A stretch of 64,000 nt of DNA from the human T2T-CHM13v2.0 reference genome, Homo sapiens, in NCBI RefSeq assembly GCF_009914755.1, contig NC_060930.1. The stretch is one strand, 5' to 3'. Below, in pieces: positions 1-64,000 of this stretch. Position numbers and translations under genes: made by a program. The notes under the pieces were generated by a model. That model was not told where the DNA came from, did not search any database, and was given only the letters and a program-made list of their open reading frames with translations. Position 1 is the first letter of the stretch, and the number at the start of each line of letters is the position of its first letter.

Positions 1-162
1 TGCCTCAGCCTCCCAGAGATCACAGGCATGCACCACCACGCCTGGCTAATTTTTGTATTTTTAGTAGAGACAGAGTTTCACCATGTTGGCCAGGCTGATC
101 TCAAACTCCTGACCTCAAGTGATCTGCCCGCGTTGGCCTCCCAAAGTGCCCGGATGACAGGC
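1..162 (-). mobile_element. Alu (partial, cut by the window edge)
   Basis: Reverse Alu motifs gctaatttttgtatttttagtagagac and tcctgacctcaagtgatc. Confidence 0.95.
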
Positions 163-3100
163 AAACTTCCGATTTTCTAATCGCTGAGGACACATAGCTC
201 AGACATATGAGTATAGATAATTTTTCTTCTATATTTCAAGTTCAATATTATTAAAAGACTATAAAATCTACAGTCCTTATTGTAACAACACAAGAGAAGC
301 TACAGACACTGGATGACTGTGGTTTCAAATCATAAATGTTTCCTCTTGATTCTAGACTCCTATGGAAGTCTAGATTCAAGTTACTGTTGCATCCACTGTT
401 GAATCTCCAATGCCTGTTGCAATGTGTGGCACAGTAAACATGCAATAAATACATATTGGCTGAGTAAAGAAACTAATATCAGAGTAACTAGAAGTTATTG
501 ACTCCTGCCTCAAGTAAGCAGGCTGACTGGAGGAACTTAGTTTGCTGAAGACACCTGTTTGAGAGGAAGTGGGAGTTAAATGACCTAACTTACTAGTGTA
601 AAAAAAAAAAAAAAAAAAAAAAAGGACATAAATATATGTAGTCTGCTTAACGATAGCAGTAAAGGGCCTCACTGTAGTGCCCCGGTTCCTCCGAAACATA
701 AATGCGAAGGACAAGAGGATCTAGCATGTGTCTGAAACGCCATCACTGAATCCTCTTGATATTCTTTAAGACGCAAATCCACAGAGCTTCACCAGAACAG
801 CCAAAGATTATCATTTTGAAGAAAGGGGATATAGTGAAACAAACATGTATGTACCAAAGACAGCAAAAGGGCCTACGTCCGCTGACATGTTCAAACGTTT
901 TAAGGAAAGCTATTATTTCAAGCACATGACAAAAGGATAGAGAAGGGAGTAGAATGAATTACAGAATAACTAGTGTTTACGCCTGAGAGGTCCCTGGGCT
1001 GTTCTGTACCTCCTGGAAACTGTTTATGTGCACAAGTCCTGTGATCATGGGGCTATGATTAGTGGATGCTGACAGTGTGACAGCAGAGGAAGGCATGAAT
1101 CACCACTGTTCCATATAGGAGAAAGGTGAACAAGACCGACTCTGCCCCAAAGACAGTCTTCTTTTTCCACATTCTAAGTTCTGGTGACTTGGTGCTATAG
1201 GACAGGGTAGGAAAAAGAGAGAGGACTGATGAGGAATAAATTTCACGATTTTAGGAAATTCCACTTCTGAAAACTCATCTTTTGTGACATTATAATTTCT
1301 TAATTTATACCTAACAGCTAATAATTTTCCATTTTCCACAGACTCATTATCTTTTAAAATTATTGAAATCTTCAAATGCCTGGCACTGCATTTCTGAAAT
1401 GGTCCTATCTGTAGGAAGATGTTTATTTCACTTTGATCCAAGCTTTCTCTGCATCAAGAACCCAAGACGGGAATGCTACCAGTCAAGGGAAGGTAAATAA
1501 AAATTGATGACTTCCTCAGTTTTCTAGGAATTATCCACCAATGAATTTGACTGGATGGTTGAGTTGTAGTAAATATGTCACAGCATTAAGGATATTTTGT
1601 TGTCATCTGGAAATGGTAGAAAAAGTAGCCAGAAAAAGCTCTTTCCTGAATGCAGGTGGAGATGTCCATTCTTGGCAAAGTCTATACAATAATGCTTGAT
1701 TGAGATGCTTGACCTGTCTTTTGCTACAAAAGCAGAATATGAATCTCATTTGAAGCACTGAACTAGAGTAAAATGTGACAATATTCAAAACTGCCTGAAT
1801 CAGTCATAAAACACTAGTCGGCTTCAAGTATTGGCATTCTTTAAGAAAGACACTGAGGTTCTGAATACTTTGAATCTGTTATGTCTGTCCCTTTGAGTGG
1901 AGTACAGCCAGTCCGTATCTTACTGTCCTTTCAAGAAAAGTTCTTGAACAAAGTGGATGCACTTTCTGTCATGGAAGTCAGTGGTGGATTTGGAAACGTA
2001 GCCTTCTTTTATCTTCCCGTGGGTCTTTTCTCGAATCTGAAAAGCTGACACTTATTGGATTATAGGGTGGGGATCATAGGGTGGGGAAAACCCATCCTAT
2101 GGATGATAGGCTGGGGAAAACCAGTTAACTACAGGTAATCAAGAAGAAAATGCCTTCTGAATGACATGAGGTGGGACATTTGAAGAGAGTTGATGTCATC
2201 TTCTGATGCCTTTCCAGTGATTTGCTTAGAAGAAATCTGTCCATGATCACTTAAATAGAGGCAGAAAAAAAACCCTGGGGTTAGACGAGGCCTTTATCCA
2301 CAGCTGAAACTGATGAGGCCTCCTGGCAAGACCCCAAAGCCAAAGACTTTGTTTCCTGTCTTCTCAAAGTCCTGACCTCCAGTATTTAGGGAACCAATAA
2401 CATTTTTTCATTTCTGGAGTTATGTTTCTCATGCAACTCATGGCAGCTGCTTGCCAGCTCAGCATTTAGACTAATTTGTTACAGAAAATGGGGTAAATGT
2501 GTGTTCACCAAGGTCCAAAAATTAATATGAGGTCTAAACATATTTATATGCAACCTAACAAGGTATATGATACTTTTATCAGCATGTGTATTGTAAAATT
2601 AGAACTTTGGAACTCAGAACATTTCATTTCTAGATGTGTCTCAGTTTCTCACATTAGTTGTTTTGGTTTATTTTGTTTTGGTTTTAGAAAATGGGATGAC
2701 AAAATATTCTGATAGTGATTATCTTTTTTAAAAAGATAAATTGTTTTTAAAGACAGTTTTAAAAAATTCTCTGAGAAGAAATATAATTTGTATATTAACT
2801 GCAAATAAGTATTATTTTAAAATATTTTCTTCCATATATATAGTAGCCATGGGATTTATATATAGCCTTAGCAATCTTGCATACTTATTTTGAGGACTGA
2901 AAACTTCTGCCCAAATAATGGGGGGGGGGAAAAAAACCAGAAGAACATATATATTGTGTCCATTTCCTCAGATACCAAAACTTTGCAAGCAGTCGGCACA
3001 TATATGTCATATTACTATCCACCTCCACTTGAAAAATATTGTAATATTCAAGTACAAAGAGGAAAAACTAATATTTGATTGTCCTATCTGTAGCTAAAAA

Positions 3101-4813
3101 CCATCCATTGGAAGCCACATATATTCACTTCATTTAAAAAGATTTTCCAAGAACTCTCTCAAAAGAACCAGAAAGCTTCCCAAGCCATAGCCAGCACATT
3201 GTTCCCTTGTCCTCTTTGGGGTTTTATAACAACAGTTGATGAGAGAAAAGGTAATGAGCTGTGGCAACATTTTTTCAAGTTTAAAGCCTCCTCAAATGTT
3301 GGAGTTTGGATCCAGGTTAAGTATTTTGCTGCATAATTATTTATGCATCTATTTTTGGCCAAATATAACTCCCTGTTTCTAGGAAGGAAGAAGGTTGGAA
3401 CAGTGTAGTGAAAAGAATCATGAGGCTTCTTTCATACCAAAGAGTGCTCACAAAACCACATTTTGATGAGTTATGTGTAAATGAATCAGAAACTTATGGT
3501 TTGCATTTCCCTAAAAAACACAGAGATTTTTAAAATAAATGAATAAAAAAGATGTCCCCCATACAATACATTTGGCATATTGCCCATTAACACTTCAAAG
3601 AAGATAATTCAACACTTGCAGTAGACAAAAAAGAGATTTGCCCAAGTCTGGTCTGAGAGTATGGGAATGCATCTTAGCTGTGGCCAGCGCTGTAGATCCA
3701 CCTTCAAGGATTCATCTTCTGTGACCAAGACCAAGTTAAGCACAAAATCACACACACACAGTTTTTCAACTTAAAATGGTAAAACAGTTCCTTAACTGCT
3801 TAACATTTTCTTTAAAGAAAAAAAACTGATGGACACCATCCACAGTGGACAAAATAAAACATAACTCATTATTCTCTATCTTTAAAAACTCATTTATTAA
3901 TTCTTTCAACAAATATTTATTGGACACCTGCTATGTACCAGGCACTCTTCTGGGCTCAAGGGGTTCTAATGGTAAATATGACAGATGAGGCTCTGTATTT
4001 ATGGAGTTTGTCATGACAGAAACCCTTCTCTGCCATGTCAATGTTATAAAGCAATTCTTGTAGACAATTCCAAGTTATTGTCAAAAACTTGGATTTAGAC
4101 ATCTGGATGACTAACTTTGTGAACCTCCTGAACATCTGAGGAAGAGGGAAGAATAAAAGGACCCAGAGAGCCTCCAAGAAGATGTTATGACAGGCAGGCC
4201 TCAAATTTACTTGGGTTAGCTTTCTAGCAAAGATACTGTGTAAATTGATCTGCTTTTCAGAAAGCAGCCGATATCATAAAATAAAGTGATGTTTCTTTTC
4301 AAGGGTGTCATCTTAATCAGCTATAAGTGATGCAACTGTACCTTACAAGGCAAAAACCTTTAACCAAATATAAATCAATTCAACAGGGCAAGCGCAGAAG
4401 TAGCATTTTCTGTATTTGCAGCTCAAGAGAGGTGCTATGAGGAACTGCGGAAACTCATAGGGCCTAAAGAGCAGCTTCAGATGTTGCCCAGAACTTAGAT
4501 GCCCTGACCTATACATGTATCATGGAACCAGCAGGACGTTCAGGTGGATCTCCAACTTCCCAAAATCACCCACAGCTTTCATCTTAAATCACACACCACG
4601 ACCCAACAACCTGCTGTTTCAAGCTCTGACTCCCTGACCCTCATCTCCCTCCTTCTACAGCTCTTCCTGTGGCTTCAAAACCCCCTACCCAGACAGGTAC
4701 CCCCACTCTCTCACCCCAGCATTCTTCATCTTAACTTCCTAGGTGTTTCCCTGAAGGTTACATCCCCAGTGCCTACCCCCATTCCTGGGTCATGGTCAGT
4801 AAAACATTTTTGT

Positions 4814-4870
4814 TGGATGGATGGATGGATGGATGGATGGACGGATGGTTGGATGGATGGATGGATGGAT
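4814..4870. repeat. (GGAT)n tetranucleotide microsatellite
   Basis: About 14 units with two interruptions. Confidence 0.97.
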
Positions 4871-5419
4871 AAGCTTCCCTGGAAAAAAAATCTTGACCTG
4901 AGGTTTGTCAGAAACTAATGCTTCCATGTCAGCCACTGGCGAGATGCCGCAGCCAGATTCTCCCCATCACTAAATCCCTGGTAGAAGTCAACATGAGTAG
5001 ATTTTGCTGTCAAAGAGACCAAGACTTTGGCCAATTACTGAACATCTCTGAGCCTCAGGGCCTCATGCAACATCTGCCTCATTCAGGCTGTTGAGGATGG
5101 AATGAGATGGGCTCCATAAAGCACCAGGCACATGCTAAACACTTCCTCTCCACCCATCCGTCTTCTAAAGTCAAGTCAATTAAGCTGAGAAAAAAATATT
5201 TAACCACATGCAATTACATTTGATTTGAGAGCTCCTGAGGAAGAGGGTTGGGAAGGGCTGAAGAGTTTGGGAAGTCTTGAGAAAACTTGTTGATATTTTC
5301 TTGAGAACAGCTATGCCTAAGAACTGTAACCAGGGACACCATGGAAAGGGTGGCGAAAAAGGAGTAAGTTGTCCTAGAATGTGTTAGATTCAGAATTTGT
5401 CAGGAAGCAGTGACAAGAT

Positions 5420-6750
5420 CAGTGGTCTCCAAAGTGCATGACATAACCCACTGGGGTGTGGAAAGAAAGCAATAAAACCTCTATTTATAGTTTTTTAGTC
5501 TAAAAAAAAATACTTTTCTAAGTTAAGCTTTCCCAGTATTTACTATATAATTAACACTGGCCTCCTCAGAGACACTGGTTTCTTCATCCTATCTATGTGT
5601 CAGGAGAGTACTGCCCTCAATGATGGCTCAAAGGGTCCCCAGTGGTAGGGTTCCCTTGGTAGACAGTGGCACTAGGGGCTTGTAATGCATTGCAGCTCAC
5701 ATGTGCCTGGTTAAGTAGGCTTTCGGCTCATACAATCTAGTCTGAACTAAACTAGCCTTCTCAAAACAATCAGATGGCCCAAAAATTTCCTTTGAAGAAA
5801 TTTTTGGATTGAAAAGAAGAGTAATACTATAAGGATAAACAAACAACAAGAAACTGGCAAAGCCAACACTTCTACTCTCCTCCTCATCCACATTATGAGA
5901 TAAAAACCATGGTGACCTCATCAGAACTGACATATTAAACCACACTGCTCTCATTATAAATATTATTCACAGTATTTATCTCAGCAAGAGCAAAAAGGTC
6001 TTTTGTACTATTGAACTACATAAATTAAAAATTATCTCATGCTACTATAAAGACACATGCACACGTATGTTTATTGCGGCACTATTCACAATAGGAAAGA
6101 CTTGGAACCAACCCAAATGTTCAACAATGATAGACTGGATTAAGAAAATGTGGCACATACACACCATGGAATACTATGCAGCCATAAAAAATGATGAGTT
6201 CATGTCCTTTGTAGGGACATGGATGAAGCTGGAAACCATCATTCTCAGCAAACTATCGCAAGGACAAAAAACCAAACACCGCATGTTCTCACTCATAGGT
6301 GGGAATTGAACAATGAGAACACATGGACACAGGAAGGGGAACATCACACACCGGGGACTGTTGTGGGGTGGCGGGAGGGGGGAGGGATAGCATTAGGAGA
6401 TATACCTAATGCTAAATGACGAGTTAATGGGTGCAGCACACCAACATGGCACATGTATACATATGTAACAAACCTGCACGTTGTGCACATGTACCCTCAA
6501 ACTTAAAGTATAATAATAAAAAAAGAATCATAATTTGAATAATAAAAAAATGCTTAAAACATTTTTATGGCAGCCTTAGCTCATGCTACCACTAAAAATT
6601 ATATGTTATGTATGATTTATAAAATGTTTCATATTTCCATGCAGTAGAACATGCATCTATTTCATCCATAAATAAATAGAGATACACTGGAGGCACATGT
6701 TTTTAAGTTTTGACTGACAAGGGTTTCCCCCGATGAGATGGGAGACCCTG
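5420..6750. mobile_element. Old hAT-Charlie DNA transposon relic interrupted by the L1PA
   Basis: Terminal inverted repeats cagtggtctcc (5420) and ggagacc-ctg (6741-6750) around an AT-rich interior. Confidence 0.55.
6036..6523 (+). mobile_element. L1PA 3' fragment (ORF2 C-terminus, 3'UTR and polyA)
   Basis: ORF 6067-6309 (MFIAALFTI…HRMFSLIGGN) is the L1 ORF2p C-terminus. G-rich 3'UTR and an A tail follow. Confidence 0.97.
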
Positions 6751-7541
6751 CTCTATACAGCAGTTTGTATATGCACATTCTGCAAGAGATCACCTGATTG
6801 CAATGAGTAGAGCACTGCGACTAAGAATGGGTGTGAGCCAAGTCCTGTCTGGGTTCCTGGAGACCACCAACAGTCAGCCCATGGAACAGAATCCATGATG
6901 GCAGGCGCCCCAGAGCTGTTAGGTTTACATCCCGGAGAAACAACTGCACGGTCAGCGGCCAGGAGCCGCTTCCTTCCCAGGAAGGAAGATTAGCCCACCC
7001 GAAGACCCAATAACACTGGTGAACACTTATGGTCCTGTTTACAACCCTTACTCCTTGAGAAGGTCAGTTCAAGACTACAGAAGATTGTAAGGAGGAAGTA
7101 GAAAGATAAATGGAATGTGGCTTTTTGGATAGGAAGGGGGAAACTTTCCATTGTAGCAATCAGTCTGGAGGAACATAGTGAGATAGAATTTGAAGAGAAG
7201 AATACAAGGGGCAGTGCAAAAGAATGACTTGGTCAGGGGCAGAGATGAAAGATGAACCAAGCTACCATTCTAGCAAGCAGAAGTAGGGAAGGAAGCACTC
7301 TAGATGCAAGGATTCTCTGCTTGAGACATAATAATTAATAGTGACATGCTTCCCAGTAGCAGAAAAGAGTGCAGGAAAGAGGAGGGGGAGTGCTCATGAT
7401 TTAGCCGGAACTAGGGAATTCAAAACAGGCATACACGCGGATGTGGGCAGATCCCATTGAGGAGGGTGCTACCTCCGTAGCGAGTGCTGTCAGGGAACCC
7501 AGTATGCAGGCAAGCAAAGTGCAAGGTGGTTGATGTTTTAG

Positions 7542-7890
<349 letters not shown>

Positions 7891-9248
7891 TAGGGCATTC
7901 TTAATGGTAGTCTGGTGGTGGGGGGCAGTGTAGGAGACGACGAGAAGGGAGGTGGACATTTCTACTGAGGAGATAAAAAAGGAAATGACACCAAGAGGAC
8001 AAGAAAAGAGAGCAGGAAAAAGAAGTGGCAAAAGAGAAAAGAGGTGGAAGGGGAGTCATTGACCAGAGGAAAAAAAAAAACTACAAAAGCACAATAAAAA
8101 TATCAATAAGATTTAAAAATTAGTGAAGGATGATAAAAATATTGGGGCTGAGGAGTAGAGTTCCATCACAAAAGATAGGAATAAACCAGCCAGAATTTTA
8201 GTGTGTGGTAAAGTACATTTTACTCATATGACTCTATAGAAGAAAGAAATCTACATGGGGCCCAAACCCTCATTTTGGGGATGATAAAACTGAGCCCCTG
8301 CCCACCCCCAAGAAGGTAATCAGCTTTCCTAGGAGCAAGGAGGAGCAGCCAAACCCCTGGCATCTAGGCCAAGACCCTCTCCTTTCTCCATTGTTATCCA
8401 AACACCCAGCCATGTTTCCCAGGGCGCAGGCCTTCAGCTCACCACAGGGTCCCTGAGGCTGCCAGATTGTTGATTTCACAATCTATGGGACAGTCAGCAT
8501 GAACGTGAAGAAAAAAGAATCGATAAAAGAAATGAAATGATTGGGAACATTCAAAGCCAGCAGCAGGAGAAACTCAACATGAGCAATCATCCTTCAAATA
8601 ACACTTCCTCACAGACTAAAAGTGGCAGCAAGTGAAGTTGGATTCAGGCCCAGCTGCGTCCTCCCGCATCTTGTTGGGAGCAGGCGCACTGGTTAATTCT
8701 CCTACTTTGGAGAAGAGAAGCTGTTCTTTTGTCATGAACTGCAATTCTTGGAACAAACACAGCATCCTACTTTAAATCTGGAAAAAATGGGCAAGTTCGG
8801 TTTGGAATGAAGCTCATATATATTTGTGTAAGTTTTTACTTAGGGAGTAATGATAGCCTTATCATCACTATGGCTGAAAAATGAACTTGATTTTTCAATT
8901 CCCAAAGGAATTGAAAACACGTAGGCAAGAACTTAGAACTACCGTCTCTTAAAATAATAGACCACAGAGCTTCATTTTCTAATTAGTTTATGTTAAACTT
9001 GTATTAAGAACTCAGTTAAATATATTGACTTAAAGACTGTTTTTTGTATCTAAACTTTTCTTCAATGACTAAAGCTGTTCATGTTTTTTTTGTTTTTTTT
9101 TACTAGGATCAGTCAAACCAAATGTGCCTGACATGGAAAAACAGTTTCGATCTTTTGTGAAATATAGTTTGATGTTTTTCCTAAGTTTTATATCAGAATA
9201 TTCCACAAAGGCTAATTTAGTCTAAAGTGAAAGAAAAAACTGTGAGGA

Positions 9249-9701
<453 letters not shown>

Positions 9702-9901
9702 TTATGCCCCATTCGATTCTCTCTCAGTGCTTCTGATTGTACCAACTAGAAAGTCTCAGCTTGAGCTACTGCGGTCTTAACAGCTAACAATTGCTTTCCT
9801 CACCTCTTAGTTTCAAAGAAAGGGTAACTCTCAGGACATTTTACAGGCAACATTTACTAGCTTCAATTTGATAAACGTCCTTTTTTTTTTTTTTTATCAT
9901 A

Positions 9902-10277
9902 CAGTTGACCCTTGAACAATGCAGAGGTTACAGATGCCAACCCCCCACTCCATCCCACCTGCACAGTTGAAAATTCTTGTATAGTTTTTGACTCTCCAAA
10001 ACTTAACTACTAATAGCCTACTGCAGATTGGAAACCTTACAGATAAACAATCAATTACCACATACTTCATATGTTAAATGTATTATACACTCTGTTCTTA
10101 CAATAAAGTAAACTAGAGAAAAATAAAATGTTATATAGAAAATCATGAGAAAATATATTTACTATTCATTAAGTGGAAGTAGATAATCATAAACGTCTTC
10201 ACCCTCCTCATCTTCACTTTGAGGAGGCTGAGGAGGAGGAGGAAGAGGAAGGGTTGGTCTTGCTGTCTCAGGGGTGG
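9902..10277. mobile_element. Tigger2-family (MER28/Tigger2a-like) fragment
   Basis: TA followed by the terminus cagttgacccttgaacaa, plus the characteristic gaggaggaggaagagg…ggtcttgctgtctcaggggtggc. Confidence 0.85.
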
Positions 10278-10455
10278 CCCACGACAAGAGAACAGGGGCA
10301 GTGCTGAAACAGCTGGTGATAATTGAAGTTTCCATCTGGATTTTCCCACTGTGTCTTAGGAACATGGAGGAAAGACACATGCCGGAGGCAATTACCCTAC
10401 CCCAGCAAAACTGCAGCCATTCTTTCTTGTTTATTCCTTAGCTTGGCTTAACCAA

Positions 10456-10753
10456 TTTTTTTTTTTTTTTTTTGAGATCTGGTTTCACTCTGTCGCCCAG
10501 AATGGAGTGCAGTGGCACAGTCTTGACTCATGCAGCCTCGACCACCTGGAATCTAGCAATCCTCCTGTCTCAGCCTCCCAAGCAGCTGGGATGACAGGCA
10601 TCCACCACCACGCCTGGCTAATTTTTTAATGTTTTGTAGAGATGGAGTTTCTCCGTGTTGTTCAGGCTGGTCTCGAACTCCTGGGCTCAAGCAATCCACC
10701 TGCCTCTGCCTCCCAAAGTGGTGGATTACAGATGTCAGCCGCCATGCCTGGCT
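10456..10753 (-). mobile_element. Alu (AluJ-like)
   Basis: Diverged reverse Alu with ctcctgggctcaagcaatcc. TSD ggcttaa(c/g)caatt at 10445-10457 and 10754-10766. Confidence 0.95.
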
Positions 10754-11248
10754 GGCTTAAGCAATTATGAAGTGAAGATGGTGAAGTGCTCCAGGTCCTA
10801 ATTTCATCAGGACGGTCTAAACTATTGGAGTCTCCAAGGCCTGGCCACCTTGAGGAGCAGGGCAGGCTCTAATCCCATTTGTACACAGGGAAATGAAGAG
10901 GCAGTTTGGGATTTGCAGTGCTTATGATTAAATGTACAATATGCTGGTCCTCAAGTGATTCCTAGAAATGCCTAATTCTTTGTGTATGGTCCATAATTTG
11001 ATATCCTGGCCTGGGGGGAAATCAACCTCCATCTTAGCCACTCTGCACTTCTTTTTCCTCATCTATATATAAGGGATTAAAACAATAAACATAGTTCAAA
11101 TGGTGGCTGCAAGAATTCAATGGAGTAAATGCCATAAACCACTAGTACAGGGCTTGGTAAATATAATCTCCTCTTAGTATTAGTTGATATACAGAATGTT
11201 CCTGAGCTGCTGGGTATAGTTTAGGGTTATGCAGAAAACAAGGGTTTT

Positions 11249-11520
11249 GGCTGGGCACGGTGGCTCACACCTGTAATCCCAACACTTTGCGAGGCCAAGG
11301 CGGGCAGATCACTTGAGGCCGGGAGTTCGAGACCAGCCTGGCCACCATGGTGAAACCCCATCTCTACTAAAAATACAAAAATTAGCTGGGTGTCGTGGCA
11401 TGTGCTAGTAGTCCCAGCTACTCAGGAGGCTGAGGCACAAGAATCACCTGGACCTGGGAGGTGGAGGTTGTAGTGAGCTGAGATTGTGCCACTGCACTCC
11501 AGCCTGGGTGCCACAGCAAG
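11249..11520 (+). mobile_element. Alu whose tail has expanded into a purine microsatellite
   Basis: Forward Alu dimer followed by a (GA)n/(GAAA)n/(GGAA)n tract. Confidence 0.96.
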
Positions 11521-11530
11521 GAAAAGAAAG

Positions 11531-11601
<71 letters not shown>

Positions 11602-11699
11602 AGAGAAGAGAAGAGAAGAAAGAAAGGAAGGAAGGAAGGAAGAGAGAAAGGGAGAAAGAGAGAAAGGAAGAAAAAGGGAAAGAAAGAGAGAAAGAAAAG
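11521..11699. repeat. Polypurine (GA)n/(GAAA)n/(GGAA)n tract, ~180 bp
   Basis: Run of only A and G, including a long (GA)n stretch. Confidence 0.97.
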
Positions 11700-12679
11700 G
11701 GGTTTTTTTCCTTCCTTTATTCCCTCTATTCCTATCTCTCTTTCTTAACTCAGACTTCTCATCCCACACTCACTGCTCTTAAAATGTGGTCTTTCCATTG
11801 AGATTAGTGAGAGAACTGTACCGCTTCAAAATTCAAAGAAGGAAATTTTAAAAGGAGCAAATATAACTGGATTCAACCTAGACAGGAAGAGTCAGGGATT
11901 TCATGATCCAACCCTAATGGAGCTCTTTTTTCTTCTATACTGCAATCTTCTGCCCTGTATAAAGAGATGCCTATTGTGGCAGGTCTTTTGAAATGCCAGT
12001 GAAATGGGATGCAGAGACCAGTCATGTCTATACACGACCTGAAGCCTCCATTTGACCTAGCCTCATCAGAGGAAAAAAGAATATTGCATCAAATTAAATG
12101 TGCCTGGACCTAGACCTTTAATTATACAGCTTCACCATCCTCAAGGAGGCCACCACTCATTTAAAATTGTCTATTGCCTACACAAGTAATGTTTGCAAGA
12201 GAACAAAGCAATCCCAAATTGGGCCATAATGACCAAAATCTGCACCACTTGATGCCCCCAAATAGCTAAATCTAGACACAAATCACCTTATTCCCATCCT
12301 GTGGGACTGTGATATAAACTACAAAGTAAACTTGCATTGATGAAGACTGCAGCCTCTCTTCAAGACACCCTGTTAACTAGCCATCCACCCTGCTTACTTC
12401 CACTCTGATGAAATGTATTGACTATTGATCCCAAGGAAAAGCTTGCTTAGAGAACACAGTTCACTCAGAAATTGCCTGCAAGAACTGTATGATAATACTG
12501 CCTTTACTTCGGAAAGCAGATTTTTTATTTTATATGTTTACAAAGCCTTATTTGTAATTTTTGGCAAATAAGGTTTTGGCAGCTTTGAAAAAGAGTCATG
12601 ATTTGTTCCTCTTAACAAAGAGTAATGAGATGATCTTGTATTTGGCTCGATGGCACAACATCTTTTAGGATGTTTTATA

Positions 12680-13150
12680 ATCATTTTTTCCCTATGATAA
12701 ATGTGGTCGCTTTAAGATAATGCTGGTCCATTGCAGAAATTTCGGAGAATGTGACAAGGCGACTACGCATCCATAATCCCACCACCCAGACAATCACTGT
12801 TAACATTTTGGTATGTTTTCCTTCACTGAGGCATGTGACTGGAATGGTTAAAACCTTCCTATGTACATACCTTTGTATACTGCTCTTTACACTTAATTTT
12901 CTACTATCAGCACTAATGATCGCTAAAAACATTAAAGATCTTTTTAATAACTTTATTCCTTTTCAGACGGTTGTGCTATCATTTACTTATCCATTCTTTT
13001 AAAGTAGGACGTTTAGGCTGTATTCAGGTTTTCTGCTCTTATAAGCAATGCTGTATTGGACATCTTTATGCATACGTTTCTGTTGGTGTTTTCGACTATT
13101 TCCTTAGGACAGACTTCTTGATGCCAATTATTGAGCAGAGCATATGAATC
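12680..13150 (-). mobile_element. Old L1ME/L1MC 3' fragment
   Basis: cataatcccaccacccaga…ttaacattttggtatg…ggacatctttatgcatac motifs. Confidence 0.6.
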
Positions 13151-14758
13151 TTTCACAAATGTTTGTTTATAATATGTAGCATACACACAGGCTCATACTT
13201 GTCTTATTTTTTAGTTGACAAATTATGGTTGGTTGTTCTTAACTAAAAAAATCATACATTTGAAATTAAGTTTTAGTCCCATATGAAACGAAATGATCAA
13301 TGCATGTTTTAGATATTTCTTCAGTGACTGATGAGACTAATTATATATTTAACTGATTTGATTTATAACTAGGGTCTACTTAATCATAAATCTGGGCATC
13401 GAGGTGGGATTAAAGGATCAAGCAGATCAGGTTTAGCGACAGGACTAGGGACCAGTGAAAAAGCAACAAGGAGCCCCAAACTCTATGTAGCCTTATGAAA
13501 CATTTTGGCATCTGTGCCACCGGGTGAAACAGTATGCACTCACCTAGCTCCTGATGTGTAGGAGGTGTTTACAGGGCACGAGGGAAAACGCAAACTTCTT
13601 CTCTACAGATAGAGAAGGTGCATTAGGCCGGAAAGCACAGCCAGGAATATATGGGTCTTCGACCTGTGGGCCTCCATGGCCTCCAGAAAACCCCTCCCAT
13701 TCACAGCTCCTCTTCTGCTAGAGGAGAGAAGGCACTTCTGGTTTACAATCCCCACAACACTGGCTGAGGAACACCCAAAGAGCTTCCACCTCTGTCCACA
13801 CAGCCCCCACCCTTTTGCATTCAACATGTGAGGAAGTGATCAGGTGGCTATTTTTCAATGTTCGTTCAAGTTCTGTGTAAGGTTAGCAGATACATCAGGC
13901 CTGCAGCGAGGCAGTAATCCCCTCCTCTGGGATTCCCTGCACTCGCCTCTTAGGAATGTGTATGAGTGAGGGAACATTCATTCACTCTTTTTATTCATCC
14001 ATTCATTTCTCAGTTTGTCCTTTCATTCAAAAAAGAGTCACTGAATCTTATCTACCACTGTGCAGCAGCTCCTGTACTAGGCAACGGAGGACTCAACAGG
14101 AGACATGACAAAGGCGCTGCCCCCGTAAGACTTGTGGCTAATAAAAGAGGCAAGGAATGAAACAAGCAATGGCAACACAGAGGAAATGCAGGACTGTGGC
14201 AGAGGGATGCTAGGCAGAGGCCTGATGGCTGTCCCAGAGCAGAAGTGGCCCAGGAGGAAGGGCAGGGCCGCAGGGGGCCGGAGAGGCAAGGAGAAAATGC
14301 TCTAGGCAGGGAGGGGGCATGAGCTGGGAGAGTAGCAATGGGCACTGCTTGCAGGATGACGGCCCAAGGGTTAGCATCAGATCCTACTCACAACTGGAAA
14401 ACAACAGTGCATTAGAGCAGGAAGCTGCCAACTTGGACATCTGACAAGGACAGAAAGTAGGGCCCATAATGTGAAAGAGCTTGCCCAAGTGCCAAAGGAA
14501 GTTGATTTTGTGCAAGATGGATGCACAGGCTTCTGCCACAGGCACATCAGCCAGATATTGGGGTTTTTCTCCGGTAACTTTCCTATGGGGACTCCATGTG
14601 GACGCATTCCTGTGTATAAATATGTGTGTTCTGGATAATAGTAATGGTAGCCTTTGGGTTCAAAGAGAAAATGCTGGACTTCATAAAATCCCTTTATGAA
14701 CTAAGTTGAAGTCTGATATTTGAAGAACTGCATTAAATAGGGCTAGAAGAAGTAGCTG

Positions 14759-14819
14759 CATTCATAACACTGAGACATTCATAACACTGCATTCATAACA
14801 CTGAGCATTCACAGCTGAG
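14759..14819. repeat. Short tandem repeat, cattcataacactg x3 plus a degenerate fourth copy
   Basis: Copies at 14759, 14776, 14790 and ~14806. Confidence 0.92.
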
Positions 14820-16154
14820 AGGATGCACTTCCCTACTGAATCACTTTAAGACAGAGTTGCAAATCCCATTATCTGTGAGTGCTGTGTGAATACATATGCC
14901 AAGACGAATAGTGAACACAGGAAATTGTGCTGAAAATTAATCGCCCTCAGCAATCAATGGGGATAGGCCCCACACGAGAGAAGGTCCGACTAAGGATGGA
15001 GCGCACTGCGATGAGACCTTTCTTATATGACCTAGGTGCTCCCAAGACTGCAAACTTCCACTCCTTTGTATCTTTCTTTTCAGCCTGCTAACTGAACCGT
15101 GCTAATGGATATCAGAACAGTCCTTGTGGTTTTTCCTATCAAATCTGTTAAAAGGGGAAGAAGGTTCCTGTTGTTAATTGCAGGGGATCTCCTATTCTTT
15201 GTTTTAAAGAAAGTTTAAACAAAATGCTCACCCACTCTGGGGCTTTAAAGAAAGTTCAAACAGAACAAAGTTCTCTTGCCAAGGTTTAAGGCGAATCTCC
15301 TCCGTCCAGATGGCTTCCTCAGGCAGGCCAATGTAAGAACCCAGACACTCACCCCTGCTGCCTCTTAATGCCGCGCCTTGATTGTTGCTAACGATCCCCA
15401 GCTGTCTTTCGTTGCTGGCTCCTTAACCTCTCTCTGCCGGCCACATCTGCCTGCAACTCTGAGAGGGGAAGAGGAGATGCTGACAAAAGAGGCATCCAAG
15501 AGATGCTTTGGAGGCTGCCCCCAAAGCAACGCAGATGGGGTCCCGAGTCGTGGGACTGTGCACCAGGAACTTGATTAGAAATTAATTCTCCACAATAAAC
15601 TTCAGGAAAAAATGTGAATGTCATATTTCATATCAAGGAAATAAACCTGATGATGGGAAATGCCACTAACCAAGGCAAATCCACTAAGAATCCAGGAGTC
15701 TGGCCATGATACTTGGCAGGTCACTTTCCCTATTGACTAGTCTACATATTTACTGGGCAGCAGCCCGGAATGGGGTGGTGGCCATAAGAATTCCCACTGT
15801 GTTCCAGCAACATGTGTCCACTTTCTCCACGGCCTTCCCCAGCTGCCCCCTTTATTCCAGCCCATCACCCAGCAGACATACTGACTTTTGATCTGTACCA
15901 GATACAAGTGGGTCACGTCTGCATCCTGTATTAATTTAATGCTTCCCCTTTGTTTTCTGTGTGTCCTACGAGTGTCTAGCTATGTCAGCCAGTGGGTCTG
16001 AATATCCCTGCCTGCCCGGATGTCCATTCAATTCAGACATTAAAAAGTGCACCTTGTTACTATCACCCCATAGGGTGCACTACAGTCTAATAGATAAATC
16101 CACATCATCAATAGTAATCTAAGTACCCTCTCTATGCTCTGTACCCCTTCTTCC

Positions 16155-16166
16155 CCAAACCCTATT

Positions 16167-16170
<4 letters not shown>
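16155..16170. repeat. Left copy of the 16-bp target-site duplication (ccaaaccctatttctt) of the SVA-plus-transduction insertion
   Basis: An identical 16-mer lies at 18934-18949. This copy abuts the T-run 16171-16197 (minus-strand polyA). Confidence 0.95.
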
Positions 16171-16197
<27 letters not shown>

Positions 16198-16523
16198 GAT
16201 GAGCAGTCAGAACACACACAGCATTTATTGGAAGTTTTCCATCTTATATGGGCACAGTTTGTGGCTCCCCAAAACAATTAGAATAGTAATATCAAAGATC
16301 ACTGATCACAGATCACCATAACAGATATAATAATAATGAGAAACTGAAATGTCGCAAAAATTACCAAAATGTGACCCAGAGACAGGAAGTGAGCGCATGC
16401 TGTTGGACAAATGGCACTGATAGATTTGCTTGACACAGGGTTGCCAGAAACCTTCCATTTGTTAAAAAATGCAATATTTGCGAAGTACAATAAAGTGAAA
16501 CACAGTAAAATGAGGTGTGCTGG
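16198..16523 (-). mobile_element. Tigger1 5'-end fragment, carried in the transduction and cut off at the polyA
   Basis: Matches the remembered Tigger1 terminus (…cctcattttactgtgtttcactttattg…ggtgatctgtgatcagtgatctttg…tgtgtgtgttctgactgctc). It ends abruptly at the T-run and does not continue beyond the TSD. Confidence 0.85.
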
Positions 16524-16609
16524 GCATCCTGCCATTTATGCACATGCCTCTTTAGGTAGAAAATAATCCTGTAACAGTTGAGGCTGTGGTTGCCTTTCTG
16601 AGACTCTTG

Positions 16610-16920
16610 TCTACAGAAATGGTCAACTGGTGGCCAGCTGGCCAAAGGGCTAATCTAGCCCACAGACATGTTTAGTTGGGGCTACATAGAGCTTTTTACA
16701 AATTTGAGTCAATATTTAGAAAATAAAAGTCTGGATTTTGGGATTCCCTTACAAAAACTGGAAAATTTGGCCACACTGGGTCATATTCCCACATAGTCGT
16801 GGTGGTTGGGGTTCAGTAGCAGTAGCTGCTGCCCCTTAAGACAGGTCCCCATGGTCCCCACTCAGTTGCTTCCTTATTTATCTTACAAGCCTGGCAAGGA
16901 ATTTGAGTTGAACTGATCTA
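16610..16920. mobile_element. hAT-Charlie MITE relic (MER102-like) inside the transduced segment
   Basis: Resembles the MER102/MER58 group (tctagcccacagacatgttt…ctggaaaatttggccacactggg…atttgagtt). Confidence 0.55.
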
Positions 16921-17110
16921 GAAGATTGGTGCTAAGAACCAGCTCAGTGGCTTAGCTGTCCTGGGGTCTGCAGGAGAAGGCTTCTTTGTTAGGCCCAGGC
17001 AGGAAGTCTGGGCATGGATTGAGGTTTTTTTTTTTTTTTTTTTTGACCTTTTAAATATTTATTTATTTTTTATTTTATTTTATTTTATTTTATTTATTTA
17101 TTTATTTTTA

Positions 17111-18933
17111 ATTGATCATTCTTGGGTGTTTCTCGCAGAGGGGGAGTTGGCAGGGTCATAGGACAATAGTGGAGGGAAGGTCAGCAGATAAACAAGTGAA
17201 CAAAGGTCTCTGGTTTTCCTAGGCAGAGGACCCTGCGGCCTTCCGCAGGGTTTGTGTCCCTGGGTACTTGAGATTAGGGAGTGGTGATGATTCTTAACGA
17301 GCATGCTGCCTTCAAGCATCTGTTTAACAAAGCACATCTTGCACCGCCCTTAATCCATTTACCCTGAGTGGACACAGCACATGTTTCAGAGAGCACAGGG
17401 TTGGGGGTAAGGTCACCGATCAACAGGATCCCAAGGCAGAAGAATTTTTCTTGGTACAGAACAGAATGAAAAGTCTCCCATGTCTACTTCTTTCTACACA
17501 GACGCGGCAACCATCCGATTTCCCAATCTTTTCCCCACCTTTCCCCCCTTTCTATTCCACAAAACCGCCATTGTCATCCCTGCCCGTTCTCAATGAGCTG
17601 TTGGGTACACCTCCCAGACGGGGTGGTGGCCGGGCAGAGGGGCTCCTCACTTCCCAGTAGGGGCGGCTGGGCAGAGGCGCCCCTCACCTCCCGGACGGGG
17701 CGGCTGGCCGGGCGGGGGGCTAACCCCCCCCCCATCTCCCTCCCCGACGGGGCGGCTGGCCGGGCAGAGGGGCTCCTCACTTCCCAGTAGGGACGGCCGG
17801 GCAGAGGCGCCCCTCACCTCCCGGATGGGGCGGCTGGCCGGGCGGGGGGCTGACCCCCCCCACCTCCCTCCCGGACGGGGCGGCTGGCCGGGCGGGGGGC
17901 TGACACCCCCACCTCCCTCCCCGACGGGGCGGCTGGCTGGGCAGAGGGGCTCCTCACTTCCCAGTAGGGGCGGCCGGGCAGAGGCGCCCCTCACCTCCCG
18001 GACGGGGCGGCTGGCCGGGCGGGGGGCTGACCCCCCCACCTCCCTCCCAGACGGGGTGGCTGCCGGGCGGAGATGCTCCTCACTTCCCAGACGGGGTGGC
18101 TGCAGGGCGTAGAGGCTCCTCACTTCTCAGATGGGGCGGCCGGGCAGAGATGCTCCTCACCTCCCAGACGGGGTCCCGGCCGGGCGCTCTCACATCCCAG
18201 ACGGGGCGGCGGGGCAGAGGCGCTCCCCACATCTCAGGCGATGGGCGGCGGGGCAGAGACGCTCCTCACTTCCTAGATGGGAAGGTGGCCGGGAAGAGGC
18301 GCTCCTCACTTCCTAGATGGGATGGCGGCCGGGAAGAGGCGCTCCTCACTTCCTAGACGGGATGGCGGCCGGGAAGAGGCGCTCCTCACTTTCCAGACTG
18401 GGCAGCCAGGCAGAGGGGCTCCTCACGTCCCAGACGATGGGCGGCCAGGCAGAGACGCTCCTCACTTCCCAGACGGGGTGGCGGCCGGGCAGAGGCTGCA
18501 ATCTCGGCACTTTGGGAGGCCAAGGCAGGCGGCTGGGAGGTGGAGGTTGTAGCGAGCCGAGATCACGCCACTGCACTCCAGCCTGGGCACCATTGAGCAC
18601 TGAGTGAACCAGACTCCGTCTGCAATCCCGGCACCTCGGGAGGCCGAGGCTGGCGGATCACTCGCGGTTAGGAGCTGGAGACCAGCCCGGCCAACACAGC
18701 GAAACCCCGTCTCCACCAAAAAAGTAAGAAAACCAGTCAGGCGTGGTGGCGCGCTACAGGCACTCGGCAGGCTGAGGCAGGAGAATCAGGCAGGGAGGTT
18801 GCAGTGAGCCGAGATGGCAGCAGTACAGTCCAGCTTCGGCTCGGCATCAGAGGGAGACCATGGAAAGAGAGGGAGAGGGAGACCGTGGGCCGTGGGGAGA
18901 GGGGGAGGGGGAGGGGGAGAGGGAGAGGGAGAG
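17111..18933 (-). mobile_element. Full-length SVA retrotransposon (young SVA_D/E/F-like): hexamer, Alu-like, VNTR and SINE-R domains
   Basis: Read on the minus strand: (CCCTCT)n-type hexamers ~18866-18933, antisense Alu-like region ~18490-18860, GC-rich VNTR ~17610-18490 (units like gggcagaggcgctcctcacttcccagacgggg), and HERV-K-derived SINE-R ~17111-17610 ending cccaagaatgatcaat. CpGs are largely intact, so the element is young. Confidence 0.98.
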
Positions 18934-18949
18934 CCAAACCCTATTTCTT
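18934..18949. repeat. Right copy of the 16-bp target-site duplication, next to the SVA hexamer 5' end
   Basis: ccaaaccctatttctt is followed by ga. The empty site reads TTTCTT/GA, a variant of the L1 endonuclease site TTTT/AA. Confidence 0.95.
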
Positions 18950-18999
18950 GAGGGAAGCAAACCTATTATCTTTAGCCTAAAATCCAAACAGTTGGCTGA

Positions 19000-19347
<348 letters not shown>

Positions 19348-19655
19348 ACTCCTTTTTTTCTTTTAGCCCACATTAGGATATTACTGAGTCTTCTCGTTTT
19401 CATACAAAATATTGGAAAAGAAGCGTGAGCTCACTAGTTCAGCTGGTATACCCATGGCATGAGGCTGCAGGGGGCACAGAATGGTGTAGGAGCTGGAGGG
19501 TGGCAGGCTTTGCATTCAGACCTGGATTGCGAGTCTGTCACTTGGATTCCTTAGCTTGTGACAGTGGCCACATTTTATGACATATCTGAGCCTTTGCCTT
19601 ATCATTCGTGAAACATGTTCTGGCATTGCAGAGATAATATATGCAAAGTTCCTAG

Positions 19656-20028
<373 letters not shown>

Positions 20029-20913
20029 AATGTCAAAAGGTCTTTTTATTTAGTTGAAATGTGAGCCAGTTTCTTCCCAACATGTGGACATTTTGTCTAT
20101 AAGGAGATGATGTGGAAAAGAATGGATGATTCAGTTAAAAAGCAAACTAGCAGTAGATGCAAAGTGGCTGGTGACCAGGGTCGGCTCACACACAGCGGCC
20201 CTGGGGAAGGAAAGCTCCCATAGTCCCTCCGACCACCTTCAAGTTTTTTATGCATTAGGACCGTCCACCAGACCTCACCTGCAACCTCACCCGCAACCTA
20301 CGTCTGCTTACCATTTAAACAATCAACCAGGTTGGCAAGACCTTCCAAACTTGACCCCAAATTTGACCTCGTCCTTATACACTCTGTGCCTAGAGCATAC
20401 CTGACTACAGGTGCAGCATACAAATATCATCTCACCCAGAAAAAGAAATCCTAAAATGAGGCTTCCCAATAGAGAGCTCAAATTTTGTATTGACTCTTGC
20501 TCCCTGCTCCTAACAGAAACTCACTGCAAATGATGTAAATATTTGACTGTCTTCTCTCATGTGGGTGTAATGCCCTTATCCTGTCAGACTTCCACACGTG
20601 TCTTAGAGAGTTAGCAATTAGAAGCAGGACCCAACTGCCTTCCAGGGCCTTCAATAATCACAGAGTATAGCAAGACATTTGACAAAAGTGAGAGCAAAGT
20701 GGAAGCAGGAAGCTTGACTTTCTTACATTGTCCCAGGGATGCAAGAAAAGCTCTTTGAGCCTCCTCCAAATCAATGATATACTGATGAAATATGTTATAC
20801 CATGTTAGCAGCATTTCCTAAAGAAACATTAGTTTACTACTAGAAAGTTTGCTGAACAATCATTTCCAGAGTGCTCGCAGGCCCAAGGAAAGGCAGAGGC
20901 AAAGAAAGTGTAA

Positions 20914-21231
<318 letters not shown>

Positions 21232-22493
21232 TTATTCTTCATACAGTACAGCTCCCTCTGTGTGTATGAGTACTATCAAATACATTCTGAATTTCACTAG
21301 CTTATATTTTCCAGATTTCTTCAAGTTCTCAACATCACTTATCTTTAAAGAGGATTATGGTGAAGCTTGACTCCATCCATGCACACGGATATGCCCCTCC
21401 TTGAAGGTAAAACAGAATTATTGCTGGTCTCTTCTCCCAACTCTGAACTTCCCTCTCCAGGGAACCCAGAGGTTTCCATGCATCTCTTGAACACCCTCAA
21501 CCCAAAATCTGCATCCTATTCAAAAGCACAACATCGTGGTATTAAGTTTTTGTGAATATAAGTAAAGGATTATGTAATGAAAAACCAACAATAGTAATAA
21601 CTCCTATCACAAAATAAACCAGCCACAGCTGCAGCCTGAAACAGACGGTGAAGAGCCGCATCCAGAAATCAGAAACAGCCATTGTGCTGAATCAAGGTAC
21701 CAGAGGCACACTGGGCACTCCCTCAGAAACACCCTCGGACCTCTGTGACTTGACTGGCAGGAGGTCTGCCCCTCTCAACAACAACAAGCACAAAATCAAA
21801 GAAAGACAGTGGTATGAGAGCCTATTTCCATCTGTTTTCCTTTCCAGGTTGGCCAGCTGCACTGGGTGACATCCTCACAGGACCAACCTCTTTGCAGGTT
21901 CTGGCACCATCAGTCACTCCAGCCACTGCACACAGCACATAGTCCTGCACATCTGCAGGCTTTAGCTGAGATGTTTCCAGAAACCTGGCTTGGTGTTCCA
22001 GATGTCACTGCTAGTGTCCATGTACCAAGGTCAGCAAGACAGGGTAGAAAATCTGCAGGGTGATGTCCCATTCAAGAGTATAGAGACCAGGAGTTCACAG
22101 CAACTCCAGTCCTATCTGCCCTTGGACTTAAGATAACAATGTTAATCTCTTCTGATAGTTATGCAGGGAGGAGGAGTTTCCTTGGATCAAATATTGCAGC
22201 TACGATCAATTAGGCAGGGCAAGGGCTGGAGAGGAAAGGTTGTCTCCCATTCCTCATGGGCCACCCTGCCTTTAAGCCTCCCCTGCAAACAATAAGCTGT
22301 GGCTCACACAAATGCAATGGCAAAAGGTGCTACTTTTCTCTTTGAATAAAATATTCAAAGGCAATTATAGAAACAGATTTATTACAGATAAATTTAGTGT
22401 CGTTGAAAACTTCAGCCAAAAAAAACAAAGAATTGGTTATATATATAACAGGCAAATTATAATATGACTGGACCCTTCGTTAACATCACATTT

Positions 22494-23250
22494 CTTTAAA
22501 TCTTTTTTTTCATATACTTTAAGTTCTAGGGTACATGTGCACAACATGCAGGTTCGTTACATATGTATACATGTGCCATGCTGGTGTGCTGCACCCATTA
22601 ACTAGTCATTTACATTTAGTATATCTCCTAATGCTATCCCTCCCCACTCCCCCTACCCCATGACAGGCCCTGGTGTGTGATGTTCCCCTTCCTGTGTCCA
22701 AGTGTTCTCATTGTTCAATTCCCACCTATGAGTGAGAACATACGGTGTTTGGTTTTCTGTCCTTGTGATAGTTTGCTGAGAATGATGGGTTCCATCTTCA
22801 TCCATGTCCCTACAAAGGACATAAACTCATCCTTTTTTATGGCTGCATAGTATTCCATGGTGTATATGTGCCACATTTTCTTAATCCAGTCTATCATTGA
22901 TGGACATTTGGGTTGGTTCCAAGTCTTCGCTATTGTGAATAAAGCCGCAATAAACATATGTGTGCATGTGTCTTTATAGCAGCATGATTTATAATCCTTT
23001 GGGTATATACCCAGTAATGGGATGGCTGGGTTAAATGGTATTTCTCGTTCTAGATCCTTGAGGAATCACCACACTGTCTTCCACAATGGTTGAACTAGTT
23101 TACAGTCCCACCAACAGTGTAAAAGTGTTCCTATTTCTCCACATCCTCTCCAGCACCTGTTGTTTCCTGACTTTTTAATGATCACCATTCTAACTGGCAT
23201 GAGATGGTATCTCATTGTGGTTTTCATTTGCATTTCTCTGATGGCCAGTG
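22494..23250 (-). mobile_element. 5'-truncated L1PA
   Basis: ORF2 C-terminal ORF 22715-22957. Perfect TSD aacatcacattt at 22482-22493 and 23251-23262. Confidence 0.97.
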
Positions 23251-24875
23251 AACATCACATTTTAAAGCCATTTATCTTTCACTTGCTGAGCTATTGAGTA
23301 AGTGGATCACTTTGTAGGCAATTCTTTTAGTAATAAAAAAAAAAGAGCTGGGTTAATACACAAGCAAGAAAGTGATATGTTTCATGGGCAAGTTTGAAAA
23401 TCCTGTTTGCCTGCAGAGTAACAAATGTAGGAGTAACAAGGACACTAACTTAGGCTAGTATCTGTGGGATAGACACAGGGCAGACTAAACTAGGTGACAC
23501 AGATGTGTGTGGACCTGAGCTGGGGTATGCGGACAGATGAGAAATTACAGACCCAGACCAAAAAAAAAAAGAAAAAAAGAAAAGTAGAGAAACTTTCCCA
23601 TCAATAGTAGAACTGAGAATGCCTGACACAGCAAGTTTCCTTCCTCCTATCCTCCACCCAAGGGCTCTCTTAATCATTCAAATTGTACAGACAGTTGTGT
23701 GAACAATATGCTGGCCTTTGGGCCTATGAGTGATTCCTCTCCTATCAAAGAAAATGGAGCTGATAAGATAATGGCAATAACTGTCAGTGGCACTTACTGA
23801 AATAACTTACTATGAACTAATTGGGACTGCCTACCTCTCTCTGGGGGCAAGTATCAGGATATGGTTGGAAGAGGAAAAGAAAGAGGAGGGAAGAGAAGAG
23901 AGAGAACGAGGAGAAGAAGAAAGACTGCTCTAAGTCAGCATTAGGCTACAGCCAAGTCTTTTCCAGAAAATGGAAAAGCCTCCTTTAAAGTAAAATCTTC
24001 ATATGAACTGTTTCCCCAACTCTTTTCCATTCCTTTCCCTTCTCTTTCTTTTTTTTCCCCTTCCTACCTTTTCTCTTACCTCTTTCCTTTGGTAACACCA
24101 AAAGGACTTAAAGTGGCTTGAAAGCAATTAAAAAACAAAATGTAAAAATATAAATGACGTTAGAAATTCAGAGGCACATGTAATATGCTGTACATTACGA
24201 TAGAAAGTTGAGGCCTCGGGAAAGTTAGAATGCATATATGCAGGCTAAGGACCTCACAAATATGCAAATTGAACTCCACATTTCTCCATAAAATCTTTGG
24301 TAGCCAAAGTGAAAAAGAAAATCCAATTATATGTTTTTTATTGTTCATGTCAGGACTAGGAAAAATGAGAAACCAATTCTAATCCTTGAACTGTGACTGA
24401 CTATTTTTTTGTGGTTTTACATCTGCCAAATAAGAAGTATATCTGTTCCATATTTCATAGTAATATATGTAGTGAGAAGTAGTAAGACAATTTATACAAA
24501 GAAGTCATCTTATAAAAAAAGCAGTAGATATTTTTCACAGTGGTTTGGAACCAAAAAAAGCATGGCCTAGATCTTAAGTATGCATAATTAAACAGGTTAC
24601 CTATTCATAAAGTAAAATATCAGATTCTGCCTCATAAAATCTGGGCCTGTCTGATTGTTTCTGGGATTTATTATTTGTTTGTTTTTGTTTTGCTATAATT
24701 ATTTGGTAGAGCAGGATTGCAACTCCATCCAAAAACTTTGGTGAAGACTTAATACAGTCAAATTACTCTACAGTGATTACGGAGCACGTGTACCTATTCT
24801 GCATTTTGAGAAGATGATGAGTAGCTACAAGAGAAAATGACTGACTAACTTCAAAAGGTAGAAAAGGTCCTTTCC

Positions 24876-25445
24876 AGGATCTAGAACCAGAAATATGATT
24901 TGATCCAGCAATCCCATTACTGGGTATATACCCAAAGGATTATAAATCATTCTACTATAAAGACACATGAACACATGTGTTTAGTGCAGCACTATTCACA
25001 ATAGCAAAGACTTGGAACCAAACCAGATGCCCATCAATGATAGACTGGATAAAGAAAATGTGGCACATATATACCATGGAATACTATGCAGCCATAAAAA
25101 AGGATGAGTTTATGTCCATTGCAGGGACATGGATGAAGCTAGAAACCATCATTCTCAGCAAACTAACACAAGAACAGAAAATCAAACACTGCATATTCTC
25201 ATTCATAAGTGGGAGTTCAACAATGAGAACACATGGACACAGGGAAGGGAACATCACACACTGTGGCTTGTTGGGGGGTGGGGGATTGGGGAGGGATAGC
25301 ATTAGGAGAAATGCCCAATGTAGATTATGGGTTGATGGGCACAGCAAACCACCATGGCACGTGTATACCTATGTAACAAACCTGCACGTTCCGCACATGT
25401 ATCCCAGAACTTAAAGTATAATTTTAAAAAAAAGAAGAAAAAAAA

Positions 25446-25447
<2 letters not shown>
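24876..25447 (+). mobile_element. 5'-truncated L1PA (older, L1PA7/8-like)
   Basis: ORF2 C-terminal similarity (ORF 24977). TSD-like aaaaggtcctttccag / aaaagggttctttccag also encloses the following (CA)n. Confidence 0.95.

Positions 25448-25448
<1 letters not shown>

Positions 25449-25496
<48 letters not shown>
25449..25496. repeat. (CA)n microsatellite in the L1 tail
   Basis: About 24 perfect CA units. Confidence 0.98.
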
Positions 25497-25501
<5 letters not shown>

Positions 25502-25849
25502 GTTCTTTCCAGATTCCCATCTTGGAATATTCCTAAATTTCAAGAGGAAGTTTCCTGGAGGTAGCCATTTAAAAAACAAACAAAACACTTTTGTGACCGC
25601 ATTTCTACATCAACCCTATTCAGAAAACCAAAATTCAATGGAGAGTTAATAAATCTGAATCTTTAATATTTACTCTGCCTGAAAAACAATTGACACATTT
25701 TGTTGTTGTCAGATATTTTATAACAAGACTAACATTACAGTGACCTATATATAAAATTATTGTTATAATTTATTATTCCATATTATTGCTTAAGTCTATC
25801 ACATATAATGCAGAATCTTGGACACAGGCACTTAAATATCAAAACAATG

Positions 25850-28230
25850 AGATGTGAAACAGGAATAAAAGGTAAAATAGCCAGAAAGAAAAAAGTTATG
25901 AATTGAAGAATGATAATTTATTAAGAAAATCAATGGGAAAAGTAGTAGATGTAATAACATAGTTGAGAAAATTATCTGGATATAAGAGAACTATCAAAAA
26001 ATTGCCAAGATTCTATACTTTAAGCAATTACCATTAAGAAAGTGTAACAGGAAAGCTTTTTCCATTCAAAATTGCAATAAATGATAAATACAGAAAAAAA
26101 CCCTAACCAACTACATAGCTATGCAAATCAATGATAAATTCATTCATGAATATGAATTGGCAAACATAAATTACCAAATATTTGTAAAAAATGAGTAACA
26201 GAAACAGAAGGACTAGGATAAATAAACAGAAAAACTGACTTTAGAAGAAACAGAGACAGCTCAAGGAAAGGTCAAAATGGTGATTTGATAGTCTCGAAGA
26301 CATTTAATGATGCCATCTCCACTGCAAGGAAGAAGAACAGGCTACTATAAAAGGAGCAGAGACCATGACAAAGTCATACAAAAGAAAAAACATGATTGAC
26401 AACATAAAATATGTACAGACTAAATAGTAAATTAAATGGAGCAAAAGACCAAGTTGGTGATCTAGATATTTAAGTTCAGATACTATCCCAGGATATAGAG
26501 TAAAAATGCAGAGATGTAAATATGAGCAAAAAGATGGGAAGATAGATCCAGATTGTTCCTTTCCAGTGTAAGAGAGATTCTATAAGTAATAAATAATCAA
26601 AAGAAATAGTAAAATATACTTTCACCAGGCTAAGAAAAAAATCACAAGTCCTAAGAATGAAAGGGCCCTCCAAGTATGGGAAGAAATTAATGAAAAAAAA
26701 AAAAAAGATCCACATCTAGACACATACTGGAAAGTTTCAAAATTCTAGTGGTTTCCAAAGAAACTAAACGTATTACCTACAAAGAATAAGAATCTAACTG
26801 ACACCAGACTTCTCATCACCACAATAAATGCTAGAAGAAGAAGAAACAAGCCATCTATTTCTTAAGAGAAAATTATTTGAATCAAAATGTCTCTGCTCTG
26901 CCAAATTACCAATCAAGGGTCAACAAAAGGCATTTTTAAACATGCAAGAACTCAGAAATATTATCATCCAAGAATTCAATAAGAATATATTATTCATGGA
27001 AGTAAAAGAGAAATCCCAAAAAAGAGTTTTAAAGAGAATGTGATGAGAATCAAAAAGCAGTGGCGTCTGATTACGACCCAGAAGAAGTAAAAGAAGCTGA
27101 AAATAACTAAATGAGGATCCACCGGACCTTGACCTTTGAAACTATCTATTCTCTGCAAAAAGATTTTTAACACAGGGTTGCTTTTCCTTCAAAATGGGCC
27201 CAATCAAATGACTTAGTTCTTTCTGTTTTGAGGGTCTTAATTTTTAAAAAGTGTCTTTAGAGCAATAACAAAAGAGCTTAATTTTATTAAAGGAAAAAAT
27301 GTAAATGACATAAACCTTAACAATTCAGAAATGATAGAAATCAGAAGTTGAAGCAGGAAAGGGAAGTGAGAGGTAGTAAAATGCTCTTGATTCCTCATGG
27401 GGGATGTAGCATACACTAGCACACAAGGCAGGAAAGAATGTTTAAGTGTGAATATATTGAGTAACAAAATAATGAATTTCCTTGATCAAAAAGACCAAAT
27501 GAGAACATGCCTCTCTTTCCTCCCCAATGCAATAAAACATAAAGCAAAATGAAAACGTATAAACCCGTACTATCACAGAGAACTAACAGGAGGGGAACTA
27601 TCAGAACACAAGAGATTTCAAAAAGTTTCTGAAATAGGGAGGAAGAAGTTCTGATAATTAAAACAGAGTGAGAGGAACCTCAAACTAGATAGAATTCATG
27701 GGGAGGAAGTTGTAGTGGAAAAGGAGTTAGGGTGTCCCAGGTGCGAAAACACGTCAGAGGGCGGGAATGAGGAAAATAGCTCAAAAGTTTTAATCTGGAA
27801 GAGTTAGCCACTTCACCATATATCCCAGTCCCTACCCTTGTCCCCAGACAGACAGAGAGCCACACATTATCTCTAGGTCCTCTCCTCCAAAATATAGGGT
27901 TCTTCACTAAAGGAATTAAACTCTCTGAGGAGAACTAGGGAAGCCAATGTGAAGTCCCCCTCTTTCTGGTATTTGGGGGACATCCAGGGTCCACACCCTT
28001 TCTATCTAAAGTGAACAAACCTCTCAATTCATGGAACTGCCAGACGTCTTTTCTACACAGCCCCTCATGCCCTCAAACTTAAGTGGAAATGGATGGAATT
28101 GATGGACAAGTGAAATGCAATAGCAAAATAAAATAAAGAGATCAAAACAAGCTCTTGAAAAACTGATCTCAGGGAAACAGAAGATCCAAACAATCAATGA
28201 TGACTTAAAAAGAATCTTGAGTATTCACAA
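25850..28230 (+). mobile_element. Highly diverged L1M fragments (ORF1/5' region)
   Basis: A-rich sequence with L1 ORF1-like remnants (cacatctagacacatac…, gaatctaactgacaccagacttctca…). Confidence 0.6.
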
Positions 28231-28239
28231 ATCACTAAT

Positions 28240-29086
28240 GTTTTATTGAAGTATAAAATACATACAGAAACATGAACAGATCATAAGTGTACAGCTCGAT
28301 GTAACATCAAAAAGTAACTACCACCTATATCACTCAGATTAAAAACAAAACAAAAATCTTACCAGCATGCCCGAAGCCCCCTCCATGCCCCCTCCATTCA
28401 GGTACTACTCCCTCTCTCTTCCCCAAAGGAACCTGACTCCTAACACCATAAATTTGTTTTGTCTCTGAGTTTTATATAAATGGAGGGTGTGATAAGTATG
28501 TTTCTGCCTTCTTTCCCTTCACATTGTGTTCATGAGATTCATCCATACCGGTTGTGTGTAGCTGCTGTTCATTCATTCTTACTGCAGCATAGCAATCCAT
28601 TGTAGAAATAAGCCATAATTTTTTATTCTCTGTTGCTGATCATTTGGTGGTTTCCAGTTTTAGTCTTTTACAAATGGTGCTATTGTCAACAATTTTTACA
28701 TGTGTTTTGGTTCACATATGACACATTTCTGTTGGATATAGAAATAGAAGTGGAATTGTTAGGTCACAGGGTATGCTAAATTCAACTGTAATAGATAATA
28801 GCAAACAGTATTCCAAAATGGTTGTACCGATTTACACACCCACTAGCAACATATGAGAGTACTGGTTGATCTTATGCCCTTCTCAATCCTTGGTAAAATC
28901 AGTTGTTCTTGTTTTTTTGTGGTTGTATGATTGAAGCTTTATTGTATTCCCTGATTACTAATGAGGTCAAGCACATTTTATATATGTATTGGATGTTTAG
29001 ATATTAGATATACTTACTGGATGTCTTATGCAATGGCTATTTTTTTGTCTTGCCCATTTTTATTGTGTTGACTTTTTATTAATGAG

Positions 29087-29121
<35 letters not shown>

Positions 29122-29190
29122 AAGAAGCTTTTATATGTTCTAGATAGGAGCTCTTCATTAATTATACATATTGCAAATATTTTTTCCCAC
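28240..29190 (-). mobile_element. L1ME-like 3' fragment containing a (TG)n at ~29089-29118
   Basis: Typical reverse L1M 3' motifs (gagattcatccat, agtggaattgttaggtca, ttccaaaatggttgtacc). Confidence 0.8.
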
Positions 29191-29549
29191 TATATAGAAA
29201 AATAGAATAAATATCAGACAATAGAAAGAGCAAGAAGCTGGGAGATATTTGATACACAAAGTTCTATGCCTCTCATGAATGAAACAACTCTCAGAAAAGG
29301 TTTGACCGTCTTTGTGCCTTAAGAGAATTTTGTGGCCACCTGAGGAGAGCTTCCTTTAAAGCACTGAATCATGTTGGGCCATCAGAATAAGTTTCCCATA
29401 GAATAAGCCCCAATCTTGGCAGACAGGGTCCTCCTGGCATCCCCTCAGCATGAGAGGTGGGTGAAAGCTGCTGCATGTCCTCACTGGAGACTCAGGCTTG
29501 GGTTATCACACGCTTATGGAATGCAGAGTAGAACGACAGGGTCCTCAGT

Positions 29550-30300
29550 TGGAAGCATTATCCTCAATTATTCTCTTGCCCTCACTCTCCACATTTAATC
29601 CGTGAACAAACCCCATGGACCCTCCTTCCAAAACATGCTACTAACATGTCCCCTTCTCCTCTTCCAGCGCAGCCACTTTAATCAAGCCACCACATCACCG
29701 GCCTGGAGTCCTACACAGCCCCATCCACTTCCTTCCACTCTCGCCCCTCTACAATCCCTTCTCCACATAACAGCCAAGTGGCCATTTTAAAATGGAAATC
29801 AACTTGTCAGTTTCCTATTCCAGTGGCTTCCACCGTTCTCAGAATAAGATCTAGCCTATTCTTCAAACCCCTCCTTGATCTGGTTCCTATTTCTCTACCT
29901 CATCTCCCTATATCTTCTCACCTCGTCCATCAGCCCTCACCTCCCTGGCCCTCTTTCTGTCCTTGGATATGAAAAGCTTGGTCCTAACTCGGAACCTCTG
30001 CCCACTCATTGCTTCTCCCCCATGTTATTGACTCCTTTTTGTCCCTTTCTTAGAGAGGCTTTCCTGATCATTCAGACTGAAGGAGCTACCTGGTCCCTCT
30101 CTATCACAAAACCCTACTTTTGTGTTACCTACTGGTTTTGTCATGTTGCTGTTGTTTATTTGCTTGCTCATTGTTGAGTGTCTCCACACACTCAAGTACC
30201 TCTGTGCGGGCAGGACAACATGTGTCTCCTTCTCATCTTGTACCCAGCACCTAGCACAATGCCTATGTAGAGAAGGAGCTCAATAAATATCTGTTGAATG
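29550..30300 (+). mobile_element. L2 3' fragment
   Basis: Pyrimidine-rich L2 body ending cccagcacctagcaca…ctcaataaatatctgttgaatg. Confidence 0.8.
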
Positions 30301-31149
30301 GAAGAGTGAACATTCAATCGTTGCTGTCCCTGTGAGACCCCATTTGGGATCCATTGAACTCTAAGCACTTGAAGAAACACATTGTCTATATGAGGGGTTG
30401 GATTTAGTAGTCTTTCAGGTATTATAAATTAAAATTAGCAATTATCATGTTGCTTTGCTAATTTTGCCCCCAAAAGAAGCTTTTAAAAAAATTCTTAGCT
30501 ATCTTTTCAAATTTGGATGTAGGGTGAGTACCTTGCTTTTCCTAGGCAAGGATGGAATCAAACTTGGCTTCTCCTGGTTTGCAGTTACAGATAGAAACTC
30601 CCCACAATTCCATTTAGGAGAGCACTCTCAGCTCCTTGAATTCAGGCAGTTTCACCAAGGATTTGAAGAAATCCTTACTCCCACAGGACTTTCTTAGCTC
30701 CTAAATTTTATCCTTTGCTTTTGTGTAAGGGAGACTAAACATTAGACATATTGAGAATTAGAATAAGTCCCAAGAAAGAAATAGACAAGAAATCTAATTG
30801 CAGAGTAGGCTTCAATAAAGACAAGCTAATTATTAAATAAATAACACAGCTTGCTGGCCTCTTGGTTAAAAGTATTTGTGTAATTCACCCATAGATATAG
30901 TTCTAACAATATTTAGCAGCTGCCATGTATCAAAAATGTATTATGTGCCATGCAGTGGGTTAATTCTTACCTAGTTAAAGGTAGAATAAATTGATCTTAT
31001 CAGGGTACTAGATCAAGCCTGGAAGAATTGAGTTCTTATTATATGGGATAGATAATTCAAAGGTTGGTGCCCTTGTATGAACTAAAATCAGAATGACTAG
31101 TTTCTCCTTGTCCCTGCTAAAATTACAATGCCAGAAATTGACTGTTGGA

Positions 31150-31830
31150 AAGTCCTGAAATTCCAAGGAACCCCAGGAGATACAAAGTTGAATGTAAGAT
31201 ACAATGCCTGCCTTCAAGTTGTTCACCATCCTGAGTGGGAAAGACAAATAGGTAAATCCAATCCAGAATGCCAAGGACTATAAAAAGGAATAAGAACAAA
31301 GGAGGAAGCATGGGGTTCTCCGAGGAAGTGATGTCTAACCTGAGTTCCTGAAGGAGGAATAGGAGTCTGGAAGGAGTACTCCTCCCCGGCAGAGGGGCCA
31401 GCACATGGCAAGGACTAGTGTGAGAAAGGGCACCATTCATTAGGGGAAGTGAAAGCAATTCAGTATTGGCCAGGGAGCAGAGTGTGTGCGGACATGGTAA
31501 GACGTGATGCTGAGAAGTAAACGGAATCTAGGCCATGAAAACTTTGTAAGCCATGCTAAGCAGTTTGGAAATTATCACATGAGCCATAGTGATTCTCTGA
31601 AGAATTTAAAGCCAGGGAGTGATTGATCAGATTTGTGTTTAGAAAAATCACTTTCAAGGGGTGGGACTGGAGCCAGGAGTGGGTAGTGGTTGCAAGAAGA
31701 TCATGGTGTTGGTATCATTGGCCAAATTAGAAGCAATAGGAATGAAGGAAGTAGTACAAGAAAATAGGAGGAGAGGGAAGTAAGCAGAAAGTAAGAATGA
31801 CTTCCAGGTTTTCAGATGACTATTCTGGAA
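31150..31830 (-). mobile_element. L2 fragment
   Basis: gaggaagtgatgtctaacctgag…gccatgctaag…tgattgatcagatttgtgttt motifs. Confidence 0.7.
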
Positions 31831-33974
31831 GAAAAGATTACACTTTGCAATATATGATCAAGGATGTTTCCAGATCAGGAAAGATGTGTTCATTTGTCTT
31901 TCAAGACTCTGAATTCCACAGATCCACGATTACAGTGCCACTAATACCATCAGGGACTCAACCATAGTTAAGAGGAAGCTCTAAACTCCAGTTTCATGCA
32001 CTGAGGGAATCCATTTCATCTGAGGAGGAAGAGGACTTGAAAGGAAGTTAACCAGAGGCACCAACTGATTATAGTCTAGGCAGAGAACTAGGGAGAGGAA
32101 AATTAGATGTTGGTCAATCTAAAGAATAGACCTTCCTGGCAAGCAAGCAAAGGGAAAATCAAGTAGAAGAATGGAATGATTCGTGTTAATGGGACATCAC
32201 TGAGCAAGCAATTTCCAAGGGGGGATAAGTTCACGGCAGAACTGGATCGCATCCCATTTGATAGAATGTGCTGATTTGCTGAGAAGGTTGTTATGCAAAG
32301 GTGTGAAGAGGGCAGCATTAGAACTTAATAAGCTGGCTCAGAAATGTCTCAGTTGTCTTCAGAACTGCTTCTTGTTTGTTGTAAGGGAATTGGGATGGGG
32401 GTTGGGAGAGACAACGTTGGAGAGGATTGGAGATCCTCTTTAACCAACTTACAGAACTCACCCAAGTCCTCTGTGGAAGGCTGCAGCCTTTGTGTACGTG
32501 GTTGTTTTACAGACTGAGATATAACTAAGACCAGAAATGCTGAACTAATTCCGAAGCAGTCAACCACCACAAGAGGTTTATAGGGGCAGCATGCTAAGGA
32601 AACTCACCAAGAAACAGACAAACACCACTGTTGACAAGCCTTCTGTCTTAAAGCCTAATGTGTTCTCCTGGGGAAATGAGATAGACCAAGAGAAGCCACA
32701 AGGCCCCTTTTTGTCTAGAAGCGGTGCCCTGAGATCTCGAGAAGTTCTCCAGTTGGGCTTTAAAAATCCCCACAGATCCAAAGTATTCTTGGGGGTCAAG
32801 GGGGTCTCTACAATTTTTCAATTTTGTGTTTCCACTTCAATAATTGTGAAAATTAATATAATCATATTTGGGAGTGTCTTTATGATTCCTTCAAATCCAG
32901 GCCTGCCCTTTAATGCCAGTGCTATCTTTGTTTCTAGCGTACAGTCACATTGGTGGCAAGTAGTACTTTGTTGTCATGGACTAATGGGTGTTGGAGGAGG
33001 TGGGGAGACAGAAAACTTACGCAATAGAAGTGATTTTCCAAGTGAAGTACTACTAAGTACTCCAGTAATGCTAGTGTACTAAGGTAATGTTAGGGTATAT
33101 AAGTAGCTAAGTAGGTAATACTTACAATGCTAAGATAATTTTAAGGTAATAAGATGGCAGTCAGGAAGAAAGAGCTACATCCTGCTTTAATAAATGACAA
33201 GGCATGTCATCTTAGTCAGAAATGCCCCAGGGGAGAACTCAGGGGACACACAGGCAAGGCAAGCAGGAGAAAGGGCTGTGAACACAGCCAAGTGGCTACC
33301 TGAGAGCATCAGAGATTAGAGTAAAAAGGGGTGGAGGAAGCTCTAGGTCAGGATGGGACAGAAGGACCAGAAAGGAAAGTGCTTGGGAGACCTTAAGTAT
33401 GTGGGAAGAACTTTGTCTTAAAAAGAGTCCTTCACAAAGGTAGTGTTTACCCCTGATTCTTTTCTTCTCCTCAGCCTCTTCCGTGTTAGTGGTTTTGTTG
33501 TGCTGTGCATTCAAGAATACCAAGGTTTGAGTTGTAATTTGTTAGTATAAATTCTTAAGGCCAGAGTGACCTTTTTTTAGACTAGAACACTGTTGCACTT
33601 TTTCACATTCTTCTGCTTATGTAACAAGGACAAGCATACAGCTAAATGGCATTTGCGGGCCAACACTAAATTCATTCATTTACTCGACTCAGTACATTGA
33701 CTGAGTACTGATTCTGTGGTAGCCATTAGGATACAGTAAAGAACAGAAGTAGCTCAGTCCCTGCCCACGTGCAGCTTTCTACAGAGTAGTAATCTAGGGA
33801 ATAGCCAACATTGCCAGGCCATGCTAAAGGTGTAAAAGTTCCTCTCCACTCTGACACTGCACTTATTTTTCCAATAAAAATAATAAAATAAATGTCAATG
33901 TACTCATAAATCGATAGCACCAGAGGTTATTTTGATGTTCTCTGGGACCTTCGTATTCAAAGAGTAGCTCACAT

Positions 33975-34100
33975 TCCAGCACCTGCAGCATCACCGGCAG
34001 CTTCTCAGAAATGCAGAGTCCAGGTCCCGCCTCAGACCTGCTGAGTCAGAACCTGCATTGTTACCCAACTGACCCTTATGCACATCAACATTTGAAAAGC
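33975..34100. mobile_element. MER5A fragment
   Basis: agcatcacc…agaaatgcagagt…cagacctgctgagtcagaa. Confidence 0.7.
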
Positions 34101-36454
34101 CCTTTTCTCTTAACATGTTTTAAGAGAAATGGCTGCCTTTTCACCCAAGAGGATAAATCTGCAAATATTTTATATGGTTATTTGGAAACTATCATTTAGA
34201 TCTGGTTATAGTTTCTCTGGATGTGCACTATCTCAATGGATCTTGGGCCAGCCAAGAAAAGTGTGTCTGTTTAATAGTCTAAAAATAAATTTTCAAGTTC
34301 CCTTTAGAACTTCTGCATTTCTCATACTTAGTTTTTAACTTTTACTTCCAAATGGTCTACTGAAGGAAAAGAAAAGTCTTGATTGCTTCGACTTTTCTCA
34401 AAAAAATTATGAAACTTTTAACCTTGGAACTCACTGATTTAGAATATTTATTAAGATTTCTAAAAATAATAAAAAATTTGATTATGTACCAATAGAGCCT
34501 CACAGTTGAAATCTTTAAAAATTAAGAATGTTAACTATCACAGATGTTTTCTGCCAATTACAGTAAGGATATGTATTCTCTATTGTCAACTACAAAGATA
34601 ACCTAGAGAATTAATGTTTTATATTTATATATGTACATCTGCATGTCTGGGTGTGTGGGTGAAAGGAGAGAGAGAGAGAGGGAAACTTTGCAAAACAATG
34701 TTAAATAAAACTATTTCAAGACCTCCTTGTTGAACACTCAAACAACAAGGAAAGTCAGAATTGTTTGGAAAACACTTTATCAGTTCTAATCCCTTCACAT
34801 TCTCTATTCCACTCTCCTGCCTCAGAGCTTTTCCTCTACAGTTTTAATCGCCTACAGTGCTTTTTCTTCTCCTTACAAACTTTCTTCATCGCCAATTATC
34901 CTGGGTGTCTTTTACGTCTTTCTTTCCTGGACTTCTACTACTGACACTCCCCTACGGCATCACACTATTAACTGACACTTCAATATGCTTTATATTTTTT
35001 ACTGCTAAGATTTTAAGCTCTGTGAGGCAGAACTTAAACTATAGATATATAAGAAAATTCCAAGCACATAATAGCTACTCAATAAATAATCATCAGTTGA
35101 TTAGTCAACTATATAAAACTATACTTGAATTGAATGAACAAGGGTAAGAAAGCCTTCATGTTACTTAATTTAAATGAAGCTGAATATAATTAGAATTAAT
35201 CAGATTGGCAATAGACACCTGGCCTAAGATCAAGAGATCTGGGGGTTTCACAGTATTTGGTTACTCTTTTTTTGTTCAGTTTCCCCTTCCAGTTCGCTAA
35301 AAAACAAACAAAAAAAAATTATAAAAGGTTCTTTTCAGAATGTTTCTGTACCCACAAATTTTATCAGTATTAGTAACAACCCGATGAGCACAATCAGATG
35401 GGAGCTATAAATAAAAGGAACAGTCTAATAAGAATTCACAGGCACGTGTCTATCATCTAAGAAGACATAGCTCAACTTGAAACCCTGTCTACACATGACT
35501 CCATGGCTGACCCCAAAAAGCCCAAAATTAATTTAAAAATTTCCCATCCTCTTTCCTTTTTGATATTTTATAAATATGATGCTAAATCTTTAAAATCCAC
35601 TAAAAGTCCCATCTCTTCCATGAATCTTTCCTCTACGGAAAATCACCACTCCTCTCGTCTGTAAACTGCAATTAAACTGAGATTTCAAACCACCTCAAAG
35701 GGTATTCGTTCTCATAAATGCTTTGTGTTCTTATCTTATCTCTCCAGCTAGATTTAAAACCTTTGATATATCTATACAAGCCTAGGTACACAGACACACA
35801 GAGAAATTTGCTAATCAAGCCGAACAATTTTAGTTACAGTTCAAGAAAGATGATATTTGCTCAAGTGTAGTCGGATAGGAAGTTTTAGCACTGAATTAAA
35901 GTCCTAAATAAGAAAGGTAGAAGATTAGGAAATGCTGAATGCAAATAATGAATTGTTTTGTATCTCAAAAATGTTTGGGTCCATAGATTTTTCTGAAACT
36001 CATGGGACATCAATTTTAAATGCATATGCTTATGAACGTGACATCTTCTGGGTTGAAGCATCAGCTCATAAGAAGGCACATGGTCTCTACTTATAGACTA
36101 GACTCAGAGAGTCTAATAAATTCAATTCGGAGTTATTCTTTTCCAAAATCAAATGCCAAATCTTTTAACACTGGCCAGTCCTCATAAAACAGTCTATCAA
36201 ACATAATGGAAAATTTTTTAAAGTTCCTGGAATAAATGTCACTCCGACTATATTTTTTTCTTATCCAATGGGAAAACAGCACAAGACTCAATTTTATTAG
36301 AAAACTGTAGCATTCCAAATTTCATCATAGTCAACTCATTCTTAGCACCCAGACCCAGTCCCATGCACGTCACCCTACCACCCTCACTCCCCAGTTCCCA
36401 GTGATAGGCAAAAAAAAAAAAAGAAAAAAAAAAAGAACTTCACCCAAGTTCTGC

Positions 36455-36462
36455 TGACGTCA
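36455..36462. promoter_or_regulatory. Full palindromic CRE (TGACGTCA)
   Basis: Exact motif with an intact CpG in unique sequence, and a half-site (cacgtca) about 90 bp upstream. Confidence 0.3.
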
Positions 36463-38422
36463 ATAGGGTGTTTGCGTGCAAAGTCTGGTGGATGGATTGA
36501 AGACAGTGTGTTGTAACTTTTCTTAAGGCCCCAATTATTCAAAGAAACCTCACTTCTAAAGGGAAGTATCAAAAATCCAGAACTCTCTTTCAAGGAAAAA
36601 GCAGCAAGTAAATCTCAAAAGAATTAATAATGGATAATGCCCTAAACCTCATAGTAATAACAAACGGTGATCATACATCCTTAGGGAAAAAAATGCAAAG
36701 GAAAAAAGCATAACTAAGAAGAGAATCATAAGTATCCACAATTGCTTATATTTGAGGCTTTTTGTTTTTTGTTTCTTAAACATTTTCAGTTATGTCAAAT
36801 ACCATCTGCAAATGTAAGTTCTCAGAGTTTTCTGACTATGGTACTGAACATTCAGATACTGTAAAGAGCCATTTGCTCAAGATAATAATTAATATTTATT
36901 CCAAAATAATAAACGTGAGATGCTGGACTTCGTGCTACACAGTGGGGAACAAAGAGTACCTAAAAAAAAAAAACAACTAAATTTGAAGAGAAATGTTCTT
37001 GCTCTCAAACATTTACAATCGAGTTAGAATAACAGGTATAACATATTCTGCCTTGTTTTCACATACATTTGCTACATGTCTGATACATATATGAAATAAT
37101 GGAATAAAGCTTTAAACAGCAATCAATCAATAAAAGCAATGAAGTTCCATGTGTACTGGATGGGTGTGGCCAATCCAAGTGCATCCTAAGAAGTGTGAGC
37201 AGAGATAAGTAGGTATCTGGGGCAAGGGTGATTTGCCCCCAAGGAAACATTTTTTTGGCCAATTCTTAAGACTGTTTATTTCCTGCACTATACTTCATCA
37301 CAAGACGGCAGACTGGAAAAATATCTCCACGACTTGGAACTGTTCTTGTTTACAAAGCTGTGTCAACTATAAGTTCAAAATAAGGGCATACTTCTTTTTC
37401 AATTTCTATATGAAAAGAAATCCTTTCATTCCAGGAAAGATAGCATTACCCAAATGAATCACAAAATTGTTCCTTTGACACACTTCAGATTTGTGGTTGT
37501 TAGAAACAACTCTCAAATAGAAAACACTGTCTAATTGTCAGTAGCTTGTTCCTCTGAGTCTTTTATTAGGGTTGGTACAGACCAGCTGACAAGTTATTTC
37601 AATTCATTTCAGTTCTATAAACCATCTGTAAAGAGCTGTTCTCAGGGCTGAAATGATACAAAAAAGGAAGAACAAAGAGTTGCTACCCCATCTCTCCGGT
37701 GGACTCACTCGCACAGAATGATGTTAATAACCCCACAGCAGCAGGGACAGAAATACAGCCAGTCTGGTTATCTTAACCTTTATAGCTTGCTTTTTTTCAT
37801 GCGCAAAAATTCCATTAGTGGAGCTGAGCATTTTATTTAGCATTTGAATTTTACTACTTTTGTCTTAAAGGGCAAACCCAACTACATAGGCATGACTTTT
37901 TTTCTTTGAAGTCCCAGAGCACTCTACCTAGAACTCTCATAAGACACTTACGTTCTCTACCCAACCTGACAGTTGTTTCAGGTAAGTGGTATGTTTGCTT
38001 GTTCAGATGCCTCCCGCTGAGGAAGTAACTCAGTAAAGAGTTAACCACTCACTGCCTGGCACAGTGAATGAATGAATCAATGGAGAATAGATTCTATGCT
38101 CTCTGGGGGCAGAGTGCATATCTAATTATTCATTGTATGCCCCAAAATACACAACAGGGTTTCAGTAAATAGGTGTTATATCACTGAACTGAATCACCAT
38201 ATCTTAGAGTCAGTGCAGCCATATGCAGATATCCCTTCTGCAGCATCTATTATGGGTGACCACTCAACATCTCTTGGAATGCTTCCAGTGACAGTGCTCA
38301 GTACTTCTGCTGCAATTTCAACCCTTAGGTTAACATGACAAACAAAAAAGAATTAATCATATCTTCATCTAGATATAGTGCTGTTCAAGCAAATTAAAAT
38401 ATATTAATTATTCTTGCCTTCC

Positions 38423-38722
<300 letters not shown>

Positions 38723-38882
38723 TATCCTTGCCTTTCTAAAGATTGCATTTTCTAGCAGAGTATCATTGCTGAGCCCAACTCAATGTCCCCAGGTGTCTGT
38801 TTGTAAGAGTTGATCACCTGTGACAGTGCGCTTCACAACACAGATTTGACTTCCACCGCAGACTGTCCAAAATTTCAATTGT

Positions 38883-39012
38883 CGGTACCCCAGAATCACC
38901 TACGAGCCTTGTAAAAATACGAATGCCAGACTCTGCTTCTGACTCACTGCATCAAAGTATCTAGGGGTGAGGTCTGGGTATATAATTTATCTAACTAGGG
39001 TTGAAAAATGCT
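38883..39012. mobile_element. MER5-like fragment
   Basis: cagaatcacct…cttgtaaaaatac…tctaggggtgagg…agggttgaaaa. Confidence 0.55.
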
Positions 39013-39448
39013 GAGATAAGGACATTTTTGCTTTAAAGCTCAAGAAAGAGAGACATTTTTGTGCCAGGAATCCTTCAGTCTTGAGTGAGAGAATCAAGGG
39101 CATGGAGGGGAAGAAAGATGTGGAGACATTTCCTTGTCCAGCTCCACAGACTTTTTGGGCTTCTACGAGGGAAGCAATCAGTGAGAGTTGAGAGGGCCCA
39201 TGAATCTGTAGGCCATACAGCTCCAGGGCTAGAAGGACAGCAAGCATGGTGATGCAGCCCAGATGGTCAGGTTCTCAGGGAGGGCAACAACAGCCACAGC
39301 CACCAGACACCCTCAAGCAACAAGAAGAGCCAGGGTGGGAGAATCAGAACGGGCCAGAGGTCACAAGGTGGCTGTGGTTAATAGACCGACTTGAGCACAT
39401 GGCAGACACCCTGCCTGGGGACTTCCAGACTAATTCAAGAGGAGGACT

Positions 39449-39510
39449 CTACAGGGAGATTCATTCACTCATTAGAACACTACAGGGAGATTCATTCATT
39501 CATTTAATAC
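39449..39510. repeat. Tandem duplication, 2 x 31 bp (ctacagggagattcattca…)
   Basis: Copies at 39449 and 39480, at the end of a minus-strand L2 tail. Confidence 0.88.
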
Positions 39511-39874
39511 ATACTTATTGAGCACCTACTCTCAGCCAGGCTCTCTTAGAAGTTCCAAGATTACAGGAGATAGGAATAAATGTAGAATCTCACTTAGGAA
39601 ACCTGAGTTCTTAGTGCTCATGTGACCCACAAGGCTCCAACTAGCAAAGTCCTGAGGCATTAGGAATAGAACTTGAATACATAACGTGGAATTAGGTATA
39701 CACGAAGAGATAAGGGTGAGTATCTCCTTTTCTGACTTTTACTTGAAGAAAAAAAAATCACTTTTTGAAGACAGAGAAAGATATACATATAGATAGAGAT
39801 AGATACAAACAAAAAAGATAGATAGACCTTAATGTGTGTAGGTGTATATACACATATGTGTGTGTGTGTGTATA

Positions 39875-39955
39875 TATGGTTGGTGCAAAATTAATTGCAG
39901 TTTTGCCATTCAAAGTAATGGCAAAGGCTGTGCAATTACTTTTGCACCAACCTAA
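39875..39955. mobile_element. MADE1 (Hsmar1-derived ~80-bp MITE)
   Basis: Near-palindrome ggttggtgcaaaa(t)taattgc…gcaattacttttgcaccaacctaa in a TA-rich context. Confidence 0.93.
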
Positions 39956-40774
39956 TATATACACCTACACACATTTTTCAAGGCATAATCCCATGCATGC
40001 ACTGAGAGTTTCTTGGGATACCAGGCGTCTCTTATCCACCAAGTTAAACTTGTCTCATCCCACTTTGCCCTAGAGCCCTCAGAAGGATTGCAAGCAGAGT
40101 GCAGCCTCCCCTTTGTCCTGGCTGCAGCTGTCTCTGCCTGGATGAGCTCTCTAAGAGCCCAGGGTAACGGTCTTGACCGTGACTACTTACCGAGAGGCTA
40201 TGAAAGGATAAACAGGCAGCCACATGAACGCAATGCTCTTTAATTACGTGGTCCCACCATGGAAGGAAGGCCGGCAGACAGGCAGACACATTCCAATTAC
40301 ACTAATACACCTTGTAAACATCAAATATTTTTATTCTGAGATTAAAGACAGCCTGTATCCTCACAACACTCCTGAGACCGTGCGTCTCAGGGCTGCCAGT
40401 GCTGCTGGTGAAACAGGATTTCCTTTGATTAAAATAGACTTTCATATAAATAACAGCCTCAAGTCTAGAGGTGGTCAAATGTAACTTCCACTGCAGACTG
40501 TCCACAATCTCAATTGTAGTTCTTAAAAATCTTTCAGAAAGGACAGGGTTCATGTTCTCAGAGGAAACTGATTAACCTAGCCTCGTTTTCTTCCAGTTTT
40601 TACCCTACCTATCCAGAGTCGGCAGTCAATTGGTTCCCTTGGTTAACGCTTGGTGGCAGTGGGCCTTGAGGCTTAAATCTGGTTGTTGTGTGGGTCACCT
40701 GCCTTCACTTGGTGTCAGCTCTTCCTGAGTCACAGACCGAGATGTTACTAACCCAGCCAAATTCTTTTATCCAG

Positions 40775-40807
40775 GCCAGCGGGGAACCAGTGACCTGAAC
40801 GTGCAAG
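40775..40807 (+). other. Candidate 33-nt exon of an unidentified transcript
   Basis: Branch point TACTAAC at 40746-40752, acceptor ttcttttatccag and donor AAG|GTGAGT. Length is a multiple of 3. Confidence 0.4.
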
Positions 40808-41057
40808 GTGAGTTGTCTGGGTACCTCGCCACTGGTTGTAAGCTAATCTGTAGAGAAAAAGTGATGAAATTCAGCAAAACCATTCATATGCCTTTCTGAT
40901 AGTGAGCCTTTTCATGTGAGTCATCATCATAGGCAAAAAAGTCTTTGAAGCTCCTGATCCTATATCACAAATAAATGTTAGAACTAATAAATAAACTCCC
41001 AAAGAAATAGGTTCTCTATTTGAACCAATAAAACAACTTGTATAAGATGAAAACTTC

Positions 41058-41422
41058 TGGTCTACTCCATTCAGGCTGCTGTAACAAAATACCATAGACT
41101 GGGTGGCTTAGAAACCATAGAAATGTATTTCTTACAGTTCTGGAGACTGGGGGGTAAAAGATCAAGACGCCAGCAGATTCAGTGTCTGGTGAGAGCCCAC
41201 TTTCTGCCTCATAGATGTTGCCTTTTCATTGTATCCTCACGTGGTAGAAGGGGTGAGTCTCTCTCTTGGGTTTCTTTCATAAGGGCACTAATCCCATTCA
41301 TGAGGCCTGCACTCCTATGTCCTAATCACCTCCCAAAGGCCCTAACTCCTAATACCATCACCTTGGGATTAAGAGTTCAACATAAGAATTTATGGGGAGA
41401 CACACATATTCAGACTATAGCA
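41058..41422 (-). mobile_element. MaLR solo LTR (MLT1A-like)
   Basis: ggctgctgtaacaaaataccatagactgggtggctta…taatcacctcccaaaggcc…cattcagactatagca. Confidence 0.9.
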
Positions 41423-42865
41423 CCATCTTAGTGCAAACAACTCCACGTTACAACGGTAGCTCTTTGTGGATGGTCTGCTAAATAGTTACAGGCAACCGAG
41501 TCTTTATACAGGCATTGCAGTGTCAATACCTAGGCAAGTTTAATACATAAAAAAAAGCAGACAATGAATCCTTGAAAACTATCCTATTGTGACATGAACC
41601 ATCAACTCTAATTTCTATATCACATTAATTTGAATTTTTATATGTCATTTCTTCAAAGTGGGTGCCAATGCTACAAATTGGAGGAAATTATGCTTTATGA
41701 GTTCCTCTGCAAAACACAGTCTCTCTGGCACAGGGAGGTGATCTAGGAATCCAGATTCAGTGACTCTCCTGCTTTAGTGGCCCTTTATGGAAAAGCTCCA
41801 AGATACTTGGGGATACTCGAATGGCTCAAAAGACAAGAGGTGGGCAAGGTGGTCCTGAGAAAAGGCAAACCCATTTAGTTCCTCATGCCCACCCATGACA
41901 GTCCATCCTAGCTTAGGCTTTATATAGATTAAGGTGAACACCAAGGGAAGGCCCAAGGGCAAGGCACAGTGATTAAAGGGTAGTAAGATACAAGGTAAGT
42001 GTGAGATACAAAGAAGGGGCTTCCCTATACTTAACACATTTGGGTTAGGGAGATCATTAAGCTCATTGTTGACACTTTGGAAGCCACAGCATTCATTGGT
42101 TTATCCACTCAATAAATACCCTGACTACTTAGCTACTGTTTAACAGGTTCTGTGATGAGGGCTTAGGATAGAAACACAGGTTGGACAAAGCCCATGACTT
42201 CAGGGTGTTTATAGTCTGGTATAACAGACAGAGAAGGAAACACTGGGGGCAATAGAGCCCATCTGAAATGTGTCTTAGGAATATCACTATGGTTCAGGAG
42301 GAAAGAACATATTTGAGGAAGATCAGACTGAAAGCAGGGAGACCAGGTAGAACATTATCGCCCAAGTTCAGGATTAAGGCAACCGGGGCTTGTACTATGG
42401 CAGTGACCATGGGAACGGAGAAGAAAAGAGAAGCTGGATCCAAGTCCAGGGGCCAAGTTTATGAGGCTAAATTGTGACAGGATTTAAGGAAAGAGGAAGA
42501 ACCACATCTAGAATGACACCTAGGCTATTGGGTGCTGGAAAAGGAATACAGGACAGTGGGAAGGGGGGCGGTAGGGAGCAGTTTTGGGGAAAGGTATGCC
42601 GGATGATTTGAGATTGGAATGTTTTGAGTTCAAGCTTCCTGTTGTACGCTTAAGTTAAAGTGCAGAAGAGAAGTCAATGCTGAATAAATATATCTAGGAG
42701 TCGTCAGGTTACTAAAATAAAGAGAACAAATGAGATCTCCCAGGGAGAACACAGGGAATGGAAAGGAAGGCAAAGAGGCTCTGAGCAAGGGGTGGTGACG
42801 GGCGGCACCATCACAGCACAGAGGCACACTAGACATGTTTTTCAATTAGAAAAGAGTCTGGAGGA

Positions 42866-43215
42866 AAAACCACAATGAGATATCATCTCACCCCAGTTAA
42901 GATGGCTATTATCAAAAAGTCAGAAAATAGCAAATGCTGGAGAGGATTCGGAGAAAGGGGAATGCGCATACACTGTTGATGGGAAGGTAAATGAGTACAG
43001 CCACTGTGGAAAACGGTATGGAGGGTCTTCAAAACTCTAAAACAGAACTACCACATGATCCAGCAATCTGACTGCTTCACAGAGATCCAGAAGAAAGTAA
43101 ATCACTATATCAAAGAGATACTGCACTTCCATGTTTATTTCAGCACTATTCACAATAGCCAGGATATGAAATCAACCTAAGTGTCCATCAAAGGATGACT
43201 GGTAAAGAAAATATG

Positions 43216-43266
<51 letters not shown>

Positions 43267-43760
43267 GGAATATTATTCTTCCAAAAAAGTAAGAAAATCC
43301 TGTCATGTGTAGCAATATGGATGGAATCAGGAGGACATGATGTATAAGCCAGTCACAGAAAGACAAATATTGCATGTTCTCACTCGTATGTGGGGCTTAA
43401 AAGATTTGATTTTATGGGCGTGGTGAATACAGTAGTGGTTACTAGAAGCTGGGAAGGGTAGTGGGATGAAGAGGGGTTGGCAACAGGTACAAAAGTACAA
43501 TTGGATAGAAGAAATAAGGTCTAGTGTTCAGTAGCACAAGAGGAAAACTATAGTTAACAATAATCTATTGTATATTTCAAAATAGCTTGAAGATTTGGAA
43601 TGTTCCCAACACAAAGAGATGATCAATTTTGAGGTGATGGCTGTTCCAGTTACCCCAACTTGGTCATTACACATTGGATGCTTTTATCAAAATATCATAT
43701 GTACCCCATAAATATGTACAACTATTATATATCAATGAAAGAAGCTTAAAGTGTTTTTTT
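42866..43760 (+). mobile_element. L1MA 3' fragment with an internal (CA)n at 43218-43264
   Basis: ORF2 end and 3'UTR motifs. Decayed 17-bp TSD aagagtctggaggaaaa (42852) / aagagtctagtggaaaa (43761). Confidence 0.92.
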
Positions 43761-44330
43761 AAGAGTCTAGTGGAAAAGCAGAAGATGAGTGAAAATAATA
43801 AAGGAATACTAAAGATGGAGAGATTGCCCTGTAATAAGCATGGTACATTTCTGCTAAAATTTACTGTATTTGATTATAAATACCAAATTCTCACTAAGTT
43901 CAATAAACCTTTTCTAGTTAAAAAAAATTATTTGTTCCTTTTTCTTAAACTTTGTGTGGGGATTGTTGCATTAAAAGTGACTTCATTTCCAATTCCAAAA
44001 TAGTTTTTACTTTTTGTAAAAACTGAAAGTGATGATGCTTCTGAGCAGAAATGGGTGAGTATGTTGAAGACTGCCTTCTTTTGTGAAATCAAGTTCATAT
44101 CAAACACTTTTTGGCTAGAATTACTAATGCATTACGAAGACTCCTATTTCTTTAAATAGAAAATAAAAGTCCACTTTCCCATAACTTAGATCAGGAAGGC
44201 TGCTTCTTGTTGGCCGGGGGTTTTTTATAGTTGCAGCTTAAATTCAGGATGATTTTTATGAGGCAAGGAAGACGTAGATCCTTCTGCAAAAAGAGGAACT
44301 TTCACAATTAGTGAAAACCAAGAGTGCTGA

Positions 44331-44484
44331 CACGAGGGACTGGGGAAGATGCTATAACCACAGCGCGTGATGAAGGGAAGACAGCCCTCAGCCACCTTCC
44401 CAGCCTGTGCCGGAGCACACGCGCCCCCGCACTTACTGACACTCTTCACGTGTCGGATCTGACTCCTGAAGCAGGTATCACGAG
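44331..44484. promoter_or_regulatory. Candidate enhancer with a cluster of five CACGNG motifs
   Basis: CACGAG 44331, CGCGTG 44364, CACGCG 44418, CACGTG 44447 and CACGAG 44479, with local CpG retention. Confidence 0.35.
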
Positions 44485-46726
44485 AAAGAGCAAAATGCCC
44501 ATCTTTGCCTTTAATATTGAAACCAGCTGTGTTGATTCCTCTCTGACCACCTCTCCCTCTGCCTCCCCCAAGTAGTTCACACAGATAAAATGTCTTCAGG
44601 ACAAACAAGCAACCTTTCAACTTCATGGCTTATTAGCAAAAAGCCTTTTGAAGGCTTCTTTTCAAAAGCTGCAAGTACCCAGTAGAGGCCATGGTGATAT
44701 AAAAAAGGTTGTTCTTCTCTTAGAAGGAGAAACTTCAAAGCAATCCCTGACATCCCAGAATTCGCTGCTTTTCCAGTAAATATCTGTTTGGGCCAGAGAA
44801 TTTCAAGCTTTTGGATAAATTCAAAGATGAAGAGCCTGTATTTGGCGCAGCATTTCTATTTGTGTTCTGCACCAGAAAACCTCATCAACTGCATGTATAT
44901 AACATCACAAGCTGATCACTCAGAGTCAGAGGGACAAACGTTCACTTTGGCTTTGCTGAGCCTTTCCTTGAAGAGCCAAATCCAGCAAGGACATAGGCAG
45001 GCTCCTGAGGCAGGTGTGATGGAGGTGAACACAAGGCGGCAGGGGTAGGAGAGGAGTCTGTGCTCAAAAGGAGGGTTCATTGCAAATTCACTGGTGGGCA
45101 ACCTTGTGGAAAGGAAGGTTTAAAGTATTTGACTCACAACTTTTAAGGATGCAAGAAATACTGTGAAGTATTTGCCGTATTAATTATGAGTCATTTATAT
45201 GTATTTGTTAGAGGACTTATATTAAGAAACCGGAGGGTTTTCATTTTGCGGGGGTGTTTTTGGTAATTTGTCCCCCCTGCCAACCCTCACTCATCAGATG
45301 TCCTTTCTGTGTCCAGCCTGGGCTCCAATTTCACCATCTTTCACAGACTTGCCACAATTTTCCCTCCTAAGCTTCAGCAGCAGCTCAGGTGGACTATTAC
45401 TGGTTTTCTGCTGGCACAAGTTACCTTCCATTCTATAGAGATCAATCTCAAGCAAAGCCCTTGAACAACATCTTTTCGATAGGGAGAATTGTTCACTTGT
45501 CCATCACTGACTGCTGCCCTGGGTGAGATCTCTAGCTCTCTGTCTATAATCACAACAAGCACATCATGCACACTCTTCCTTGTCGTATGCAAAATAAAAT
45601 CTCAAGATCACTAATGCAAAAGAATTCAAGGGCCAACCAAAACCAAGAGAGTAAAAAGATACTGTCTTGAGGAACAAAATGGAGGCAAAATATTGACAGA
45701 GTGGTGACATTTATTGGAAGAATTGAGATTTAATTGAAATGAGCACAGAATGAGAAGTTAGAAGCCCATCCTAACCCTGCTTTTGCCACTAACTCACTGG
45801 GCAGTTCACTTCCCCTTTGCTCGAGTCTCTCCATTGTATAATTTGAATTATCCACCCACCTATCTGAGATACGCAAAGTTACCTGTTTTGTTTATTCAAA
45901 TACATATTCGTACTGAATTTTATATTTGGTTAGTGTGAAAAGCAGTATTTTTCAAATATGTATTCCTTAGGAAGAAATTAAGTCTCCAATCTTCTTAGTG
46001 TCTAAGGAATAGGGTCACCTCGCAATTACAGGGTCAGTAGTGGTCCTTTGCCCACCCCTGGGACCCTTAAGCCTGGACAAATAATTTTTTTATTTTTTGC
46101 AGCTAAGAAAGTCTGGCTTGTAGTTACAGATTAAATCTCATAGGCATCAGTACTTGATGATGTGACCGTGGGTTTAGAGTTCAGTTGCTGAAACTCAACT
46201 TCAGTCAGTTGAGCCAATGGGAATCATGCTGTAGACAATGAGCTCATGCTATCCAAATCCATCTGAGAACAATTGATCAAGCAGAACACAAAGGAGCAAA
46301 TGAGCTGGCCTGGTTTGGGAACAGAGACTACTCATCCATGGAGGTTTCTCTTTCCCATCCAGTTGACCCATCTTGGATCAATTCCTTAGTGAGCTCAACT
46401 TCAGATCAGAGGAAGCTAGTTGTTTTTAAGGGAAGCTCCTGCTGGAAACACTCTTGGAGAGTGCTCTTCTCTTCCAAGGGAAATTTCTATACCAAGAACT
46501 GAGGCTGACTGCCCTGAAATAGAACACACTCTTGTCTAAATACAGCTGGCAACACTTCTTATTCCCTGGCTTGCCTCCTCCTAGTCCCTGTACACAACAT
46601 ACCTTCCTATTACCACAACTCAACATTTACTCCAGTTGAAATGCAGCCAGGTCGTTCATAGCTTTCTTAACATGGTACATTCCAGGCTTTTGCTTACAAG
46701 ATCCTGGGGCTGTTAGCAGGGTCTTA

Positions 46727-46795
46727 ACAAACCATCTCTTAAGGTAATCACAAACCATCTCTTAAGGTGATCACAAACCATCTCTTAAGGTAATC
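46727..46795. repeat. Tandem repeat, 3 x 23 bp (acaaaccatctcttaaggt(a/g)atc)
   Basis: Copies start at 46727, 46750 and 46773, with one mismatch in total. Confidence 0.97.
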
Positions 46796-49700
46796 TCCAT
46801 TTTCTGTTGATCCTTTTCAGTTTCCCTTTCACAGGAGAAGTTTCCTCACCTGGTCCCCAAATTTTGAGGGCATGCCTTCTAAGCCTGCAACTTCCACAAG
46901 GGACTGACTACACACACATACCCCAGGGGTGCCTCTGAGGACAGAGTCAAAATGCATTTCATATGCATTACACACAACTGGTCATTTGTAAATGATTTAC
47001 ACCGTATCATAAGAGAAATCAAACCCACAAAGGCCATAATTAGCTTTATCTCAGGAAAGAATGGTATATTGCATAGTTCCCAAATGACACAGTCCATGAA
47101 CCAGTTGATTCAGATCAATACAATTGTGTGTGTGTATACGTATATACATTCCTTGATCTCCACATCAAATCTACAAATTAGAATTTCTTTTGGTAAGACC
47201 CAAGAATCTACATTTTTTACTTTCCTGGGCATTTCTTATATTTTTCTGGCTAGAATCGGAGCTCTGCTACAACCTGGAACATGCACTGGGAAAGTTACTA
47301 AACCTCTCTGCGCCTTGGTTTCATTTTCTGTAGAATGTTTATAATAGCTACCCCTTAGAATTTCTGTGAGATATAAATGAGATAGTATGAGGGAACTGCC
47401 CAGAACGAAGTAGCTACTTTAGATATGGTAGCTATCAGTAAAATTATAATAAAACAGCAATGCAAATGAGAAAGACCCTGTGTCTGGAGCAGAAAGAGCC
47501 AAGCCAAGAGGGACTGAGCACAAGAGTGGGCAACACACGGAGGGGCAGATGCAGCTGAAGGTGCCGGGGCTCCATTCTCCCAGTAGGCAGAATGTGGCAT
47601 CCAAGTGTAGCCAAGCTGCCAGCATACGAAGCATGACAGGAAATAGTAGTGCTGTCCCAGCTGGAGGGAGGATTTTAGCACAGGGGATTCAAGAGCCTCA
47701 GAAATCCAGACCCACATGCAGCCTCAAGGAAGCAGGTGACCAAGCCCTGGTTACCCCACTGGAATTCCACAGCAGGCTTCCAGTCCTTCACAGTCAGAAC
47801 AAGGGGTCATATGATGCAGGCTGGTTCCAAAGACAGGGACTCAGGTACACAGAAGAAGGTGGACACTCAGATATCAGTACTCAAGAAGACAGACCTAAAG
47901 CTACTCAAACTCCTCCAGAGGGCTTCAGTCTAAGTTCTTGTCATAAATTGGTTTGACTCAGGCAAAAAGCCACACTAGGACCACAGCAACAGAGGGGCTG
48001 GATGGACCCAGGAGAAGGTCACTGGAGTCATGACTATCAGGGAGCAGCTGGCACAGCCAAGCACCTGAGTTGGACAAGTCAAGTGAGGAGGCTGGGGGTG
48101 AGGAGGCCAGACAGGTGGCAGAGCTGTGTCATGTGAGAAAAGAAAGGCCTTCTCCTTCCCCTGTTGATAGAGCCTTCAAGCATTTCTTGCTTAGCTTCTT
48201 CCTCCTTCCCCGTTATCTGAAGAGAGAAAGACCAAAACCACAGCAACAAGTTCTCTAGGGAAAAATTGTCAGAGAAGCTACACTGCACTGGCCGGAGGCT
48301 GGCCAGGGCCATGTGACAAATCGGTAGGTCCAAGGCAGAGGGGAGAGGGGATGGAAGAACAAGACACCCGGTGTTAAGTGAATGCAATAGAGAGTCTGGG
48401 GAAGAGACAGGAGAGTGAGAGGCTCCCCAAAATGTGGTAGCACTAGAAAAGCGGGCAGAGAATGCCAAAGAAGTGATGTGAATCATGTAGCGGAAAACTC
48501 TCAAATGTTAGCAAGAGTCTCAAAGAAAGATGAGAATTCCTGCTTGTGCTATGCTTCTTTAAATGCAGCTCTTTGAGACTGGCCCACGCAGGGCCCAGCT
48601 GCCTAACAGCTGCAGTTAGTGGGAAGTGCAATGCCGGGTACACAGTGTAGCCATGCAAGACCTCCCTCGTTATTACATCTAGACAGCGAGAGCCAGACTG
48701 GTGGAGAAGGAGTACAAAAAGAGCTAGGCACCCCCGCACAAGGCTCCTAGGCTGTCAAGGCCTAACCTGCCCAACCTCAGCCCTCCTCAAAGTGCCTGCC
48801 ACATCCAGTCCCATTGCACAGCTCCTTGCTCCTCCCCATGGGATACCAGGTGTTTTCATGCCCTCGGGCCCTCTGAGTGCCTGCCCCTCCTCAGAGTATT
48901 AAACCCCTCTAGGAGGTATTAGTGCTGCTGACTTCAACCTGAGCCTGCCCAGCCCTGAGCCACTCCATCCTGCCATCAGCACCCCTAGTCTTGGCTTCTT
49001 CACCCACCATTTTGTTCATACCTTCATTCCAGCCACTCATGGAGACTTCAGGAGATGCTGCCTCCAACAGATTATGCTCCAGTAAAGGTGATTCTGCCTC
49101 AGTCGACCAAATAATTCATCAGTCAGGAGTCAGGATGAGCGTCAAAGGCCTGCAACAATAGGAGACTTGATTCCAGACCCAAACTGCAGACCTAATTCCA
49201 GAAAAATGGAGATAAATTAATGCAGGAAAGGGAGGTAAACTGTTCCAGAAGCCTTCACTGGTTTATTCTGGTGAGGGAGGGGAGGGAGAGGGTATGGGCT
49301 ACACAGGGTTCAGGATTCTCAAAAGAACCCCACACAACAGATTTGGGGTAATAAGAATCACTCTAGGCCTCACTCACTGAGTGACGGAGGTGCTGGGAAT
49401 TTCCTGCCCCATCAAGCTTGGCTCATGAACAGAGCGGTTTAGATCCTCTGTAAAGTGAGTTAGAGTCAGGGAAATGGCTGTGAGTGACAATGGATGGCAG
49501 GATCTGAGCACCAGGAACTCCAACGGGCAGAGGTTGATAGGTCGGTCACAGCGAGGATCTCTCAGCAGTGGGAAACCCGGTTGGAAGTGAGGGGAGGGAT
49601 GAAATGTGTGTTGAGCACCTGCCAACTGAGGCAGGCTGGTAGATGCTCTGTATATGTCATCTGGCGTGATTTCTACAATAACCCTAGGAAGCTTCTTTCT

Positions 49701-52038
49701 ATTTTTCAAGCTAAGATAACTGAGACTTGGTTTCTCCTAGGTTGCAGCTGATTTGTGGTGGGGCCTGGATTTAAACACCTACATGTCTGAGACTAAATCC
49801 TGGGCTTGTTCCCACACACAGCACCGGTGAGCATGAAACAGACACCACAGAACAATGCAGAATCAGCCCTACAAGTCTGCTGTGTGTGAAACCAAAGGGT
49901 ATCTGGGACCTGGGAAGGTAACCTGGGAAGGTAAACTGGGAAGGGGATGGGTGGCGAAATGAATGAAGGAAGGTAAAACAAGATTGGCCATGTGTTCATA
50001 ATGATTGAGGTGAAAGAGAGCTGATCCCAGCATTCAGAGTATGATCCTATTTGTGTACATTTTTGGAATTTTCCATAATACAAAATAATTGATTTTAAAT
50101 GTGCCATGTTAACAGTCAGAACACACCATTTCCCTGGTCTTTCTAGCCACTAAACAGATGCTCTTGGGTTTTGTGCTTACTTTTGCTTATAAAACTGAGC
50201 ATTTCGTTTAACAAAGAATCTTCACACTGTTCTAGGAATTTGCTTCTGTATTGGGTAAGCACACACATTAGGCACAGTTCCATCAAAGAGAACGTTTTCA
50301 GGAACTTCTTGTTATATGAAGTAAGAGATGTGAGATAAAGCCTTTCCTCATTTTAATGTTAAGTGAAAAAAGCAGGATGTAAAACCACATTTGAATCATA
50401 AAATGAATTTTATTTAAATACATACATACAAAAAGAAATGCAAAAAGTAATAACTGTGGAATCAATTCGCTGATTTCACAAACTTGGCGTTGAACATGTA
50501 TTCGTTTTAAGAGAAGAAAAATATCTTAAAAGAAGTTTGTTTATGGACTTCAGGGACACAGAAGTGGATTAATCAATAACTTTGGTCTATAACACTCTGT
50601 CATTGGTCTGTCGTCATTGGTCTGGCAGTGCTTTCTCAATTATTAATGACAGTTACTAATAATAGAATAATGATCACGTGCCAGGCAATGCATAACTTAT
50701 TTCTAGCCTTTACAACAATTCTGAAAATCAGATGTTTTTAATTCCCATTTTGTTCATAAAAAAAAAAAAAAAGACTCAAAGGACTTAAAAAAAACTTGAC
50801 CAGGGTACACAATGATTTTGAACTCATGTTTGCTGACTCCAAAGCCTGTCGGGATCCACCGCCCCTTGCAATCCCCTCTTAAGCATTTACATTCTGGAGT
50901 GGAGAAAGGGCGCTAGAAGCCAACCCTAGAAGAGAATGACTAGAGGTTTATGTTTCTGACTGCGGCTTGGGTTTCCTCTGCCCTTTCCTGATTCATATTG
51001 CCCAGTTGTCCTGATCTGGCCAGAATGGAGCTGATTAATCACCATCTGGACAAGAAGACAGGCTAGGCTGTTCTTCCATGCTAAGCTGAGAAACTGAATC
51101 CTGGTACCCTGATTTACACATGAATTGGTCACTTCTGATTTATACTGTAATGTGGCTATTCTCTCAAAATAACATTCATACAACTATTTGCCTATGATTT
51201 AGTTATGGGCCTTAGAAGGGAGAAGCCTTCCCATAAAACGCTCTTTCCTTTAGGGGAAATAGGCCCAGATCACCTTTCCCTCCCTCTGACAGCAGAAGCC
51301 ACTGTGGTCAGCCTGGGAACTGTGAGGGAGGACGAGTGCAGGGTGTGGGTTAGGGCCTCTAGAGAGCCCAGAGGCAGACATCAAAACCAGGAAAAAGTTG
51401 GAAACCTGGGCCAGATGCTACGTAGAGGTTCCAGACAACTGCCTAGATGGGCTACTGGTGCTGGTGGCCTCTTGAGTTAAGTGGGCAGGTTGTCCAGCTC
51501 ATTACCAGTCACAAAGAGCATGACCCCATCAGCAAGCCAGGCCTGGAAGTTACAGCCTCTGAGTGGTCGCGAATGATTGTGAGGCCTAAGGCAAACCTAA
51601 TTTATTTTCCTGCTGCTGAAACGTGGAGACACCTGCTCCTTGGCAGGAAGGTTTCTTGTTCTATGAAGTATGTTGAGCAACTCAATAAATGGGATTATAT
51701 ACATAGCCCTATTTTACAACAAATTCCCCCAGAAATGGCCTAATCATTTCCCCTGGTGACTAACGCTGCCCACCACACACCAATTCCCCCGCGGTGGGTT
51801 AACCACTGTGGCAGCACAGCTGTGTGCAGCTCTCACACCTAAACGTCCCACAGCAGGGTTCTCTGCTTGATTTGTTTTCCAGGCAGTCGGGGACTTTAAT
51901 GAATGCTACCTATTCTTGGTCTCTTCTTTGTTTACTGAAATTACAACAACCTAAAGAACTTCTGCCCTCCTCAGTTATAATAAGAATAGGTAGGGATTGG
52001 ACTTGGGAGGGAAAAGCCCAGGAGAGTGTTTGGGATCA

Positions 52039-52358
<320 letters not shown>

Positions 52359-53419
52359 GTGACACCCAACAGGCTGTGCATCTCACAAAACCAAATCATC
52401 TACCTTTGCTAAGCAAGGGTAAAGCAGGCCTGAGTGGGATAGAAGTTAATTCCTAAAAATAGTTATTGCTAAAGACACTATAAACTGTAAAGGGCCTGAT
52501 TCTCAGATGCCAGGCAAGGAGTGAAACCTCAGCAAAATGCTTAGGTTTGTTCGGTTTTTATATTTTAATGATTCAAAAATTAGTAGCCGTATGTCAAGTT
52601 AGTTTACCTTCAAAAGCACCTAGGCTTTGTGTATATATGGTTTTGGCTTATGTGAGTATTTTTGGTTTTGTTTTTTGGTGGTGATTGTTGTTGTTGTTAG
52701 TATAAAGGAAAAATAGTTGGGGAAATATGTATTATATCTTATTAAACTGCGATTATGAGAAATATTCTGAGACTCCACTGACGTGGTTGCAGCTGGTTTC
52801 ATTGAAGCCTAATTAAAATACCAGTAATACACAATCCTGCCCCACTGAGCAGAAATCATGGCCAGTTTGCTGTACAATATTAATAACAACAATAGGCAGA
52901 TCATTATCACAAATGTTTTGAGTGAAGCCCCCCAACCTCTATTTCAAGGTTTACAAAAACCTATAATTTTCCAGGCAGTGTTAACCACAGAGAAGCCAGG
53001 CTTAATTACAGAAGAAAAAAGAAATCAGCAAGTGAAAACATGGCTCAGACTGCTGGACTCCTCAATCATAGAAGCCAGGGGCACAAAGCTAGATATGGTT
53101 ATGAGCCATGACCTCAAGGAGGCCACAGTCTCCTCAAAGGGGTTAAAGTGATAAAAATCTCGGACTTAAGTCTCAACTTGGGTTTCAGAATCACAAAAAG
53201 CTGATGGAGAAATAAATGATAAATGAACTCCAGACAAAAAGACAACATGAGTGGATGAACAGAAGGAAATGGGGAGAGGAAGTTGTACATAAATCCCTTT
53301 GCTGAAGTGCTAGAACTAGTTAAGTTAACGGAGATGATGCTACCATTCAACAATATATGGTGCCCCACTATACCTAGCATTATTTTAGTAGTAGCAATTA
53401 AAATGATGTTATGTCTGCC

Positions 53420-53670
53420 CTAACAGTAATAGTTAGCACATAAATATGCTAATTGAATGTTACACAATATTCTGTATACTTTACATATGTTAATTCATTT
53501 AATCCTCAAATAACCCCACAGAGTAAATGTCATTATTATCCCTACTTTACAGATGAAGGAATGAGAAGATAGTAATTCATCCAATATTATTCAGCTAGTA
53601 AGTGTTGGAGTCAGGATTTGAACCCAGGCAATCTGGCTTTAGAAAATGTGTTTTCAACCACTATGTTATT
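53420..53670 (-). mobile_element. MIR
   Basis: tcatttaatcctca…attatccctactttacagatgagg…caggatttgaacccaggc core. Confidence 0.85.
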
Positions 53671-53689
53671 CCACTTTCTTATAAAAATA

Positions 53690-55305
53690 ATTATACTTAA
53701 AAAAATACATAAACACTGTACTCTAGTTGCTAAATTTCTTGCTCATGGGGATACAGGTTAACAATTTTGAAATTGCTTTACAAATGTTGAACAAATAATA
53801 AAATGGATGATGGTCAGTGTTGGAGAGGGAGTAACAGATAAACAAGAAATGATGGCTAGTATAAACCTGGTGGAACTGAATTATAGTCAGAGATATCAGA
53901 ATAAACTCAAATTTAGTTTAATATATATGTGTGTGTGCATGTGTGTGTATTCCTATATGGATGGATAGAGACACACAGATGGATAGAGTCAGAAGTAATT
54001 ACAGATATAGGTATCTATGGCTATGTGCTCACAGATTTCCTAGCTCCGTTTGCTGACAGGGTCTGGAAGCAATGAGATCCCAGGAGCAATGAGCACACCT
54101 ACCACCTAGATAGTGGCTTCTAAATACCATTTTACAATAAAGGGAACCAGAGTTCCTTGGAGAAATTGCTAATTGTAAGACTGGGGTAAGGAAAATATAA
54201 GATGTACCTGGAGCATCTTATAGTACCAGAAAATAAGGAAGTGCTTAAAAAACAAAAGGACAGGGGCTTGTCAAATGGACGCAGGAACCAGACTCTTTAT
54301 AAAAACCCATCAAGAGCTTTCCATTACTCCTAGGATCAAGATGAGTCTCTAGAGCACTTCAAAAATTTAAAATCTCAAATGTAAACAAACAAATGAATAA
54401 ATAAAAGCTAGCCTCCATATTTCATGAAAAGAATGAGTTTCTGAGACAGAAAAAGAGCTCCCAATGACCAAAGCTAGAACAACTTAAGCAACAAAATAAT
54501 AATGAATTATTACTCAAAGTATAAAATAAACCTATGTACGTTTATACTGATATAAGTAAATAATTGAATAAATCAATAAATGTGGGAGAAGAGACAAATT
54601 TTCCTTGTGGAAGAGCTCTAAATAATGTGTGTAGACACTCCACCCCAGGAGGTGAAACTTACCCCTTTCCTCCTCCCTGCTTGGGGATGGGCTAAGTTTA
54701 GTGACTCACTTCCAAAGAATACAGTGGAGAAGTGGAAAGATAATGACCTTACAGTGGAGAAACCTGCCTGGCAAATGCTACCTTAAGCAAATTATGATGG
54801 TTAACATCCTCAGGGATAACATGTGGATATCATGTACCCTGTCACATGATCTGACAAAGACACTCCACCTGTATGATTTTCTTTGCCAAAACCCATAACC
54901 CCAGTCTAATCATGAGAAAACAGACAAAGACAGATTGGGGACATTTTATAGGATATCTAGCCAGTACTCTTCAAGACTGTCAAGGTCACAAAAAAACAAG
55001 GAAAGACTGAGAAACTGTCGCAGACCAGAGGAGACTGGAAGATATGATGACTAAGCACGACATGGCATCCAGGATCAGATCCTGGAGCAGAAAGAGGACA
55101 TCAGTGAAAAAAAGCTGGTGAAAGCCAAATACAACCCGGAGTTTGGTTAATAGTAATGTACCTATATAAATTTCTTTGTTTTGACAAATTTACTGCAGCC
55201 ATATAGGATTTTAACATTAGAAGAACTGGGTGATGGAAACTCTCTTGTGCTATCTCTGCAACTTTTTTGTAAATCCAAAATTATTCCAACCTAAAAAGTT
55301 TAAGA
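53690..55305 (+). mobile_element. L1MC/L1MD 3' region, interrupted at 54291-54449
   Basis: gagctcccaatgaccaaagctagaacaa, cccagtctaatcatgagaaaa and tgtaaatccaaaattattcc motifs. Confidence 0.8.
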
Positions 55306-55602
55306 AATGACTATACTCTAAAATAGGCCATCCATGCAAAATAAAAGGGTAACTATATAGAATGCCAATGAAAGGAAACTAGAAATAAAAGCACAGCAAT
55401 TTTTAGTTGTCTGCTGCCCAGAACTACTGATAAGACTGATGTTTCTTAATTCTTCACAAGGCACTTTGGGTGGAACATTAAGCCCACATCCACAAATGCT
55501 TATTGGGTACATACCATGTGTAAGGCAGTGACCTAGACACTAGGGATGCACTGGAGAACAAGACGTGGCTCCTGCCTCCAAAGAACTTTCAGTCTGCTTG
55601 GA

Positions 55603-55610
55603 GAGGGAGG

Positions 55611-55649
<39 letters not shown>
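55603..55649. repeat. (GA)n microsatellite
   Basis: Directly visible. Confidence 0.95.
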
Positions 55650-55652
<3 letters not shown>

Positions 55653-55966
55653 AACACAAAATAAAACACAGCATAAATGCTGCCCAGGAGGTAATTTCAA
55701 GACAGTAGATGCATACCCAGGAGGTACGTCTGACCAATCCAGTGTCAGGGCACCATGTAGGACAGAGCAGTCCTCTTGGAAAAATTCATGAGTGTTCTAA
55801 TGTGCCTTATGACCATCACAAGGGCCCATGGTGATGGTTATAGACACCAACCTTCTTCTGACAGCATTAAGTGCATTTGGAAAATACAAATCTAATCATG
55901 TCACCTCTTTATAAAACCCAAGAGCTTTCCATGACTTCTAGAATCAAGACAAAACTCCTTACTCTA

Positions 55967-56499
55967 TGTTATGGTTCATTCATGTGTCAACTTGGCTAGG
56001 CTACAGCACCCAGTTATGTAATTGAACACTAACCTACGTGTGGCTGTGAAGGTGTTTTATAGATGTGCTTAACATCTGCAGTCAGTTGACTTTAAATAAC
56101 TAGAGTAACTTCAAGTAATAAGTTATCCACCTTGATAATGTGGTGGGCTTCATCCAATCAATGAAAGGCCTTAAGAGCAACAACTAAGATTCCCAGAGAA
56201 GAAGAAATTCTTCATCAAAAAAGAAGAAATTACACGTCAAGATTGCAGCACCAGCTCCTGCCCGAGTTTCTAGCCTGCTTGCCTGCCAGCCTGTCCTACA
56301 GACTTCACACTTGCCAGTTCTCTTAATTACATATTTATATGATATATAATACATATTATAGAGCTTATTGGTTCTGTATTTATATATAAATTGTTTATAT
56401 ACTATATATATTTGTATTAAGTATTATTAATAATATTACACACACATACACATATATATCCTACTGGTTCCATTTCCCTGGAGAGCTCTGACTGACACA
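55967..56499 (+). mobile_element. MLT2 (ERVL) solo LTR
   Basis: Starts tgttatggtt…tgtgtcaacttggctaggcta and ends ggttccatttccctggagagctctgactgacaca. It splits an L2 fragment. Confidence 0.88.
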
Positions 56500-57602
56500 T
56501 CATGGTCTCCAGGCTTGGTGCAGTCCAGTTCTCACCCTTCCCACCAGCCACACCATCTACCCCAGTCCTCCTTGCTTTGTCTCTTCCACTCACACCAGCT
56601 TTTTCTCATTCTAAGTCCTTTCAACCCATCCTGTCCTCTCCTTTCACAAGCTGTTCTCTCTGCCTGGATCACTCTCCCTCCTTTCCTGATTAACACCTAC
56701 TCATGCCTCAGCTCAACAATTGCTTCTTCAGGGATCCTCCCCCAGCCTCCCAGTGTCAACCCCACTTAGCACAAGATTTCAAAGCACCTCACACCACTCC
56801 TGCAGAGCTGGATAAGTTGCAGCTTCCGTCTTTCCTACATGTAAGTTCCATGAAGGCAGGAACCAGGTCTGGTTGGACTCATTATTTTCTAACTGCATTC
56901 CCCAGCACAGTGCTTGGGACATAAAAGGCTCTCAATGAGTATTTGTTCCACGAATGTCAACACAGATGTGATAAGAGCAGAAAACAGTCCCTCACCACAG
57001 GCACAGCCACTGAAGTTCTTGCCAGGTAGAATCCAGTGGCCCAGTCCTTTTGATGACTCATCAAGTTGAAACTCAAGGTCAGAAAAAAGGGGAACTCAGA
57101 GAGGCAGTCAAAGCAGACAGAGGGAGGGGGCTTTACTTGCCAGAGACAGAAATGTCTCTGCAGATGGGCTGGAGGCGGTCAGTGTGGCTACAGCCTCACA
57201 TTGATACTGACTTCTCCAAAATACCACCTGCCTCTAAACTCAAACTGGCGTTTATGTAATGACATTTCCTACTTATTACCAGCTGCCAAATGTTGAAATT
57301 CCCAGAAGCACCTTTCTAAAGTCTTAAATATCAACTCTAGCCTATTAAAGAAGAGAAAAAGACAAAGATGTGTTATTACCAGGTTTCTTTTTATTTTTTT
57401 TTAAAAAAAGGCTCAAAACTAAAAATTATCTAGCCCTGGCTGAATTGGGGTGAAGATAAGTGAGTGATTATTACATTTCTTCTTCAGGTTATTTTTACCC
57501 TGAGTTACCTGTGCTGAATAAGCTAGCAAAGTTCCCAAAACGCCAGGCCACTAGGTCAAGTTTCTAGAAGTAGTAGCTACAGCCAACTTCTCAATTCTTT
57601 TA

Positions 57603-58150
57603 TGTGGTGATTTGAAGACACATCTTCCAATTCTTCAGCATTCTTCCTAGTGAGAAGTGAGGTCTACAGCCCTCCTTTTTAAATCCAGGCAGCTTGTGTC
57701 TCCCATGCATCTCATGAAATGCATTGGAAGAGCTGTATGTGACTTCCATGGCTTGCTCATGAATGACAGTGAAGTTCTGTCTTCTTCCCAGGAATAGTCG
57801 TGGTAGGAGCCCTGAGCCCTGGCAGATAGGTCTTACTCTCCTGAGGTTGCCTTGCTGGGAGGGAGCCAAGCCACGTGGAGAGACCACGTGAAAATGTTCC
57901 AGGTGGCAGTCCTCCTCTTCAAGTCCTTCTTGCCCAGGTGCCGTATGTACGTGAACAAGGTCTCAGATGATTCTAGACCCAGCTGTTGAGTCAACCTCAG
58001 CCTTGAGTCTTCTCAGCTGAGGCCTCAGCTGTGATGGAGGGGAGGCTCAAACAAGTCATTCCCACTGTGCCCTTTCGGAATTCTTAACCCAAACGGATAC
58101 TAAAATAGTTATTGCTCTACATAACTGTGTTTAGAGTGGTTTTTGTTATG
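57603..58150 (+). mobile_element. MaLR solo LTR (MLT1F/H-like)
   Basis: TG…CA ends, aagccacgtggagagaccacgtg, and the 3' end ttgttatgtagcagtaataaccagaaca. Confidence 0.8.
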
Positions 58151-58639
58151 TAGCAGTAATAACCAGAACAATATAGAAAAATGGGAGTTATTTTGTAGAT
58201 GTCAAAGCAAATGTCCAACTTTTCTCCATTAACAGCTTCTACCTACAGCAAATCTCTCAAATATAAACAAATAAAAGCCAGCCTCAGTACTTTATGAGAA
58301 GAGTGAGTTCCAAGCAGCTACACCTACTGAGAGAGAAAAAGGAATTGCGTCTGGAGAAGAGAGAGCTCAATTGGTACTTGAATGAATAAAGGAATGACTC
58401 AAGGAGCTATGAAATGTTTAGGTAAGGATATAGCAGGAGGCAAAGGATCATTTTCTGAGACCAATAGCAACTTCAGCCCCCAGTTCAAAAAAATTCAGTC
58501 CTGCAGAAATCACAATAGCATATCCTTATGTTCTTATTCTGTCATATTTTATGCAACTTAACAACCAAACACACACAAAGAACATATATATGTAACTGAC
58601 ACAAAACTGAGCTGGATAACAAACATATTCAATGGCAGA

Positions 58640-59345
58640 AAGACTCAAAATTATTTCGACAAGCTGGAACAGGGTGGAAGAATAAAAGTGAGTAATCTTA
58701 TCCCAGAAGAGTGACCTCAGACCAGAGAGCAGCTGAAATGATTGCACAAGGACATCAATGTCTTTTGGGAGAGGTATTAGACTCATCTTGAAGATAAGAA
58801 GCAGCTATGGAATATTTTAAAATAGAGAAGCATGATGATAAAATCAGTGTTTTAGAAGATTAACTTGACATCTCTTTGTGTAATGGATTCAAGGGAGAAC
58901 AAATAGAAGGAATAAATGACACTTAGCACTTAGGAAATGTTTGCAATCCCACCACAATGAAAGTACATGGATCGGGGCTGGTCTGACCAGAATGGGAGTG
59001 AAAAAGAAGCAAAGATGATTGGTGGTGTGACCATGAAGACTCGGGCAGCAGGCTGGGTATCAAGAGTAAAGAAAAAGTCAAAGAAGACTCAGAAGCCTGA
59101 GTGAGAGGTCAGCAAGTTCATGGAAACAGAAAAAGATGGGGGAGGAAGTATGTTTGGAGACAAGGAAAACAAGCTCAGGAGAAATCTATGGACTTTGAGA
59201 TAATGTTATCAAGATTTTTAGCTTATAAAAAAAGTTGATGGATAATTGGAGACATTGGATTAAGGTTTACAAGGGAAGATAGGCCTAGAGAAATGGATTT
59301 GGGAAACACATCAGCCTAGAGTTGATACCTAAAGCCATGAATAAA
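58640..59345 (-). mobile_element. L2 fragment
   Basis: agcatgatgataaaatcagtgttttagaagattaact…gagttgatacctaaagccatg. Confidence 0.65.
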
Positions 59346-59426
59346 TTCCCATATTTTTGCCATCTTAGACTCTTTGCTAGATCTTTAGCCTTCATGGCAT
59401 ATTATATTCAGGATGAAAATTTTTGA

Positions 59427-59776
<350 letters not shown>

Positions 59777-59936
59777 TACCGCATCTTTTTCTTGTAGGGA
59801 GCTGCATAATTAGGTCTACCATGCAATAGCAATTTTATTGATAATTTTATAATTAAGAAACAAAATATGAATTGCCAAGATTACCTATATTCATTTTGGC
59901 TCTCAGTCTATTTTGAACTATTTCTCCTACTCCTAC

Positions 59937-60152
59937 CTTCAACTGACAGGATTGGCCACAGAAATCATAGAACCATTTTGAATGCTTTTAAAGACTATCT
60001 GGGTGGGCCACCATTCATACTGCTCTCCACTTGAATGAATTGTCAGAACACCAAGAGCTTTTGCAGAGCCAGAAAGAACCAAAGAACGTGCAGCTGGAGG
60101 TATCAGCTGTGCATATCTAATTCTGGCCAAAACACCTCCCCAGAGTGTCCAG
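59937..60152 (-). other. Candidate 216-nt exon of an unidentified transcript or decayed gene
   Basis: Very long polypyrimidine tract ending ctctccag and donor AAG|GTAGGA, in non-repeat sequence. One frame is open except for a terminal TGA. Confidence 0.3.
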
Positions 60153-60699
60153 CTGGAGAGAGGGGAAGAAAAAAAGAAGAAAGACAGTAATTCAGTCAGG
60201 GATGTCAACAGCGGCTGAAGACGCGAGCTGGTTGCAGAGCACTGATACTGTTGGGTACAAAAAGAGGTGCTGCTGCCACCACAATATTTGGATAACCTGC
60301 AATTGCAAAGTACACATCTGTCTGTGACCATCTGTCTGAAAGTATGCTGGAGGTCAGAGGCTCGGTGAATACAGCAACCTGCAAGTGGAATGAGATAAGA
60401 TAAAAAGAAGAGGGAAGTATGCAAGGAATCCCATTGGTTTCGCTTAAAAAGACACAGCAAGTTGAAAGAAAGTGTGGGATGGGATCTCCTTAAGTAAATT
60501 ATGATTCAGCAAGTGCCGTTTTATCTGCCTAAGAAAGTAATTACAGGAAAGCAGTGTTTCCTGAAAAGTGTCTTTAAGGATGAGCCCGTTTGGAATAGTG
60601 AGAGGGTGCTGGCAGATGAAGGGTAGCAACCGCATGGCTTCCCTGGAGATGGTCTGGCCTGATCTGTCAGGTGCAGAATTGAGATTATTAGCACAGAAA

Positions 60700-61936
60700 A
60701 CTTTGAAACTTGCTTTCCTTGACCTCCACAACACCCAGCACCTTCCACGCTCTGATTTTCTCCTATCTCTCTTGGCCATCCTTCAGTTGCTTTCACAGGT
60801 TTATCTTCCTCTGCCTGTTTCTTAATACTGGGGCTCCCCTGGGCTCCAAGCCCTCCCCTCTTCCTATTCAAACACTCTCCCTAAGTGATCTCATGCACTC
60901 CCTCGGTTTCACTGTCATTTGTGTATTGATGACTGTCAAATATTTACTCTTACTCAGATCTCTTGTCTAGGCTCGGGCCTGGATTGTAACTACATCCTTG
61001 GTACCTCCTCTTGGGCATTTTACAGTCTCAACTTGTCTAAAGTCGAACTCATGACTTTCTTCCAGAGACTCTTGCCTCTTCTAGTGTTTGCTATCAGTGA
61101 ATGGCACCTCCATTCACAAGTTACCCAAGTTGGCCACCTAGGAGTCCTCTCCTTCCCTTGGCTCATCCTTCAACCACACATCAGCGTCCAAAATCCATCC
61201 ACTGCTTTCCAACCCCACTTCCATTATCCTAGGCCAAGGAGCCACTATTTTTCATGACCACAATAAACTTCTGATTTGTCTTCCTCTTATTATCACAACA
61301 GCCTCCAACTGGTCTGCCTGTCTGTGGTCTTGACTCAGCCCTACTTCATCCCCAATTCATTCTCAAGCTCTCATTCTAAAATTAATTCAATCATCTCACT
61401 TCTATCTAAATCTCTTTAATGGATTCTATTGCTCTTAGTATAAGGTCCAGATTTATTAATAAGATTTGCATAGTTTGCTGCATCTACCTTTTTATCCCTC
61501 ACCTCTACCTTCCTTTAAACTCTACAGTCCAGTTATACTGAGTTGGTTTTTTTGTTTGTTTTTATTTTGTTTTTTATTTCCTTGAACACACCAAGTTCTC
61601 CCACAATTACAGCATTTTGCAAATGCTGCCTGACAGCCTCTTCTCCTTTTATTTGCCAAACAATGACTATTTATCCTTTAGGTCCCAGTATAGACATAAC
61701 TTTCCAGTGTAGATTAGGGCCCCCCTCCTTTCCACCATGATCTCCCCAACGACCCTGTATTTCTCCCCATCAAATCACACTCTACTGTTAATGCCTGTTT
61801 ACACAGCTTTATCTTCCACTAGACCTTGAGCTCCATGAGGGCAGAAAGCATGTCTGTTTTGTGGGCAATTGTATCTCCAGTACCCAGCCCAGTATTGGGC
61901 TTGATATATGTAGAATGAATACATGAATACATGAAT
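60700..61936 (+). mobile_element. L2 3' portion
   Basis: L2 body ending gagctccatgagggcag…tgtatctccagtacccagc…gaatgaatacatgaa. Confidence 0.8.
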
Positions 61937-62298
61937 TGCAGGCACACTAATTGACAGCAGAACTTCACCAGGTCTATGTCAAACAACATCACCTCAGAGA
62001 ATTAGAAAGATTCCAAAATTCCTTCATCTAGGATGAGCCTGGCAGCTGCAGCATCTCCAGGAACATTCATTTCCTGAGGTGTGGCCAAAAAGAATTTTCT
62101 GAGAGATTCTCAACTGCAGCTCACTGACAGTCTCTTACACCAAGCACAAAGTAATCTCTTTGCTTCCAGCAAGCAACATTCAACAATTAATGAATCTTTC
62201 CCTTGGTGTCAGGAGCTTAGGAAGGCAGACTATAAAACAGAAAAGTTGAGGTGGTCTCAGTCTTCCTAGAGTAGATTGTCTTGGACTATTCCCTAAAT

Positions 62299-62489
62299 CA
62301 GTGGTTTCAAATCTCACGTATGTTATCAGAGTCATCTGGAGACCTTGTGAAAGCACAGATGTCTGAACCTGACCCCCAGAGTTTCTGAATCAGTAGGTCT
62401 GGGATGAGGCCATAGAATTTGCATTTCTAATAAGTCTCCAGGTGATGCTGATGCTGCTGATCTGGGGACCACAACCTTGAGAACCACTG
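62299..62489. mobile_element. MER5A hAT MITE (complete)
   Basis: TIRs cagtggtttcaa / ttgagaaccactg, with internal tttctgaatcagtaggtctggg…gcatttctaa…caggtgatgctgatgctgct. Confidence 0.92.
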
Positions 62490-62764
62490 CACTAAACATT
62501 TGAGTCACCCCTCTTAGTCATACAAACATAAGAGAAGCAGGCTCCCAATGTACTGAGGGAGGATGGACGCCTCTTCCTGAACCCTGGCCGACTGCTAAGC
62601 AGGATGTGGGAAAACTTGGAATTAAAGGAACTCTGGGAAACAAGAAATCAGAAACCCGGAAATCCAACCCCTTCTGTATTGAGGGTGAAGATGACTAGAA
62701 CACTCTGATAGCTTAGGACAGTCCAAATTAAAATATCTCTGCAAGAAAAGGACATCATGGGCAT

Positions 62765-63675
<911 letters not shown>

Positions 63676-64000
63676 TAATGGTTTCTCTCCAGATGGACAG
63701 ACCTGCCAGGTTGATACCTTTGCCAGCCCCTCTGGAATTCCAGTGAATAAAATTTTCCCTAACAGATCACTTGTTTAGTGTAGCACTTAGCGCCTAGCCT
63801 CACCACTGTTTACTTACCTCCTTTCCCTCCTCTGTGAGCTCTCTGCATGTAAGAACTACACTCTTTATAACAGTTTTGTTGGTGGCCATGCACAGTGGCT
63901 GACTTATAGTAGATGCTCTATGGAGTGACTGTTTGCAAACAACCTTCCAAATAAGATAAGAATAACAAAATTGAGCCTGGTTAGTCTGCATCCAGATAGA

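What the first reader, a model, noticed from the sequence alone, without database searches (positions are those of the whole stretch)
16155..18949. Full-length SVA carrying an ~830-bp 3' transduction inside a perfect 16-bp TSD
Seen: the 16-mer ccaaaccctatttctt lies next to the SVA 5' hexamers (18934-18949). It recurs not at the SVA's own tail but about 940 bp further on (16155-16170), next to a separate polyA. The enclosed insertion (16171-18933, 2763 bp) therefore includes 827 bp of non-SVA DNA (16198-17024) with Tigger1 and MER102-like relics. Established: SVAs are mobilised in trans by L1 ORF2p via TPRT, and read-through of their weak polyA signal copies 3' flanking DNA. Inference: 16198-17024 is a copy of another genomic locus and tags the source SVA. 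A repeat annotator would mislabel it as old local sequence. The perfect TSD, pure A tail and intact CpGs suggest a recent, possibly lineage-specific or polymorphic insertion.
Basis: partly seen in the sequence, partly recalled or inferred. Interest (0 to 1): 0.85.

Follow-up and report, generated by a model that had tools for sequence, protein, structure and literature searches.

The report
SVA retrotransposon carrying copied chr9 DNA
A human-specific SVA jumping gene on chromosome 6 carried along 826 bases copied from chromosome 9, which is an ordinary by-product of how these elements spread; the only unusual point is that its parent copy on chromosome 9 is no longer there.

Summary
The 16-mer CCAAACCCTATTTCTT occurs exactly twice in the window, at 16155-16170 and 18934-18949. 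It brackets a full-length minus-strand SVA, then an inner poly(A), 826 nt of non-SVA DNA and a second pure A27 tail. An AATAAA lies 26 nt before that tail.

A search of the assembly finds the predicted progenitor at chr9:36,940,799-36,941,626, 98% identical. There the Tigger1 element continues past the cleavage site. No SVA is present, and the homology starts exactly after TTTAAAA, an L1-endonuclease-type site, so this is an empty source site.

A second full-length SVA on chr20 carries the same transduction and the same 13-nt tail tag inside its own 14-bp TSD.

Damert 2018 lists both SINE-R domains as hs_SVA_DRb, an SVA_D subfamily, with no chimpanzee or gorilla orthologue. Private divergence of about 0.4-0.8% points to insertions a few million years old, not very recent ones.

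This is a textbook SVA 3' transduction. Recency and polymorphism are overstated or untested. The only modest extra is a progenitor missing from the CHM13 assembly and from the hg19 SVA_D list.

The parts
16155..16170 (-). Target-site duplication, 3' copy in SVA sense (CCAAACCCTATTTCTT on the + strand). Its last T's merge with the tail.
16171..16197 (-). Terminal poly(A), a pure A27 (T27 on the + strand), added after cleavage in the transduced DNA.
16198..17023 (-). 3'-transduced segment of 826 nt copied from chr9:36,940,799-36,941,626. About 16198-16520 is the terminal part of a Tigger1 DNA transposon. The rest is single-copy DNA.
16224..16229 (-). AATAAA polyadenylation signal inside the Tigger1 relic, 26 nt upstream of the cleavage/poly(A) site.
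17024..17044 (-). Inner poly(A): A20 plus one C at the junction. This is the tail of the lost chr9 source SVA that transcription read through.
17045..17057 (-). 13-nt tag TATTTAAAAGGTC (SVA sense) between the A/T-rich SVA tail and the inner poly(A). It is neither SVA nor chr9 sequence and is shared only with the chr20 sibling. It may be a remnant of an earlier, very short transduction (inference).
17058..17114 (-). Inherited A/T-rich (TAAA/TAAAA)n tail. It starts CAATTAAAAA, so the canonical AATAAA reads AATTAAA in this sublineage.
17115..17615 (-). SINE-R domain.
   Evidence: Damert 2018 Additional file 2
17616..18496 (-). VNTR, with units of about 37-50 nt and their multiples. Boundaries are approximate.
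18497..18895 (-). Alu-like domain, made of Alu fragments antisense to the SVA. It carries a 9-bp deletion relative to the chr20 sibling.
18896..18933 (-). (CCCTCT)n-type hexamer repeat at the SVA 5' end, which shows the element is full-length.
18934..18949 (-). Target-site duplication, 5' copy in SVA sense.

Best explanation
A full-length SVA_D element (subfamily hs_SVA_DRb) once sat on the + strand of chr9, immediately upstream of position 36,940,799 (CHM13). Transcription ran through its own tail, which reads AATTAAA plus an A/T-rich microsatellite, a 13-nt tag and poly(A). It continued 826 nt into the flank. The RNA was cleaved and polyadenylated 26 nt after an AATAAA that lies inside a Tigger1 relic. 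L1 ORF2p then inserted this chimeric RNA by target-primed reverse transcription at chr6, producing the 2,763-bp insertion 16171-18933 flanked by a 16-bp TSD. A second RNA from the same source, or from this copy, was cleaved 2 nt earlier and inserted on chr20. The chr9 source itself is absent from this assembly. Shown here: the anatomy, the progenitor locus, the sibling and the empty source site. Inferred: the read-through and TPRT steps (established for SVA and L1), the former presence of an SVA on chr9, and the age of a few million years after the human-chimpanzee split.
For: (1) The perfect 16-bp TSD encloses both the SVA and the extra DNA. There are 2 matches in 64 kb, and 0 of 100 shuffles reached 2.
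(2) There are two poly(A) tracts: A20 after the SVA tail and A27 after the extra DNA. AATAAA lies 26 nt before the second.
(3) The 494-nt single-copy part has exactly 3 copies in the 3.1-Gb assembly: self, chr20 (99%) and chr9 (99%). The full 827-nt query matches chr20 at 99% and chr9 at 98%.
(4) On chr9 the sequence continues on both sides. Tigger1 runs on past the cleavage point (...GCTCATC|ACTGATTGG...), and the 5' side has no SVA within 5.8 kb.
(5) The chr9 homology starts right after TTTAAAA. That motif occurs 6 times in the 8,501 nt fetched, and TTAAAA occurs 10 times. This fits an L1-endonuclease target whose TSD would begin AAAACTCAATG.
(6) The chr20 element is a full-length SVA with the same tail, the same 13-nt tag and the same transduction, but with its own TSD TCTTTTTAGCTTTT.
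(7) chr6 ends ...GCTCATC+A(n), retaining the chr9 bases TC. chr20 ends ...GCTCA+A(n). This is cleavage-site heterogeneity and rules out chr20 as the parent of chr6.
(8) At the 3 polarisable sites where chr6 and chr20 agree against chr9, 4 of 5, 5 of 5 and 4 of 5 outgroup Tigger1 copies carry the chr6/chr20 base. The copies therefore preserve the older chr9 state.
(9) Damert 2018 lists both SINE-Rs as hs_SVA_DRb with no ape orthologue. The mapping is checked by collinear offsets.
Against: No SVA is present at the chr9 progenitor site in this assembly. None appears in Damert's hg19 SVA_D list between chr9:36.86 and 36.98 Mb. None appears among the non-reference SVAs of PMC12593883 at 36.89-36.95 Mb. 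The source element is therefore inferred, not seen.

The chr9 branch carries 8 differences against 3 each for chr6 and chr20, which is more than a strict three-way star predicts.

The SINE-R has no state shared exclusively by chr6 and chr20 among 16 aligned copies. The SVA body alone therefore does not mark them as siblings.

The chr6 nick site (ATTTCTT/GAGG on the primed strand) is only a loose match to the TTTT/AA consensus, which I recall from memory.

No ape orthologous locus could be examined here.
Confidence: 0.93

Rival explanations
1. Inherited transduction. The chr6 element was not copied directly from chr9 but from an intermediate SVA, now unsampled, that already carried the 826-nt tag. 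Alternatively, chr6 is itself the parent of chr20 rather than its sibling. The structure is still a 3' transduction, but one generation older.
For: The 8 differences shared by chr6 and chr20 against chr9 exceed the 3 private ones on each copy. Only 3 of these 8 could be polarised, so the other 5 could be changes accumulated in an intermediate. A transcript of the chr6 copy using the same AATAAA could end at GCTCA, as chr20 does.
Against: All 3 polarisable shared differences are derived on chr9, not on the copies. chr6 keeps the chr9 bases TC at the cleavage site. No third transduction-bearing copy exists in the assembly (3 of 3 candidates are self, chr20 and chr9). chr6 has a 9-bp Alu-like deletion, a 2-bp deletion and private substitutions that chr20 lacks, although these could post-date a copying event.
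Confidence: 0.15
2. Template-switch chimera. L1 reverse transcriptase began on a polyadenylated RNA transcribed from the chr9 locus and jumped to the poly(A) end of an SVA RNA. This gives SVA-A(n)-chr9-A(n) without any SVA ever sitting on chr9. The chimera then retrotransposed once more (chr6 to chr20).
For: The chr9 site is empty. The junction lies at an AAAA run, which could provide microhomology for a switch onto a poly(A). AAAA is common: 143 starts in 8,501 nt.
Against: Both copies share the identical junction, tail and 13-nt tag but have independent TSDs and different cleavage points. This requires an additional parent-daughter step. The junction is preceded by TTT, completing an endonuclease-type TTT/AAAA. 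Only 10 of 143 AAAA starts in that region are preceded by TT. SVA transductions are common: 412 of 3,470 polymorphic SVA insertions carry one, and 188 of the partnered ones are at the 3' end (PMC12350158, passages). I know of no comparable frequency for SVA template-switch chimeras (recalled).
Confidence: 0.03
3. Not one insertion. The SVA inserted next to old local DNA and the distal 16-mer is a chance repeat, or the block arrived by segmental duplication.
For: None beyond the a priori possibility.
Against: 0 of 100 shuffles gave a second 16-mer. The 826 nt is 98-99% identical to loci on two other chromosomes and ends in a poly(A) that is absent at chr9. The flanks outside the TSDs of chr6 and chr20 are unrelated.
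Confidence: 0.01

Closest known systems
SVA-mediated 3' transduction. Sources: the catalogue in T2T-CHM13 (Hoyt et al. preprint 10.1101/2021.07.12.451456, passages read: 7,069 SVAs analysed, 55 top-confidence SVA 3' events), and Xing et al. 2006 PNAS (recalled only; not held).
   Same: The element, its own tail, flanking DNA from the source locus and a second poly(A) all lie inside one TSD. A poly(A) signal lies just upstream of the new tail. The progenitor is on another chromosome. Several offspring share one tag.
   Different: The progenitor site carries no SVA in this assembly. Pipelines that require an annotated parent element next to the origin may therefore not rank it in their top bin. 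I could not see those supplementary tables, so whether this event is already listed is unknown.
hs_SVA_DRb subfamily of SVA_D (Damert 2018, PMC6139936: passages, Additional file 1 whole, Additional file 2 part 19)
   Same: The SINE-R domains of this element and of the chr20 sibling are listed there (hg19 chr6:106301000-106301492 and chr20:32123495-32123988). The nearest SINE-R relatives in CHM13 map collinearly onto other listed DRb members. Both are scored human-specific.
   Different: In the parts I read, that paper treats SINE-R phylogeny only and does not mention the 3' transduction or a chr9 source. The diagnostic substitutions were not re-tested here.
L1 3' transduction (Moran 1999; Pickeral 2000; cited in passages)
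   Same: The same read-through plus TPRT mechanism and the same structural hallmarks.
   Different: The passenger-carrying element is the non-autonomous SVA, mobilised in trans.
Lost or 'extinct' SVA source elements inferred from their descendants (Damert 2018, passages: source elements 'lost in all three hominines')
   Same: A progenitor that is visible only through its offspring.
   Different: Here the progenitor's exact genomic address, to the base, is recoverable from the transduced tag.

Membership tests
SVA retrotransposon (canonical, full-length) | 5' (CCCTCT)n hexamer repeat directly after the TSD | tested here: met
   18896-18933
SVA retrotransposon (canonical, full-length) | Alu-like domain antisense to the element | tested here: met
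   18497-18895 matches the two neighbouring Alus in the opposite orientation relative to the SVA: 72% over 236 nt (E 4e-32) and 69% over 246 nt (E 1e-20)
SVA retrotransposon (canonical, full-length) | GC-rich VNTR | tested here: met
   TRF arrays at 17610-18496 with periods of 37-50 nt and their multiples; repeat families D1-D4
SVA retrotransposon (canonical, full-length) | SINE-R domain followed by a poly(A) signal and tail | tested here: met
   17115-17615: 1,706 candidates in the genome. The 39 scored non-self matches are 97-99% identical over the full length. The tail is seen.
L1-mediated 3' transduction | One TSD encloses the element plus the extra 3' DNA | tested here: met
L1-mediated 3' transduction | Two poly(A) tracts, one at the element end and one at the end of the extra DNA | tested here: met
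   17025-17044 and 16171-16197
L1-mediated 3' transduction | Poly(A) signal 10-30 nt upstream of the terminal tail | tested here: met
   AATAAA at 16229-16224, 26 nt before the tail
L1-mediated 3' transduction | Unique progenitor locus where the sequence continues beyond the cleavage site | tested here: met
   chr9:36,940,799-36,941,626. Tigger1 continues 3' of the cleavage site, and the 5' boundary lies at TTT/AAAA.
L1-mediated 3' transduction | Source element still present immediately 5' of the progenitor segment. This corroborates the mechanism but does not define it; catalogues use it for confidence ranking. | tested here: not met
   No SVA at or within 5.8 kb upstream of the chr9 site in CHM13. 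None in Damert's hg19 SVA_D list at chr9:36.86-36.98 Mb.
L1-mediated 3' transduction | Independent offspring sharing the same tag | tested here: met
   chr20:35,261,278-35,264,085 with its own TSD
hs_SVA_DRb (SVA_D subfamily, Damert 2018) | Diagnostic SINE-R substitutions of the subfamily | not tested
   The published consensus was not used in any tool. Membership rests on the published coordinate list and on the nearest CHM13 relatives coinciding with other listed DRb loci.
Human-specific insertion | Empty orthologous site in chimpanzee and gorilla | not testable with these tools

The most novel reading that the evidence does not exclude
The chr9 progenitor is a 'ghost' source element. It would be an SVA_D that produced at least two fixed or high-frequency daughters in the human lineage but never fixed itself. 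It could still segregate as a rare non-reference allele at chr9:36,940,798/9. From memory, unchecked, this lies in or near PAX5. The two daughters would then preserve a snapshot, several million years old, of the ancestral chr9 haplotype. The 13-nt tag would record a still earlier hop, giving a three-generation lineage.
Probability: 0.1. Interest if true: 0.35.

Novelty: new member of a known kind. Interest (0 to 1): 0.2.

Why it matters
Biologically it is a routine SVA 3' transduction. Roughly one polymorphic SVA insertion in ten carries a transduction: 412 of 3,470 in PMC12350158 and 748 3' events among 7,554 insertions in PMC10681720.

It has three modest uses:
- The tag links two human-specific SVA_D copies that the SINE-R alone cannot pair.
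- It pinpoints to the base where a progenitor once sat that is no longer in this assembly.
- It warns that the 826 nt at 16198-17023 is not orthologous local DNA in cross-species alignments or in regulatory annotation of this PRDM1-upstream interval.

Tried and rejected
(a) Grandparent search. The 25-mer spanning the tag and tail (up to 1 mismatch) and a gapped pattern joining the tag to the SINE-R end each hit only chr6 and chr20. The 3' flanks of the 14 nearest SINE-R relatives contain the tag in 0 of 14 cases. The origin of the tag is untraced.

(b) Polymorphism of the source or of the daughters.
- PMC12593883 supplements: no chr9 entry with prefix 3689-3694. The one hit is on chr6.
- PMC12350158 supplement: the file is cut in storage. 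It has no rows for chr6-1069/1070, chr9-369 or chr20-353, and only unrelated population-table rows nearby. This is inconclusive, not evidence of fixation.

(c) Whether this event is already catalogued. Xing 2006, Damert 2009 and the journal version of Hoyt 2022 are not held, and bioRxiv supplements are closed. This remains unknown.

(d) The earlier-findings tool was not open.

(e) The 'MER102-like' label has no library to test it against. Only 3 genomic copies of that part exist.

(f) Phrase searches using a space in place of ':' failed their own positive control. They were replaced by numeric-prefix searches.

(g) Chance repeat and segmental duplication were rejected.

(h) chr20 as parent of chr6 was rejected, because chr6 retains the chr9 bases TC at the cleavage site.
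Full report
**Observation.** The 16-mer CCAAACCCTATTTCTT occurs exactly twice in the 64-kb window, at 16155-16170 and 18934-18949. Both copies are perfect even when up to 2 mismatches are allowed. Chance expectation is 0.11, and 0 of 100 shuffles gave two or more.

Reading the region, and taking the minus strand as the sense strand, gives this order:
- TSD, then a (CCCTCT)n-type hexamer repeat (18933-18896).
- An Alu-like domain (18895-18497). It matches the two neighbouring Alus in the antisense orientation, with E values of 4e-32 and 1e-20.
- A VNTR (about 18496-17616) with TRF periods of 37-50 nt (repeat families).
- The SINE-R (17615-17115).
- An A/T-rich tail beginning CAATTAAAAA (17114-17058).
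- A 13-nt tag TATTTAAAAGGTC (17057-17045).
- An inner A20 (17044-17025).
- 826 nt of non-SVA DNA (17023-16198).
- A pure A27 (16197-16171), then the second TSD copy.

An AATAAA (16229-16224) lies 26 nt upstream of the terminal tail.

**Progenitor and sibling.** The window's own assembly could be searched.
- The 827-nt query gave 40 scored matches out of 3,644 candidates. Three span essentially the whole query: self, chr20:35,261,309-35,262,134 (99%) and chr9:36,940,799-36,941,626 (98%). The other 37 cover only query positions 1 to about 325 at 80-86% identity, which is the Tigger1 part.
- The 494-nt non-Tigger part has exactly three copies, the same three loci.
- On chr9 the sequence is continuous on both sides. 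Tigger1 runs on for more than 1 kb past the point where the chr6 copy is polyadenylated. Upstream there is ordinary DNA and no SVA.
- Homology begins immediately after ...GGTTTACTTTAAAA|CTCAATG. TTTAAAA occurs 6 times and TTAAAA 10 times in the 8,501 nt fetched. The boundary therefore sits on an L1-endonuclease-type TT/AAAA site far more precisely than chance would give. The consensus itself is recalled, not tested.
- This is what an empty allele of a former SVA insertion site looks like.

The chr20 locus is a second full-length SVA with the same tail, the same 13-nt tag and the same transduction. It has its own TSD, TCTTTTTAGCTTTT, and unrelated flanks. The tag next to an SVA end occurs nowhere else in the assembly.

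**Relationships.** In the three-way alignment of the transduced segment:
- 8 sites have chr6 = chr20 ≠ chr9.
- chr6 has 3 private substitutions plus a 2-bp deletion.
- chr20 has 3 private substitutions.

With five other Tigger1 copies as outgroups, the 3 shared differences that lie in the Tigger1 part are all derived on the chr9 allele. The outgroups carry the chr6/chr20 base in 4 of 5, 5 of 5 and 4 of 5 copies. The daughters therefore preserve the older state of chr9.

chr6 ends ...GCTCATC+A(n), keeping the chr9 bases TC. chr20 ends ...GCTCA+A(n). The same poly(A) signal was thus used with slightly different cleavage. chr20 cannot be the parent of chr6. chr6 being the parent of chr20, or an unsampled intermediate, cannot be excluded.

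The excess on the chr9 branch (8 versus 3 and 3) has several possible explanations: a divergent haplotype carrying the never-fixed source, an intermediate copy, or small-number noise.

**Age and lineage.** chr6 and chr20 differ as follows:
- Alu-like: 10 of 398 positions.
- SINE-R: 8 of 501 positions.
- Transduced: 6 of 824 positions.
- Total: 24 of 1,723, of which 16 are non-CpG.

Among 16 aligned SINE-R copies (this one plus its 15 best genomic matches; 45 of 503 columns vary), chr6 and chr20 each have 4 private states. They have no state exclusive to the pair.

Private divergence of about 0.36% in neutral transduced DNA and about 0.8% in the CpG-rich SINE-R implies a few million years. This uses commonly cited hominid rates of about 0.5-1.2e-9 per site per year, which are recalled, so the age is an inference. 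The SVA body still holds 106 CpGs, with an observed/expected ratio of 0.55.

Damert 2018 (PMC6139936) lists hg19 chr6:106301000-106301492 and chr20:32123495-32123988 as hs_SVA_DRb, without chimpanzee or gorilla coordinates (Additional file 2 part 19). Of 56 hs_SVA_DRb elements, 55 are scored human-specific, and the single shared one is on chrX (Additional file 1).

I equate those rows with the CHM13 loci because the offsets are collinear with neighbouring listed elements:
- chr6: +468,008, +728,114 and +856,523 along the chromosome.
- chr20: +3,136,362 and +3,138,734.

Several of the best SINE-R matches in CHM13 also correspond to other listed DRb members. So 'lineage-specific' is supported by the literature. 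'Very recent' is not supported. 'Polymorphic' is untested, although the element is present in both hg19 and CHM13.

**The missing source.**
- No SVA sits at the chr9 site in CHM13.
- None appears in Damert's hg19 SVA_D list between chr9:36.86 and 36.98 Mb.
- No chr9 entry at 36.89-36.95 Mb appears in the supplementary tables of PMC12593883.
- The large long-read supplement of PMC12350158 is truncated in storage and gave no usable rows for these loci.
- The progenitor is therefore either lost or rare.

**Mechanism and rivals.** The best explanation has three steps: read-through transcription from a chr9 SVA, polyadenylation at the Tigger1 AATAAA, and L1-mediated TPRT into chr6. I put this at 0.93.

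A template-switch chimera could in principle give the same layout without a chr9 SVA. It is disfavoured because it needs an extra generation to explain two copies with identical junctions. The TTT before AAAA also fits an endonuclease site better than mere microhomology: only 10 of 143 AAAA starts in that region are preceded by TT. I put this at about 0.03.

Chance repeat and segmental duplication are excluded.

**Comparison with what is known.** SVA 3' transductions are well described:
- The CHM13 repeat paper analysed 7,069 SVAs and reports 55 top-confidence SVA 3' events (preprint passages).
- Population studies find transductions in 412 of 3,470 SVA insertions (PMC12350158), and 748 3' events among 7,554 insertions (PMC10681720).
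- Lost source elements have also been inferred before (Damert 2018).

I could not read Xing 2006, Damert 2009, the journal version of Hoyt 2022 or its tables. Whether this particular chr9-to-chr6/chr20 group is already listed is unknown.

**Verdict.** This is a correct, cleanly verifiable and ordinary example of a known process. Its one modest extra is a progenitor address that can be pinned to the base although the progenitor is gone.

Noticed in passing
window 17045-17057: A 13-nt tag, TATTTAAAAGGTC in SVA sense, sits between the inherited A/T-rich tail and the inner poly(A). It is neither SVA nor chr9 sequence. Next to an SVA end it occurs only here and in the chr20 sibling. It may be a relic of an earlier, very short transduction from the grandparent locus.
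   Followed up: partly
window 17105-17114; loci L018, L020, L022, L031: The SVA's own terminal AATAAA reads AATTAAA (CAATTAAAAA...) here and in the chr20 sibling. The same is true in 4 of the 14 nearest SINE-R relatives examined (chr10:46.39 Mb, chr2:135.5 Mb, chr2:203.9 Mb, chr6:109.1 Mb). These also share a templated (TAAA)n tail. This is a sublineage marker that might favour read-through.
   Followed up: partly
window 17016-17517: The hub's RefSeq table marks an 'enhancer' that coincides with the SVA tail and the 3' part of the SINE-R of this apparently human-specific insertion. It lies about 140 kb upstream of PRDM1, inside lncRNA LOC105377923. The basis for that annotation was not examined.
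   Followed up: no
window 18925-18972: TRF reports a 23-nt period with 2 copies here. The flank just beyond the 5' TSD (GAGGGAAGCAAACCTATTATCTT) resembles the hexamer end plus the TSD (GAGGGAGAGCCAAACCCTATTTCTT). The target site therefore already held an imperfect local direct repeat of the TSD sequence. This is either chance or an old microduplication.
   Followed up: no
window 18700-18760 versus L014 about 3090-3110; VNTR: [quoted passage not shown] Its VNTR also differs by several repeat-unit insertions and deletions (2,795 versus 2,808 nt overall, TSD to TSD).
   Followed up: partly
L003/L015 (chr9:36.94 Mb): From memory, unchecked by any search, the progenitor site lies in or near PAX5 at 9p13. 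The lost SVA would have been on the + strand.
   Followed up: no

What the first reader, a model, noticed from the sequence alone, without database searches (positions are those of the whole stretch)
17025..17117. Three stacked A-tails suggest a multi-generation (serial) SVA transduction lineage
Seen, on the minus strand: SVA end (…gatcaat), then a patterned A-rich tail (aaata/aaaat units, ~17058-17110), a 13-nt non-A spacer tatttaaaaggtc (17045-17057), a pure A20 (17025-17044), the 827-bp flank, and the terminal polyA (16171-16197). Inference: the degenerate tail is oldest. The spacer would be a TSD or flank remnant from a grandparent locus, A20 the parent's tail, and the outer polyA this insertion's tail. 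That would record at least three retrotransposition rounds, and sibling SVAs should share the spacer.
Basis: partly seen in the sequence, partly recalled or inferred. Interest (0 to 1): 0.7.

Follow-up and report, generated by a model that had tools for sequence, protein, structure and literature searches.

The report
Four-generation SVA jump pedigree, lost parents
A human jumping element (SVA) on chromosome 6 carries stacked A-tails and 827 bases copied from chromosome 9, shares them with a sister copy on chromosome 20, and its upstream DNA heads a copy on chromosome 2, which likely records four successive jumps, two from parents missing from this genome; such chains are a known kind of event.

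Summary
Observation confirmed to the base. A full-length SVA (minus strand, 17111-18933), patterned tail, 13-nt spacer, A20, 827-nt flank and outer A27 all lie inside one 16-nt target-site duplication (TSD). The flank has three full copies in CHM13. Chr20:35.26 Mb is a sibling SVA with the same spacer. Chr9:36.94 Mb is the native site: no SVA, spacer or A20, and the copied stretch starts at a TTT/AAAA endonuclease site. New here: the window SVA is itself a source. Chr2:135.47 Mb carries 52 nt of the window's upstream flank, an extra G and a shared 9-nt deletion. The grandparent that would have donated the spacer was not found, so that step is inferred. Tail purity is not an age clock (tail 2 is pure on chr6, patterned on chr20), and stacked tails also occur in 5 of 33 other SVAs. 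Concatenated transductions and lost sources are published (PMC12593883). A clean new example of a known process.

The parts
18934..18949 (-). 5' copy of the 16-nt target-site duplication
   Evidence: identical to 16155-16170
18934..18985 (-). 52-nt upstream flank (5' TSD plus 36 nt) found as a 5' transduction on the SVA at C2:135,475,348-135,475,399; inferred transcription start at 18985
   Evidence: 52 of 52 identical, preceded on chr2 by one extra G and chr2's own TSD; the 25-mer occurs only at these two places
17111..18933 (-). full-length SVA body (hexamer, Alu-like, VNTR of about 895 nt, SINE-R), likely the hs_SVA_DRb row hg19 chr6:106301000-106301492; carries a 9-nt Alu-like deletion shared with the chr2 copy
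   Evidence: subfamily row (hg19 position matched through recalled offsets)
17107..17112 (-). SVA poly(A) signal in the ATTAAA variant form
17058..17110 (-). tail 1: patterned AAAT/AAAAT tail with ten AATAAA hexamers, a clade-wide trait
17045..17057 (-). 13-nt spacer, inferred micro-transduction (TSD or flank) from a grandparent locus that was not found
   Evidence: identical on chr20, absent at chr9; origin unmapped
17025..17044 (-). tail 2: A20, inferred tail of the chr9 parent; its last three A likely belong to the chr9 target site
16198..17024 (-). 827-nt 3' transduction from C9:36,940,799-36,941,626
   Evidence: 98% to chr9, 99% to chr20; the old repeat cut at its end continues only on chr9
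16224..16229 (-). AATAAA in the transduced flank, 26 nt before tail 3 (23 nt on chr20)
   Evidence: distances counted from the sequence
16171..16197 (-). tail 3: A27, this insertion's own tail
16155..16170 (-). 3' copy of the target-site duplication

Best explanation
The window holds one L1-type SVA insertion with two stacked 3' add-ons, a 13-nt spacer and 827 nt of chr9 DNA, both shared with a chr20 copy, and its upstream flank heads a chr2 copy, which likely records four generations: an inferred grandparent (not found), an inferred parent in a chr9 PAX-gene intron (no SVA there in CHM13), the chr6 and chr20 sisters, and a chr2 daughter of chr6. Step 1 (inferred): the grandparent had a weaker ATTAAA signal and a patterned tail full of AATAAA hexamers; cleavage 13-24 nt past the last hexamers, at a CA, captured 13 nt of TSD or flank. 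Step 2 (inferred from the junction): that RNA inserted at the chr9 TTT/AAAA site with tail 2. Step 3 (structure shown, source inferred): the chr9 element read through to an AATAAA about 800 nt downstream and was cleaved at two CA sites 3 nt apart, giving chr20 and chr6, each with its own TSD. The chr9 allele was later lost or is polymorphic. Step 4 (structure shown, direction well supported): chr6 was transcribed from 52 nt upstream, ended at a proximal signal, and gave chr2 without spacer or flank.
For: One TSD encloses SVA, tails and flank on chr6 (16 nt) and on chr20 (14 nt). The flank has three full copies. On chr9 the old repeat runs on past the transduction end, to nt 1193-1602 against 7 paralogues, while chr6 and chr20 stop at 824-829, and homology starts at TTT/AAAA. 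Chr6 keeps 3 more chr9 bases than chr20, so it is not a child of chr20. All 3 polarisable differences that chr6 and chr20 share against chr9 are derived on the chr9 side, so no intermediate copy is needed. The spacer fits the chr9 target region no better than 43% of 191 background windows. Chr2: 52 of 52 identical upstream bases including the window's TSD, an extra G, its own 10-nt TSD, the same 9-nt deletion junction (only window and L082 among fetched loci) and one shared non-CpG SINE-R change; tree support 81/86. Untemplated 5' G from capped RNA is described in PMC3287187.
Against: Neither ancestor is seen: no SVA at chr9, no chr9:36.9 Mb row seen in the hg19 SVA_D table, and no filled grandparent. 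A 13-nt word cannot be mapped uniquely (20 other 16-mer hits). Chr6 and chr20 are not a supported clade: 0 of 9 inner branches starred, 20 differences between them against 12 and 17 to the chr10 copy. A chr6-to-chr20 route early on is not formally excluded. If all 8 shared differences lie on the chr9 branch, that branch is long against 3 and 3 (P about 0.06). The chr2 copy differs from chr6 at 13 sites, lacks two clade-diagnostic SINE-R bases and has a longer VNTR (about 1298 against 895 nt), which needs gene conversion or later change.
Confidence: 0.8

Rival explanations
1. The spacer is not flank from a grandparent. It arose inside the chr9 parent's single tail, by mutation, untemplated addition or a short template switch during reverse transcription, so tails 1 and 2 are one tail and there is a single 3' transduction.
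For: No donor locus found. Short islands in tails occur in 5 of 33 other SVAs. Tails demonstrably change after insertion (chr6 against chr20 tail 2).
Against: Eight non-A bases in 13 nt, ending at a CA 13-24 nt after AATAAA hexamers, fit a cleavage site and the usual TSD length. The spacer stayed identical in both sisters while the tails around it diverged.
Confidence: 0.13
2. An unseen intermediate SVA stood between chr9 and the two sisters, or chr6 was the parent of chr20, so the chain has a different order or one more step.
For: Eight substitutions shared by chr6 and chr20 against CHM13 chr9; 5 of them could not be polarised.
Against: 3 of 3 polarisable sites are derived on chr9. No extra tail or flank follows the 827 nt. 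Chr20 lacks the 9-nt deletion that chr6 passed to chr2.
Confidence: 0.05
3. Spacer and A tract are native chr9 flank that was deleted, together with the SVA, from the CHM13 haplotype.
For: No outgroup genome could be read, and no repeat spans the chr9 junction to prove continuity.
Against: The junction is a clean endonuclease-type site, as expected of an empty pre-insertion allele, and nothing near it resembles the spacer.
Confidence: 0.02

Closest known systems
Concatenated SVA transductions (Kirby et al. 2025, PMC12593883)
   Same: Sequence from several source loci on one SVA, showing that offspring act as sources (27 cases; passage). Donor loci without an SVA are read as lost or rare sources, including an SVA_D example (sections 9 and 10).
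   Different: Their set is non-reference polymorphic insertions. This is an older reference SVA_D, its first add-on is only 13 nt, and the chain switches from 3' to 5' transduction. These loci and motifs were not found in the searchable supplement (cells over 400 characters are cut).
hs_SVA_DRb subfamily (Damert 2018, PMC6139936)
   Same: Rows hg19 chr6:106301000-106301492 and chr20:32123495-32123988 fall at the expected places, among rows matching most of the other marker-bearing copies; neither row lists a chimp or gorilla coordinate.
   Different: The rows carry no note on transduction. The likely row for the chr2 daughter (chr2:135790203-135790696) is filed as hs_SVA_DR, not DRb.
5'-transducing SVA groups (Damert et al. 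2009) and SVA 3' transductions (Xing et al. 2006)
   Same: Upstream start giving a 5' transduction, and read-through giving a 3' transduction (recalled; only the reference entries were seen).
   Different: Not readable here, so whether these loci are already listed there is open.

Membership tests
SVA (SVA_D, hs_SVA_DRb) | hexamer, Alu-like, VNTR, SINE-R, A-tail, TSD | tested here: met
SVA (SVA_D, hs_SVA_DRb) | subfamily-diagnostic SINE-R substitutions | not tested
   Assigned from the published table by position; the published consensus file was not read
L1-mediated 3' transduction | element, extra DNA and poly(A) inside one TSD | tested here: met
   16-nt TSD on chr6, 14-nt on chr20
L1-mediated 3' transduction | extra DNA native to another locus, with a poly(A) signal near its end | tested here: met
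   chr9 continuity and AATAAA at 16224-16229
L1-mediated 3' transduction | source element present directly upstream at the donor locus | tested here: not met
   No SVA at chr9 in CHM13; an endonuclease-type empty site instead. Lost or polymorphic sources are a recognised case
Concatenated (serial) transduction | two add-ons, each followed by its own tail | tested here: met
   spacer + A20, then flank + A27
Concatenated (serial) transduction | each add-on maps to a distinct source locus | tested here: inconclusive
   The flank maps to chr9; the 13-nt spacer is not from chr9 but cannot be mapped
SVA source element by 5' transduction | a copy elsewhere carries the source's upstream flank inside its own TSD and shares private changes | tested here: met
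   chr2:135.47 Mb
Human-specific insertion | absent at ape orthologues | not testable with these tools
   Only the published table (blank chimp and gorilla columns)

The most novel reading that the evidence does not exclude
Patterned AATAAA-rich tails are inherited down an SVA lineage and act as a movable poly(A) signal that clips off the parent's TSD as a 10-25-nt tag. Such micro-tags, too short to map by ordinary search, would be a widespread barcode for lost source elements. This lineage would then mark an SVA in a PAX5 intron that was active early on the human line and then vanished.
Probability: 0.3. Interest if true: 0.5.

Novelty: new member of a known kind. Interest (0 to 1): 0.3.

Why it matters
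It gives a locus-resolved SVA pedigree with two missing ancestors and one precise, testable address: an empty site at T2T chr9:36,940,795, in an intron of a PAX gene (PAX5, name recalled). It also shows one element acting as recipient of 3' transductions and donor of a 5' transduction. The principle is established, so the value is as a clean example and as a lead that very short tags between A-tails can trace lost source elements. No effect on a gene or trait is shown.

Tried and rejected
Grandparent search: none of the 20 other exact 16-mer hits has a SINE-R in its 3-kb locus. None of the 11 other marker-bearing SVAs has the spacer after its tail, nor in the TSD candidates or 5' flanks printed. 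Spacer end plus hexamer run gave 1 hit (C1:185.64 Mb, at the 25-nt gap limit), and that stretch has no second copy nearby, so it was rejected. A spacer templated from the chr9 target site was rejected. The spacer is not the TSD of chr6, chr20 or chr9. Tree of 12 rows (L081 left out, 5'-truncated): star-like, spacer carriers unresolved. The search with the 766-nt upstream flank was swamped by Alu matches and missed the chr2 copy. No repeat spans the chr9 junction. The hg19 chr2:135725446 row, shared with chimp, was considered as the daughter and set aside for the row at chr2:135790203 on recalled offsets. Literature: SVA + 3 transduction + PAX5 gave 0 papers; the patterned-tail search gave 0; no title among the 15 listed of 29 papers on SVA with the host-gene names concerned this lineage. 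Xing 2006, Damert 2009 and Ostertag 2003 were not held.

Full report
Observation. On the minus strand the window holds a full-length SVA (18933-17111), then a 53-nt patterned tail, the 13-nt spacer (17057-17045), A20 (17044-17025), 827 nt of other DNA (17024-16198) and A27 (16197-16171). A 16-nt TSD at 18934-18949 and 16155-16170 encloses all of it, so it is one insertion.

Where the flank comes from. A search of the own genome with the 827 nt gave three full-length matches among the 40 candidates scored: the window, C20:35,261,309-35,262,134 (99%) and C9:36,940,799-36,941,626 (98%); the other 37 match only the last 270-320 nt or so, an old repeat (Tigger1 by recall). On chr9 that repeat continues to nt 1193-1602 against 7 paralogues, while on chr6 and chr20 it stops at the poly(A). 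Chr9 is therefore the native site. It holds no SVA, spacer or A tract, and homology starts at TTT/AAAA, an L1 endonuclease-type site (motif as in PMC3287187). The site lies between paired-domain exons (C9:37.04 Mb) and Pax2_C exons (C9:36.87-36.91 Mb) on the minus strand, so in an intron of a PAX gene (PAX5, recalled); the missing SVA would have been antisense to it.

The sibling. Chr20 has SVA, patterned tail, the identical spacer, a second A-rich tail, the flank and a third tail inside its own 14-nt TSD. The spacer 19-mer occurs only at chr6 and chr20 (the reversed control gave 4, so the count alone is not evidence). In 825 aligned columns, chr6 and chr20 share 8 substitutions against chr9; chr6 has 3 private substitutions and a 2-nt deletion (one more change at the junction was outside the count), and chr20 has 3. 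The 3 shared sites that paralogues can polarise are all derived on the chr9 side, so no intermediate copy is needed. Both use the same AATAAA but end 3 nt apart at neighbouring CA sites, chr6 being longer, so chr6 is not a child of chr20. Six private substitutions give 3.6-7.3 million years at assumed rates of 1.0 and 0.5 x 10^-9 per site per year (95% range 1.3-16; reverse-transcription errors included).

The clade. Thirteen SVAs carry one SINE-R marker; 6 also match the ATTAAA end exactly. Only chr6 and chr20 have the spacer. Tails with two or more AATAAA occur in 11 of 13 against 5 of 22 controls (Fisher p = 0.0005; members are related, and the controls were the ATTAAA-type loci among the first 30 of 216 matches). 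Tail 1 is thus an inherited trait older than the spacer. Damert 2018 lists rows at the expected hg19 places for both sisters as hs_SVA_DRb, with no ape coordinate and no note; 1 of 56 DRb rows is shared with chimp (hg19 places rest on recalled offsets). A tree of 12 copies is star-like, with 0 of 9 inner branches starred, and does not join chr6 and chr20.

The daughter. The SVA at C2:135.47 Mb begins with 52 nt identical to window 18985-18934, including the window's 5' TSD, preceded by one extra G and chr2's own 10-nt TSD. That 25-mer exists only at these two places, allowing 2 mismatches. On chr6 the stretch runs on into local sequence and its TSD part recurs at the far end, so the direction is chr6 to chr2. 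The two also share a 9-nt deletion junction in the Alu-like domain and one non-CpG SINE-R change. Chr2 keeps a patterned tail but has no spacer or flank, so its RNA likely ended at a proximal signal. Against a simple copy: 13 differences, two clade-diagnostic bases lacking, and a longer VNTR.

The grandparent. Not found. The spacer is not the TSD of chr6, chr20 or chr9, and it fits the chr9 neighbourhood no better than background. It ends at a CA 13, 17 and 24 nt after the last three AATAAA hexamers of tail 1, which suits cleavage just inside a TSD or flank. This step is inference. An origin within the tail cannot be excluded; similar islands appear in 3 of 22 controls and 2 of 11 other clade members.

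Order follows from position and clade sharing, not from decay: tail 2 is pure A20 on chr6 and a patterned 37-mer on chr20.

Comparison with print. PMC12593883 (outline, sections 9 and 10, passages, supplement searches) reports 27 concatenated transductions and sources inferred to be lost or rare; these loci were not found in its searchable supplement, where long cells are cut. PMC6139936: outline, sections 5, 9, 11, passages, supplement 2 searches and part 19. PMC10681720, PMC3287187 and PMC6191304: passages; the one held supplement of the last gave no coordinate match, and its full insertion list may not be in that file. Xing 2006, Damert 2009 and Ostertag 2003 were not held and may list these loci. 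Searches showed no title or abstract start on this lineage.

Verdict. Interest 0.3.

Noticed in passing
L082 (G000:C2:135,473,096-135,475,399): The daughter SVA has the general SVA_D bases at two adjacent clade-diagnostic SINE-R positions and a VNTR about 400 nt longer than its source: possible gene conversion or recombination.
   Followed up: partly
L012 (G000:C9:36,940,795-36,941,626): The CHM13 chr9 copy differs from both transduced copies at 8 sites, 5 of them A/T to G/C on chr9; the branch looks long (P about 0.06). Possibly GC-biased conversion or deep coalescence.
   Followed up: partly
L088 (G000:C10:46.39 Mb): Closest copy to the window SVA (12 differences); shares ATTAAA, a patterned tail and one G>T change with chr6, chr20 and chr2, but has no transduction. 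May be another offspring of the lost chr9 or grandparent element.
   Followed up: partly
L045/L080 (C1:48.36 Mb), L046/L081 (C1:202.00 Mb), L033, L035, L040: Other SVAs with a short non-A island before a last A tract; candidate micro-transductions.
   Followed up: no
L030 and L021-L044 generally: The ATTAAA form of the SVA poly(A) signal is frequent: most of the 100 listed of 216 matches carry it without the clade marker, so it likely arises repeatedly.
   Followed up: no
L089 (G000:C14:70.13 Mb): A stretch of 25 nt or more upstream of the SVA recurs about 260 nt downstream of its 3' end; unusual duplication or transduction.
   Followed up: no
window 17016-17517: The RefSeq enhancer covers tails 1 and 2, the spacer and most of the SINE-R; the SVA lies in an intron of lncRNA LOC105377923 in the same orientation.
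   Followed up: no
window 19039-19348 and 19700-20039: Two Alu copies upstream of the SVA; the second is flanked by a short direct repeat (19700 and 20030), likely its TSD.
   Followed up: no
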